From NCBI RefSeq assembly GCF_016432865.1, contig NC_067399.1, positions 39,618,001 through 39,682,000 of the forward strand: a stretch of 64,000 nucleotides of DNA. The letters are read 5' to 3'. A program made the position numbers and the translations under genes. The DNA comes from Antechinus flavipes. Its lineage: Eukaryota. Positions 1-64,000 of the stretch are shown here, one piece after another. Under the pieces are notes generated by a model. It did not search any database, was not told the DNA's origin, and worked only from the letters and a program-made list of their open reading frames with translations. Each line of letters starts with the position of its first letter. The stretch's first letter is position 1.

Positions 1-854
1 GCTATATACCCCTTCTCAAAATCATGTTTTTAAATAATGAAAGGGAATGCTAAATTTCAGTTAGGGATTAGTGAAAATAAAGATATTCTTATTCTCTCAA
101 AACAAAGTCGAGGTACCTCCTGAAATTTCTCCAAAGACCCCTGTAGAGTCCAGGTTAAGAATCCCTTATCTAGATTCACTTCTCTTGGTTGAATCTTATT
201 TTCTTGCCACCCACCTCTAATTTGAAAGTGGGAGGTAAAGTCTGTCGGACAAACCAAGAAAAAAGGCAGAAGGAAGAACAGCCTGTTCATGGTATTTGAA
301 TCCAAAGGCAACCTCTCTCTAAAGAGTCCATGTCAAAAGCTGGGGAGAAGAAAAGAGAAAGAAACCAGTTGGCCATGAGCCCAGTTGATGGGGGAGGGGA
401 TATGAAGTCACTAGGATGTTAACCAGAAGTCAAAGGGGTACATCTGGGGCCCACACAGGAAAAAATGCTTACTCCTCTAAAATATAAAAGGAGAACCGAA
501 GGCAGCAGCTCCATCCAGAACTAGAGAGTTGCAATCACACAAATGATCCCGATTCCTAATAATCTTTTGGGATTTCTGGAGAAGTACAACCCTGTGCTGT
601 TCGGGGACAAATGTTATTAGTCCCACTTTACAGATGAGAAAAGTGAGACTAAGTTGTTTTTCAGTGTCATGACCACAGAACTTGCTCAGTGTCAGGCAGA
701 TACAGGTGGTCTGTTTGGAACCATCATAACTTGGAGAGTCGGGCCCAATTCTAGGAGTCTAAACATAAAGGAAGGCATGATGTTGGGGAAGCTGCCTAGC
801 TCATCCAAACCTCAGTTTCTTTATCTGTAAAATGAATAGATTAGATGATGCCAT

Positions 855-1038
855 AAGGTACTTTTAACCTATTTTGTGTCCTGGACCCCTTGGGCTGTCA
901 GGTGAAATCTATGGACTCCTCTCCTCAGAAATGTGTTTTCAAGTGCACAAAATACCTAGAATTTATTACAAAGGAAACCAATTGTGTCAAAATACAGTTA
1001 TCCAGAAAAGTTCGTGGATTCAAGTTAAAAACCTCCGG
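855..1038. mobile_element. Degraded MER5-like hAT MITE
   Basis: ggtacttttaacc...gttaaaaacct termini; internal similarity to the copies at 11529 and 57988. Confidence 0.55.
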
Positions 1039-1836
1039 ATTAAATGTTATCTAAAATCCCTTTTAGTTCTAATCCTCTGACCTAAATTCTCTATGCCTCA
1101 GTTTCCTTATCTGTAAAATGAGGCGAGATTAGATAACACCAGAGTTCTAAATCTATGGTCCTAGGATAATAACAATAGCGAACATTTACACAGCACCTAC
1201 TATGTGCTAGGCATCATGCTATGCATTTACAATCATTAACTCATTTGATGCTCACACAAGCAGGTGCTATTATTATCCCCATTTCAGGGATAAGGAAACT
1301 TAGATAAACTAAAGCTAAGTGATTTGCCCAAGGTCACACAGCAATGGATCTTCTTGCCTCAATAGCTAACATTATCCATAGAGCTTCCTAGCTATCTCTG
1401 AAGACAGACTTTTCTTCTAAAAGACAAAACAAAACAAAACAAAACCCTCCCAAACTGCTTTTGTTATATCATTTTCCTGCTTTAGAATCCCAACTGACTC
1501 TCCATTGTCTAAAATATAAAATCCAGATTTCTTCTTAGCCTGGCACTGCAGGCTTTCTGCAATATGGCCCCCACCCACACCAACTACTTAGCTGCCCAGA
1601 TCTTATGCTCCCATCAGATTGGTCCACTTGGCATCTCTTGAAAATGCCCTCACACTTGTGCTGGACACCATATCTCCTTCTCTCCTCAGCCCTGCTCTTC
1701 TCTGTTTGACCAGCACTGAAGACCAAAATAAAAAAGTAAATTCAGAACAAAGCCAGAATGTGACATGGTAGCCCCACCCCAAAAGCTAATGTGTCCCTTG
1801 ACTACCTTGAGAGTGGAATGTCTAAAATGAGGCAAG

Positions 1837-1993
1837 GGGTAGGGAAGTTAGTTGGTGCAGTGGATAGAGCACCAGCCCTGAAGTCAGGAGGACCTGAGTT
1901 CACATCTGGCCTCAGTCACTTAACACTTCCTAGTTGTGTGACCCTGGGCAAGCCACTTAACCCCAATTGCTTCAGCAAAAAAAAAAATAAAAT
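1837..1993 (+). mobile_element. WSINE1-type tRNA-core SINE
   Basis: gtggatagagcaccagccctgaagtcaggaggacctgagttc...; TSD AAAATG(A/G)GGCAAG at 1824-1836 and 1994-2006. Confidence 0.85.
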
Positions 1994-2470
1994 AAAATGG
2001 GGCAAGGAGAGAATTCCTTTCCATTCTTCTGTAATCAAACTATATCTGAACTATGATATTCAATTCTGAGCATCACCTTTTAGGAAATACATTGATAATC
2101 TGGAGAGACAGGCAGGATAGTGAAGGGCTGCAGATCATCACTACTCATAGACATGAGGGATGGGAGAAGAATAAACTTAAGAAACTTTATACATAATGGT
2201 ATCAACAAAGTGAGTAGAGTCGATACGAAAAGGCAACAAGATCCTGGCTAAATAATGGTCGCCCTTCTTTCTGTGGATAGGTTTTGATTGCAGGGAAGTG
2301 GGGGACGGGAGATAGAGAGAGTCAGGATTTGGGTGTGGGGATTTAAAAATTGTATTACCAAAAAATAGAGACTAAATTCTGTGAAAAAATAATAGCTAAC
2401 ATTTATGTAGTGTTGAAAGGTTTGCAAAGAACTCATATATTATTTAATTATATAATTATATTTTGTATAT

Positions 2471-2478
<8 letters not shown>

Positions 2479-2509
<31 letters not shown>

Positions 2510-2990
2510 ATATAACCCATTATATCATGGGCCATTATCTTGTCTTCAAGTTATAGGAGCTCACATGGTCATCCATTAGTTTCCACAGGTTGCATTATCA
2601 ACTTTATAAAGATGATATAGAAAGATATAGATATATGGTGTGTGTGTGTATATATATATATATGGAAAAAGGGAGAGAGACATAGACATGCGCACACATG
2701 TATATATGTTGTGTACATATATACACATGCATGTTTATGTGTGTGGACATGTATCTATACATATATTGTGTGTGTGCAATATATACATGCATATATATGT
2801 GTGTGTGTATGTATATGTGTATCTTCTGAGCTATAGTCATATATCTTTACAGCCTCTTGGATATCTGATTTCAACATGTCTCCCCAACTCATGATTTCTA
2901 CCCTGCCCCCCCAAGTCTCCCTCTTTTCAAACTTGCCTATTTTATATATGCATATCTCTCTATATATATAGACATATATATAAGCAAAGC
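2479..2990. repeat. (CA)n and compound (TA)/(TG) microsatellites
   Basis: (CA) run 2479-2505 and degenerate TA/TG arrays about 2620-2990. Confidence 0.9.
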
Positions 2991-3107
2991 AATTGGGGTT
3001 AAGTGACTTGCCCAGGGGGTCATACAGCTAATGTCAGGTATCTGTGACTGTATCTGAATTCAGGTCCTCCTGACTCCAGGATCTATCCATTGGGCCACAC
3101 AGCTGTC
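2983..3107 (-). mobile_element. WSINE1-type SINE
   Basis: gcaattggggttaagtgacttgcccag...ctgactccag...cagctgtccc. Confidence 0.75.
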
Positions 3108-3229
3108 CCACTTCCCATTTATTATTGAAGGCCCCACAGTCACTCAGAAGAACAACCACATTGTTATCCTTTTCTGTTCACTCTCATTCATCCCATATAT
3201 CCTTCCCTTTGCCAAGTTTTTTCTATCTT

Positions 3230-4460
3230 CAGAGCATTTCCCTACAAACAGAACCATGATCCTCATCTCTCCTCTCACCTCTCCTTTGCCAATCTAACTG
3301 GTCTCCCCACCTCAAATCTCTTTCCACAGCAATTTATCCTCCATTTAGCTGCAAAGGAGATTTTTCTAAAGTTTAGTTCTGAACTATGTCACTCTTTTGC
3401 TTAAGGTCGTTCCCTATTACCTGTAGGATCAAAAATTAAAATCCTCTAACTTTAACTCCTAATAAATTTGACTCTTCCTACTTTTCTAATTTTCTCAACA
3501 TTTGATTTTTGTCTATACTCTATAAAAAATCTAGTCACTCCGGCTTACATGCAATTCCTTAGATATCGCGTTCCTCTCCTATCTTTATGCCTTTGCGCCA
3601 GCTTGCTCTAATCCTAGAATGATGACCTCTAATTCTTAGTTTCTCTGGCTTGCATCAAATTCAAAGCTTATCTTGTAAGAGGTGTTTCCTGGGCAACCTA
3701 ACACTCCAACACCTCTCCTTTCAGCTTATCTTCCCATCGTTTTGCGTGTATCTTGCATGTTCCTACTTTCTTATTGTTTCCTCCAGTTAGCTTCTTGAAG
3801 GCAGGAACTATTTTTTACCTTTCTTTGTATCTGCAGGACTTTGCATAAACACCTGATACAAGTAAGCACTTAATAATAAATGCTTATTGACTGTCTTTTC
3901 GGGACCCTTTTCTCTTCTCTGTCTATACCATTTCCCTTCTAATCTCATCAACTTCCATGGATTAAGTCTTCAAATGTATGACAATTCTCAGACCTACTTA
4001 ACCAACCCTCATCTCCCTTCTGAGTCCAGTCTTGCCTTTCTATTAGACATCTCAAATTGAATGTCCCCAAAACATCTTAAAACCAACATGTCCAAAACTG
4101 AACTCATTATCTTTGCCCTAAACACTCCCCTCTTTCTATTACTATTGAGGGAATCACCATCCTCCTAGTCCCTCACGTTCATGTGTAGGGATCATTCTGG
4201 ATTCACTATCTCTTACAACCCCACATTCAATATGGTGCAAAGGCTTGTCAGATTCACCTTTGCAGCATCTCTTGAAATACACAAAACTTCTCTTCTTTGA
4301 TGCTGCTGTGCTCCTGGTACAGGTTCTAGTTGCCTCACTCCTGGACTATTGCAATAGCCCGTGGGCCTCCAGGCTTACCCTATTCTAAACTATCCACCAT
4401 TCAGCCCCCAAAGTGGTATATCTAAAGCACAGGTCCCACCAAGTCACCCTCTCTCCTTAT
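3230..4460 (+). mobile_element. L2 fragments
   Basis: L2 3' end (gaaggcagg...gtaagcacttaataataaatgcttattgact) followed by an internal L2 segment (ctcaaattgaatgtcc...ctggactattgcaatag). Confidence 0.65.
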
Positions 4461-4844
4461 AAAGACAAACAAGATCATCTAAAACTTAAAATCTGCTAAC
4501 AGATATTCTTTCCTCTTGGTTCTTCACCTTTCTTCAGAAAGGAGGAGGACCATTATTAAATTTTCAGTTACTTAAGAGTTTGAGATTTTTTTAGATCCTT
4601 TCATTTGCATTGTTGTAGTCACTATGCATATTTTATGATCCCATTTCTTTCACACCACATCTGTTCCTAAACTGTGCACTTTGTAAGAGGATTTCTTGGA
4701 AAGTATATTATGTCCAATCAAAATATATCCATGAATTAAAAAAAAAAACTAAAGAGAGTAGACTGGGGATGGTACGGGGAATGATTATGATAGCTGCCTT
4801 CAAATATTGTGATTAGAAAAAATAAAACAAAAAAATTTAAAAGG

Positions 4845-4975
4845 GAGCAGCTAGAACAGTGGCTCTGAAGTCTGGAGGATTTGAGCTCAAATGTGACCTA
4901 AGATACTAACTAGCTAACTATGTAATTCTGGGCAAGTCATTCAACTCCAATAGCCTCCAAAAATAAAATAAAATA
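4845..4975 (+). mobile_element. WSINE1-type SINE
   Basis: ggagcagctag...ctgaagtctggagg...gggcaagtca, A-rich tail. Confidence 0.7.
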
Positions 4976-5596
4976 ATATGGGGCTGAATTGTGAGCAATG
5001 AGTTACAAGTTGAAGAGACAGATTTAGGTTTGATGTCAGGAAAAATTTTCTAATAATTAGTGCTATCCAGGTTTGAAATGGGTTTCCTCAGAAAGAGTGA
5101 GATTTCTATCACTGGAGGTATTCAAGTGAAGGCAGACAGACAAAGCCATTATTAAGGATGTTATAGAAGGGAATATGGTTCAGAACTAGATTGTAGGAGA
5201 GGGTCTTACCGTCTCTGTCAGCCAAGAGTTTCTGTGATTTTATGAAAACTCTCCTCCTGTTTTTTTATGAAATATTCCTAGATTATTAGATATAATCTAC
5301 AGTGCCTGGCACACAGTAAGCACTTAATAAATGTTGATTGATTAACCTGCCCTTCCTTCTCAGGGACTTTAGCACTTTGACCCATAGCATCCCTTCAGCA
5401 ACCAATCACATACCGCTTTATGACATTGCTGGAGCTGTTGTTTATCTTTCAGCATGATGCAGTAGATAGGGTTGCTGGCCTTGAACCTGGCAAACCTGGG
5501 GGAAGGGAAGGTCAATTTTGCCTCTGACATAAACTGAATCTGGACAGGTCATCTAATCTCTTAAGTGTTTTTAAACAACCCTTTTTAAGACTTCCA

Positions 5597-5940
5597 TTGA
5601 ACTTGTGATGGAAAGTCAGCTGCATCCAGAGAGACATAAAGCTCTGGAAACTGAATGTGGATCAAAGAATTGTATTTTCACCTTTTTTTGGTTGTTATTG
5701 TTTGTTTGCTTATTTTTTCTTTTTTCCCCCTTTTGATCTGATTTTTCTTGTGCAGCATGATGAATATGGAACTATATTTAGAAAAATTGCACATGTTTAA
5801 CCTATTTTGGATTGCTTGCTGTCTAAGGGGCAGGGGAGGGGGGGAAGGAGGAAGAAAAATTTGGAACACAAGATTTTGCAAAGATGAATGTTGAATTATC
5901 TTTGCATGTATTTGGAAAAATAAAATACTTAAAAAAAAAA
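5597..5940 (+). mobile_element. L1 3'UTR fragment
   Basis: G-rich tract, ggaacacaagattttgcaaagatgaatgttgaa, AATAAA and A-tail. Confidence 0.75.
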
Positions 5941-6842
5941 ACTCTCTATTAAAGAAAAGCTGCCATCTAGTTTTGGGAGAGGGTTTCTCCTCACCTGAGA
6001 ATTTGCCAAATGAATGAAACCATAGGTATAATCCCTATCTGTCCCTGCCATAATTTAATTTTTTGAATTGCAATATGCTTGGTCTTTCCAGATAGACTGA
6101 AAGCTACGTGGAGGCAAGGAATTACCCAGCCCAAGGCCAGATGCTTAACTAATCCAGATCAAGGGATTCCCATAACCTTTGTCTCACCCAGTAGAGAAAG
6201 TCAGGTTGTACAGAGACTTCTTTCTTTATTGCTGGAAGTCTAAGTAGCATCTGGTCTTCGACATTTCTCCTTCTTTGGGCTCCCAGGATAGCATTCTCCT
6301 AATTCTCCACCTCCACTGGAAATACCCAGTAGACATGGTAATAGGAATATGGTGATCTGCTCTAAATCCACCATCTGGGTCTTCTCTCCTCTCATCTTCC
6401 CCTAAATCCCTGAATTTAACATAGTGCCTAGCATATAACAGGCAGCTGGATAGGGCAGTGGATAAGAGCTCTGGGGTCTGGAATCAGGAAGACCTGAGTT
6501 CAAATACAGCCTCACACACACAACTAGCTGTCTGACCCTGGGCAAATCAACTAATCTCTGCCTACCTAAATTTCTTCTGTAAATGGGGGTTAAAAATTGC
6601 ACCTGCCTCTCAGGTCCCAAGGGTTGCTGAGGGGCTGAGAGATAACATTTATAAAGCACTTTGCAAATTTACAGTGATTTATAAATGCAACCTACAATTA
6701 ATTACAGTAAGCACTTAATAAATGCTTGGTGACTAGCTATTGTACTCATTTTCAGCATTTTAATTTAGAATTATAATACAAAAATTGGGCTTCTCATCCC
6801 ACCCTTACTCCATCCCTTCTACAAAGGACCTCATTTCTTTTC

Positions 6843-6980
6843 TTTTTTGGAGGCTTTTGAATCAGTTTAGGTGACTTGCCTAGGATCACACAGCTACTAA
6901 GTGTCTGAGGTTGGTTTTGAACTCAAATCCTCCTGACTCCGAGGCCTGTGTTCTATCCATTGAGTCACACAACTGTCTCA
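6843..6980 (-). mobile_element. WSINE1-type SINE
   Basis: gtgacttgcctaggatcacacagcta...tttgaactc...ctgactcc. Confidence 0.7.
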
Positions 6981-8276
6981 AAAATCCTTATTTCTATGGA
7001 GAGCACTGCCATCCTCCAACTTGCCCAGATATGAAACTTTAACTGCATCTTTGATGCGTTCCTCTCCCCAATGTCCAGTCAATTGCCAAGTCTTAGATGA
7101 GATCTAGGATAAAATACAACAACCTTCCCAGCTTGATATTTAAAGCCCCACACAATCTTTTTTCAACTGCTGTCATTAGCTATATTTCTCCCCTTCTTAT
7201 GCTATATTCGCTTTCCCATCTCTTCCTTTCAGAATCTTGATGCGCCTTTAAAACTCAGCTCAGGTGTCACCTCTTCCTTCAAAGCTCTTTTGTTCTCCCC
7301 AGATATTAATACTCTCTCCCTCCTCAAATCACCTTGTACTTATCTCTACCCACTATAGCTACTTCCAGTAGAATATAAGCTCTTTGGGGACAGGAAATGG
7401 TTTTTGGTAGGGGTGGTTAGGGATGGAGGGAAGGGGATTTTGTACCTGCAACATCCACTACAGTGCCTGACACATAATAGGTGCTTTCTATGATAAGCAT
7501 TTGTTGAACCGATGGCTTCTCCATGGCAGAGGGCCTGACTTATCAAAAATGTCACATCTGGCAGCCCTGCAGGAGCCAGGGGGTCACTGCATTACATACG
7601 TCTGTACTAGGGCCCTGCCACACTCTCAGGAGATTTTGACCTTCTTCCAGAACAAGGCTAGGAAAGAAGCTCCCTGCCGTACCCTGCCTTGCTTTGCCCC
7701 ACAGCCCTGCTAGGCCCTTCCCTGTACTACCCTTTATGAGGCTGCTCTCTTCCTCTGAAGCCAGGAAGCCACGTGAGCTAGGATGCACCTGTGCTGTGGA
7801 AAACCGGACTCATGGATGCACTTGGTGGGAACTTCCCCATTTGGATGCTGCTAGTTGCATAGATTCCCAGCATTTGTTCAGTGCTGAGTAGCCCTGTATT
7901 AGCTGTTGACTGATTCACAGACAGCTATCCTACCTGGTTTCCATCTTTAAAAAACTTGTAATTGTATAGAGAACTAAGAGGATAGTGGGAAAATCCCCAG
8001 TTCAGAGGGCTTGAATCCCAGCTCCTGTTTACTATGTGAGTTTGGATAAGTCACCTGACCACTCTAGGTCTGAATTTCCTTATCTATAAAATGGAGGGGA
8101 GAGAGAGAGAGTTGTGCTAGACCGTGTCCAAAGTCCCTTTTGGCCCTAGCAATTTTTGGAAATGATATATGTATAAACAATTTTTGCTAATTAGCTACAT
8201 TAGTCATCAGTTACTCAATTTCTCAAGACTTCTAATTCCTTAAGCAGTAAAAATGGGAGGGTTGGCCTAAGGCAGA

Positions 8277-8421
8277 TTTTTTTTTCCTGAGGCAATTGGG
8301 GGTAAGTGACTTGCCCAGGGTCACACAGCTAGGCTGTGTTAAGTGTCTGAGGCCAAATTTGAACTCAGGCGCTCCTGACTTCAGGGCTGGTGCTCTATCC
8401 ACTGCACCATCTAGCTGCCCC
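8277..8421 (-). mobile_element. WSINE1-type SINE
   Basis: Near-consensus antisense copy ending ctagctgcccc. Confidence 0.85.
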
Positions 8422-8426
8422 AAAGC

Positions 8427-8609
8427 ACCCTATTCTTAACCTGGGGGGTATGATCTTTTAAAAACTATTTTGATAACTACATTTCAATATAATTGCTTCC
8501 CTTTATAATCATATATCTTAAGAGCCTTATTCAGAAAAGGGGGGGGTTCCATAGGTTTCACCAGAATGTCAAAGGATTTCATGACACACAAAAAAGTTAA
8601 GAATGCCTG
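8427..8609. mobile_element. Degraded MER5-like hAT MITE
   Basis: attcttaacc...gttaagaatgcctg inverted termini. Confidence 0.55.
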
Positions 8610-8713
8610 GCTTAGATTCTCAAAGACCCTAACTCTAAACTACAGAGGCACCAGGACATAGTGGATAGAATGCTGGATCTGGCATCCAAAAGACTGGACT
8701 AAATGCCTATCAA

Positions 8714-8854
8714 CGGAGGCAACTAGGTGGCGCAACTAAAAGAGCACCAGCCCTGAAGTCAGGAGTACCTGAGTTCAAATCTGCACTCAAACCCTTAACA
8801 CTTCCTAGCTGTGTGACCCTGGACAAGTCACTTAACCTCAGCCAAAAAAAAAAA
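8714..8854 (+). mobile_element. WSINE1-type SINE
   Basis: Near-consensus copy with poly-A; imperfect TSD aaatgcctatcaa / aaaagcctaccaa. Confidence 0.85.
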
Positions 8855-9949
8855 AAAAGCCTACCAATGATTAGCTCTGTGGCCCTAGAAAAATAACATT
8901 TCTGAGCCTGTTTTCTCCATCTATGAAATGAGAATGGCAATATATGTACCACCTGCTTCAGAGTTGAGTGCTCCCTAAATGTCTACAAACAGATGATATT
9001 CTATCAGGAGAAATGACAGCAAATTTCACCAAGAGCAGCAGAAAACCAGAAATACCTTGAGCTACAAAGAATGGCAATGGGGTGCCTTGGGCCCTTCCTA
9101 TGCTTTTTATCACTAAATTCCTATTCAGATCCTTGGAAAACCATTGGACCACCCTGTAAGGTTTCTCACAGAAGGAGTCAGCGGGATAGTTTCCACCCTC
9201 TCCCTCCCCTAAGTCTCTCAAGATTTTCCTACCAGCCCCCCGCCCCCCACCCCAGCTGTTAGATCGGGTCAGCACCGAAAATGGGGACACTGCAGTCAGC
9301 CTCATCTGGTTTGGGATTCTTTCCCCAAGCATCATCAGCGGGTCTTTCCGCCAGCCACATGACTAACCTTCAGTTACTCAATGAAGCACAGTCTGCCCAA
9401 ATGTATGTGTCGGTGTGTGAGTGCCTGTGTGTTGCTAGGAGTTGGGGAGCGTGTGTGGGGGGTTGGAGTGCCAGACTCAAAGTTCGAGCTTAAGAGGAGC
9501 CCACACCCCCAGGATCCAGCCGGAGAGCCTAGAGGGAATCTAGGTGGTCACCAGAAGGGGAAAATGAGGCCCACACAGGATGCCTTAACTTGCCCAAGAT
9601 CATACATTTCAGGGACGGGAGAAATGCGTTTCCGCAGGACCACACACTGCTGGACAGTGGGAGAATCCCCAGAAGAACTCGGCCTCCGCATGCCCTGCCA
9701 ATCCAAATATTCTTCCTGCTCGGTCACTAGCCATAAGGCTTCCCTTTCCCTGGAGCATAAGGAAACAGATCTGGGCCGATTCCGGGCCCAGGAGTCTGGC
9801 CCCTGAGGGGACGTGGGCCCCCGGTGCTCCCACAGGCCCGAGTGATTCCAAAGCCCTCCTCCCTGGGGTGCAATATTGCCCTAGGCATCTGAGAGGCAGC
9901 AGGCTTCGGAGCTCCCTACGGCTGCCTGTTTTTAATCTCCCCCTCCTCC

Positions 9950-11120
9950 CCCCTTATAATTGAACCTGAATGCACAGGCTAAGTAAGTCTCAAAAGTCAA
10001 AGGTGACCGAGACCCAGCGGCGCTTGGGTGCCGGCTCTCCCTCGGGCCGAGGACAAAGGTGTGTGAGGGAAAGCTAAGCTTGGGCCGGGCCCAAGTCCCG
10101 GGGACTGATCCCTGGGAAGCAGCTCTCCCTTTCAGCGTCCACCCAGCAGGGAAACAGTTAAAGAAACCGGCTATTCAGGCCTCCGGAGCTGTGAGCTCAG
10201 AAATTTCCACTAGGATTAAATTCCCTTCAAGTGGAAAGTCAGGCCAAAGTCTCTCCCGGAGCCAGTGCGGCCCTCCTCCGCGGGGCCCTGGCTAGGCTGG
10301 GAGGTCCATGGCCGGCCGGCTGCGGGCATCAGAGAGGGTTAGACAGAGGAGGATGAGCTGGGGCGCTCAGGAGCAGCACTCACCCTGGAGACGCCATCGG
10401 AGCCGGGCAGGGCAGGGCGGGCAGGCGAGGTCTGGGCTCGGGCTCCGGCTCCGGCTCCGGCCCCCCGGCTGCTCCGGTTTCCTCTGGTGCAGAACGGTGA
10501 GTCACTCTGACTCGGGCTCGGAAAGGAAAGCCCTAGGGTGGAGCTTGCCCCTAAGATAACCAGGGATTGCACAACCGACTGTGCTCCAGGGCACTGCTCC
10601 AGGGACTGCGCTGGCTGGGGATGAGCCGGGCGGCGGCGGCGGCGGCGGACATGTGGGGATGGAGCCTGAGCACCTCGCATCCTCGCTGGCCGGAGCTCCC
10701 GCAGCCGAGTGGGGAGGGGGGGCGGCGGGCGCGCGGGGGCGGGGGGCGCCTGGGAGGCTCGCCTCCCCTCCTCCCCGGGGCAGACCTGAGCCCGAGGATC
10801 CTCGCGGTGGCCCTGCCTCGGGTGGAGGAGCAGCTGTCAGGCTGGCCCAGGAGGGGCAGGGACCCTTGTCTGAGGCTCCCTCTGCAGCCCTCGGAGCACG
10901 GCGTGGCGCGGAGCAGGAGCTCACCACCAAATCCCTCCCGACTTGGACTCCGAGGGCTGCCCGGGGCCTTAGAGAGCGTCTGGAAGCGCCGTCATTGCTT
11001 CCCGCAGAGCGGCTAAATGAGTGAATGAATCAATGAAATTCACATCAGTGCAATTCACCGACACGTGACTCGCCGAACCACAGGTGCTCGGAAACCCGGA
11101 GATAAAAACACTTCCTTTGG
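9950..11120. promoter_or_regulatory. CpG island / URGCP promoter
   Basis: GC- and CpG-rich; AP-1 TGAGTCA 10498-10504, (GGC)6 at 10629-10648, E-box CACGTGAC 11062-11069, G-run cluster about 10710-10750. Boundaries approximate. Confidence 0.85.
10384..10397 (-). CDS. URGCP: URGCP first coding exon (MASPG, phase-2 donor); remaining exons not found in window
   Basis: Minus strand reads ATG GCG TCT CCA GG|GTGAGT inside a CpG island. This matches the human URGCP N-terminus MASPG, and the head-to-head position upstream of UBE2D4 is as in human. Confidence 0.8.
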
Positions 11121-11528
11121 AGGAGGGATGGGGGAGGGAGACGAGCATTTATGAAGCACCACTATATACCGGGCAGGTGCCCCACAGATTTTATCTTATT
11201 TCGTCATCACAACCTGGGAGGTAGATGCTATTGCCATTCCCATCTTACACTTGAGGAAACTGAGGCAGACACGTAAGGTGACTTGTCTAGAGTCATAGAG
11301 TTAGGAAGTATCTGAGTCCCTATTTGATTATTGTTTCCTTTTTTTTTTTTAATTTAATTTGATGTGTAGTTTTAATGCACATTGCTTTATGTATCATGTT
11401 GGGAGAGAAAAATCAGAGTAAAAGGAAAAAAATCAGAGGAGATCTGGTATATAGTGGTGCTTCATAAATGCTCGTCTGTAGGCGCATCAGTCTGTCCATT
11501 ATGTCACCGAACTAGCTGCCAAATGAGA

Positions 11529-11722
11529 CAGAGGTTCTTAACCTTTTTTGCACCATGGATTCCTCAGCAGAATCATGTTTTTTTTGTTGTTGTTGTTGTT
11601 GTTGTTTTTTTTAATGCATAAGGTAAAATGCATAGGATTGAGATGGAAATCAATTAAATTGAGATAAATGTACCCAAATATATTTCAAAAAATTCATGGA
11701 CCCCCAAGATTCCAAATCCCTG
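11529..11722. mobile_element. Degraded MER5-like hAT MITE
   Basis: cagaggttcttaacctttttt...ttcatggacccc...ccctg. Confidence 0.55.
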
Positions 11723-13154
11723 CTAGTACAACCCACCTAATTGAGGAAATAGTTCCAGAAAGGAGTGATTTATCCTGTTCCACAGATTTCAGAACAACCA
11801 CCTGCATCTTGATATCAGGCAATCTACCCAAGCTATGGAACTTACTCCCATTCTCCTTTCTCAGAACAGATTGCTAACAAACCTTGCCCACAACTAAAGT
11901 GAGACCTAACTCAGGGTGCATTAAAAAAAAAAAAAAAGACACTGGATTTCCAAAGACATGTTATTGAATTCCATTTCTTCTACTGAGTACCAATGTGAAT
12001 CTGGGGAAATCATTTATCCGCTCTGGGCCTAAGTTTCCTCATGGGGGAAAAAGAGTCACATCAGATGATTACCAGGAGGCAGCATCATTCTACAGAGAGT
12101 GCTGAATGTATAGTTCCAAAGGACTTTTTTTGTATCCCTACCAAGGCTAATTGACTGCTCTTTAATATGGATGCAAAAATAAAAAATGGCATTGTAATGA
12201 CACCAGAGATTTGGAGCTGGACTTCATAAACCATGTGGTCCTCACCCTTTATTTTAGAGAGGAGGAATGAGGTATTGACATGACCATCCAGGCAGCAAAA
12301 CAATCAGACGGGGATTCAAACCACAATGAAGGCTCTTTCCATTGTACCACCTAGCCCCATTTCTGTTGGAAGGTATAGTAATACAAAAGCAAAAGCCTGC
12401 TTTCAAAAACTATGATACCAGGAAGATAGATGTGTATAGTCGAGGGATGAAACAGGTATTTGTCATGTCCCTGTCATCTGTAGAGCTCTTACCCTAAGAA
12501 ATAGGAGCTAGGAGAAGTAATTCTTTTGTTTTCAGTCTGCATGACCTTGGAACAAAAATCACTTCTCCTTCTGGGCCTCAATTTCCTCATCTGAAAATGA
12601 GGGAGAGTTGAGCTCAATAGCATCTGAGGCTTGTCAACAACCCTCTAAAAAGACCAGAAGAAGGGTATTTCCATTTGGAAACCTGGGGAGCTTCCCCTGA
12701 ACTGTGGCTCTCTAGCATATGCACAGCCATTGATCCCTGCTGGTCAATAATAAAGGCTACAGTTTTCAGATTTTTCCATTTGCATCTATTGAGGCACTGA
12801 GTTAGGTGCTGGGAATAGAAATCCAAATGAGACAACCCTTGCCCTTTGGAAGCTTATGCTCTACTACAATGATACCACAGATCCATGGAGTTTTGAAGGA
12901 AGAAGCACAGTTTTCAAACAGGTTTTAGCTCCTTGGCCCATCATAACTACATAATGACATAGGTAGGACTTCGTATTATCATTTTACAGATAAAGGAGGT
13001 TGATATTCATTGACAACAAAACACTTAAATAGTAGCTTATATATGATATCTTATTTGATCCTCACAACAACCCTGTGAAGTAGATGCTATTATTGTTTGC
13101 TCTTTACAGAGAGGAAACTGATATTTGCTTAGGGTCACACAGCTTGCTAATGCT

Positions 13155-13553
13155 CCTCCTTCTTTTCCTTCTCTTTCTCCTCCTCCTCCTCTTCTCCTCC
13201 CCCCTCCTCCTCTTTCTTCTCCTCCCCTTATTACTACCACCACGACCTACCACTATTACTACCACTTCTACCACCACTACTACCACTACTACTATTAACT
13301 ACTACTACTACTACTACCTTAGCCTATTATTACCATCACTCCAACCACTACTACTACCACTAATATTACCTTCCATTATCACTACTACTATTACCACTAC
13401 TACCACCCACTACCATTATAACCACTACCATCACCACCTACTATTACTATACCACCACTACAACCGCTACTACTACCACCAATACTACTACAACTATTAC
13501 CACTATTATCACCCACTGCTATTACAACCACTATCACCACCACCACCACCTAA
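13155..13553. repeat. Compound trinucleotide repeat (CTC/CTT)n then (CAC/TAC/TAT)n
   Basis: Direct reading; accounts for the spurious 158-aa ORF. Confidence 0.95.
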
Positions 13554-13561
13554 CATATAAC

Positions 13562-13720
13562 ACTTTTTTTGAAGTTTTTTATTTTCAAAACATATACAAG
13601 GATAACTTTTTCAATGATGACTCCTGAAAAACCTTGTGTTCCAATTCCCCCCCTTCCCCTACCTCCTCCCTTACCTATCATGTGATCCAATATATATTAA
13701 ATGTGGCAAAATATATATAA
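13562..13720 (-). mobile_element. L1 3'UTR fragment
   Basis: ttttattttcaaaacatat...ccttgtgttccaattcccccc. Confidence 0.6.
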
Positions 13721-13840
13721 TATTTAATACTTTAAAGTTTTCAAAACTTTTAGATAGATTCTATTCCAATTGAAATGTTATCTCACAACAACTTGTAAGA
13801 CGTGCCATTATCATTGATTCCATTTAAGAAATAAGGAAAC

Positions 13841-13980
13841 GGGGCAGCTAGATGATAGAAGTCCTCCTGAAGTCAGGAAGACCTGAGTTCAAATGTGACC
13901 TCAGACACTTAATATGTCTTAGCTGTTTGACTCTGGGCAAGTCACTTAACCCCAATTACCTCAGCAAAAGAAAGAAAGAA
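13841..13980 (+). mobile_element. WSINE1-type SINE
   Basis: ggggcagctagatg...ctgaagtcaggaagacctgagttcaaat...cctcagcaaaag. Confidence 0.85.
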
Positions 13981-16429
13981 ACAGTCTGAAAAGTTAAAAA
14001 GCATTTACCTAGGATCATACAACTAATAAATATCTGAGGCTGAACTTGGGTTTTCCTGACCCCAATTCTAAGATCCTATCCTTAGGTCCTTTTAGTTTGT
14101 TTCAAGGAAGCTAATCAGTTTGATGAATTTACTGGAAAGTGAGCTTTGGGGACTTGAAGCATCCCTTTCCATGGAGGGTATGAATATATCCACTGATAAT
14201 CTCAATGAGAGATTTCTGGAGGGTTGTCTAGAGTGCCAAAAAGAACTGAGTCATGGAAGGGAGTAGTAAAACATAAATTGTGCTCTCCCACACAACCATG
14301 AGTTATATGCACATCAATGTAGGTTTGATAGGAAATAGTGGTTTTCTCTAGCATCTCCAAATTCATTTCCCTTTCAAGGGTAAGGTCCTTGGGGACAGTA
14401 CCATAACTCTGGAGTCTTACATGTCCCCGGAATGAAGAAGGCATTCATTGAAGTGCTAGGAGGTGCCTCTCAAGCAACCCCAAATTTGTTTTCCTTCCAT
14501 GGGAGTCCAAATCCTTAGCGAAAGGGAAGGGGAAAGGGAGCAAGCATTTATAAATATGTGCCAGGCATCATGCTAAGCACTTTACAGCCATCATCATCTC
14601 ATTTGATCCTCACAATAACCCTGGGATGTAGTTGCTATTATTACCTACACCTCTCCCCCCCCTTTACAGATGGTTAAGTGACCTGCCATGGACCATGCAG
14701 CTAGTAAGTCTTTGAGGCTGCATTTGAACTTGTCTTCCCAATTCCATTATCTATTAGGACACTTCACTGCCTTTTCTAGAAGACTCAAGGATAACCTTAT
14801 AGGTCCTCCTGGGGTGACTATGGGATATTCTGGGGTGTGAGGAATTGAGAATTGTGTTGATTTATTTATAGATTATGAAGAATTCTTTTCCTGTATTTTG
14901 TTTGTGAAAGACTGTTTAGTACCCAAAAACAATACTAATTTTTGTTCTTTCACGGGATGTTGGAGAGCAACATGAACTATCCTGAAGTTTCCAGAGCAAA
15001 ATCTGGTTTGAAACAAACTAGCCAAAGTGGAATGATGATCATTACTATTTTTAAAAAACCCCAAGACTAAACCCATTATTCCCCATAACACCATGGCTTG
15101 GGATGCTAGACCTTAGATTTTATATAAATGAAGAAACTCAGGCTCAGAGAGGCAAAAATATCCAGCTTTCATATAACCCTTTAAGGTTTGTGATGCTCTT
15201 CAGATATGTTATCTCATTGGACCTTCACAACTTTAAGAGGAATAAGGTGCTTTGATATGATCCTCATTTTATAGATGAGGAAACTGAGGCAGACTACTTA
15301 AGTGACTTGACCAAAGTCCATGCAGCTAAAATGTAACACAACCGGAGACTCTCTTAACTTTCTAAGTATAGGGCTCATTTTGTCATGGCTGATATGTATT
15401 GAGTTCCTAGTGTGTACAGAGTTTGGGGGCGGGGCGCGAAGATTGCTAAGAAATTATAAAACAGGGCTGGTCCTTAAGATGTTTGCATTCCAGTGAAGAT
15501 ATATGAAAGGATGACAATTCAGCAAATCTTTGTTTAATAAGATCTTGGGTTCATGGATCTTTGAATGTAGAATAAGGGACAGGATATGTAAAAACAATGG
15601 TATTTATCTAGAACTTTAGACATATTTAGACATATTCAATTCTCTGAACCTCACAATGTCCTTATGAGACAGGAAGCATATATAATATTATTCCCACTTT
15701 AAAATAAGAAAATTGAGGTCCAGAGGAATTTAGTGCTTCCCCATGGTCAATTAAACAGGGACATCAGTTTTTCATGGGCTCTTTGGTAATATATTGAAAC
15801 CAACATCACTCAGTCAAGTCTTTATTAAGTGCCTGTTTATGTGTCAGAGCATGTACTAAGTGCTGGATGTACAAAAGGCAAAAATCAGTCCCTGCTGTGA
15901 AGGAGCTCACAATCTAATGGCAGAGACAACATGGAACAGCTCTGTACAGAAAAGGTATAAGTGGGATAAAGTAGAACTAATCGGTAAAAGTAGGTATGAG
16001 AATCGAGGGCAATCAAGAAAGGCTATGAATCTGTGGTAGAGAAATTAAGAAGAGGGATGACTTGGGAGGGAAAGAAAATGAGGCATTATCAAACAATGGT
16101 TCTTTGACATGGGTACCACAGGCGTTATTATGACCATTTTATAGATGAGTTAAAATTTAAAACTCACACTTATCCATCATCACACAGAGTAAAAAGGATG
16201 ACCAGGATTTGAAACCAGGGCTGCTGACTCTACTGAATTTGCCACAGGATACTAGATCAAAATATTGGATTGAGGAAGCCTTCATTTTACAGATGAGGAA
16301 ATTGTGGGCCAGAGACATTAAAAAATTATAGCGGTAGTAATCCTCAGAGATAAGATTTGAATTCATGTCTTCTGATTCCAAAGCATTCCCCACTGCCTAA
16401 AAAATCTTTTAAAAGGCTTTGACTTGATT

Positions 16430-17270
16430 GTCTCATCCCTCATCTTATCTCTCTTCCCTTTCACACTCAAAAATCATAGAAAAAGGCTTCTACCTTCTTT
16501 GCTCACACTCTTTTCTCCACCTCTTCTGACTTCTGACCTCTCCCTTACCCTCAAACTGCTCTCCCTCCAAGTTTACCAATAGCCTTTTGCTCAGAATCGA
16601 GCTATAGTGACTTCTCTGTAACTTTTCACACTGCTGATCATCAGGTCCAAAGGCCTGGCACACAGTAAACACTTAATACATGCTTATTGGCTTTTGAAAT
16701 GCTGGGGTTGACCACCCTCTGCTGGATGTGCCCTCCCACTAGGTTTCTTTGACACTGCTTTCTTCTGGTTCTCCTCCTACCTGTCTGACCACTCCTCCTC
16801 AGTTTCCTTTGCTGCTTCATCATCCATCTTCTGCCCCTTAACTGTGGGTGTCCCCCAAGGCCCTCTTCTCTTCTGGCTCTGTACCCTTTCTCTTTATGAT
16901 CTCATCAGCTCCCATGAGTTCAATCCAGCCTTGGTCTCCCTCTTGAGCTTCAGTCCTTCAATATCAGCTGACTATTGCTGGATCTCACCTGGGAGTGGTG
17001 TTCATAAGCATCTCAAACTCAACATGTCCAAAATGGAACTCATCTACTCTCTCTAAATTTCCCTTTTTTCAGTTGGGGATACCACTATACTCACTGTCAC
17101 CCAGTTTGCAACCTCATCACCAGCCTCAACTCATCTCTCTCCTTTACCCATCAAGTTCTCTTCAAGTTTTGTTAATTCCATTTCTTCAACTTTCACATCC
17201 ATCTCCTACTCCCTGCTCACAAGACCATTACTCTAGTTAAGGTTCTTATCATCTCCTCTGGACTATTTTT
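16430..17270 (+). mobile_element. L2 fragment
   Basis: Pyrimidine-rich L2 ORF2-like DNA (gggtgtcccccaaggc...ctcaaactcaacatgtccaaaatggaactc). Confidence 0.65.
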
Positions 17271-17323
17271 CTCAATTAACAGGTAAATATTTTTTAACAT
17301 TCTTTTAAAAAATGTATTCCAAA

Positions 17324-18125
17324 CGGGGACACTAATACATTGTTGGTGAAATTGTGAATACATCCAGCCATTCTGGAAAGCAATTTGGAACTATGCTCAA
17401 AAAGTTATCAAACTGTGCATACGCTTTGATCCAGCAGTGTTTCTACTGGGTTTAGATCCCAAAGAGATATTAAAGAAAGGAAAGGGACCTGTATGCGCCA
17501 AATGTTTGTGGCAGCCCTTTTTGTAGTAGCTAGAAACTGGAAACTGAGTGGATGCCCATCAATTGGAGAACGGTTGGGTAAATTGTGGTATATGAATGTT
17601 ATGGAATATTATTGTTCTGTAAGAAACGATCAGCAGGATGAATACAGAGAGGCTTGGTGAGACTTATATGAACTGATGCTAAGTGAAATGAGCAGAACCA
17701 GGAGATCATTATATACCTCAACAATGATACTGCATGAGGATGTATTCTGATAGAAGTGGATTTCTTCAACAAAAAGAAGATCTAATTCAGTTTCAATTGA
17801 TCAAGGATGGACAGAAGCAGCTACACCCAGAGAAAGAACACTGGGAAATGAATATAAACTGCTTGCATTTTTGTTTTTCTTCCCAGGTTATTTTCACCTT
17901 CTGAATCCAATTTTTCCTGTGCAACAAGAGAACTGTTCGGTTCTGCACACATATATTCTATCTAGGATATACTGTGACATATTTAACATGTATAGGACTG
18001 CTTGCCATCTGGGGAAGGGGGTGAAGGGAGGGAGGGGAAAAGTCAGAACAGAAGTGAGTGCAAGGGATAATGTTGTAAAAAAATTACTCAGGCATGGGTT
18101 CTGTCAATAAAAAGTTATAATAAAG
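17324..18125 (+). mobile_element. 5'-truncated L1 (ORF2 end + 3'UTR)
   Basis: L1 ORF2 C-terminal DNA (gctagaaactggaaactgagtggatgcccatcaattgg), AATAAA tail, 13-bp TSD AATGTATTCCAAA (17311-17323, 18126-18138). Confidence 0.9.
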
Positions 18126-18138
18126 AATGTATTCCAAA

Positions 18139-18660
18139 TTCTCTTTCTCCCTCTCCTACTCCCCTTGAGAAGGTGAGGAATTTGATGTCAATTATATATG
18201 TAAAGTCATGAAAACATGTTTACATATTGTCCATATTGCAAAAAACACCACCATCATCAAAACAAAAAACAAACAAAAAAAGATCAAAATAAACCCCCAA
18301 AAAAGAGAGAAAGAGAAGTTTGAAAGCATGTTTTGATCTGTATTTGGACTTCATCAATTTTTTCTCTGAAAATGGATAACATTTTTCATCATAAGTCTTT
18401 TGGAACTGTCTTGGATTATTGTATTGCTAAAAAGAGCTAGTCATTCACAGCTGATTTTCATACAGTGTTATTTTACTGTATACCATGGTCTCCTGGTTCT
18501 GTTCACTTCACTCTGCATCGATTCATATAAGACTTTTCAAAGTTTTTCTGAAATCATCCTGCTTGAAATTTCTTATAGCACAATAGTATTCTAGCACAAT
18601 CATCCACCACAATTTGTTCACTTATTTCCTACTTGATAAGCATCCCCTCAATTTTCAGGC
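18139..18660 (-). mobile_element. Older L1 3' region (interrupted by the 17324 L1)
   Basis: Typical antisense marsupial L1 3' end; continues the stub at about 17275-17323 across the TSD. Confidence 0.7.
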
Positions 18661-20034
18661 CAAAGAACTTTTCTAAAATTCTATACAAGTCATTTCTTCC
18701 TCCATTCAAAACATTTATAGGCTCTCTGGCCTAAAAGAAAAAACCACAAATTCATCAGCAATGAAAGCCTTTGCAATTAGTCTTCAACGTCCTTCTCTAG
18801 AATCACTATATATTACTGCTCCACGTACATAATATGTTGGTGCCAACATTCTGTTCTTCCCTGAATTCAGCATTCCATCCCCAGCATCATGACTTTACTA
18901 TTATTTCCTCTTTTCTGGGAATACCAGCTCATCTCATCTCTGCTTTTAACCATTCCTGCTTCCATGAAGGGTCATGGGCCAACTTCTACAGGAAGGCTTT
19001 CTGGCTTCCCATATTGTTAGTTTTCTTTCCCTTCTGATGTAACCATGTAATAGCTTACATTTATAGAGTGATTTGTGATTTGCAAAGTACTTTACAAATA
19101 CATCATTTGATCTTCACAACCACATTGGGAGACAGGAAATATTATTATCCCCATTTTCTAGATGAGGAAACTGAAACAGAGATTAAGTGATCTTCCCAGT
19201 CATACAGCTAGTATCTGATGCTGGATTTGAACTCATGTTTTCCAGCCCTTAGAGTTCTATTCATTATGTCATCTAGCTGTCTCAAATATACAATGTACCT
19301 ATGTATATATACACATACATATACATATACACATACAAATGGCTACATATATGCTTATCTACTTATTCTCCCTGCTCTAATCCATCTCCAAAAGACTATA
19401 AGCACTTAAGTGGAGGGACCATTTTCTATTCTGATTTTGTCATGAGTATCCTGAGTGCCTTGAATAAAATAGGTGCTTCATGAGACTCCATTGCATTTAA
19501 TTGGACTGTTAAAATCTGTCAGTATTTCCAGTATAGTCACACTGAGGCACAAAAGCCTATGACTTGGGAACTAGATGATTTACACTGGAGATGGCCCGCT
19601 GACTTCCTGGAGGATTCTAAGAATGCAGCTACTCCCTTAGATTTGTGCCTAGCCTTTAGAACTTAGTTTGTGGGCCTTGTCAGACCTCAGGCTCCATGGG
19701 CAGAGCCTTCTAAGGATTACTACTGACCCCTCCATGCCACAGAGAACCAGCAGAGAACACAAGGAGAGTTCCCCTTGCATTGCCCAAAAGCCAGCTTTTC
19801 TCACACAAATTCTAGCTTCCTTTTTTTCTGTGCTTATTTAATGTCACACAGGAGTGGCCCAAACAGGAAGTATCAGGGCTTGGACTTTCCTCTACAGACT
19901 CTCAGGGGAGGAGATGGGGTGAGGGGATTTGTGTTCTGACTCTGAATTGCTGGATCACTGGCTCACAGATGGGAGAGCTTAAAGGGAATTGAGAGATCAT
20001 ACTCCTCTTAGGATGCACAAGCAAACAAATGCCC

Positions 20035-20855
20035 AGAAAAGTGAAATCCCTTGCTTAAGGTCAGACACAGATAATGAAAGCCATAGAACCCCATAAAGAA
20101 CTTGTATATACCTTTGGTAGCTATTTTGTGAGTTTTGTTTTGTTTTGTTTTGCCCCTCATTGTATCCCCAATGCTTAGGACAGCATCTGGACACATAAAT
20201 ATCAGGTTGCCTGACATATGTTAAAGCAGAGATTTTTTCTGGGTATGGGTTAACTCAGGTCTCTGGATCCCTGCTTCTGTATTTTCCAGTAGAGGCTTTA
20301 TTCAAGAGATCTGGGATACAAACTAACATTTCTGAGGTCCTGTTCTTTGGCTCCCCAAATACATTATTTTGGAACTATGGGAACATTTACAATGCTAGAG
20401 GTCTCTATGTTCTGCCCACCACTTCCTAAAGCTGTTTATTGATGGCCATGAGCTGATTACAAGAAAAGTGAAATCACTTGCTTAAGGTTAGATACAGATA
20501 ATGAAAGTCATAGAGCCCCATAATGAACCTGTATATAACTTTGTAGCTATTTTTGTGAAGTTTCTTTTGTTTTGTTTTGCCCCTCATTGTATCCCCAATG
20601 CTTAGAACAGCACCTTGACACATGTTAAAGCAGTGATTTCTTCTGGGTATGGGTTAACTCAGGTCTCTGGATCCCTGCTTCCATATCCCCCAGGGGAGGC
20701 TTTATTCAAGAGATCTGGGGTACAAGCCAGCGTTTCCGAGGTCTGTTCTTTGGCTCCCCGAATACATTATTTTGGAATTATGGGAACATTTGCAACACTA
20801 CAGGTCTGCCTACCATTCCCTAAAGATGGTTATTGATGGCCACGGGCAGATTACA
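20035..20855. repeat. Two-copy tandem duplication, unit about 427/394 bp
   Basis: Units start agaaaagtgaaatc at 20035 and 20462 and end tattgatggcca..gattaca; colinear with scattered differences. Confidence 0.95.
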
Positions 20856-21032
20856 ATCATGAATCTGAGGATTCTGACCTTATGCCCAACTTAAGCGCAG
20901 AAAAAACAGAACCTACTATAACTTGCTTGAACCTGAAACCCGATCTCAATCCCTTTTGTTTGATAAGCAGAATATAAAATAATGAAGTCTCGCAATATAC
21001 ATATGTGTGCATGAATGTGCATGTATACACAT

Positions 21033-21170
21033 NNNNNNNNNNNNNNNNNNNNNNNNNNNNNNNNNNNNNNNNNNNNNNNNNNNNNNNNNNNNNNNNNNNN
21101 NNNNNNNNNNNNNNNNNNNNNNNNNNNNNNNNNNNNNNNNNNNNNNNNNNNNNNNNNNNNNNNNNNNNNN
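21033..21170. other. Assembly gap (138 N)
   Basis: N run beside a TG/TA microsatellite. Confidence 1.
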
Positions 21171-21784
21171 ATATTCCGAAATAAATATCAAAACCAAAGA
21201 TATCAATAAAAATGTTTAAAAATAGAAAGTGGAAAGCCAAGCACTGGACATTACTATACCTGAAGTCACTTCTCCTCTCTCTGAACATCAGTTTCCCCCA
21301 TGTGTACAATGGGAGGGTTGGACTGGATGATCTCTACTTCACATTTCTGTTCTGAAATCCTGTGACTTCATACCATCTTGGCACACGTAGACAAGTTCTA
21401 TTTTCATATCCAGTGAGCATGGCCTCGTACCCATAAATAGCAGCCAAGACATCTATGATTTTATGAGTAGCAATCACATCCCTTACTTCAAAAGACCCAT
21501 GACTAATTATTGGGCAGACTTCATGAATCCCTACTTTAGCCAACTGACATTCCACTAGATCAATCAGGTGACAGTGGGCCCCTGGGCCCTTACCTAGGCT
21601 CATCCTCTCATAACAAACACGCCCAGTCTGCCATAGAGTCTGTAAGTGAGGTCTTCCAGGTTACTAGGGCCAGCCAGAGCCTGTTCTCTGCCAGCCTGGC
21701 CTTTGAGAATCCTGGGTTACTTCATGTCACAATGAAACATCAGAATGAAAGTCAGCAGCCCATTACATTCCAATTTGATCATTT

Positions 21785-22463
21785 TGTAATTCCCACATTG
21801 GGCCACCAGGGGGCAACTGAAGATTTGGATCCATTTCTGATATCTGTAAATTGCATCATAAATTTCACAAAGTTATGTCAAACTCCTGAGACCCACACTC
21901 TGTAGGGATCTTGGTCGACCTCGCCTTCCCATGTCCTGTCAGAAATCCCAATAATGTCCCTACGATGAAATTTTCCCTGTAAAGTCTACTTTTGGCCATG
22001 CCGGATTTACTGCTCTGCTTTGGGTCAATCCCCCATGGCACTCTGCCTCATGGATCTTTCTCCTTACTCCTCCCCCATGCCATGTTGTTTCTCCTAACAC
22101 CATCATCTCCTGTGGTGTCTCTCCAGACCCCACTTCTCCTCTTTATAGCTAACTCTTTTTGGGGGACTAAGTCCCTTTCAGGATTTAACCTGTGAGCTAT
22201 AGACATACCCCAACTTCATAGAGTGATTCCTTTCTCCTGGTAAATGGCAAGTTCTACTAGGGAACTTGCTCTTTCCATTATTAATTATTAAAAACCCCTT
22301 TCTATGCTCTCCCAACTCTAGTTTATATTTACCATTCTTAGCATCTACTATAGCTATTCATCTTCTCTGTAATCTTTCCCTCTTAAAAAATCTATTTTTT
22401 GCCAAAGAGAATGGACTTTGTGAATTATTCATATGACCAAACCCCAACTTTTGATGCCTACCA
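21785..22463 (+). mobile_element. Solo LTR
   Basis: TGTAAT...CTACCA bounded by direct repeat TCATTT (21779-21784, 22464-22469). Orientation inferred from overall LTR-like layout. Confidence 0.7.
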
Positions 22464-22499
22464 TCATTTGGTATCTCCCACCATCACCCACATCAGAGA

Positions 22500-25172
22500 G
22501 ACTGAGGGAAAAAAAAAACTAACAAGATTATGAAAAGAAAGTCAACTAGCTAGAAAAGGAGATCTAGAATCTTAAGGAAGAAAATGACTCCTTGAAAACC
22601 AAAATTTGGTAAGGAGAAACCAATGAAGTTATAAGACATCAAGAAATAAAAAAGAAAATAGAAAGGAATGAGACATCTCATAAGAAAAACAACTGATCTA
22701 CAGAACAGATCAAGAAGAGAAAAATAATAATCAGACTACTTGAAAGCTACTGTCAAAAAAAAAGAATTTTGATACAATAATACAAGAAAAAATTAAAGAA
22801 AATTGTCCTGAAGTGTCAGAACAAGAAAAGAAAGTAAAAATAGAAAAGAATCCACCCATTATCTGAAAGAGATTCTATGAGAAAAAAATCTATAGGAATA
22901 TTGTAGCCAAATTCTGAAATCCCCAGGTCAAGGAGCAAATATTGAGAACAACAAGGAAAAAACAACTTGAATATGGCAGAGCCACAATTACAATCACATA
23001 AGACCTAGCAAATAGCTACATTAAAAGACCACTGATCCTGGTACTCTATATTCTGAAGAACTAAAGAACTGGGTTGTTGCCAAATACCATATCCAGTAAA
23101 GTTAAGCATAATTCTGAATGAAAAAAAAACCTGGATATTCAACGAATTGCCAGACTTTCAAGATTTTGTGGCAAAAAGACCTGAACTTGATAGAAAATTA
23201 AACATATAAGATCCAAGAGAAATATAAGGTAAAAGTCAAAGATTAATTCCAAGGAACTTAATAAGGATAAACTCTATCTTTTATATGTGGAACTGTAAAC
23301 CATATGTCTAAGATTGTCATTACTAACTGGATAGTTCAAAAGAAAAACTTCTTTTTTGTATTATGTGATTCTAAAAAGCAAAACTGTGTAGTAAAAAAAA
23401 CTTATATAATTGAGATGTAAGAGAAGATGACACAGAAGAATTAGATGGGGAAGAGAGCTGGTAGTTCAGAAGCCCTACTCTTTCATCTGGAAGGTGTTAA
23501 AGAGAGAACAATACATACATACACACATACACCCATACCCACACCCACACACGGTTATTTTTTTTTCTAAATTTAGAAAGAAATAAGAGGGTAAGGGGAT
23601 AGGGAGGGAGGGTAAGAGAGGGATTTTTAGAGGGAACCCTAGTCACATCAGATCAGGGAGAAAGAGAATACAACATATTCATTTAGAAGGGAAGAAATGT
23701 CCTTTAAATTTATAAAAAAAAAAAAAAAAGAGGGTAAGGAAATGAGATAAGAGAGGGATAGAAGGAAGTATAAAATAATAGGAATGGGTTAAGGAGAGAG
23801 AGTGTGGGGAAAGGATAAGGGAAGGATCATTGGATGGAGGGGTTAAACAGTAAAGGGACAAAGTAAAGAAGTCAGGAGGAATAGGAAATGAGATAAACAT
23901 AAGATGAAAATCAGGAGTAGAATTTATTATGTTAAAAAAAGCAGGGTCTAGTAATCATAATCTCAGACAAAGTTAAAGCCAAAATAGATATTAGAAGAAA
24001 AAATAGGAAAACTATACTATATGTCAGCCACGTTAATCAATATTGTTTCAGACTATTTGAAATAACTAGAGAGAGTATAAAGTTGGAATAGTGTTGTGCT
24101 ATAGGAAATGATGGGCTGGTGAAGTTAGAAAAATATGGAAATAATAAAGGTACATCAAGTCATGATCAAGTACAACAAGTCATAAAGGTAAGGAATTGTA
24201 TGGAATAAATTAACAGGCTCAAACCATTTCCATATTAAGGGGCGAAGCTTTATTGTAATGCCATAAGGTGGACAAAGCTCCTAATAAACTTGCAATTTAT
24301 AAGGGGGAAGATGGGATTTTTTATTGGGAAAGGACCTAGAGCAAGGTATAGTAATTATTTTAATATGTATGTCAATAAATCAACTGAAGCTGGTGATTGT
24401 TCTGTTTATACAAAATAGCCTCAAGAGTTGACATCTATAACTTAACCTCAAGATTTTATAAGGTAACAGTGGGCCAAGGTATAGAATAGCTCTATATGTA
24501 TAAAATATTTCTGTTGGTACAATAATTCTATAGGGTCAATTATTCCTCACTGGGGTCTACTTAGGTACTGGGTAGCTACCAGGTATATAGCTACCAGGTA
24601 TACGTTTTTTTTTTTTTTTTTTTTTTTTTGCTGGAGTCCATTGATCACATCAGAAAGACTTGGACTTATGAAGGAAGATATTATTCACCATCAGAGAAAC
24701 AGAGGATTTTTAGTATAGCACAATCTTACCTTAATGTATGTGAAATACATATGCATATGTATATTAAATGATTATAGATATCTATGTATGTATATATTTG
24801 TGTGTACATGTTTATATGTATATATAGAGAGATATAGATATATCTGAGTTTAATGGTAGCCTTCTGGAATGGGGGGGAGAGGGAAGGAAGAGGGGAAAAA
24901 AGAATAAAGTAAAAAGTACAAAGAGAAAAGAAAAAAAAAAGTACAAGGAAGAAAGGAAATTATGGACAACCCTGAACACAATGTATTTAATTAATATTTA
25001 TATTTAATATTTTTAATATAAATTATATATTTAATAAATAGGCTTTCTTGAAATGGAAATTTGTTATTTTATATTTTTAATCCTTTCTTATGTTCTGTTG
25101 TGCACATGGAAATGTTTTTTTCTTTTCCTCTTTTCTATTAAATTTTAAAATAAATAAGTTAAAAAAAAAAAA
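22500..25172 (+). mobile_element. Fragmented old L1 (ORF1, inter-ORF, ORF2 endonuclease start, 3'UTR and A-tail)
   Basis: A-rich degenerate ORF1-like DNA, ctcagacaaagttaaagccaaaatagat EN-like segment, 3'UTR with poly-A about 25160; interrupted. Confidence 0.7.
24165..24600 (-). mobile_element. LTR-like fragment inserted in L1 relic
   Basis: Minus-strand AATAAA (ctttattg about 24248) and TATA-like signal (tttataa about 24295) in LTR order; termini not resolved. Confidence 0.3.
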
Positions 25173-25290
25173 AGCTTCTGCATATGAAACATACAGTCCA
25201 GTGGGGGATGGGGGTGAGGATTAGGACATCTTCACAAATATTGACCAAAAATACATGATAAACCAATAAAAGGTTAAACAAAATGTAACG

Positions 25291-25390
25291 TGAGTTATAA
25301 TATAACAAACTTTGTTATAAAATAAAACACGAGGTTATAATATAACAAAATTTGTTATAAAATAACAAAGTATAACATGAGGTTATATTC
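25291..25390. repeat. 40-bp-period AT-rich tandem repeat with internal palindromes
   Basis: Each unit contains TATAACAAA-N-TTTGTTATA. Confidence 0.85.
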
Positions 25391-25661
25391 AGCTCAATGA
25401 GCATTTTCGACTGCATCCTGATTAGTGTCAATTTGATGAAGTGGGCCCAAATTTGGAGGATACTCTGAGGGTAGCTCCTAACTGGACCCTGCCCCATATT
25501 TGATAGATTTTTACACTGAGGTTTTAGTTGCTATTTGTCAAGATTTCTTTAAATTCTCTCTATGAAATTATTTGAAGAGATCATTTTATTCATACTGCAT
25601 ATTTCCATTGGGCTGGAACTAACTACCAAATTTCGCACCATCATAAATGTGGAAGCAGATT

Positions 25662-25910
25662 TGATTGTTGTCATTCAATCATTTTAGTCATATCTGACTC
25701 TTCCTGATCTCATTTTGGGTTTTCTTAGCAAAGCTACTAAAGTCATTTGCCATTTTGTTTTACAATTCATTGTACAAAGGGGGAAGTTGAGATAGGCTTA
25801 AGTAACTAGTTAAGGGTCACACAGCTAGGAAGTATCTGAAATCAGATTTGAATTCAGGTATTACTGACACCAGGCTTGGGAGCTCTAACCACTGGACCAC
25901 CCAGCTGCCA
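25662..25910 (-). mobile_element. MAR1-like SINE (RTE tail + MIR core)
   Basis: ttgttgtcattcaatcattttagtcatatctgactc...tcatttgccatttt...gggtcacacagctaggaagtatctga. Similar partial copies at about 32805 and 46345. Confidence 0.6.
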
Positions 25911-26289
25911 GGTGATTTGTCTGGATTTGACAAATGATGGGATGTAGAGGAGGAAGAGAGGAAGAACAAAGAATTTCTTTTTTTTTTCTCCTGTGGTCAA
26001 TTGTCTTTGCTTTACTGACTATTGTTTTTCTGGGCATTTTGTGAACAAGAAAAGAGGTTTGAATACAATTTAGGAATATATAATGTATTCATCAATATTG
26101 GGGAAACTGGCAGGCAAAAGAAGAAAGCTAAATGGATTGAAAAACAACTTCAAACCTACTTTGGTGAGACAGTACTATGAGGGCCAGTAATTTCAGCTTC
26201 CCCCTCCATTAAAATCCTTTGCTTTTCCTCTAGTGATTAATGGATATTGCTATTCTATTTCTTTTTTGTTCTTGTTCAACCTTCTTTTT

Positions 26290-26695
26290 ATTTTATTTTA
26301 AAGCTCTTTATTTTCAAAACATATGCAGAGATAATTTTCAACATTCACTCTTGCAAAATCTCATATTCAAAACATTTTTCTACCTCCCTTCCCCTTACCC
26401 CCTCTCCTAGTATCCAAGAATGTAATTCAATATTTGTTAAACATGTGAAATTCTTTTATGCATATTTCCACAATGTTCTTGCTACACAAGAAAAATCAGA
26501 TCAAAAAGGAAAAAAATGAGAAAGAAAACAAAAAGCAAACAGCAACAAAAAGAGTATATCTATATCTATACCTATATATCACAATCTATATCATGATTTT
26601 TTTTGCCAAGATCAATTTTTGATCCACACTCAGTCTTCCCTCTGGGTGCTGATGGCTCTCTCCATCACAAAATAATTGGAACTGACCCGAATCAT
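26290..26695 (-). mobile_element. L1 3'UTR fragment
   Basis: Antisense counterpart of the 5597 fragment (ttttcaaaacatatgca...gcatatttccaca...acaagaaaaatcagatcaaaaagg). Confidence 0.7.
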
Positions 26696-26964
26696 GAGGA
26701 AAGAATTTCATGACTTCTTGTCATTCAAAGATGCCCACTTAGGTGACTGCAAGGATGGTGATGCCCATAATTGTATAAAAAGAATATTTTGAAGGAGGAA
26801 CAAATCTGAAGAAGATAATGAGGTCTGTTTTGGACATGTTAGGTTTATAAATTCTTTAGAACATCTAAGTATTGAGCAGGTAGCTCCTTCTTTCCTTTCT
26901 TTCACATCTTGGAGTTCACAGGCTAAATTTCTCTCTTAAGACAATATCTTAAACTCACATCACT

Positions 26965-27610
26965 CTGGTTCTCACAGGCTGATCAACAATATGTGCCTGG
27001 CCAAGTCCCACCTGGTCATTGTTTGGGCCTTGATTGACTCAGAGTGGAAGTAAATAGCAATGATTTGATTTTGGCCAGAAACCCTGAAGGTCTTCCCCTC
27101 CCAGATAGTTTTCATTTTTTGGATCACTGGAGTCCACACTAAGCAGAGCCACAAAGGCACATGCAAATGAGCAGTAAAAGAGATCATTCTCTGCCTCATT
27201 TCTTACCTCTCCTCAATCACTGATTGGGTATTGCCTAAATCAAATCTGAGACCTCTTAAACCTTAGCTTAAAAAAGTTAAGGCCTTTCATTGCCTCCAGA
27301 GCCATCTCCAGTTGTCTTTTTTTTTGCTGAGGCAATTGGGGTTAAGTGACTTGCCCAGGGTCACCCAGCTAGAACGTATTAAATGTCTGAGGCCAGATCT
27401 GAACTCAGGTCCTCCTGACTTCAGGGCTGGTGCTCGATCCATTGTGCCACCTAACTGCCCCAGTTGTCTTAATCTATATCTGGCCACTGCACCCAGATGA
27501 ATCTGGAGGAGAGAGTGATGCTGGTGACCTTCCTCAGCCTTCCCTCATTTAAATCTAATTCACTTGCATGTCATGGCATCACCTTCCCGATATCATGAAC
27601 GAAGGACAAA
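26965..27610 (+). mobile_element. Marsupial RTE-related SINE (WALLSI-like), interrupted
   Basis: gtttgggccttgattgactcagagtg...ccctgaaggtcttcccctccc...gagccatctccag...gaacgaaggacaaacaataacaac. Orientation and family name from recall. Confidence 0.6.
27319..27460 (-). mobile_element. WSINE1-type SINE nested in an RTE-related SINE
   Basis: Near-consensus copy; perfect TSD CAGTTGTCTT (27309-27318, 27461-27470). Confidence 0.9.
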
Positions 27611-28849
27611 CAATAACAACAGTGTTTTGATACTGGAAATCATGGAGCGATTTAAACTGGATTTAGTAAATTGGGAGACATCTGCATAGAAGTGATGACT
27701 GAATTCAGAATGGTTGATGGAGTTATAAAGAAAGGATTGTATACTGATTTTGGAATCAGGAAGACCTGAATTCAAATTCTGCCTCTAATACTCATTAGAT
27801 ATGTGACTCTAGACAGGTCATTCATTGAACTTTCCTGACCCTTACTTTCCTCATTTGCAAAATTTGAGGATTGAGATGATCTCTAAGATCCTCCCAATTC
27901 TACATTCATGATCCTATGATAATAGTGAGGGTATATATATAGAAAAAGGTCTTGAGGGACCCTATAGGTAGGGGCTGATGACCCATCAATGAAAACTGAT
28001 AAAGAACAGTCAGATGGGGGTAGAGGAGTAACTCAGGAAGAAGAGGATTCAGGTCGACGGATATAGCAATTTGGTAACCTTGAAGAAAACAAGTCCAGTT
28101 GATAGGTATATATACATGTGCATGTATATATACATATATCACTGTTCATTATGTACATACATGCAGATTAAATCATATGAAGAGTAGAACCAGGCAGTCC
28201 AGCTCTGGATCTTCTCCATTGGTATTCCCAGAAAAAGTAAACTTTAGTGGAGGTGATGGGGTAACTTCCTGAAAGTCCATTGATATTTGAGAAGAAAGCC
28301 TTACCTTCACACACACACAAAAAAACCCAGCTTTGCCCCTAGACCAAAAGGTGGGGCTAACAATGATAAATTGACCTGGCACTGGAGGATAGAACCAGGA
28401 TTTGCCAGTCAGAAGAACCTTTGTCCTAAGCAGGGGCAATGACTGGTTCTCTCCCTAGTCATAGCAACAATGACAAGATCTCAATGTCTGATTCTGTACA
28501 ATGAATACAAATATTATTTTGGAAATTCTGATAATAATTCACATATGTTAGGCAAAGCATCACAAACATCATAATAGACAAATTTAATTTTAATGAGGAT
28601 TCACGATACTACCTTGTTAGGGAACAAAGAAAATCTAAAACATGGAGATCTCATGGGTAGAAATCACAGAGGTTAATAATGGATTGTCACCACCAAGAGA
28701 GGAGGAAGGACTCATGGGATAGGGACTGAATCCTGGAAAGGTTTGCCTCACCTGTGATCCAGGGGCAGGAAGAGAGGAGGAAGCATGCTACCAGGGGGTT
28801 TCCAATTTTAATGAACTATTTTAGTCAACTAATAGTAACTAAGTATTAT

Positions 28850-28935
28850 AGTATAATAGTATAATTATATATTATATAATATAATATATATATTATAATA
28901 TAATTATAAGTATAATAGTAACTAAATAGTAACTA
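28850..28935. repeat. AT-rich low-complexity repeat
   Basis: tataat/tata arrays bounded by aatagtaactaag repeats. Confidence 0.85.
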
Positions 28936-29185
28936 AGCTCAGTTGTTTATTCCTGCTGAAGATAGCTACTAACCAGTACCTTCTAAATTTTTGCACCTTG
29001 AGGCAAAGTTCTAGATTATCCATCCTAGCTCTGGATCTGCTCATTTGCATGTGCCTTTGGGGCTCTGCTTAGTGTGGACTCCAGTGATCCAAAATAAGCT
29101 GATTACCTGAAATGTCATCACCATTTGATTGATTTAGTTTTTTGATACTTCTCTCCTCTGTTTGGAGGGCTGTGGTGGTAGAGAT

Positions 29186-29387
29186 CAGTGGTTCTCAAAC
29201 TTTTGTTTTCAGTATCTTTATCCTAGTAAAAATGATTGAGGATCTCTCCAAAGCGTTTTTGTTTATCTGGATTATATTTATAGACATTTACCATATTGGA
29301 AATAAAAACTATTTTTGAATTTGTAGACCCTCTAAAAGGGTTTCAGAGATCCCCAGGATTCTCTAGACCATACTTTGAGAACCACTG
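29186..29387. mobile_element. Old hAT-Charlie MITE (MER5/MER20-like TIRs)
   Basis: CAGTGGTTCTCAAA ... TTTGAGAACCACTG perfect 14-bp TIRs; TSD decayed. Confidence 0.75.
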
Positions 29388-30196
29388 GAAAGTAATAAAC
29401 CCCTCCCAATGTTTTCCTTTATAGAAGGCTCAGAGCAGACCTTTCTAAATAATTTTTCACTTTTCATCAGAAATTCCTCTTTCCCTTTTCAGAAAGGGAA
29501 TGCCTTCCTTCATTAGAGTGTAAAGTCCTTGAGGACAAGTCCTGTCTTTTTTAAAATTTGTATTTCCAATATTTAGCACACAGTGTGTGCTTGGCACTAC
29601 AGTAGGCACTTAGTACTTCTTGAAATAAATTGAAGAAAATACCAATTTTCAGTTATGGTTCATAAAAATAAGATATATTTTTCTCCATCTAGTTTCACAC
29701 ATTGTCCTGAAATCTATCTATAAACACCTTGGGGATCAATGGACACCAGTTTAAGAACTCCTGCAAAGGGATCTGATAAAAATTCTTTGGAGTATAATAT
29801 ATGCTGAAGACAACAGGTGGCGCTAAAGCTTGCCAGGCTTGTGCTTATTTCCACTATGTCCACCTGGGTTTCAATATTAGGAAACTACTGTGTATTCTCA
29901 CAGATCACAATTCACCCAGTTTCCTCTTTAAGGCCCATCAAAATTAATAAATTCATTTGGTTTATCTCTCTTCCAAAAGATCTTAATTTTCCCCACAACA
30001 TGATCTGGGAAGATTTATTCATTCATGTATAGACTAAAATGCATTTACTAAAAAAAAAAAAAAAAAATTAAAGTATGAAAGATCTGAATTAAAAAAAAAA
30101 CCATTGCAACTTGAGTAAGTCACAATAGCTTATGTTAGCCTGAATTTTCCAACATCCACCTTTATTTTGCTTTTGTCACTGAAATATGAGTCACAA

Positions 30197-30812
30197 CAGT
30201 CCTTTTTGTCATGGCTAGAAACTGGAAATTGAATGGATGCCCATCAATTGGAAAACAGTTGGGTAAATTGTGGTATATGAATGTTATGGAATATTATTGT
30301 TCTGTAAGAAATGACCAGCAGGATGAATACAGAGAGGGTTGGAGAGACTTACATGAACTGATGCTAAGTGAAATGAGCAGAACCAGGAGATCATTATACA
30401 CTTCAACAACAATACTGTATGAGGATGTATTCTGATGGAAGTGGATCTCTTCTACAAAATTTCTAATTCAGTTCCAATTGATCAATGATGGACAGAATCA
30501 GCTACATCCAGAGAAGGAACATTGGGAAATGAATGTGGACTACTTGCATTTTTGTTTTTCTTCCCAGGTTATTTTTACCTTCAGAATCCAATTTTTCTTA
30601 TGCAACAAGAGAACCGTACGGATCTGCACACATAAATTGTATCTAAGATATACTTTAACATGTTTAACATGTATGAGACCGCCTCCCATTTAGGGGGAGA
30701 GGGTGGAGGGAGGGAAGAGAAAAGTTGGAACAGAAGTGAGTGCAAGGGACAATGCTGTAAAATTACTCATGCATATGTTCTGTCAATAAAAAGCTATAAT
30801 AAGAAAAATTAA
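30197..30812 (+). mobile_element. 5'-truncated L1, same subfamily as 17324
   Basis: Closely similar to the 17324 copy; TSD GAAATATGAGTCACAA / GAAATATGAGCCATAA (30181-30196, 30813-30828). Confidence 0.9.
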
Positions 30813-30969
30813 GAAATATGAGCCATAAAAGCCTTTATATCAAGTAGTACTTGATCTAATATTCAGAATAGATGGATGGAGGTTGAGGGAGGAAAGGGGT
30901 CACCATGTCACCGGGCCATTCTTTTTGTCCCACCATATAGCTATTATTTTTCTAGGTATTGTTTCAGAC

Positions 30970-31205
30970 TAACTGAGGCCTGGGAAAGATCTTAATTTAG
31001 AAAAGCCAAGGTCATCTGTTGCATATCCTGGGTTATCAAAAGTTGTCTTGACTTTTGTTTTGCCATTGGACTGGAATGCTCTAGAGAAGAAAGTGAGGCT
31101 CATGACTTTGTGCAGTTCTGCCTCAGTTAAATTCAATTCACACAGCAAAGCAAGAAATAACTCTTGTGATGTCATCAGTCTTCTTCAAGAAAGAAGGATG
31201 AACAA
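30970..31205 (+). mobile_element. RTE-related SINE 3' part (WALLSI-like)
   Basis: Colinear with 27240-27610 (aaaagccaaggtc...gagaagaaagtgaggct...aaattcaattcac...gaaggatgaacaac). Confidence 0.55.
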
Positions 31206-31397
31206 CTTTGACTTCTAGAATCACTCTACTCAGTGTCCTGACAACCTGCTATGTAATCTACCATTGACTATCCCACTGGCATGCAGCAGCCCTTTCTCCC
31301 CAGGGATCAGAGGCAGTGGGGATTGTTTAGCCTCTTCATACTCTTTCATTTCTCTTTTGTGATTAAGATGGAGAAGTAAAAAGGTAGAGAAAGCCAC

Positions 31398-31401
<4 letters not shown>

Positions 31402-31436
<35 letters not shown>
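31402..31436. repeat. (CA)n microsatellite
   Basis: Direct reading. Confidence 0.95.
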
Positions 31437-31439
<3 letters not shown>

Positions 31440-32760
31440 TCCGTAGAAAAAAATAACAGAAGCAAACCCTCAAACCAGGCAAACACTGCATAGAGATAAT
31501 GGAGAGCATCATGGAGAGTGAGAGAGACTGTATACCAAAGAAACTAGCTTGAAACCTGGTAAATAGACCACAATTATAAATCCTGAAAAAAAAAATTAAA
31601 GACACTGAATACAGTAAATACTATGGGTTAAGTGAAACCTAAGAGGTAATCTTAAATGAGAAGATGAACTTCTCAACAACTACAAGCAAAACTTCAGAGA
31701 AAATAATGTCTTGGTCACAAGAACCACAAGAAAGGCTGCAAGAAATTAAACAAAAGATGAAAAATTAAATTAGAATTGAAATTAGCTCTTCAGAGGAAAA
31801 AATTAGAATAAGAGAACAAAAGGTAGAAAAATTTATCCAAGTGATGGACTCTCTAGGGGAGAAAAGAGTAGAACAAATAGAAACTCAATGATTTTGTGAG
31901 ACAAGAAATATTCAATGTTAAAACATTTAAGAAATAGAAAAACATGTTTGGTATCTACTATTAAAAACAAATGAACTGGAATATAAGCCAAGTAGAGTCA
32001 ATATAAGTAAAAAATTTGAATACTGTATTTCAAGATATAATTAAATAAAATTAACCAGTCACTAAAATTATATGGCAAAGTAAAAATAGAAAGAATCCAC
32101 TGGATCACCTCCCGAAAAAAAAAAACCCCAACAAACTCTGAAGTAAAAACAACAAAGACTATCATAGCCAAATTCCAGAATTTCAAAGTCAAAGAAAGGA
32201 GTTCAATTACTAAGTCGGGGTCAAATAAGACTATGTTATGACTATTTAAAGGAGTGAAAATCTTGGATATGATATTCTAAAAGGTAAAGGATAAATTAGC
32301 CATGAATAACCTGCCCTTCAAAACTACATAAAGGGAGTAAATGGATATTAAACAAAACTGAGGGCTTTCAAGCTTTCTTGTTGAAAATACCATAGCTGAA
32401 TAGAAACTCTGAAACGTGAACAGTTACTGAGAAGTAATTAGATGGAGCAAAATGATGATGAAGTCCTTATATTCTAATAGTGTGAGAAGAGATCTGTCCA
32501 GTTAAAATCAAACTTTCAATGATCAAGAAATTAAGAAACAAACACAGGACTTAGGTGGTGTTTTTGTTAATTTTAAGAGAGGAAAAGGATGGGGGAAAGG
32601 AATAAAGGAAATATTTAAGGAAGAAGGAAGAAATTCTCTATTTCATGTAACTGGGACATAGAGCACATGAAAATGGAGGAAGGAGTAGGGGAATGAGCTT
32701 CTCATGATCTCATATGTACTCATATCTACTTATATGTACTGGGCAAAGAAGGTTTAACAT
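31440..32760 (+). mobile_element. Old L1 ORF1 relic
   Basis: A-rich degenerate ORF1-like DNA (aaaatagaaagaatccactggatcacctcc...atagccaaattccagaatttcaaagtcaaag). Confidence 0.65.
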
Positions 32761-34979
32761 ATTTGCTTAATACAAATAGTTTGAAGTAGAAATAAATTTA
32801 ACTCAGTTCTTGTTGCTAAGTTTTCAGTTTCTCTGACTCTTCATGAGATAGCAGATATACTGAAGTATTTTGCCTTTTCCCTCTCCAACTTATTTTAGAT
32901 TAGGAAACTGAGGCAGACAGGATCACAACAACAAAATTTATTAAAGATTTTACAAGAAATGTTGGCTCATGGTTACTCCTTTAGGATCAAGTAGAAAAGG
33001 TATGATGGTTCAACCTGAAATATAAATACTCTTAAGTGGTTATTACCTTTTTCAAATGATGCAACCTTTTAAAGTCTAAGAGAACTGGATTAATGAAAGA
33101 ATAAGAAACTAAGAACAACATGGGAATTTCTAATTTGTGAACAAAGACTGCTTTTAACTTAGGAAATATTGGCTTTCAATATCAGTCCATTTTGAATTAC
33201 TTCTTAGTCCTGTCTTAGTCTATTTATCCCAGCTCTAATCCTTCAATAATTCTGTCTCAGCTCCTCTTTACTTTGATCAATAGACATTTATTCAAACAGT
33301 AAGCATTTACTGAGTTTTCAGTGTACCAAGCACTGTGTTTCAGTACTGGGCTCTGTCCTAGGTTTTAGAAGAATAGAAACAAGTTTTAATCTGTATTTAG
33401 TCTCTTACCAAATCTCTTTTTCTTTGAACAGCTCATTCTGCATATCTGGAATGTACTCCTTCCACAGAGATGTGATGTAGAATATCAAGTTCTGGGAACA
33501 GCAACTAGTCCCATGTAGTTGAAATATAGATACATGAAGGGAATCCCCAACTTGAGGACTCTCCCCTTCTTTGGGTCTTTAGAATGTAAGAATATAAGAA
33601 ATACAAGGATATTTCTATCCCTGGTGCTCAGCACAGTCACTTGCACCCAACTTCAACTCCGTCATATGAGAGGTGAGGAAACTGAGACATAGGTAGATTT
33701 AGTGATTTACCTGGGATCTCCCAGCTGGTATCTGAGGCAATATTTAATGTGGGTCTTCCCAGCAAGTTCCCCACTCTATCCACTCAAAAATGAGGAAGGA
33801 AAGGATAGTTTCGGGCAGAGGGACATCTTGTCTGAAGACCTGTTCCTTTGAACATAGCCCTTGCTGGGCCCTGGAGAAGCAATGGAAACACATGAAGAGA
33901 TTGAGTCCAGCATCTCTCTTCTTGCCCTCATATGTGTGGATCCCACAACGACCAGTCCCAACTTCCTTATCCTCTTTATACAGCTTCCCAGTCCACTTTC
34001 AGCCCATTTATCATTTTCTTTTCCAGTCTACCTCATCCACCCCAGTTCCACTCTCTCCAGTGCCCTTATCTTCCTTTTCTTCAGTTTTTAAAGCCTTTCA
34101 CAAACTGGCTCCTTTCAATCTTTCCCATCTTCTTATACTTTACTCCCCTGGGGAACTGTACAATTGACAGCAGCCTTCTTGTTGTTCATTCTCACTAAGC
34201 CTTTTTTTCAGTAGCCTTCCCCTTCCTCTTCTGCCTTCCATCAAAGATTCAGCTCCCACCTCATACAGGCCTTTCCCGGTCTTCCTACTACTAGTACCTC
34301 CGCCCGTCAGGTTACTACCTTCCACTTAACAATATCTGCCATTTAAATAACACTTCAGAGTCTAAAGTACTTTACAAATATTCTCTCAACTTCACAACAG
34401 CAATGGGTGCTATCATCACCTCATTTTTAGAGATGAGAAACTGAAGCATGCAGAAGTGCCGAGGGACCTGTCTAGATCATCCAGCTGATCAAGCGTCCCG
34501 AGGTAGGATTTGAACTCAGGTCTCTCGGATCCCAATTCATTTGCTCCCTACGAGTATCTTCTATACAGGGCTGTTTTCGCGTTGTCTCCCTCACGAGCTC
34601 TCAGAGGGCGGGGACTGTTTTTTGTCTTTCTTCTTGGCATTCCCAGAGCTTGGCACCCCTGGCACACAGCAGGCACCTAATAAGTGACTTTTGAATGACT
34701 GGACTCCCTCTTCTTGGAGCAGAAAGGAAGCAAACAGCCCGTGGCCCTTCCTGGACACTGCCTAGCTACTCATCCTCTGCTAGGATTCGGGGCTGCAAGG
34801 GCTCTCGGAGGATAGCTCATCCTGTCCGGCTCCTCGTTTAGCAGATGAGGAAACTGAGGCTCCGAGAGAAGTGGCTTGTCCAGGTATATGACCAGTCTTT
34901 AAAAGAGAAGAGCATGGCTACCAAGGGAAGGAACAGAAAAGCATTACCCGAGGAGCTCCCTCCTTCAAGGAGATCACTT

Positions 34980-36100
34980 CATGAAAAGGCTTTTCCTCCG
35001 CACCCCTCTAAAAAAAGAACTACAACTCCCACAGTGCTCCGCGCGGCCCGGTGCCGCGCACGCGTGACCAGCCGAACTCCTCCCCTTGCAGAGAGCTGCG
35101 AGGCGGCCGAGCCTAGCTGTGCTGCCTCCTGTGGCCGCCCCCCGGCCCCGGGGCTGAGTCGTGGTTCCGCAGCGGGTCGTAGAATGGCGTTGAAGCGGAT
35201 CCAGAAGGTAAGCCTCCCGCCTTCCCTCGTCCTCAGCGTGAGTCCGGGACGGAGGAGCCGCGGGCGTCGGCTTCACTTCCACACTGGGAGCCGCGGCAGG
35301 AGGCGGCGCCGCGCGCAGGCGCGGGAAAACTTGTGGCACCTGCCAAATAGGGAGGCGGCGCCGCGCGTGGCCGCTGCCTTACAAGGCAATGGTCGGCGCG
35401 GGAGCTGGGGCGGGGCCGCGCGGGGTCAGGGGAGCGTCCGGGGGCGGGGCCTGGGCGCAGCTACGGCGCCCGCTGGCCAACCAGTGCTTCTTAGCGGGTT
35501 CCCCTTCGTCCTGGATCGTCCATGAGCATAGAGGGGGCGTGGCCCATGTTCTAGCACCGCCCCCTGCTCCTATCATTTAAAGACAGGAGCTGTCAACCTC
35601 AGGCTCCGCACCGCGTGGGGCCCACAGCAGATGCTTAATTAATGCTTGTACACTTGCCCCCTTCCCTGATGGTCTACCGGACTAGATCCGGGCTCGAGAG
35701 GACCTCAGGCTCATTCACATATGCATCAGGACGGGAAACTGAGGCTCCCAAGGCCAGCCAGAGCGTGGCGGCTCCTGAGACTCCCCAGCCCGGCCTTCTC
35801 TCCTGCGCGCTACGGTCTTCCTGCACGTGCCGCTGAGAGCTGGAAAGCAAGCATCCGAGAGGGGCATCTGGGCCAGAGCGGGAAACTGAGTCTCAGCCGG
35901 GGGGCAGGCTGGGCCTTCTCCGTCCCAGGAGCCTGCTCGTCCGGGCGCCGATTCCGGACCGGGGCCATTTCTTTGTGATTTGCATTCTGCTTGTCCCCTG
36001 GGCTGCAAGTCTGTAACTCGGCGGGGTCCTGGGTCCCAGACAGTGATCATCTGTGTAGGGATTTCTGTAAGGAAGTGCCTCGGTCCCTGCGGAAAGTCAC
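34980..36100. promoter_or_regulatory. CpG island / UBE2D4 promoter
   Basis: GC- and CpG-rich around exon 1; NRF1-like GCGCACGCG near 35056; YY1-like AATGGCG overlapping the ATG; GC boxes and G4-like runs 35400-35456. Boundaries approximate. Confidence 0.85.
35184..35207 (+). CDS. UBE2D4: UBE2D4 coding exon 1 (MALKRIQK)
   Basis: ATGGCGTTGAAGCGGATCCAGAAG|GTAAGC in a CpG island; canonical UBE2D N-terminus and 24-nt exon. Confidence 0.95.
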
Positions 36101-36184
36101 TGTTCCACTTGTTATCTTGTAGATCTCAGGGAGCCTTCGGGGCCTGTGGGGGGGAGGACCTTGCTCCTGGGCTCCTATGACACC

Positions 36185-36610
36185 TACTCACCCTCCCCCC
36201 CCCCTCACTCTCTGACACACACTCACTCACACACACACTCTCACNNNNNNNNNNNNNNNNNNNNNNNNNNNNNNNNNNNNNNNNNNNNNNNNNNNNNNNN
36301 NNNNNNNNNNNNNNNNNNNNNNNNNNNNNNNNNNNNNNNNNNNNNNNNNNNNNNNNNNNNNNNNNNNNNNNNNNNNNNNNNNNNNNNNNNNNNNNNNNNN
36401 NNNNNNNNNNNNNNNNNNNNNNNNNNNNNNNNNNNNNNNNNNNNNNNNNNNNNNNNNNNNNNNNNNNNNNNNNNNNNNNNNNNNNNNNNNNNNNNNNNNN
36501 NNNCAAATAACCCCCCCACACTCACACCACACACATTCACATATATACACACACTCACACCTGCTACTACACACACTCTCTCTCACACAGACACACTCAC
36601 ACTCGCACCA
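36185..36610. repeat. CA-rich low-complexity array spanning an N gap
   Basis: cacacactc arrays on both sides of the gap. Confidence 0.85.
36245..36503. other. Assembly gap (259 N)
   Basis: N run inside the CA-rich array. Confidence 1.
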
Positions 36611-39600
36611 CTCAGAGGCAGGATTTGGAACCCAAGGCTTTAGGACTCTGAGACCGGCCCTATCTTCGTCACACCTTGCTGTTTTTCTTCTTCTTTACTT
36701 TTGTTTAGTTTTCTTGGGAAAGAGGCTTTTGGGGATCCGTTATTTGTGCCATACTGGGCACATCGGAGTCTGCCTTCTGTCTTGGGTTTGGGATCGTAGA
36801 ATTATTTAGGGCTATGAGATCTTCTAATAGAGTTTACTTGTTTTACAAATGAGGAAAGTGAGTTCCACAGAAGGGCCACAACCCTCCAATCCTTTTCTTC
36901 ATGGGTTCTACTTTCCTGATTTCTCTTAAATGATATCTTTGTGTTTTCCAAATTCCAGTTGGGTATCCTTCTCTAGGATACTTTTGATAGATATCTTTTG
37001 ACTATACATATGTACCTCTATGTGTGTGTGTGTGTGTGTTTATACATATATAACATTCATAAATTGGTCCAGTTCTTTAGTATAAAAGGAGATGTTTTAT
37101 TATAGATTATTCTCATGTCGTAATTATCCAGAACAACTTTTCTCAGGGAACTAAAGTTTTAGAGCCCTGTAGCGAAAATAGTTATGTATAGGAATGCAAA
37201 GATTTACAGTTGCTTTACGAAATCCCATTCTATCCTCACGATAACCTTTTCTGTACTTACAGTTTTGACTATTTTACAAACACAAACCCATGGACGTGAC
37301 AGTACATCTATTCCACGAGTAGCATATTTACTTAGAATGGCATCGGTGTGAGCACATCAGCAGAACTGGGCCTAGGCTGCCACTAGGCCGAGTAAGAGAG
37401 TCATGGAATTTAAGAATTGGAAGGAAAATCAGTGGCCCAATAATCCAACTTCCAAATGAAAGGAACCCCATTACAAGTGTCATCCATCTTCTGTTACAGG
37501 AATACCTCCCCACCTCCTCTCCCAGCAGTCCCTTACGTTGCTGGACAGCTCTCATGGTCAGGGAGCTTTCTCGGAAATCTGATCTAGTCTAACCTCTTCA
37601 CATGTTCTCCCCCAGCTGCTGAGTCTGCCCTCCTGGGCCAAATGCAACAAGTCTAATTCTTCAGCTTTTTGAACACTTGAAGACAGACAGAAAGACAGAT
37701 CATGGGTAGAGAGAGATGGATATTCATAGAGACCCAGATTAGATTTTATACACAAACCCATATGTGCATGATAGATATTAGATAGATAGACACAGATGAT
37801 AGAATTGGAAGGGGGGGCAGACATTGGGGTTACATGTCTTGCTCTAGGGTCACACAGCTAGTAAATGGCTGTTGCTGGATTTGAAATCAGGTCCTCCTGA
37901 CTCCACCACCTATCTGGCCCAGATTATTTATTAAGTGCTTATTTTGTGCCAAGCACTGGGTGTACAAGTATAAGTAATCCAGGCAGCCCTTGCACTCAGG
38001 GAGTTTTAAATTCTAATGGCTGAAGACCACATCCCTCAGTGACATGGCTTGGAGCTGGTGGCTAAGGAGCGAGTGAGGCTTATTCCAGGCAAGATCAAGG
38101 AGGACGGGGACAGCTGGGCCAACAGCCACAGTGGGAGCAGCTCATATTTTTCTTGCCTCTTCTCTCCTCCAAGCTAAATACGCCCATTTCCTTCAAAGGA
38201 TCCTTATGTAACAAGGATGCAAGGCCCTTTGTCCTCCTGGTCAGGAAAGGCCACAGAGTGTGGTAGAATGAGCATGAGATTTGGAGTTGAGGCTTCCACC
38301 AAACACTCTGGATGTGACCTGGGTTAGTTACACTGGCCCTCAGTTACGTCATTAGGAACATGAGAGTGATTGGGTAGTCTGCAGGGTCCCTTCCCCCTCT
38401 CAATCGAGCCTCTTCTAAGCCTGTATGTGGAGGTGTTCTCTTGCTGAATCCATAACTAGGAGTGGAGGAGGAGCCTTCCTGATTCTTCCTGTTGCTATTC
38501 CTGGGAACAAACCATGACTTCTGGCACTGATGTAGGGGCATCCTTGTGGGGATCCCTTTTGTGGGTGCCCCATATTTAGTGGGTGAATGGTGACGTCATA
38601 CCTTCTACGTGAAGAGTGATTTGTTTCCAGACTGATGTTGATAGGGGTATAATTGATTGGCTGATGTATTCAGGTATGTAGCCTTCCTCTGTTCTGCTAG
38701 ATGATGTAAACATCCCATTCCTGCTCAGTATATATATATTTTCCATACATATGTATATATATATTTTTCCCCTTGCATTGTTTTGGGTTGTAAGTGTGCT
38801 GAGTTACATTGTCTCAAAAATAGTCCTTGTTTTATTTTAGCCACACCTTATGAGGTTCCCTTCAAGTCATCAGAAGAAAATTGTCATATACATTTTCCTA
38901 AATCTAAAGTCTCCATTCCTTCTAAAGAGTGGACGTGGTGCTTGTCAAGAATGCCTTTTTTGTTCTGACCTGGCATTCTAAGATAGAGGTCAAAAGAGCC
39001 TCTCTGATTGGTTATTTCTTTGTTTGAGAGTTACAGAGAGGAATGGGATCACCAAGGCTGAAGAGCAGTTGTCCAATAGGCAGCTTGTCGTGATGTGGCA
39101 GTTGAGCCATATTTCTGAACACTTTCTTCAGCCTCTGATAGTTCTGTGGGTACCTTTAGTCATTTTGCTCTCTCTCTCAGGGCAGTGATCAGTCCTACCC
39201 TGTTCTACTCTTGGTGGGTTTCTTTTGTAACGAGAGTAGTTTCCATAAGACTGGTCAGGGTCAGCGAGATGGTCTCTGAATGAACTGATCCTCTCCATTG
39301 CCTGGCGTTTATTTGGCTTCACAACCAGAAAAGCACAGCTTTCTTGGGGCCAGGGGCAGTCTGGTACAATGTGCAAATTGGCTTTACCTCTTAGATTGAG
39401 AAGTGGGAATGTTTTGATTAGGTCAAAATCAGCCTACAAGAGCACCAGCCTCAGTGTCCCATCCTGGCCCAGAAGTGATCCTGAGTTTGCTGAAGTATCC
39501 AAGTAGAGTATGAAGAGCTTGGGAACACTTAACAGTACTCCACCAGAGCTTGCCATGATATATGTCTTCCAAGGGCTGGCCTCGTTACTGATGGCTGAGC

Positions 39601-41460
39601 AAAAAGTAACTATATTTTGCTTTCAGCAACTCAGACCATGTTCCACCATCTACTCCTGGTGCTCTTTGCTTCAGCAGAGGAAGGGCCCACAATGATGAAA
39701 TCATAGACCCCTAAAGTACTCAAGTGTTGGTATAATTACACATCCATAAAGCCAGAAGCCTCCTTGCTACTGTGGTGATTATCCTGATAAATAAATTAGT
39801 AATGCAACGTGAATGTGGGCAGAAATACAACATGAAAAATTCATCCCAAAGAAATGCTTACATGGCAACAGAGAGTCTGTGTCTTACCTGGCAGGCATTA
39901 TCAGCCAAAAAAAAAAAAAAAAAGTTAGAGTGGAAGTGAAAGAGATGTTTTGTGAGAGGGTGGGTTTTATTTGAATATTCATAATGACTCAGGGGTAGAT
40001 ATGTTTTATTTTTAGTAGCACTATACCCCAGCACTTGGCTGCATTTCATTTAGCTTGTAAATTGATATCACCCCATTGCAGATTGGAGAATAATTTAGCC
40101 TCCCCCTCTCCTCTTTATTCCTGTTCCTCTCCCTCTCCATGGTAGTTGGGTTCCCAGAAAGTCCCTGGCTATTTAAGGATAAAAAGCAGCTAAAGAGCTC
40201 TCTGCAGTAGCTAGTCATCTAATTAACATTTGAGGGGATAGCGATAATATTTGATAATATTTTGATGCCTTATGGTCCTAACAACTAACAGGCTCTGACT
40301 AAAGTAATTGACTAACACTTCTAACCCTCCTGTCCATCTCTCTAGGTTCCCTTTCCTTCCTGTTTTTCTTACTCATTTTTTAAAAATCTCATTCCCAGTC
40401 CTGTTTTTTCCTTTCCTCTTCTTAGCCTTTCTTTTCCCCTCTTTTCCTAGCCCTGTCTTTTTCTTTCTTTTCCTCCCTATTTTTACCTAGTTGAACCAGC
40501 TATAAGGTTCTACTATTAAATTAAAGCATATTTTACTTAGTTGAATAGTTTTGTTTCCTGGGTTTTTTTTATTTGAATATTAGGTGAGCTTCACTTATAT
40601 CTCTGCCTGTGTCCTTGCCCCAAACAGTTGGACAGACTTGAAGTAGTAGTTCTTTTTATTTTTCTTTTTTTATATCTGTGTGACTCTTGGTTTTTGTAGG
40701 TGGTGGTTTTCCTTCTGCAGGTCACTCCTTAGGACACCTTCCACTATTTGTTTCAAAGTGGTGATTTATTTCTGCATAAAACATTTATATAGCATGCATG
40801 TAAGGGTCTAGTTGTTGCAGCATATTGCATGAAAACTTTTCTCATATTAATTTTATAACAACATCAGAGAAATGAATGGTGATGTGGTTGTTTTATTAAC
40901 TAAGATTTATATTCTTGGTAAAATTTGGATATGAATCCATGCAAATTGAATAGGAGATATTTGGAGGGTATTCTAACATAGTGTATGAGGAAGATAAAAA
41001 TGATGATCAGAACAAGATATTTAAATTGCTTAATTAAAATAAAAAAATATATTTTTGAGATTTTTAATCAATGGCTAAAGCATGTAATTATTTTGACTCA
41101 AGTTCAAAAAGTATATAAGTATTTTTGAAATTGTAAATATTTTAGTTATAAATATGGATCATCGTTTGGAACTTATTTTTTTTAAAGAAAACATATCTTC
41201 AGCCAGCTCAATTTAGAAATTTTAAATATTGAGATATACAGCTGAGTTTTAATCTTCAGAAACAATACTTTCTCACATTTTAAAATTTCCAAGTGATTTT
41301 CTTTTTCAATTTAGGTTATGTTCCAAGCAGGGGCATTTTCTTTCAACACTTACAAAATAAGCTCTTGTTATTTAAAGGCTGAGTTGTCACTTTTAGTCTG
41401 ATGACTAAGTGCTTAAGTGACTTCCACCAATTCAGTGGTGTAATTTTCTTTAAAAAGTGG

Positions 41461-42057
41461 TGTAAACCTGAATAACCCCCCAACCCTGAAGTTGGTTATC
41501 CTAAGTATTAGGAAATCCTTAAAGGAGAAACTCTGCCTCAGTGAGGGGACTCCACCCCAAGCACAAACAGTTTCATCTTTGTTATCTGGGTGGGGTCAGC
41601 TCAGTCCCAAAACCCATTGAATTCAATTTAAATTCTAGCTCTAGCTGAAACCCATCGAGGAGCCAACCTGGGACTCCATCCATGAACCCCCTTCAGTTTG
41701 TAGCCAAAGTCCCCTATTATAAATGAGCCAAACTAAAACCCTCTCTTTGTAGAGGTTCTAGACATGCCAGCCATACCATGCTTGGCACCCCAAGGAGCTT
41801 CTCTGCCTACTGGAATACTGTTTCCGGTGCTCTCTTTTTTTTACCCATATCTATTTCCTTAACTAGATTTTAATCTTATTTCCAATCCCCATAATAAACT
41901 CTTATATCAATCTAGGTTTTCAGGTCTGTAAATTCCTTTATAGGGAACTGTTTGCACTGCTAGAAGGGAATTCTCAGAACTCCCTACCCTTGCACTGCCC
42001 TCCCTGACCACCAGAAACCCTAATTTCATTTGGGTACCCCAAATCTAAACCTCATCA
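41461..42057 (+). mobile_element. Solo LTR in UBE2D4 intron 1
   Basis: TGTAAA...CTCATCA, TATTATAAA about 41715, AATAAA about 41893; flanks AAGTGG/AGATGG give only an imperfect TSD. Confidence 0.7.
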
Positions 42058-43317
42058 AGATGGTTACTGGTTCTTTAGTGAGACCAGCTTTTCATGTTGA
42101 AACTTACCTGATGATGATTTGGGAGGCTAGATTCATGGATAGTCTTTAAATACTCATAGTGTTTATGATTTTTTTTTCCCAGTGTAGGTACTTCCTCTAT
42201 TTAAGGACACTGTAATTTTTAATATTTGTAATATTTAATATTTAGTTATTGTTATCAAGAGGTTTTGTGGCCAAAAAATAATCTGTCTACAACCATTTTG
42301 GTGATGAACCTTCACATCTTCCTAAATACAGGTCTGACTTTGGTACCTCTCCCCTTCTCAGGAATATGCAGTGGTTCCCTATCACCTCTAGATCAACTAT
42401 AAAATCTTCTGTTTGGAGTTTAAAATTTGATAGACCCTAGCTTTCTTTCACCTTTTTAGTCTGCCTTCTTAGACTTTACTCCCTGAAATGTACATTGATG
42501 TCTTATTGATATGAGTCTTGCCCAAGATAAACTTATCACCTGATTCCAGGCATTTTCTCTGGCTGATTATCCCTCAAGTCTTCTGGAATGCTCTCTGTTC
42601 TCATTTTCTCTTGGCTTTTCCTGGTTTCTTGGAGGTCCCAACTAAAATAATACCTTCTAGGAAGCCTTTCCCAATTCATCTTGTCTGTAGCTTATTTTTA
42701 TTTTATTTATTTGTTTGTTATCTCCCCCATTAGATTGTGAGCTCCTTGAGGGCAGGACCTGACTTCTATTTTTGTATCCCTACTGCTTAGCAAAGTGCCT
42801 GGCATACAGTAGGCACTTAAATGTTTTTTGACTGATTGATTGGAGTAGTTTCCAAAGTCACTCATTGTTCCTAAAATCTTTTAAGTTGGGGAGAATTATT
42901 AAAACTTACATTCCTCTGGAATAATCTTTGATAACTACCATTTACATTCTGAATTGAGGCACTGGAATAGGAACTTTGTTGGAGATTATGATGCTAACGT
43001 TAGAAAGCTATCCTTATATATAGGGTAATGTTCCTCTCTTCCCCTCTAATTTTATGTTAAATCTGATATTTTTGCTACTTAGAGTTTTATTGATGTTTTG
43101 GTTTTACATTATAACATATATAATAATTAATCCCAATTTATGAGGAATCTCTTGTAATAGAAATAATTTAAGGAAAACTAATAACATGGGGACTTCATCT
43201 AAAGGGCATGCCGTGTTTCATATCTGTATTTTTTTTTTAAGTGAACAAACCTATTTTCCTTTCTTCCCTACCCCATGGTGATGGTGGGATGATGCTTGTA
43301 ACAAATATGTACAGTCT

Positions 43318-43480
43318 GGGACAGCTAGATGGTACAGTGGATAGAACACCAGCCCTGAAGTCAGAAGGACCTAAGTTCAAATGTAGCCTCAGACATCTAA
43401 TTAACACTTTTTTGCTCTGTGATTGTGAGCAAGTCTCTTATCCCCAATTGCCTAGCCAAATAAATAAATAAAATGAACTA
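43318..43480 (+). mobile_element. WSINE1-type SINE
   Basis: gggacagctagatggtacagtggatagaacaccagccctgaagtcag..., A-rich tail just left of the ERV. Confidence 0.85.
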
Positions 43481-43506
43481 AAAAGAAAACAAAAATAAAT
43501 AAGCAT

Positions 43507-44484
43507 TGTTGGAATCTTTACAAACTGCTAACTCATTAGAGTTGATAGATTATTGATCTGATCTTACAAGAAGATGTTTTGAGCCAGAACTTGAAACAAG
43601 GTACTAAGTAGAACTAATTGATACAGTGCTTGTGTTTGCACTTTTACTCACTGGAATTCACAAGTATGGGAGATTCACAAAGTTAACTGTGTAACTTTGT
43701 GAGTTCACACCTCCCTTGAAGCTCTTAGGGCCAGAGAGCACTATGGGAGAAAACCCATAATCCCTCTCTCTTGTATCCCACAATTCCTCTTTCTCATATA
43801 AAACAGACAGAGGATCTCGGGGAGAGTGGAGCTGAAGATTGAGAAGGCTGTCTCAGAAGCACAATCAGATTCATCTTCATCTCACACCACTGTGGTGGCT
43901 GGGCTCCTGCACTTCCCCCACTGAGACCAAGCTGGTCTGAAAGACTCGCCAGAAAGCTGCCCAGACCTAGGCAAGGAGACAAGAGATCCATTCCATCTTT
44001 GTGCTGGCTGGAGGCTGAAGAAAGCAGAGGCAGAGGCTGAAGGACAAAACCTTTGGATTTGGCGACATTCGGAGGGAGCTCTTGGAACCAAGCAGAGAGA
44101 TAGGCCTCTAAGCTAACTGGGTTATATTGGAGACAATAAAAGATCTGAACTTTTATCACCTGGCTGCGTTTTGGGTAATTATTTACTTTTAACAGAAACT
44201 AAGGCTGCCTCCAGAAAACCTCCCTGAGAAACTTGCTCTCTCTCCCAGAGAGAACCTTTATATTATTTTAAAGAAGAAAAAGAACACCACATTTTGGTGC
44301 CCAACGTGAGGCCAAAATCTCCCATACTTGTGAATGACAATGAGTAAAGGTGTAAACACAAGCATTGTATCAATTAGTTCTACTTAGTACCTTGTTTCAG
44401 GTTCTGGCCCAAAACATCTCCTTGTAAGATCAGATCAATAATCTATCAACTCTAATGAGTTAGCAGTTTGTAAAGATTCCAACA
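43507..44484 (+). mobile_element. Class II (beta-like) ERV remnant: LTR 43507-44291 + PBS + inverted U3 copy 44316-44484
   Basis: TG...CA LTR with TATAAAA 43797-43803 and AATAAA 44135-44140; PBS follows; TSD AAGCAT at 43501-43506 and 44485-44490. Confidence 0.9.
44295..44312 (+). other. Primer-binding site, tRNA-Lys1,2 (CUU) type
   Basis: TGGTGCCCAACGTGAGGC versus consensus TGGCGCCCAACGTGGGGC (16/18), 3 nt after the LTR terminal CA. Confidence 0.9.
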
Positions 44485-44490
44485 AAGCAT

Positions 44491-45450
44491 AATCAAGCAA
44501 AATAAATTCCCTCAGTAGTTCTTCACATAAATATGTTTCATTCTACATGGAGATATGTTTTTATTATGGATCTTCTGGAATCTACTGGTCATTGCATTGA
44601 TGATGATCCTTATAGCTTTCAAACTTGTTTGTCTTCACATTGTTGTTATTATATAAATCTTTCACCTGGTTCTTCTCATTTCATTCTTCATCAGCTTAAA
44701 AAAGTCCCTCAAATTGTTCATTTTTGTAATATTGATATTATAGTATAAATTGTACAGTTCCTCTTTACTTCCTTCTGCATTAGTTCATCTAAATTTCTCT
44801 AAGTCTTTTTGGAATCAATCTGTTTTTCATTTTTTATAAAATCATGATACTCGATCACAACTTATTTGGCCATCCCTCAATTGTTGCACATTTTCTTAGT
44901 TTCCAGGTTTTTTATTTTTAAACTGCTATATAAAGAGCTTCTATAAATATTTTTGCAGATAAAGGACCCTTTCCTCTCCTACTCACTAGTCAATAACTTT
45001 GTGTGTATAATTCCAATTTGCTTTCCACAATGATTGTATCCATTAAGATCCACCAACATTGCATCAGTGTTTTTCTGTAGCCCTTCCTACATTTATCATT
45101 TTCCTCTTTTGTCATTTTTATCCCTGTTGTGAGTATAAGCTGGAATCTCCAAAGTGCTTTTATTTGCATTTCACTAGCAATGATTTAGAACATTTTTGTC
45201 ATATGGCCATAGATAAGCCTGAGTTTCTTCCCTTGAGAACTATCTATTCATATCCTTAGACCGTATGCCAATTGGGAAATGGCTCTTTTTCTTATAAATT
45301 TGAATCAGTTCCTTACATATCTTGGAAATAAGACTTTTGTCAGAAAAATTTAATGCAAAAAATTTTCTCAGTTAATTGGGTAAGAATAAATTATTAATTT
45401 AGCTTTTTTAGGTTTGTTCATGTAAAAGCTTTTACATAATTAAAATTATC
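44491..45450 (-). mobile_element. Old L1 3' region (host of the ERV insertion; continues at about 43200-43317)
   Basis: aatcaagcaaaataaattccc...ccaattgggaaatggctc...gatgcaaaaattttctca, antisense L1-like. Confidence 0.65.
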
Positions 45451-47949
45451 CATGGAAGGCTTAGATCTCAAACCAAGAATTTCTGCCTTCAGATCTAATA
45501 CTTTTTCTGCTGCAGGATACGTAAAGTCCAAGAGTGAGCAAGATTAACAAAGCTGTGAGGATAAAGACAGGGAATCTGAAGGTGGGATTTTATCTGGGAT
45601 CTGAAGAGAAGCTGGAGACAAAAGATGAAGATGTTATTCCCCTTTAGCAGATGAAGAAACTGAGGTTCAGTGAAGCCATGTGAGGAGAAATGAATGGCTT
45701 GGATAAGAAAGTGATAGAGTCACAGGACTCTCATGGGTTAGAAACACTTGCTGTGGAGAAAACTTGCTAGTCTGGTCCCCAGAGGAGCGGGACATCCTCA
45801 AGTGAAAGGATTTGAGGAAAGTGACAGAAGGATAGGTTTGGATTTTGAAGGACTTTAGGATTCAACTGGCCCAGCTTTTTTATTTTACAGGGAAGCAAAG
45901 TGAGACCCAGAGACATACCTGTCTTAGCCAAGGTAACAAACAGGTGGTAAGTGGCACAGCCAGGATTTGAGTCCAGGTCTTGTGACGCTGAGTCCAGCAC
46001 TCTTTCCACGTTGCATGCTGTCCTCCTCTTCTCCTTCCACCAACTCCTCCTCCCCCCCTTCCCCCATGCTGATGCTGGAATTGATCCTAGCATCTGGTTT
46101 AAACCCTCCTCCCCAAATAGGAAATCCTTTTCCTGAACCCAGCACATTTCAGCTCCATCCTCCTTTGTCCTTAGTCTTTCTGCCTTCAGGAAGACAAGTC
46201 CAGTCTCAGGTTCTCATTTTTCTTTTACATTTTACCCCATAGTGAAAGAGAAAAGAGTGGAGTGGGCCTTCTGCTCGGGTCCTCCTTCTTCAGGGTGCTC
46301 AGGATGCAGCCCATCATCCCCTGTTTGTGAAATGCTGAGTTGTTGCTTTCGTTGTTTAGTCATATCCACCCCTTTATGTCCCCTCTGGGGGTTTTCTTGG
46401 TAGAAGTTCTGGAATGGCTTGCTATTTCTTTCTCTGGCTCATTTGACAGATGAAGAAACTGAGCCAAAGAGTGTCACAGCAACCACAAAATTCTCATTCT
46501 GTGCCATTATTGAGGATGGACTATTCGGTCAGAAAAATAGGATAGTTTACTTCTCTTTGGAGTGAAGTAATCTCATGGAGAGGTAGTAATATCTGCAGTA
46601 AACTAAGGTGGCCGCCATTTAAGCAGAAAACTCTCGACTGTCTTCTGCAAGACCAGTGTGACATGACCCTTTAGTTGTTACCTGGGGGAGGAGGGCCGTG
46701 ATAATTCAGATTCAGTGACTATTCCTGACATACTCAGGGCTTCCCGGATAATAAATGGTCAAGCTGTTTGTAACGTTTATATTAGGATTTTGTACTTAGG
46801 TTCCGATTTGATTTATGGAGATAATAAATGCAGTGGGATTTATGACATTGAGAACCAATATCACAGATAAACACAAGTGAGTTCTCTTTTTGGTGGCTTG
46901 TCTGGGGCTTTGTTACCCACACCTCCCCTGCCTGGGTCTTATACAGCCGACCAGCTTGGGGCCTGGAGCAGAATTAGTATGTCTGTGCTTGGGCTTAGTG
47001 TGAGTTTGACCTGTGGTAGGTATCTGGATTCAGAATTGAATTATTTTCCTTCCATATTCAAAGAGAGTAGGAATCCTCTGCTGTACCAGGATGGGTTGAC
47101 CCAGAATGGTAGGGAACTTAAAGGTCACTCCTGAAATATTGAAATCCTTGTGTTCCACTGAGTAGATTTATGTCAAGCAAAAAGGACCGGGTGTAGAGGA
47201 CTCAAGTCATCTTACAGATGAGGCAATGTGAGCCAAGCAAGGTGAGATTGCTGGCCCTTGGCCACACAGCTACCAAGAGAACCCAGATCTTCTGAAATCT
47301 CCTCAGGGCTCTGTCTCTCCCCCCTACTTCCCCAGGCCCCTTCTCCATTTCATTAGTGCATCTGTTTGGGAGCCAACACTGTGTGTTCTCTTTTTAATCC
47401 TTTGTGTAGAGATGGATGTCAAGTTACCAGAAAAGTGGTGTTGGTGAAGACAGGGGGGCAGGGAAGGATGCCTGAAAAATAACCGGGTCTTGAGCCAGGT
47501 GCTTAAGTAGACCAAAAAGTGTCATGGCAGGGGTGAGCAATGACATTGGCCAAGTTGAATTTTAAGAGTCTACTCATCCTTGGGCTGGAATTGTCACATC
47601 CCTTTGATTTAGGATGGATGCTTTCCCAAAGAGATGAGCAGCCACCATTGTAGTATAGAGAGCAGGGTTACATCACCCCCCTCAGGATATCTGAATGCTC
47701 TCAGGAATAGCCCCTAGGAGGCCATGGGGAGGACAGGTTAAGAATAATCAAAAACTGGGGCCATCTTTCAAGCCTCCCTGAAAGGCCTCCCTTTGGGGAT
47801 AGGACATGGCCCTGGGCCATTCCTGAGCTAATCTTTGAGCTCTTGCTCCAAGCGTTCTGGCCACACACCAGTCCACTGTCTGATATTTTCTTTGCTGATA
47901 TCTTTCTTTGCTTGATATTCTTCTTTTGCTCTTCTTGAGCATATCAGTA

Positions 47950-48046
47950 TGATCTGTCTGCTTAGCCTTCTTGCCTCAGGTCTTCTCACTGTCACCCCTT
48001 CCTCCACTTGGCTGGCAAAGTGATCATCCTAAAGCACAGATCTGAT

Positions 48047-48084
<38 letters not shown>

Positions 48085-48500
48085 CGCATGCACAAATCTT
48101 CCTTTTGACTTTCAAAGCCCTGTATCATGTGATCTCTCCCCATCTTCCCAGTCTCATACCAGCCTCTTCCATATGCTCTGTGATGGCCTCCTGGCTGTTA
48201 CTGCCACAAAAATCCCCATTCTTTGACAGCAGGCATGTTCCTGAACATCTTTACACTTGCAGAGAATTCTCTCCTTCCTCACCTGGGCTTCCTTCAACTC
48301 CTGCTATGTGTACAAAGCCCTTCCGGGTCCCTTGAATGCTGGTGCTTTTCCCCTGAAATCCTCTCTAGGTTATTCCATATTGATGTATTCGTTCACAGAC
48401 TGAGGTCCCTGAGCCCAGACTGTTTTTTTGCCTTTCCTTGTATCCTCAGCATTTACTAATACCTGGCACAGGGTGAGTGCTTAATAAATGCCAATTGACT
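47950..48500 (+). mobile_element. L2 fragment with (CA)n
   Basis: aaagtgatcatcctaaagcacagatctgatcat...cctggcacagggtgagtgcttaataaatg. Confidence 0.6.
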
Positions 48501-48905
48501 TGCTCTAACTTATAAAGCAGAAGGAGTCATTGAAGCTGTTTGACTGTGGCTGCCCATCTCTGGGACCTTCTCTCCCCAAGACTGTTGTCACAAACTCTCG
48601 AAGTTTCCCAGTGCCCAAGGGAGGGAGGCGTCTTGCTTTGTGCCATTGCTTATGCTGCTGGCCACAAATACTGAATGCACAGGGGAATATTGGCAAAGGT
48701 GATGATGGAGGCTATGACGGGAAGCTCAAAGCCTGCTGGGGAAGAAATTGTCTTGTTCATTTATCTCTCTAGGCCATCAGCACAACCATTCGGGTCTTAC
48801 CTCTTCACCAGGAGGAACAACTTGCTAAGTGAGAGAATCGGTGTTTGGGAGGTGGCCAGTGTGAGCGTGGGGGGGAGCGGTGTTGGCCTCCCAGTGAGCA
48901 AGTGA

Positions 48906-49016
<111 letters not shown>

Positions 49017-49445
49017 TAATGGGGTTTTAGGGCTTTGGGTTATATGAATCCTGCAAACAAATCCCCACATTTTGCTAGCTCAGCTTTAAAAAAAAAAAAA
49101 AAGTTCCCTACTGCAGATCATGCAGTAAAATGAATGAAGCAGCAGCTTTTCTTTTCATTTGTTTTAAGTTCCAATTTCATTAGCAGATAATTAGTCAGAC
49201 ATACTGTGGCAGGTCAGTAGTCAGTAATGAGCATGCTTTTTTGGTTAGAGTTCCTATAGATGGGAACTATAACCCTACCTTGCCTGCTGGAGGAAAATGA
49301 GGACATTGCTTTCCAGGGAGTTTAATCAGTGGCCTTTCCATATAATCACTCAGTCCACTCAAGAAATCCCTTTGAAGCACTCTACCACAGGCAGAAAATC
49401 ATAGGCAACTTGGCCCTTGAAAGAGTTCCCTAAATAACTTGGATG

Positions 49446-49651
49446 NNNNNNNNNNNNNNNNNNNNNNNNNNNNNNNNNNNNNNNNNNNNNNNNNNNNNNN
49501 NNNNNNNNNNNNNNNNNNNNNNNNNNNNNNNNNNNNNNNNNNNNNNNNNNNNNNNNNNNNNNNNNNNNNNNNNNNNNNNNNNNNNNNNNNNNNNNNNNNN
49601 NNNNNNNNNNNNNNNNNNNNNNNNNNNNNNNNNNNNNNNNNNNNNNNNNNN
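49446..49651. other. Assembly gap (206 N)
   Basis: N run adjacent to a SINE. Confidence 1.
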
Positions 49652-49725
49652 GTCTGAGGCTAGATTTAAACTTAGGTCCTCCTGACTTCAGGATTGGTGC
49701 TCTATCCATTCCGCCTAGCTGCCCC
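49652..49725 (-). mobile_element. WSINE1-type SINE (cut by N gap)
   Basis: gtctgaggc...ctgacttcagg...ctagctgcccc. Confidence 0.75.
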
Positions 49726-50776
49726 AAAGTTTTCTTTTCTTTTTTTTTTTTTTTAAATTGATGGTGGTACTGTTGCTGCTGCCCATGCCTTTAGGGGGAG
49801 GTGACCGATCTCTGTTCCTCTACTTGAGGAATTCATTCAGAGGGGCTACTTTGGATTTCCCCCTGGGGGAAGTGAGGCAAGAAGAGGCCACAGTCCATCT
49901 TTTCTCCTGCCTTTCCCTGACCCTTTCTCCCCACCCATCCATACCTGCGATAGAAGCAGCTCAGGAAGCTTTTTTTCTTAACCCTGGCTAACCTGGGGGA
50001 GAAAATGGAATGGAGCTGCCCCCAGAGCCCTCTACTGTTTCCCTCAGGCTCCTGCTAGCTTCTCCAGGTCTCTTTAGCCTCCTCCGTTTTCCCAAGTCTC
50101 TGCTGCCCTCACCTAGGCCCTGCCTTCTTCTCCAGAGCTCTCTTTTTTCTTGAGACCTCTGCTGCCATTGAGGAGGGAGGTAAGGAAATGGGGAGCAGGG
50201 AGTAGCCTTAGCTGGACCAGATAGAGGGCGATAGGGTCAGTGCATGGGAAGAAGTGACTTGGGGGGTGGACTGCCCATCCCTGGCATCTGCGAGAACAGA
50301 TTTCAGGCACAGTTGATGCAGAAAGGCTTCTGGTCCGGGGTTCAGAGCTTAGGAAACCCAGGCCTTTCTGGTGATTAGGTTCCTCTGTATCTCATCAGCT
50401 GACCCTTACATTCTTGCAGGAGTTTGCAGCACCCCATATTCTGAGCATGTGGCCCCCATCTGTCACAGAACCCTGAGAACATCCCAATGGCCTCGGTTTG
50501 GGCAGTTGGTCAGTGCTGCTCACCATGCAGCTGACAGAGGGGTCCCCACGTCCTTTTCCTTCCTCTGACTTTTTTTCTTTCTCCTCCATATATGCCCCAG
50601 GCTTATCAGTAGCACCTTGGGTTCCCATTGCTATTATGCAGCTTTACTGGAAGTACGAGGGATAAAAATGTTTGTCGACTGTTGCCCTGGCCCTGGCTCT
50701 CCCAACATACTCCATTCATTGTTCTTACATGCGGAGCCTTTGCTGTATTTGAATACATACTAGGAGACTTCAGGGT

Positions 50777-50914
50777 GTAGGCTCAGTCTTTGCTAGGGAC
50801 GTGATGCCATTATACACCCAGATTAGCTAGAAGCCAATTGAAACAGTAGGCTCAGTCTTTGCTAGGGACGTGATGCCATTATACACCCAGATTAGCTAGA
50901 AGCCAATTGAAACA
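50777..50914. repeat. Perfect 69-bp tandem duplication
   Basis: gtaggctcag...caattgaaaca at 50777-50845 and 50846-50914. Confidence 0.95.
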
Positions 50915-51823
50915 TTCGTCCCACTTTGGTGATATGGAGAGGCATTTTCCAAAAAACGTTATGAAATGATTCACTTTATGTCCACATGGTGTCAGCTTCA
51001 GGACTGAGCTATTATAGATTATATTCTTGCCTATCTTTCTCTTCTGTGGCATCAGGTGAGTGGAGAGGAGATTGTTCAGAAATGGGAATGAGAGCAAGAG
51101 CCAAAATAGGTAATTGAGTTCTTAAGTAGAATAAAAAATTAAAATGGGAAGCAGCAGAAAATGAGAAAATCTAGGTGTCTCTTCACTGAAGAGCTAGATT
51201 TAAAAAATACCCAAACATATCCTTAAAGAGAGCAGGAAACCAGAAGGGGAAAACTTGGAAGATTTCTTATCAGTGCTGCTGAATTCTTACACAGTGCATG
51301 GCACCATGGGGCAAATATTTGTAGGACACAAAGAAGAAAGAGTCCCTTATCTCAAGTGATTTAAGATTGGCTTTTGGGAGAAATACTTTGAAAGAAAATT
51401 TTTTGGAATGGACCAGAGGACAAAAGATTCTTTCTTAAGAAACAACAATAACAATAGCTAATATTTATATTGTACTTATTATGTGCCAGGCACTGTGTTA
51501 AGTGCTTACAATTATTATCTCATTTGGGCCTAACAACAGCTCTGGGAGATAGGTACTATTATTCCCATTTTACAAAGGAGGAACCTGAGGAAAGCAGAGT
51601 TAAAGTTATCACACCTGGTAAGTATCTGGGCCTGGACCCTGTGCTCTCCCTACGGCACCTCTACACTGCCTCTAACAAGGAATCTGGAGAGGAGTTTATA
51701 GTCAGCAGCAAAACAGAGAAAAACTCTAAAATGTGTGTGAATGGCTAGAAGAGGATCTGGTGTGTTTATCGAAGTGGATGCTCATGGATTTACTCTATCA
51801 CCATCTCTCTCTTTGTCTTTCAG

Positions 51824-51855
51824 TATTCCACTGGCAGGCCACCATCATGGGCCCG
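51824..51855 (+). CDS. UBE2D4: UBE2D4 coding exon 3 (FHWQATIMGP)
   Basis: tttcag|TATTCCAC...GGCCCG|gtacgt, 32 nt, phase compatible with exon 2. Confidence 0.96.
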
Positions 51856-51955
51856 GTACGTACTAGCTGATGAGTTCCCCGCTTTGGCTTTCCCCTTTCA
51901 TTTTACATTTCCGTTTCTTCTTCTAATTGGCGTGTTTGATGTCTTGTCATTCTAG

Positions 51956-52060
<105 letters not shown>

Positions 52061-54179
52061 TGACACTTGTAGACAAAGGAGGACTCGTGATAAGTGGATT
52101 TTAAAGTGGCTCCCTGGAGCAGTGGTGGGGACCCTGCCTCCATCCTCACAGGGAGAAGTTGGACTACCTCGGGCTCTGGGACAGTTCAGTAGACAAGTGT
52201 TTCTATTTCAATCTGACACTGTTTCACAGCCTCAAAATGGCTTTTCATAGAGGAGGTTACAACTGTACCCAGTTCTTTTTTCACCTGGGGCAAGGGCTGA
52301 GATTTTGGGAGGTGGGAGGAGGGTCCAACCGTGGATGCTGTGGAGAACACAAAGGTCTTGTCCTTGCTTCTGTGGAGATCTCAGGATTCTGGGAGTGGTG
52401 GCCAGGGCGGGAATGGGGAGGGAGTGGAATTGTGCCACGCTGGAACGGCTGCCGTGCCAGGCAGGACTCTGTCTTTCCCCTCGCTGTCCTTTGGCCCATA
52501 CTAGTGCTGGTGGCAGTTTCAGCCCGACCATGTTTCTCATCTTTGATTCCTCACTTCCTCTTCTCTCATCCCTCACTTTGACTGTGTCAAGATTTCTTCC
52601 CTTATCTGAAGTGAGGGCAGAACAGTGGCTCCCTCCCCAGCCTTCAGCTTTTACCAGTGAAGAGTGTGCTGGGTTTGGGCTGTAAGAACGGATGTCCCGT
52701 TAGCATAAGATAGAAGGTGGCCAAGAGATGAATGAAGCCGTCCGCATACTTTGTCCTTTGGGCCTCCCCTTCTTGCCTCCGGGCTCTGTTAAAGCCAGTG
52801 TCCAGGTAGCTCTGCACCTCCCACACCAGCCTCCATATGTCTGTCCTCATATATCGCTGACCAGCTGGCAGTGCCAGAGACTGGCCAGTGCCCGCAGCCA
52901 GAACTGTGTCTTCTGTCTGTCAGCTGCCGAATGGCCTGTGGGCAATAGTGCTCTGCAGACCGCAGCTGGGCTCGGCCATGGCCTGCTTCAAAGGTGTTCT
53001 CATGTGTGTCATAACCAAGCCTTGGCATGGGGGTGAGTTACCTTTGGTCTCCGCTGAACCTCGAGAGTGACTTCTGTATGCCAGCGGAGAGGAGGGCTGC
53101 TCTCTGCCTCGGGCACTGTCAGTGACAAACCACCGAAAAGTCAAGCCAGGAAGTGTCCCCGTTGTGTCAGCGCAGGGAGCGGGATTTGAGCACCAGAAGC
53201 ATCTGGGTTAGGTGAAAAGGACAATTTTGGGTGTCTCACAGACATGTCACCGCCACTATTAACCATGTACATGCTCCAGATGTTGGTTATGCTGTTAAAT
53301 CAGTGTGGTAAGAATTACTTTTAATTTTGAGCTCTGAAATGTTTTTATAGATTGAGACTAAAAAGTACATATTCCAGCCTGACTTACTTGTGTGTAAGTC
53401 AGTAAATATTGCATTAGCATACTTCTCAGTCTCCGTGCCCCTCAGACTAAGTGACTGGTGATAATTTTAGAGCCCATTGGTCTGTACTCTATAAAAGATT
53501 AATTTGCTGACTGCCCTACTTATAAGCATCCAAATAGAATACCTTTCTTCAAATAAATATTAATGTAGATGATCATTTATTTAGTTGGGTTTGAGGGAAT
53601 AAGAATTAGGAGCTGTATTTGCTCAAGATACAAAAAAAAAAAAAAGACAAATCCAAACAGTGTCAATTATTAAGACTAAAAACCATATCTCCAATAAGCT
53701 GGTATTAATTTGGAAGGAAAGCTCAATGGTGAATAGCCCAGTGATGATCTCTTAAAGAAGGTGACCGTTGCCTCTGTTTCCTCCCATAGTAGAAGAAAGT
53801 AAAGCATTGAGAATAGACAGTAAGGACTCACCCAGTGACAAAGAAGTTTTGTCCCTGGGAAGAGAAAGCACAGAATGTGACTGTCGTCTCCACTTCTAGA
53901 GACTCATGAAATCATTGAGTCACCGAGCCCAACCTCAATTCCACGCAGCCTCCCAGACTCCTGGGCCTCTCATGCCTGTGTCACTTGCATATCTGCAGGA
54001 GTGGGCACTCACTGCTTTATAACCCATTCTATTTTTTGGACAAATCTAATTTTGGGGAAATCATTCAACATCTTGTTTCTGTGGCTTCTACCCACTGGTC
54101 CTAGATCTGGGCTCCAGAAATTCTCAGAATAAGCTTAAACCTGCATAAAACCCTTTATGTGAGGAATTTAGCTACATCT

Positions 54180-55090
54180 CATGGGACATTGTTTCAAAAC
54201 AGGTGTTTTTTACTTGGTGTTCATCTCAAGAAACTGTAGTTTGTACCTCTTTTTAAAAAAATTCTTGATGTCTTTTGTCTTTTATAGTACCAGAATTTCC
54301 CCCAGTATCCTTTCCTCTTCTCCCTCTCAGCTGTCTATCTTACATAACAAATATATATATTTTTTAACTTGATGAAATGAATGCCAAGCTGGAAAAAAAT
54401 TAAGGCACAAAAAAATTGGGGTTGAGGGGAAAAGGAGAAAAAAAAATTAGCAAAATTGATCAATGCATTGAAAAGATCTGAAAAAAACGTATACAGTCTG
54501 TGACAATAATGGGTCTCTCACCTCTGCAGAAGCATTTTATGTCTCTTTTTGAAGCCAGCCTTTTTCTTTGTAATTTTGCAACATTCATTTGATTGTTTGC
54601 TGGTGGTTATTCTTTTCATTTGCTTTGTCATTGTATATGTTGTTTTCTTGCCTTTGCTTCAGATTGTATCAATCTTTCCACATCCCTGTAGTCTTCATTT
54701 TCATTGTATTTTGTAGCAAAGTAATATTCTATCATATTCACGTACCACAGTTTGTTTAGCCATTTCCCAACTGCTTTGTTTCCAAATTTTGACATCATGA
54801 AAAATGCTTCTATAAATATTTAGGTCTGTGTGGGCATTTTCTTCTTAATCTTTTTGGGGGCCTGGCCTAGTTGTGAAATCTCAGGATCCAAGAGAATGGA
54901 CATTTTAGTCACTTTATTTGGATTCCAAATTTGGATTCGAAATCATTGCTTTGATATACAGATGCACCAACAATGCATTAGTATTCTTACCTTCCCCACA
55001 ACCCCTCCGATATATCAATGTCTTTCTAAAAGTGAACACAACACACTAAATGTGGCTAATCCAGAGTATGGGACAATGATTATCCTCTTT
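54180..55090 (-). mobile_element. Old L1 3' region
   Basis: Antisense L1-like DNA (taccacagtttgtttagccatttccca...ctataaatatt...cctagttgtgaaatctcaggatc). Confidence 0.6.
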
Positions 55091-57987
55091 ATTAAGATTG
55101 TATTCTAATTTTGGGATTTTGTCCGCCCTATCATTTCCTTTAAGCTTTCAGTCGACCAAAACCCTCTATCTTTTTTGCATAAACTACTGTTAAACAGAGA
55201 TTTTATCACTATAATTTTGAAACTTAGCTGTAGAACATTGTATTTGTTCTTCTTAAATCTGATCCATCCTTTCAAGGTTATAGTTCTTTGGAATCCTGAT
55301 TCTGTCTACCATGTATCAGCCATCCCTCCCAATTTTGTATTATGTGTACATGTGATATTCATGCTTGCTGTCTCTACATCCCAGTAACTGTTGAGCATTC
55401 TTATATTGGACTAGAATGGCCATAGCCCTCAAACTGCCTCCAGAAATTTCTTTCCAGTATGGCCTTGATTTCATTAATCAACACTCTGTAGGATTGTTTA
55501 GCTAACTTCTTGCTAAACCAGCTGTGTGACTATTTAGTTCATATCTCTATACAAGGATATCATGAGAGATTTTGTCCAATGTTTGCTAAAAATTTAGGTT
55601 ACAATAATAGCTAATATTTATATAACCATCCTTTTGCCAGGCATTGGGCTAAACGTTTTATAATTATTATTTCATTTGATCCTCACAGTAACATTATGAG
55701 GTAGATGCTATTATTATTCTAATTTTACAAATGAGGAAATTGAGACAGACAGGTAATGTGATTTGCTTGGGATCACAAGCTAGTAGGTGTCTGAGGTCAG
55801 ATTTTAACTTGAGTTTTCCTGACTCCAGTGCACTGGGGCACCCCTGGAAGCCTTTAACAGCATTTAGAGCATTTTCCTGATCTCTAGCTGATGGGCCGAT
55901 TCTAAGTGGCAATGAGAAGACTCTGGCATGGCTTGTTCTAATTCCTCCTTTTTCTTTGTAAATGGCAAAATAATAATTATTTAAAAATAAAGACATAAAT
56001 CTAGAATTTTAACCAAGAATTGACATCCTTAAGCTCACTAGTCTAAATTTTCTAGACTTTACAAATCAGGATCTTTATCTATTTATCTTAGCACAGTGCT
56101 TGCCACATAGTAGGCATTTCATGGATGTTAATTAATTGATTTATTCTCTGGCACATCTCTCATAGTTTTTTACCTCATAATTGCCAGCAGCTGATTTTTT
56201 TTTTTTAATGTCTCTGCATTTTTTTTCCTTCAAGAGATTTAAATTACCTTGAACCTTGAAGTTCTGTCTTACTTCAGGCTCCCTGCTTCTCCCTCATTTC
56301 CTTTTAACCAATCTCTCCAGCTAGAAAACCATTCTCCCAGATCTAGAAGACAAAAGCAACACAGATACAGCAGAATTCAGCATTGTTCCTGTTGTCTGTT
56401 TGAGAACAATACACTATGTGTCTCGAGCAGTGGACCTGTCATTCTTTTTGTCCTTCAGACAAAACTGAAAAACACCCTGTTACTGTTTTAAAAGATTTTA
56501 TATCAATCCTTAGTCTATATGAGGCTTTAGCCTTTCTAAGACTGATCTTAGAGGTGGCTTTCCTCCCTGTTTGTCTGTAGCTTCATGCCCTTGTTTCTGT
56601 ATTTTGAACATGATTTAAAAACCTGAGCTAACTGAAGAGCTGTTTTACCTGAATCTTTTTTTTGTTTGCCTTCCATAGCTTCCATATCCAGATAATCTGT
56701 GATGTGTGATTTGTCAGATTTTTTTTTAATGTAGTTTATTGTTCCTTCTCGGAGTATCTAAGGGAAACCTTAGAGCCTTTATCCGTGGGATAGTGATTCC
56801 CTTTTTTATGAGTCTAGAATACCTGTATTTAATCAAAAGAGGGGAAACCCTATCTATATAAAAATTATGTGTAGTTGCATTATTTGTACTGACAAAAGCC
56901 TGGAAACAATTCAAATGTCCAGTAATAAGTGATTATTCATACAAATTGTGATGTATCAGTAGAATGAAATACTGGTCTGCTGCCGAAAAGGGTAAATTAA
57001 ATGATCATGAATACAGAAAGATAGAAAATATTGCAAAGCAAAGAAATCAAAAAGAGAAAAGAACTTTACACATACATGAAAAAATTAAATGATCATGAAT
57101 ACAAAAAGATAGAAAATAGTGCAAAATAAATCAAAAAGAGAAGAGCACTTTACACACACATGTGGGCTACAGGAATAAGTGGGCAAGTGGATGAGAAAGG
57201 AGACATATATAGACCTAGAGGGATTAAAGAGTGTTATTCTTGTTTTCTAGTTTATTTAAACATCCACAGTGCTGTGTGGAGAGGAGAGAGTGAGCTAAAG
57301 TAAAAATCAGCAAGCCCTGGGTTCAAAGCTTTCTACCTGGGTTAATCACCTAATCTCTGTATTCTAAGAAGACACAACCTGCTCTGGTGAAAAGTATATC
57401 CTCAGTAGGAACTTCCTATACCAATGAAAATCACAGATCTAGTCTCTGTTCCTGGTCAAAGCATATTTATAATTGTGAGTCATTTTGGATACAAGCATAT
57501 GTTAAAATAACCAAATAAAACCTAGGGCATGCCTCAATTTCTATCTTTCCTTTCCTTGACCAACATGGGCAAGGTATCAATGTTCCTATCACATCCCCAT
57601 CAGGAATCACTTCTTTAAGAATAGGTGAGATTTCCTACTGTGAACCATTTTAGCAGTTTGTAACTTTCTTGAAAAGCAGAAGAGTCAGTAAGTTCTTGAG
57701 AGCTCTCCCAGCCAGGATTCTGTGGTTGTGAAATTCACAAAATCAGAGGATGAAAGAATAAAATTATCTGTTGAAATGCCACTGTCCTTTCCTGTGTTAG
57801 AAAGTAAGTTTGGGTATGATCAATTTTCCTTGGTTTGTGGAGTGAGATTCATTGCAGAGGTTCTTGATATGAGATCCAGAGACCTGCAAAGAGAACTTGA
57901 ATGGGGGAAAAATACATATTTATTGTTACTAACCTCTAACTGAAATTTAGCATTTCTTTCAATTATGAATGTAGTCACCAAATATCA

Positions 57988-58123
57988 CAGACCTTTTTCA
58001 GAATGTCTTTAAGTACATAAAATAAAATACATGGGATTACAAAGAAAACCATTTATGTCAAAATATAGTTATCAAAACATAAAAAAAAAAATTCATGAAC
58101 TCCAATGGAATTAGAACTCTGAG
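57988..58123. mobile_element. MER5-like hAT MITE fragment
   Basis: cagacctttttcagaat...aaaataaaatacatgggattacaaagaaaacc...ttcatgaac, similar to the copies at 855 and 11529. Confidence 0.45.
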
Positions 58124-58197
58124 ATCCTTTCTACTGCTAAATCTGTGGTCTTTCCAAAAACCCTGTGAGATTGATAGCTGTATAGAGGTTTTTAGTG

Positions 58198-58354
58198 TTT
58201 TTTTTTTCTTTTTTCTTTTGCTGAGGCAATTGAAGTCAAGTGACATGCCCAGGGTCACACAGCTAGGAATGTTAAGTGTCTAAGACCAAATTCGAACTCA
58301 GGTCCTTCTGACTTCAGGGCTGGTGCTCTATCTACTGTACCACCTAGCTGGCCC
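58198..58354 (-). mobile_element. WSINE1-type SINE
   Basis: T-tail, gctgaggcaattg...cacctagctggccc; imperfect TSD tgtatagaggttttt / tgtgtagagttttt. Confidence 0.85.
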
Positions 58355-59614
58355 TTGTGTGTAGAGTTTTTAAGTAATGACCCAAGGATAGGAGAAGTGA
58401 AGTGCTTTGTTCATGATCCCATAGTCAGGGGACCCCAGATTTGTGGGATCAGAGCCAGAAGTGACATTAGGGATCATCCGACCTACTTCCATGAGTTTTA
58501 TAGATGAAGAAACTGAGGCAGAGAGAGGTTAGGCATTTGTCCCAAGTAGTATAAGTGATCAAATGGGATTAGAATCAAGGCTCTGTGATGTTATATATAA
58601 TACTATTCCAATTCCAGTTCTCCTTTTTAATATCCCTTAACTCCCTCAGTGTAGCAAAAGCTATGATTAAGTTAAATTGTTTCAGTGCCTGTTTTTATTT
58701 CACTTAATTTTGTGCCTGTTTTTATTTCACTTAGAAGAATGCTGGCAGGAATTGCATCACTCATTTTGCCTATACTTCCTTAGGCTAAAATAAGTTGGAA
58801 AAAAAAAGAAGAAGAAAAACCTCACAGGTTTCTTTGTCGCACTGCCTTGATTTCCTGGTCTCAGCCGTGATTGTGATTATTTTTCAATAGAACTTTATTC
58901 TCATAAAGAAGTGTAGACTTCCTGTAGATTAGTAGTTTCTCTCACTCCAAAAGTGTGTTTCCCACAGTCTCTCTGTGTGAAAAGTTAGTCATTCAGGAGA
59001 GAGGCCATGGCTGGCAATGGCAAATGTAACATGGCTTTCCTGAGGATATCTTGATGATAGAGTTCTCAGCCCATCATTGAGTCCCTAGTCATATAGCTTT
59101 CGCTTCCCATTTATAGTCTTGGTATTGATAGGAACCTCTGTCCCTAGTCATAGAGTTTTCTCTTCCTATCTTAGTTATGGTTTTGGTATTGATAGGAATC
59201 TCTGAGTTGACATTTCCCCACTCCTAGGAGTAGGCTTGAGCTATCCATGGCCAAGGCAAACCTCAGCAAGTTCAACGTCCTTTCAGGGGATCCAGAGAGG
59301 AGGGTTTATGTCCGGGACAGACCTGGATGTCCTCTTTGATTCTCTACTTGCCAACTTCCTTGCTCTCATCTACTCTTAAGTACCAGAACTTCAGAGCAGC
59401 TGGAGGAGGAGGATCCCCATCAAGCCCACAAGGAGGCTTGAAACCAGATGTACGGCTGACAGGGACTAAGAGTGATGTGATGGACACTAAGACTTGCTCT
59501 TAGCCAAATCCTTCCTGATAGTGCTTTTTATTTTAACTTCACTATTGCTGCAAGTTCAGAAGGTCTGTGATAGTCTCGTTTCTAACTTCAGCTTTTGATC
59601 TTTTGTCTTTTTAG

Positions 59615-59740
<126 letters not shown>

Positions 59741-60639
59741 TAGAATTACCTATGGCCATTTGATAGGATGTGTCTCAGTAGGACTTGATGGAAAATTCCA
59801 TCCATCACCTGCCTATTAGACATTGAGAGCATGGACCAAAATTGCCTTTTGGTTCTTTAGGGGCTGATGCAAACCTTGGTTCTGATAAGCCCAATTTAAA
59901 GGACATTAAAGAATAGAAGAACAAATTGAAACTGAAGTGTTTCTCTTCCTCCAGATGATAAAAATCCCTCTGCTAAAAACATAGCAAAGTGTGAGAGTTT
60001 ATCTATTGAGTTAGGACAAGAATAATTAGAATGTAAGTTATTCTTGATCAAGATAAATAGTTGTCCCTTCCACATTATGATTTTCCATATCATGGGCTGG
60101 CACAAGAAATTAAATGGGAATTTGGGGAGGGGGGTTTGCAGAAGCTGCAGATGACACAGAAAAATGTTAAGAAACTCAGAAATGTGTAAAACATACTTAT
60201 AGTATTGTATAATATAGTCTTTGACCAAATGCTTAATCCAAATTTTATAAGATAATGTAAACATTCCATAAAATAAAGAGAAGAAAAATTCAGATTTCTT
60301 TTCTGTATGAAGAGAGGACCAAAAAGATTCATGTGGATTTTTCAGATCAAGGGATGTTGTGCCATTAATCCACTCAGTATAGAAGGGATAACTGAATTGT
60401 TAATTAAATTGTGTTAAATGTAGATGTCACAAAGATAGAAGATATCTGTTAGCAATTGGATTTGGGTGGGTTGAAGGACTTCGTAGGGCCCCAAGCAGAG
60501 CTTTGGTAGCTGATCCAGAGTCGGGTTGGTGAGAAAAACCCGGTAAGCCTAGAGTGATTGCCTAGGGCAGATGGAAAACTAGGAGAGGGTGAGATGGGGC
60601 TTTTCCTGAATCCAGGGCAAGATAGAACTGCCTTTCAAA

Positions 60640-61540
60640 TGTCTTGAATTGGAGAGCCTGTAGACATCTTAAACTCCCCAACACAGAAGTCATTTCCCTT
60701 CTCCCTCTTCCCTATACTCTCTAGGGCATCATCAAATCCAGACCCTTGGGCTTGAAACCTAGGAGTCATTCTGGATTCCTCCTCTCTCTCATCTCCCATA
60801 TCTCAAACCTGCCAAGGACTGTCTGTTTTACCCTCATAATAGCTCTGGAACATGGCCCCTTCTCTCTTGATACCCCTCCCCCTCCGGTGTAGACTCCATT
60901 CTGTCACTCCTGGTCTATTGAATAGCTACTGGGGAGTCTGCTCACCTCCAGTCTCTCCCCACTCCAGTCTGTCTTCCATTCAGCCACCAAAGGGATTTTT
61001 CTAATACCCAGGTCTGACCATGTCACATGCACATCCCTTCTTCACCTCTCACTCCTACTCAGTAAGCTCCAGTGGCTCCCCATCATCTCCAAGAGCAAAT
61101 ACAAGCTGCCTTTCAAACCTTGCTCCCTCCCCCTTTTCCATCTTCTCAGACCATCCCACCTGATATGTCCACTTTGGACCCAAAACCCTGGCTTCCTGGC
61201 TGTCCCACCAATAAGACTCCTTCTCCACTCTGAGCATGATCTAGCTGCCCCATGCCTGGAAAGTTCTCCCTTCTTCACTTGGCCTGTTGCCTTCCTGGCT
61301 TCCTCCAGGTCTCAGCCAAAATCCTGCCTTCTCCAGAAAGCTTTCTCCAACCCCTCTCAATTCTAGAGCCTTCCCTTTTTAAGTTATTTCCAGTTTATCT
61401 TACAAAACAGCAAATAGTTTAGACAGTCATTTGTTGTCTTGCAAACGCCTTCAGGGAAGGAATCACCTTTTACTTTTTTTTTTTTTTGGTATCCCCCATA
61501 TGCCTGGTACATAGTAGGTGCTTAATAAGTGCTTAGTGAC
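60640..61540 (+). mobile_element. L2 fragment
   Basis: catcttaaactc...ccattcagccaccaaagggattttt...gcctggtacatagtaggtgcttaataagtgctt. Confidence 0.65.
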
Positions 61541-62947
61541 TGAGTAGCACTAAATGCAGTAGTGGTGCATGGAGGCTGGGACTGAAGGAATGAGATTTCA
61601 GATTCTGTGCTAGAGAGGTCAGAACGAGCTGGGGATGGAGCCCAGAGTGAGTGAGCCTGGGAGTATCTGATCAATGCGCGAAGCTGCTGCCGCTCTTAAG
61701 TCATGAGATTATGGCTCATCCCACGATCTCCCCTGCCCTTCTGGGAGCTGGGCTCAAGGAGAACTGCCCCAGAATGTCCAGCAGCAATCCTTTCCCTTCT
61801 CGCGGCCTCCCATATGGGCGATGGCACCTTTTTTCATTTTGTCTTTTTTTCCCCCAGAGTCCTAAGCAGTTCTTCAAGTTTTTGCTTTTGTATCCTAGTC
61901 ATTTTATATGAATCTGACCTAAAGCCCACATATTTTAGGTCCTTTTATCCATCTTTACCCCACCTACCCCGCAGGTTTTGTCCCACTGTTTATCCCGTGA
62001 CCAGTTCTTGCTAGTTCATGCTGACCGCATTCAGCAGGATTGGTGACTTCAGAGAAACCAGAGGGCAACAGCTCACCGTCCTCCGGGGCGTAGTCTGGGA
62101 ACCATCGCTCAGTCCCTTGAATGATTATAGTAAAAGGTCCGCCTGCCATTTGTGGGGCGCTAGAGAGTCTTCGGAGCAGGGGACAGAAGGAGGAAGGTGG
62201 TGCAGCTATTGATCTAGTAATGAGAGCAAAGGTATATTTGTGTGTTTTTATACACACACACACACACACAGAGTAGCTGCTTAATAAATGTATGTTAAAT
62301 ATATTAATACATAAATAATAAGTAATGAATACAATCAATAACAATAAGCTCAATAGGTGCTTGCTGAGTGATTAATAAGCACCTGCTGTGTACCAGGCTT
62401 CATGCTAAGTTCTGGGGATTCAAACAAAAATATAATCAGTCCCTCTCCTCAAAGAGTTCACTGTCTAGTGTAGGAAAGAACGTGTAAAAAACTAGGGACT
62501 TGCAAGGTGCATGCAGTGTAGGTGGACAGGTAGTCTTAGCTGGAAAGGGCCTAGCAGGAAGAGAATTCTTTTTAAAAGGTTCATTGTTGCTTCTTGTCTG
62601 AATATCACCAACATCTCCCTCAGAATACCCCCCAGGCCCTTTTGAAGACAAGTCTTGAGATTCAGAAACATATAACACTCTGCCTTTATATTCAGGTGGG
62701 AAAAAATCGAATTTGGCAGCTTATTATTTTCACTTTTCAGGGAAGACCCAGTCCTTCACACACATGGTCTCCTGTGACCCTCCGCTTTCCTGTTGTTTAA
62801 TCAGAGTGGCCACAGCTCTATCTGGGTAGCTGAGGAGAACACTTAAGGGGATTCTCTCCCTAAGCCTTGGGTTCGAATCCCATCACAGCCCTTTCCTATA
62901 TTGAGATGGCACTTCCTGCCCCCTGGAGTGACTAAGAGGCTCTAGAG

Positions 62948-63138
62948 CAGGGGTCCTCAAACTTTTTAAATAGGGCGCCAGGTCACTGTCCCTCAGACTG
63001 TTGAAGGGCAGGACTATAGTAAAAACAAAAACTTTGTTTTGGGATCTTTAAATAAAGAAACTTCATAGCCCTGGATGAGGGGGATAAACGTTCTCAGTTG
63101 CTGCATCTGGCCCGCAGGCGGTAGTTTGAGGATCCCTG
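62948..63138 (+). mobile_element. OC1 (OposCharlie1/hAT2_ML-type) non-autonomous hAT MITE, 191 bp
   Basis: TIRs CAGGGGTCCTCAAACT / AGTTTGAGGATCCCTG; perfect 8-bp TSD CTCTAGAG (62940-62947, 63139-63146); the 5' end matches the recalled OC1 consensus. Confidence 0.85.
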
Positions 63139-64000
63139 CTCTAGAGCACTAATCGATGTCCTCATTGTCATTATTCCCCCCTTTCTGCCTCAGTTTCTTT
63201 GTCTGAGATCCTCTCCTGCTTTGAAGCCTCTGGTTCCCCTGTCCTCCCTCAGTGCCCTCCATCCATCCCTTGGCCTGAGGAGGAGGAAGCAGGGGGTAGG
63301 GGCTCTCTCCTGGCCAGCCTTCCCGGCCCAGAGCCGCAGCGGCAGACTCAGTACTCTCCTTATTCTTGCCTTCAGCCTCAGAATAAACAGGGGTCCCCGA
63401 GGGTGCTCCTTCCCCTCCATCTAGACGAGGCGCAGTGTGAGAGTGGAGTGGACCACGTTACTGGCTTTTGGCCGTGTGCGCAAGTGCGGGGCTGAGGCGC
63501 CGGGCACTTGGTGTTTCTGAGGTGACAGCAGGAGAAACTGAGGCACGGAGAACTTTTCATGACAGAGTCTCTTAGTGGACTAGCAGCAGAGGCGGCTACG
63601 ACATCCAAACTCAGCCTGGGCGCTGACGTCTCAGTATTGTGTTTTAGAGAATGAATAAGCCTTTGTGAAAGCGTTTGTGCTGTGCCAGGGGCTGGGCAAC
63701 AAATGCAAACAGAAAAAAGCCTCTGCCCACAGTGCTTGATGCCCTGGTAAGGGAAGGGCGTGCCATTGGGGCTGGGGCTTGTATGGGAAGTCGGGGGACA
63801 TTGGTGGACCCCCTGTGAGTTGGTCAACACGTCCTCTCCAGGATGGGAGACACTGATTTGGTTGTTGTACCCAGAGCTAGAGGTGGAACATGAAGTTGGG
63901 AGGAGGGCAGAAAGGGAGAAAGGTGGTCAGAGTAGAGAGCTGTCCGAGTCTGCCTGAAGGTAGTGAAGGGCGTTCATTGTGGGGAATGCAGCTCCAGGAG

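Follow-up and report, generated by a model that had tools for sequence, protein, structure and literature searches.

How does a retroviral insert come to carry U3 at both of its tips, between the two copies of a perfect target-site duplication (TSD)? The question is raised by positions 43501-44490 of the window, by which we mean the whole 64,000-nucleotide stretch of Antechinus flavipes DNA analysed here, where a 978-base insert, a dead ERV copy, has U3 at either end and a perfect 6-bp TSD around it. A preliminary description had proposed an accident of reverse transcription, in which plus-strand strong-stop DNA skipped its normal second transfer, jumped from the PBS onto a plus-strand U3 and was then inserted by integrase through two U3 ends.

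Architecture of the insert

The left AAGCAT of the TSD (43501-43506, direct reading) is followed on the plus strand by a complete 785-bp LTR of an apparently class II, betaretrovirus-like ERV family (43507-44291), which has TG...CA ends, TATAAA at 43797 and AATAAA at 44135, and which departs from the column-commonest letter of the family alignment at 21 of 745 well-defined columns. Its U3 contains an 11-bp hairpin (43675-43702, plus strand; stem 43675-43685 paired with 43692-43702), and the fold of 43660-43715 has a z-score of -3.74, with equally good folds in 0 of 200 shuffles. A TTT spacer from U5 to the PBS (44292-44294, plus strand), identical to that in 3159 genome matches of the U5-PBS pattern, leads into an 18-nt tRNA-Lys(CTT) PBS (44295-44312, plus strand) of the Lys1,2 type, a near-palindrome. 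This PBS had been called exact; measured against the genome's own tRNA-Lys(CTT), as defined by ARAGORN on locus L072 and by the CCA-less gene copies, it matches at 16 of 18 bases, with a C>T change at a CpG in position 4 and a G>A change in position 15. The left part of the insert is hence U3-R-U5-TTT plus exactly 18 nt of PBS, i.e. the length of strong-stop DNA, and the family leader is absent after it.

Beyond the PBS lies a short turn-back segment on the minus strand (44311-44318), corresponding to the inverted U5/TTT/PBS border, whose final three bases, AAT, overlap the first bases of an inverted copy of U3 1-169 (44316-44484, minus strand). This second U3 end matches LTR positions 1-169 with 9 mismatches, 7 of them transitions, and 0 gaps (blastn E 2.7e-72), ends in CA at 44484 and abuts the right AAGCAT (44485-44490), which is seen by direct reading as well as in contigs of other runs. 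Re-reading thereby bears out the boundaries, LTR signals, arm mismatches and paired AAGCAT given in the preliminary description. Within the window, a random pair of 6-mers at the spacing of the TSD agrees fully with a frequency of 0.00043.

The right end of the insert is accordingly inverted U3 rather than U5, unlike a canonical provirus. A solo LTR of a class II ERV would share the LTR family and the 6-bp TSD, but ends in U5 and lacks a PBS, whereas this insert keeps its PBS and ends in U3. Neither a PPT nor a second direct LTR, coding sequence or second U5 is present in 43501-44490, and since PPT, coding sequence and second U5 are all missing, the element cannot copy itself. No mature-tRNA sequence follows the PBS at this locus, ARAGORN found no tRNA over the window, Rfam gave nothing over 42500-45500, and no tandem repeats run across the element. 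As to its surroundings, a SINE-like repeat of very high copy number with an A-rich tail occupies 43320-43500 and stops right at the left TSD, so that the insertion point coincides with the end of that tail; farther away, 34001-36000 has a GC content of 57% against about 38% nearby and is possibly a CpG island.

The LTR family and its ordinary copies

A genome search with the LTR returned 7525 candidates, 40 of which were scored, and full-length matches among these are 87-94% identical. Canonical copies had been expected to end in U5, and most of the scored copies indeed read as solo LTRs with a U5 end and 6-bp duplications (e.g. L004, L005, L020, L023, L024 and L030), as judged by reading rather than by a formal count. 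The pairing of a Lys primer with a 6-bp TSD had been taken as a sign of class II, in agreement with the relative L036, whose leader runs into Gag_p10 and Gag_p24 (PF02337, E 1.7e-10; PF00607, E 7.7e-26; PF19317, E 5e-20). Gag type, Lys PBS and TSD length together point to a class II, betaretrovirus-like family.

Two arrangements first listed as inverted structures proved to be something else. The locus at C2:558369124 (L031) consists of two direct LTR variants, and the pair at G000:C2:209.66 Mb (L030/L032), also considered as a provirus, is a duplicated solo LTR, where a 6.2-kb duplication repeats the solo LTR together with an adjacent inverted LTR variant.

Reality and age of the insertion

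Contigs from four public runs of related organisms were compared over 43000-45000; the depth, joint and loose-end tables of these runs were left out, being swamped by family copies. Runs X15, X16 and X1 (organisms D, E and A) each yield a contig that starts at 44460 and continues into the flank on the right, so that 25 nt of inverted U3 adjoin unique flank in each, an overlap that falls under the applied 31-letter bridging rule; across about 540 nt, the three contigs show 0, 2 and 11 differences, respectively. In run X2 (organism B), contig 25 (1071 nt) joins 43370-43456 to 44485-45000 with 44 letters in between, the length of 43457-43500. Organism B hence appears, from contig coordinates, to hold the empty site with one AAGCAT that the preliminary description had suggested looking for.

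The arms themselves carry a record of age. Compared with 35 other copies over U3 1-169, the left arm has 6 private departures from the column-commonest letter and the right arm 3, with none shared, while the median for the other copies is 4. Arm-to-arm divergence is 5.3% (Poisson range 2.4-10.1%), and the flanks diverge by 2.0% from organism A (18/888), which carries the inverted end, and by 5.1% from organism B (31/603), which is without the insert; the arms are thus close to the greatest age possible for the insertion. An origin of the inverted arm by later duplication is correspondingly disfavoured, though with zero shared changes it retains a probability of 0.22 if its date is uniform over the element's age. 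The insert also displays the marks of concerted insertion, namely two intact TG...CA ends, a TSD of family length and a one-copy empty site as deduced from contig coordinates.

An assembly artefact, in the form of a fold-back chimera, could be entertained because the central PBS junction is spanned by no contig among those listed. Arm divergence had already been cited against it, and rightly so: the 9 arm differences are private to one arm or the other, and together with the inverted end at the right flank in three other runs they argue that the structure is not an artefact, which we consider extremely unlikely.

The central junction

The three bases CAA between PBS and inverted U3 had been treated as a neutral spacer. 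They turn out to belong to CAAAAT (44313-44318), the reverse complement of the element's own 44291-44296, a 6-mer that occurs once in the inverted LTR plus PBS, at the U5/PBS border, against a background of 0.0007 per position. Four genome matches share the PBS+CAAAAT register and all were read; the other three (L212, L213 and L214) continue into inverted U5. L213 comprises a whole inverted LTR with the TSD AGAAAC twice, and L212 resumes, after 17 nt, at U3 180, inside the same U3 hairpin; the far end of L214 was not found. On our best reading of these sequences, the strand would have reversed at the PBS first and reached U3 169 only afterwards. Only CAA lies outside both PBS and U3 arm at the present locus, such that the turn-back rests on 6 nt together with precedent, and its register is without the GC of the commonest junction (4 loci versus 68).

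We also considered CAA as the start of the family leader, which reads TGA-CAAAATC in L092 and L104. This was rejected, as it would require the loss of exactly TGA, as PBS+CAAAATC is found in no other Lys1,2 copy and as the same register elsewhere leads into inverted U5. A leader slip in L169 is of a different kind.

The inverted arm ends at U3 169, which is the first base pair of the 11-bp hairpin, and the junctions of L212 (LTR 180) and L002 (LTR 186) fall in the same hairpin, a coincidence spotted post hoc and offered as a lead only. The fold of the present junction itself (44285-44320) is unremarkable (z -0.70).

The literal proposal of the preliminary description, that the strong-stop 3' end with three untemplated bases made one jump onto U3 near 169 of its own or another plus strand, has several observations in its favour. 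The class does include direct PBS-to-inverted-LTR joins (L090, L093 and, with microhomology at LTR ~464, L002), the landing point is the hairpin foot where a nascent plus strand would stall, and the first three nucleotides after the PBS vary among copies. It leaves to chance, however, that the six nucleotides after the PBS equal the one turn-back 6-mer, and that 3 of 3 other loci of the same register continue into inverted U5, and we regard it as improbable. What stands of the earlier idea is priming on the plus strand and insertion through two U3 ends; the direct PBS-to-U3 step gives way to the turn-back register, with its three further loci.

The inner junction likewise bears on autointegration, or on insertion of a second, antisense LTR into the PBS region followed by deletion. 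Inversion circles formed by autointegration are described in PMC7197481 and share an inverted segment with our insert, and L014 and L044, which belong to the class described below, have an LTR-terminal CA at the inner junction. The circles, however, join at a processed LTR end, whereas the insert here is integrated and its inner junction runs PBS / CAAAAT / U3 169, with no processed LTR end. A second LTR insertion should have brought its own TSD, and its U3 tip could not abut the AAGCAT of the first element exactly. One-ended, 'aberrant' ASLV and HIV-1 integrations also produce joins of viral to viral DNA in either orientation, according to PMC5041404. In these, one end is inserted into host DNA, often truncated, and large duplications or deletions accompany it; second ends are ragged, and ends repaired by the host are usually truncated or bear large duplications. 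Our insert has intact TG...CA at either tip and a 6-bp TSD. We judge these routes very unlikely.

A class of two-U3 insertions across the genome

The mis-transfer is not a one-off event. We find at least 18 distinct loci, in two LTR families, where U3 forms both ends and the TSD matches at 6/6: the present locus (L088) and L014, L044, L082, L089, L078, L080, L122, L126, L135, L153, L184, L194, L196, L200, L203, L208 and L213. The number comes from targeted searches and is a floor, not a rate. Six of the 17 others have mature-tRNA sequence after the PBS. With the apparent empty site and the lack of any derived change shared between the arms, these 17 loci, six of them with tRNA, support the core of the earlier idea. 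Loci with an inverted arm left out of the 18 are L002, L085, L093, L212, L214 and L134, where a matching far end is lost or was not found, and L079 and L091, with TSD matches of 3/6 and 2/6. Among 16 tabulated members of the class, the TSD matches at 6/6 in 10, at 5/6 in 2, at 4/6 in 3 and at 2/6 in 1.

A closed set was defined by the subfamily pattern U5-TTT-PBS(Lys1,2), with 24 matches at 23 distinct loci, the present one included by construction. The normal TGA leader follows in 12 of the 23, and 7 run into inverted family sequence (L082, L085, L088, L089, L090, L091 and L093; L089 does both), 3 of the set having two U3 ends and a 6/6 TSD. In the corresponding Lys3 set, inverted U3 is seen in 1 of 19, namely L162, whose left end was not found. 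Because a normal provirus loses its PBS on collapsing to a solo LTR, shares among PBS-bearing loci overstate the true error rate.

The PBS followed by a continuation of the tRNA gave 62 matches, of which 51 hits in 50 loci were read. Twelve hits without CCA read as tRNA genes, and 39 have CCA after an LTR-like end, which argues for an origin of the class in reverse transcription. Two U3 ends and a 6/6 TSD are present in 6 of these 39 read-through hits (L078, L080, L122, L126, L135 and L153), again in two LTR families.

From the 68 PBS turn-back junctions we fetched 30, representing 29 elements, two of them seen before. Both U3 ends lie within 1.5 kb in 11 (6 with a 6/6 TSD, 1 with a 5-bp repeat, 2 with 5/6 and 2 running into the PPT), and one or both were not found within that distance in 19. 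A TSD-guided scan of 15 of those 19 gave 6/6 only in L198 and L201, at the inverted U5 tip, and 5/6 hits that look like chance. In L182/183, L198 and L201, the turn-back junction is internal to an element whose outer ends are ordinary U3...U5 and whose TSD is perfect.

These numbers weigh on two further explanations. A post-integration host rearrangement would have swapped, by template switching, the interior and 3' LTR of a provirus for an inverted 5' U3 while keeping the TSD. The U3 and U5 tips have ACA in common and the TSD is in part self-complementary (with it, the inverted match reaches 176 nt), offering microhomology for the return switch, and an early event would be compatible with zero shared changes. 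The return would nevertheless have to hit the TSD exactly at each of 18 loci from two families, the arms are already as divergent as the empty-site bound permits, and the tRNA read-through members, the unlike arms and the contrast between Lys1,2 and Lys3 would be left unexplained, all of which makes this route quite unlikely. A self-copying miniature element with inverted U3 ends would account for one central junction common to 68 loci, and the preliminary description had reserved this option for a structure found in many copies. It does not apply here: PBS+CAAAATC has a single genome match in the Lys1,2-type pattern search, the present locus, so that the junction is not a copied one, and elsewhere the arms, the junctions or the LTR family are different. 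The insert, moreover, has no PPT, and arms vary in variant and length between loci (30 of the 68 examined), so we hold a miniature element to be highly improbable.

Self-complementarity of the PBS and the number of templates

An intact Lys1,2 PBS is predicted to form a self-duplex of 12 bp (-15.0 kcal/mol) with both 3' ends paired, whereas the predicted Lys3 duplex has 6 bp near the 5' end only (-10.6 kcal/mol). Extension of the Lys1,2 duplex yields the PBS followed by GCCAAAAT, i.e. the 68-fold junction. The corresponding pattern, PBS(Lys1,2)+RCCAAAATGT, has 68 genome matches and its control 0, with 1366 Lys1,2 U5-PBS sites available, versus 2 matches for a looser Lys3 turn-back pattern, a contrast that is approximate, the two patterns not being strictly nested. 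Lys3 sites are the majority among the first 100 listed of the 3159 U5-PBS matches.

Comparison of the arms indicates how many molecules took part. When the terminal 45 nt of U5 are compared between arms, 0 of 30 turn-back junctions reach 40 matching positions and 25 stay below 33, while the U5 ends of two-LTR controls match at 44-45 of 45 positions in 5 of 5. The arms of L203 show just 4 differences in 395 aligned bases, but a 53-nt U5 extension known from ordinary elements is present in one of the two, and in L126 a Lys1,2 PBS with tRNA read-through is joined to an inverted Lys3 PBS. The unlike U5 ends in all 30 junctions, together with L203 and L126, point to two different templates. At the present locus, where U3 1-169 holds no variant-distinguishing sites, a two-molecule origin is putative. 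Long palindromes are unstable, and the absence of same-variant arm pairs, which would be near-perfect palindromes, fits either rapid trimming in the germ line or a failure to assemble; the present locus fits a same-variant pair that was trimmed or short-circuited.

On this basis, the Lys1,2 PBS may be a built-in trap, where strong-stop DNAs of co-packaged genomes pair and yield integration-competent two-U3 palindromes. This would have happened dozens of times in this germ line and left a record of distinct ERV variants being packaged together, and the same would be expected, so far overlooked, wherever a retrovirus or retrotransposon is primed by Lys1,2; we judge the chances of this reading as a whole to be evenly balanced.

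Proposed mechanism

We propose that the insert arose by a turn-back at the PBS, that the remainder of the inverted arm was lost and that the two-U3 product was inserted, a reading to which we assign a probability of roughly 0.7. The part that it has in common with a single jump, i.e. that strong-stop DNA was primed on a plus strand and that a two-U3 substrate was integrated, is very probable.

Plus-strand strong-stop DNA would skip the normal second transfer and, its Lys1,2 PBS being self-complementary, would use this site to pair with another plus strand. The most economical partner would be a second strong-stop DNA from a co-packaged genome, because mutual extension gives a linear duplex with two blunt U3 ends, whereas a lone hairpin gives only one. 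Synthesis then presumably reverses at the PBS and copies the U5/PBS border backwards, the copied border itself being present in the sequence. After 6 nt, the inverted arm would resume at U3 169 via a 3-nt microhomology at the foot of the U3 hairpin, for which two options have about even odds. Either reverse transcription included a second jump, whose target was a plus strand that had stalled at the hairpin, or the newly inserted DNA was an unstable, near-perfect palindrome that was soon shortened by deletion in the germ line, in which case a longer inverted arm, starting CAAAATGT, would have preceded the present one. Finally, integrase would process both U3 ends and insert both in one concerted step. 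The anatomy, the TSD, the turn-back register, its recurrence, the primer contrast and the unlike arms elsewhere in the class are read from the sequences themselves; that two plus strands paired within a particle, when the second break occurred and that integrase inserted both ends in concert we infer from the product.

Relation to known systems

Strand-transfer errors in retroviral vectors were the subject of work by Pulsinelli and Temin in 1991, reportedly on deletions arising in one replication round; the likeness to the present case would lie in transfer errors within a single round. Our literature search, which did not cover 1980s-90s virology and most subscription journals, returned no published report of a class of two-U3 or inverted-LTR integrants, and in the text of PMC11334065, on dasyurid ERVs, the terms 'invert', 'PBS' and 'tRNA' do not occur.

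The nearest counterpart is delayed or aberrant second-strand transfer in HIV-1 (Hardy et al. 2025, PMC12657518), where strong-stop DNA misses the PBS transfer and primes elsewhere, sometimes after reading 7-54 nt into the primer tRNA. The data given there are single-deletion amplicons, without viral ends or integration sites, and concern landing on the minus strand with internal deletions, whereas the present case involves landing on the plus strand, inversion, two U3 ends, a TSD and the germ line. A 2021 study of m1A58 and plus-strand strong stop (PMC8599865) reports that this modification defines the 18-nt PBS end and that read-through products are unable to integrate. The 18-nt PBS end is preserved at our locus in agreement with that work, in contrast to six loci that combine read-through with two U3 ends and a 6/6 TSD. 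The class is in-genome evidence that strong-stop DNAs that miss the second transfer, even after reading the tRNA, can still insert cleanly, contrary to what PMC8599865 states.

We regard the insert as a variant of known second-transfer errors, with a primer-specific, testable cause. It is the class rather than a single dead locus that matters, as it provides in-genome evidence that retroviral integrase takes two U3 ends in vivo. The contrast between Lys1,2 and Lys3 links the choice of primer to a route of error and lends itself to direct testing, and the unlike arms are a fossil record that tells which ERV RNAs were together in one particle, and that both genomes made plus strands there. The inserts are also long inverted repeats, a possible source of rearrangement, and software built to find solo LTRs or pairs of direct LTRs would annotate them wrongly.

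Related structures

Several neighbouring oddities came to light. In L072 (G000:C1:163.21 Mb), L122, L139 and L155, a full mature tRNA-Lys(CTT) including CCA is reverse-copied directly after the LTR, and in L072 and L155 this copy sits inside a two-LTR element whose LTRs are 99.8-100% identical. LTR variants enlarged by PBS, 20-70 nt and a new CA end were seen in L042, L052, L054, L061/L063, L066/L067, L010, L035 and L049, some with the embedded PBS in both LTRs, and L057-L059 have three PBSs 53 nt apart; the LTRs seem to lengthen through second-transfer errors. L153 (G000:C5:159.22 Mb) shows two successive read-throughs, of Lys1,2 and then Lys3 tRNA, followed by inverted U3, and is very young given its 100% identical arms and perfect TSD.

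The inverted arm extends past U3 into the PPT in L079, L093, L186, L209 and L212, and in L079 and L212 it goes on through the inverted interior to an inverted 5' LTR, amounting to strong-stop DNA plus a whole inverted provirus. A second LTR family (start TGTAATGG) has the same architecture in L078, L080, L135 and L073, where the inverted arms have in common a stretch that is missing from the direct LTR, with a SINE-like piece in L078, L080 and L135. A third family (start TGCCAGAG) is represented by L158 (G000:C6:250.65 Mb), with tRNA read-through, a 460-bp inverted arm at 99.6% and a TSD of 4/6. In L099 (G000:C4:191.79 Mb), U5-PBS-CAACA leads straight into a U3 start without a change of orientation, resembling a circle junction. 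Insertions of 0.6-3 kb interrupt the inverted arm in L082/L109, L085 and L091, and the reading frames of the insertion in L109 presumably represent L1 ORF1 and the start of ORF2, which they resemble by eye.
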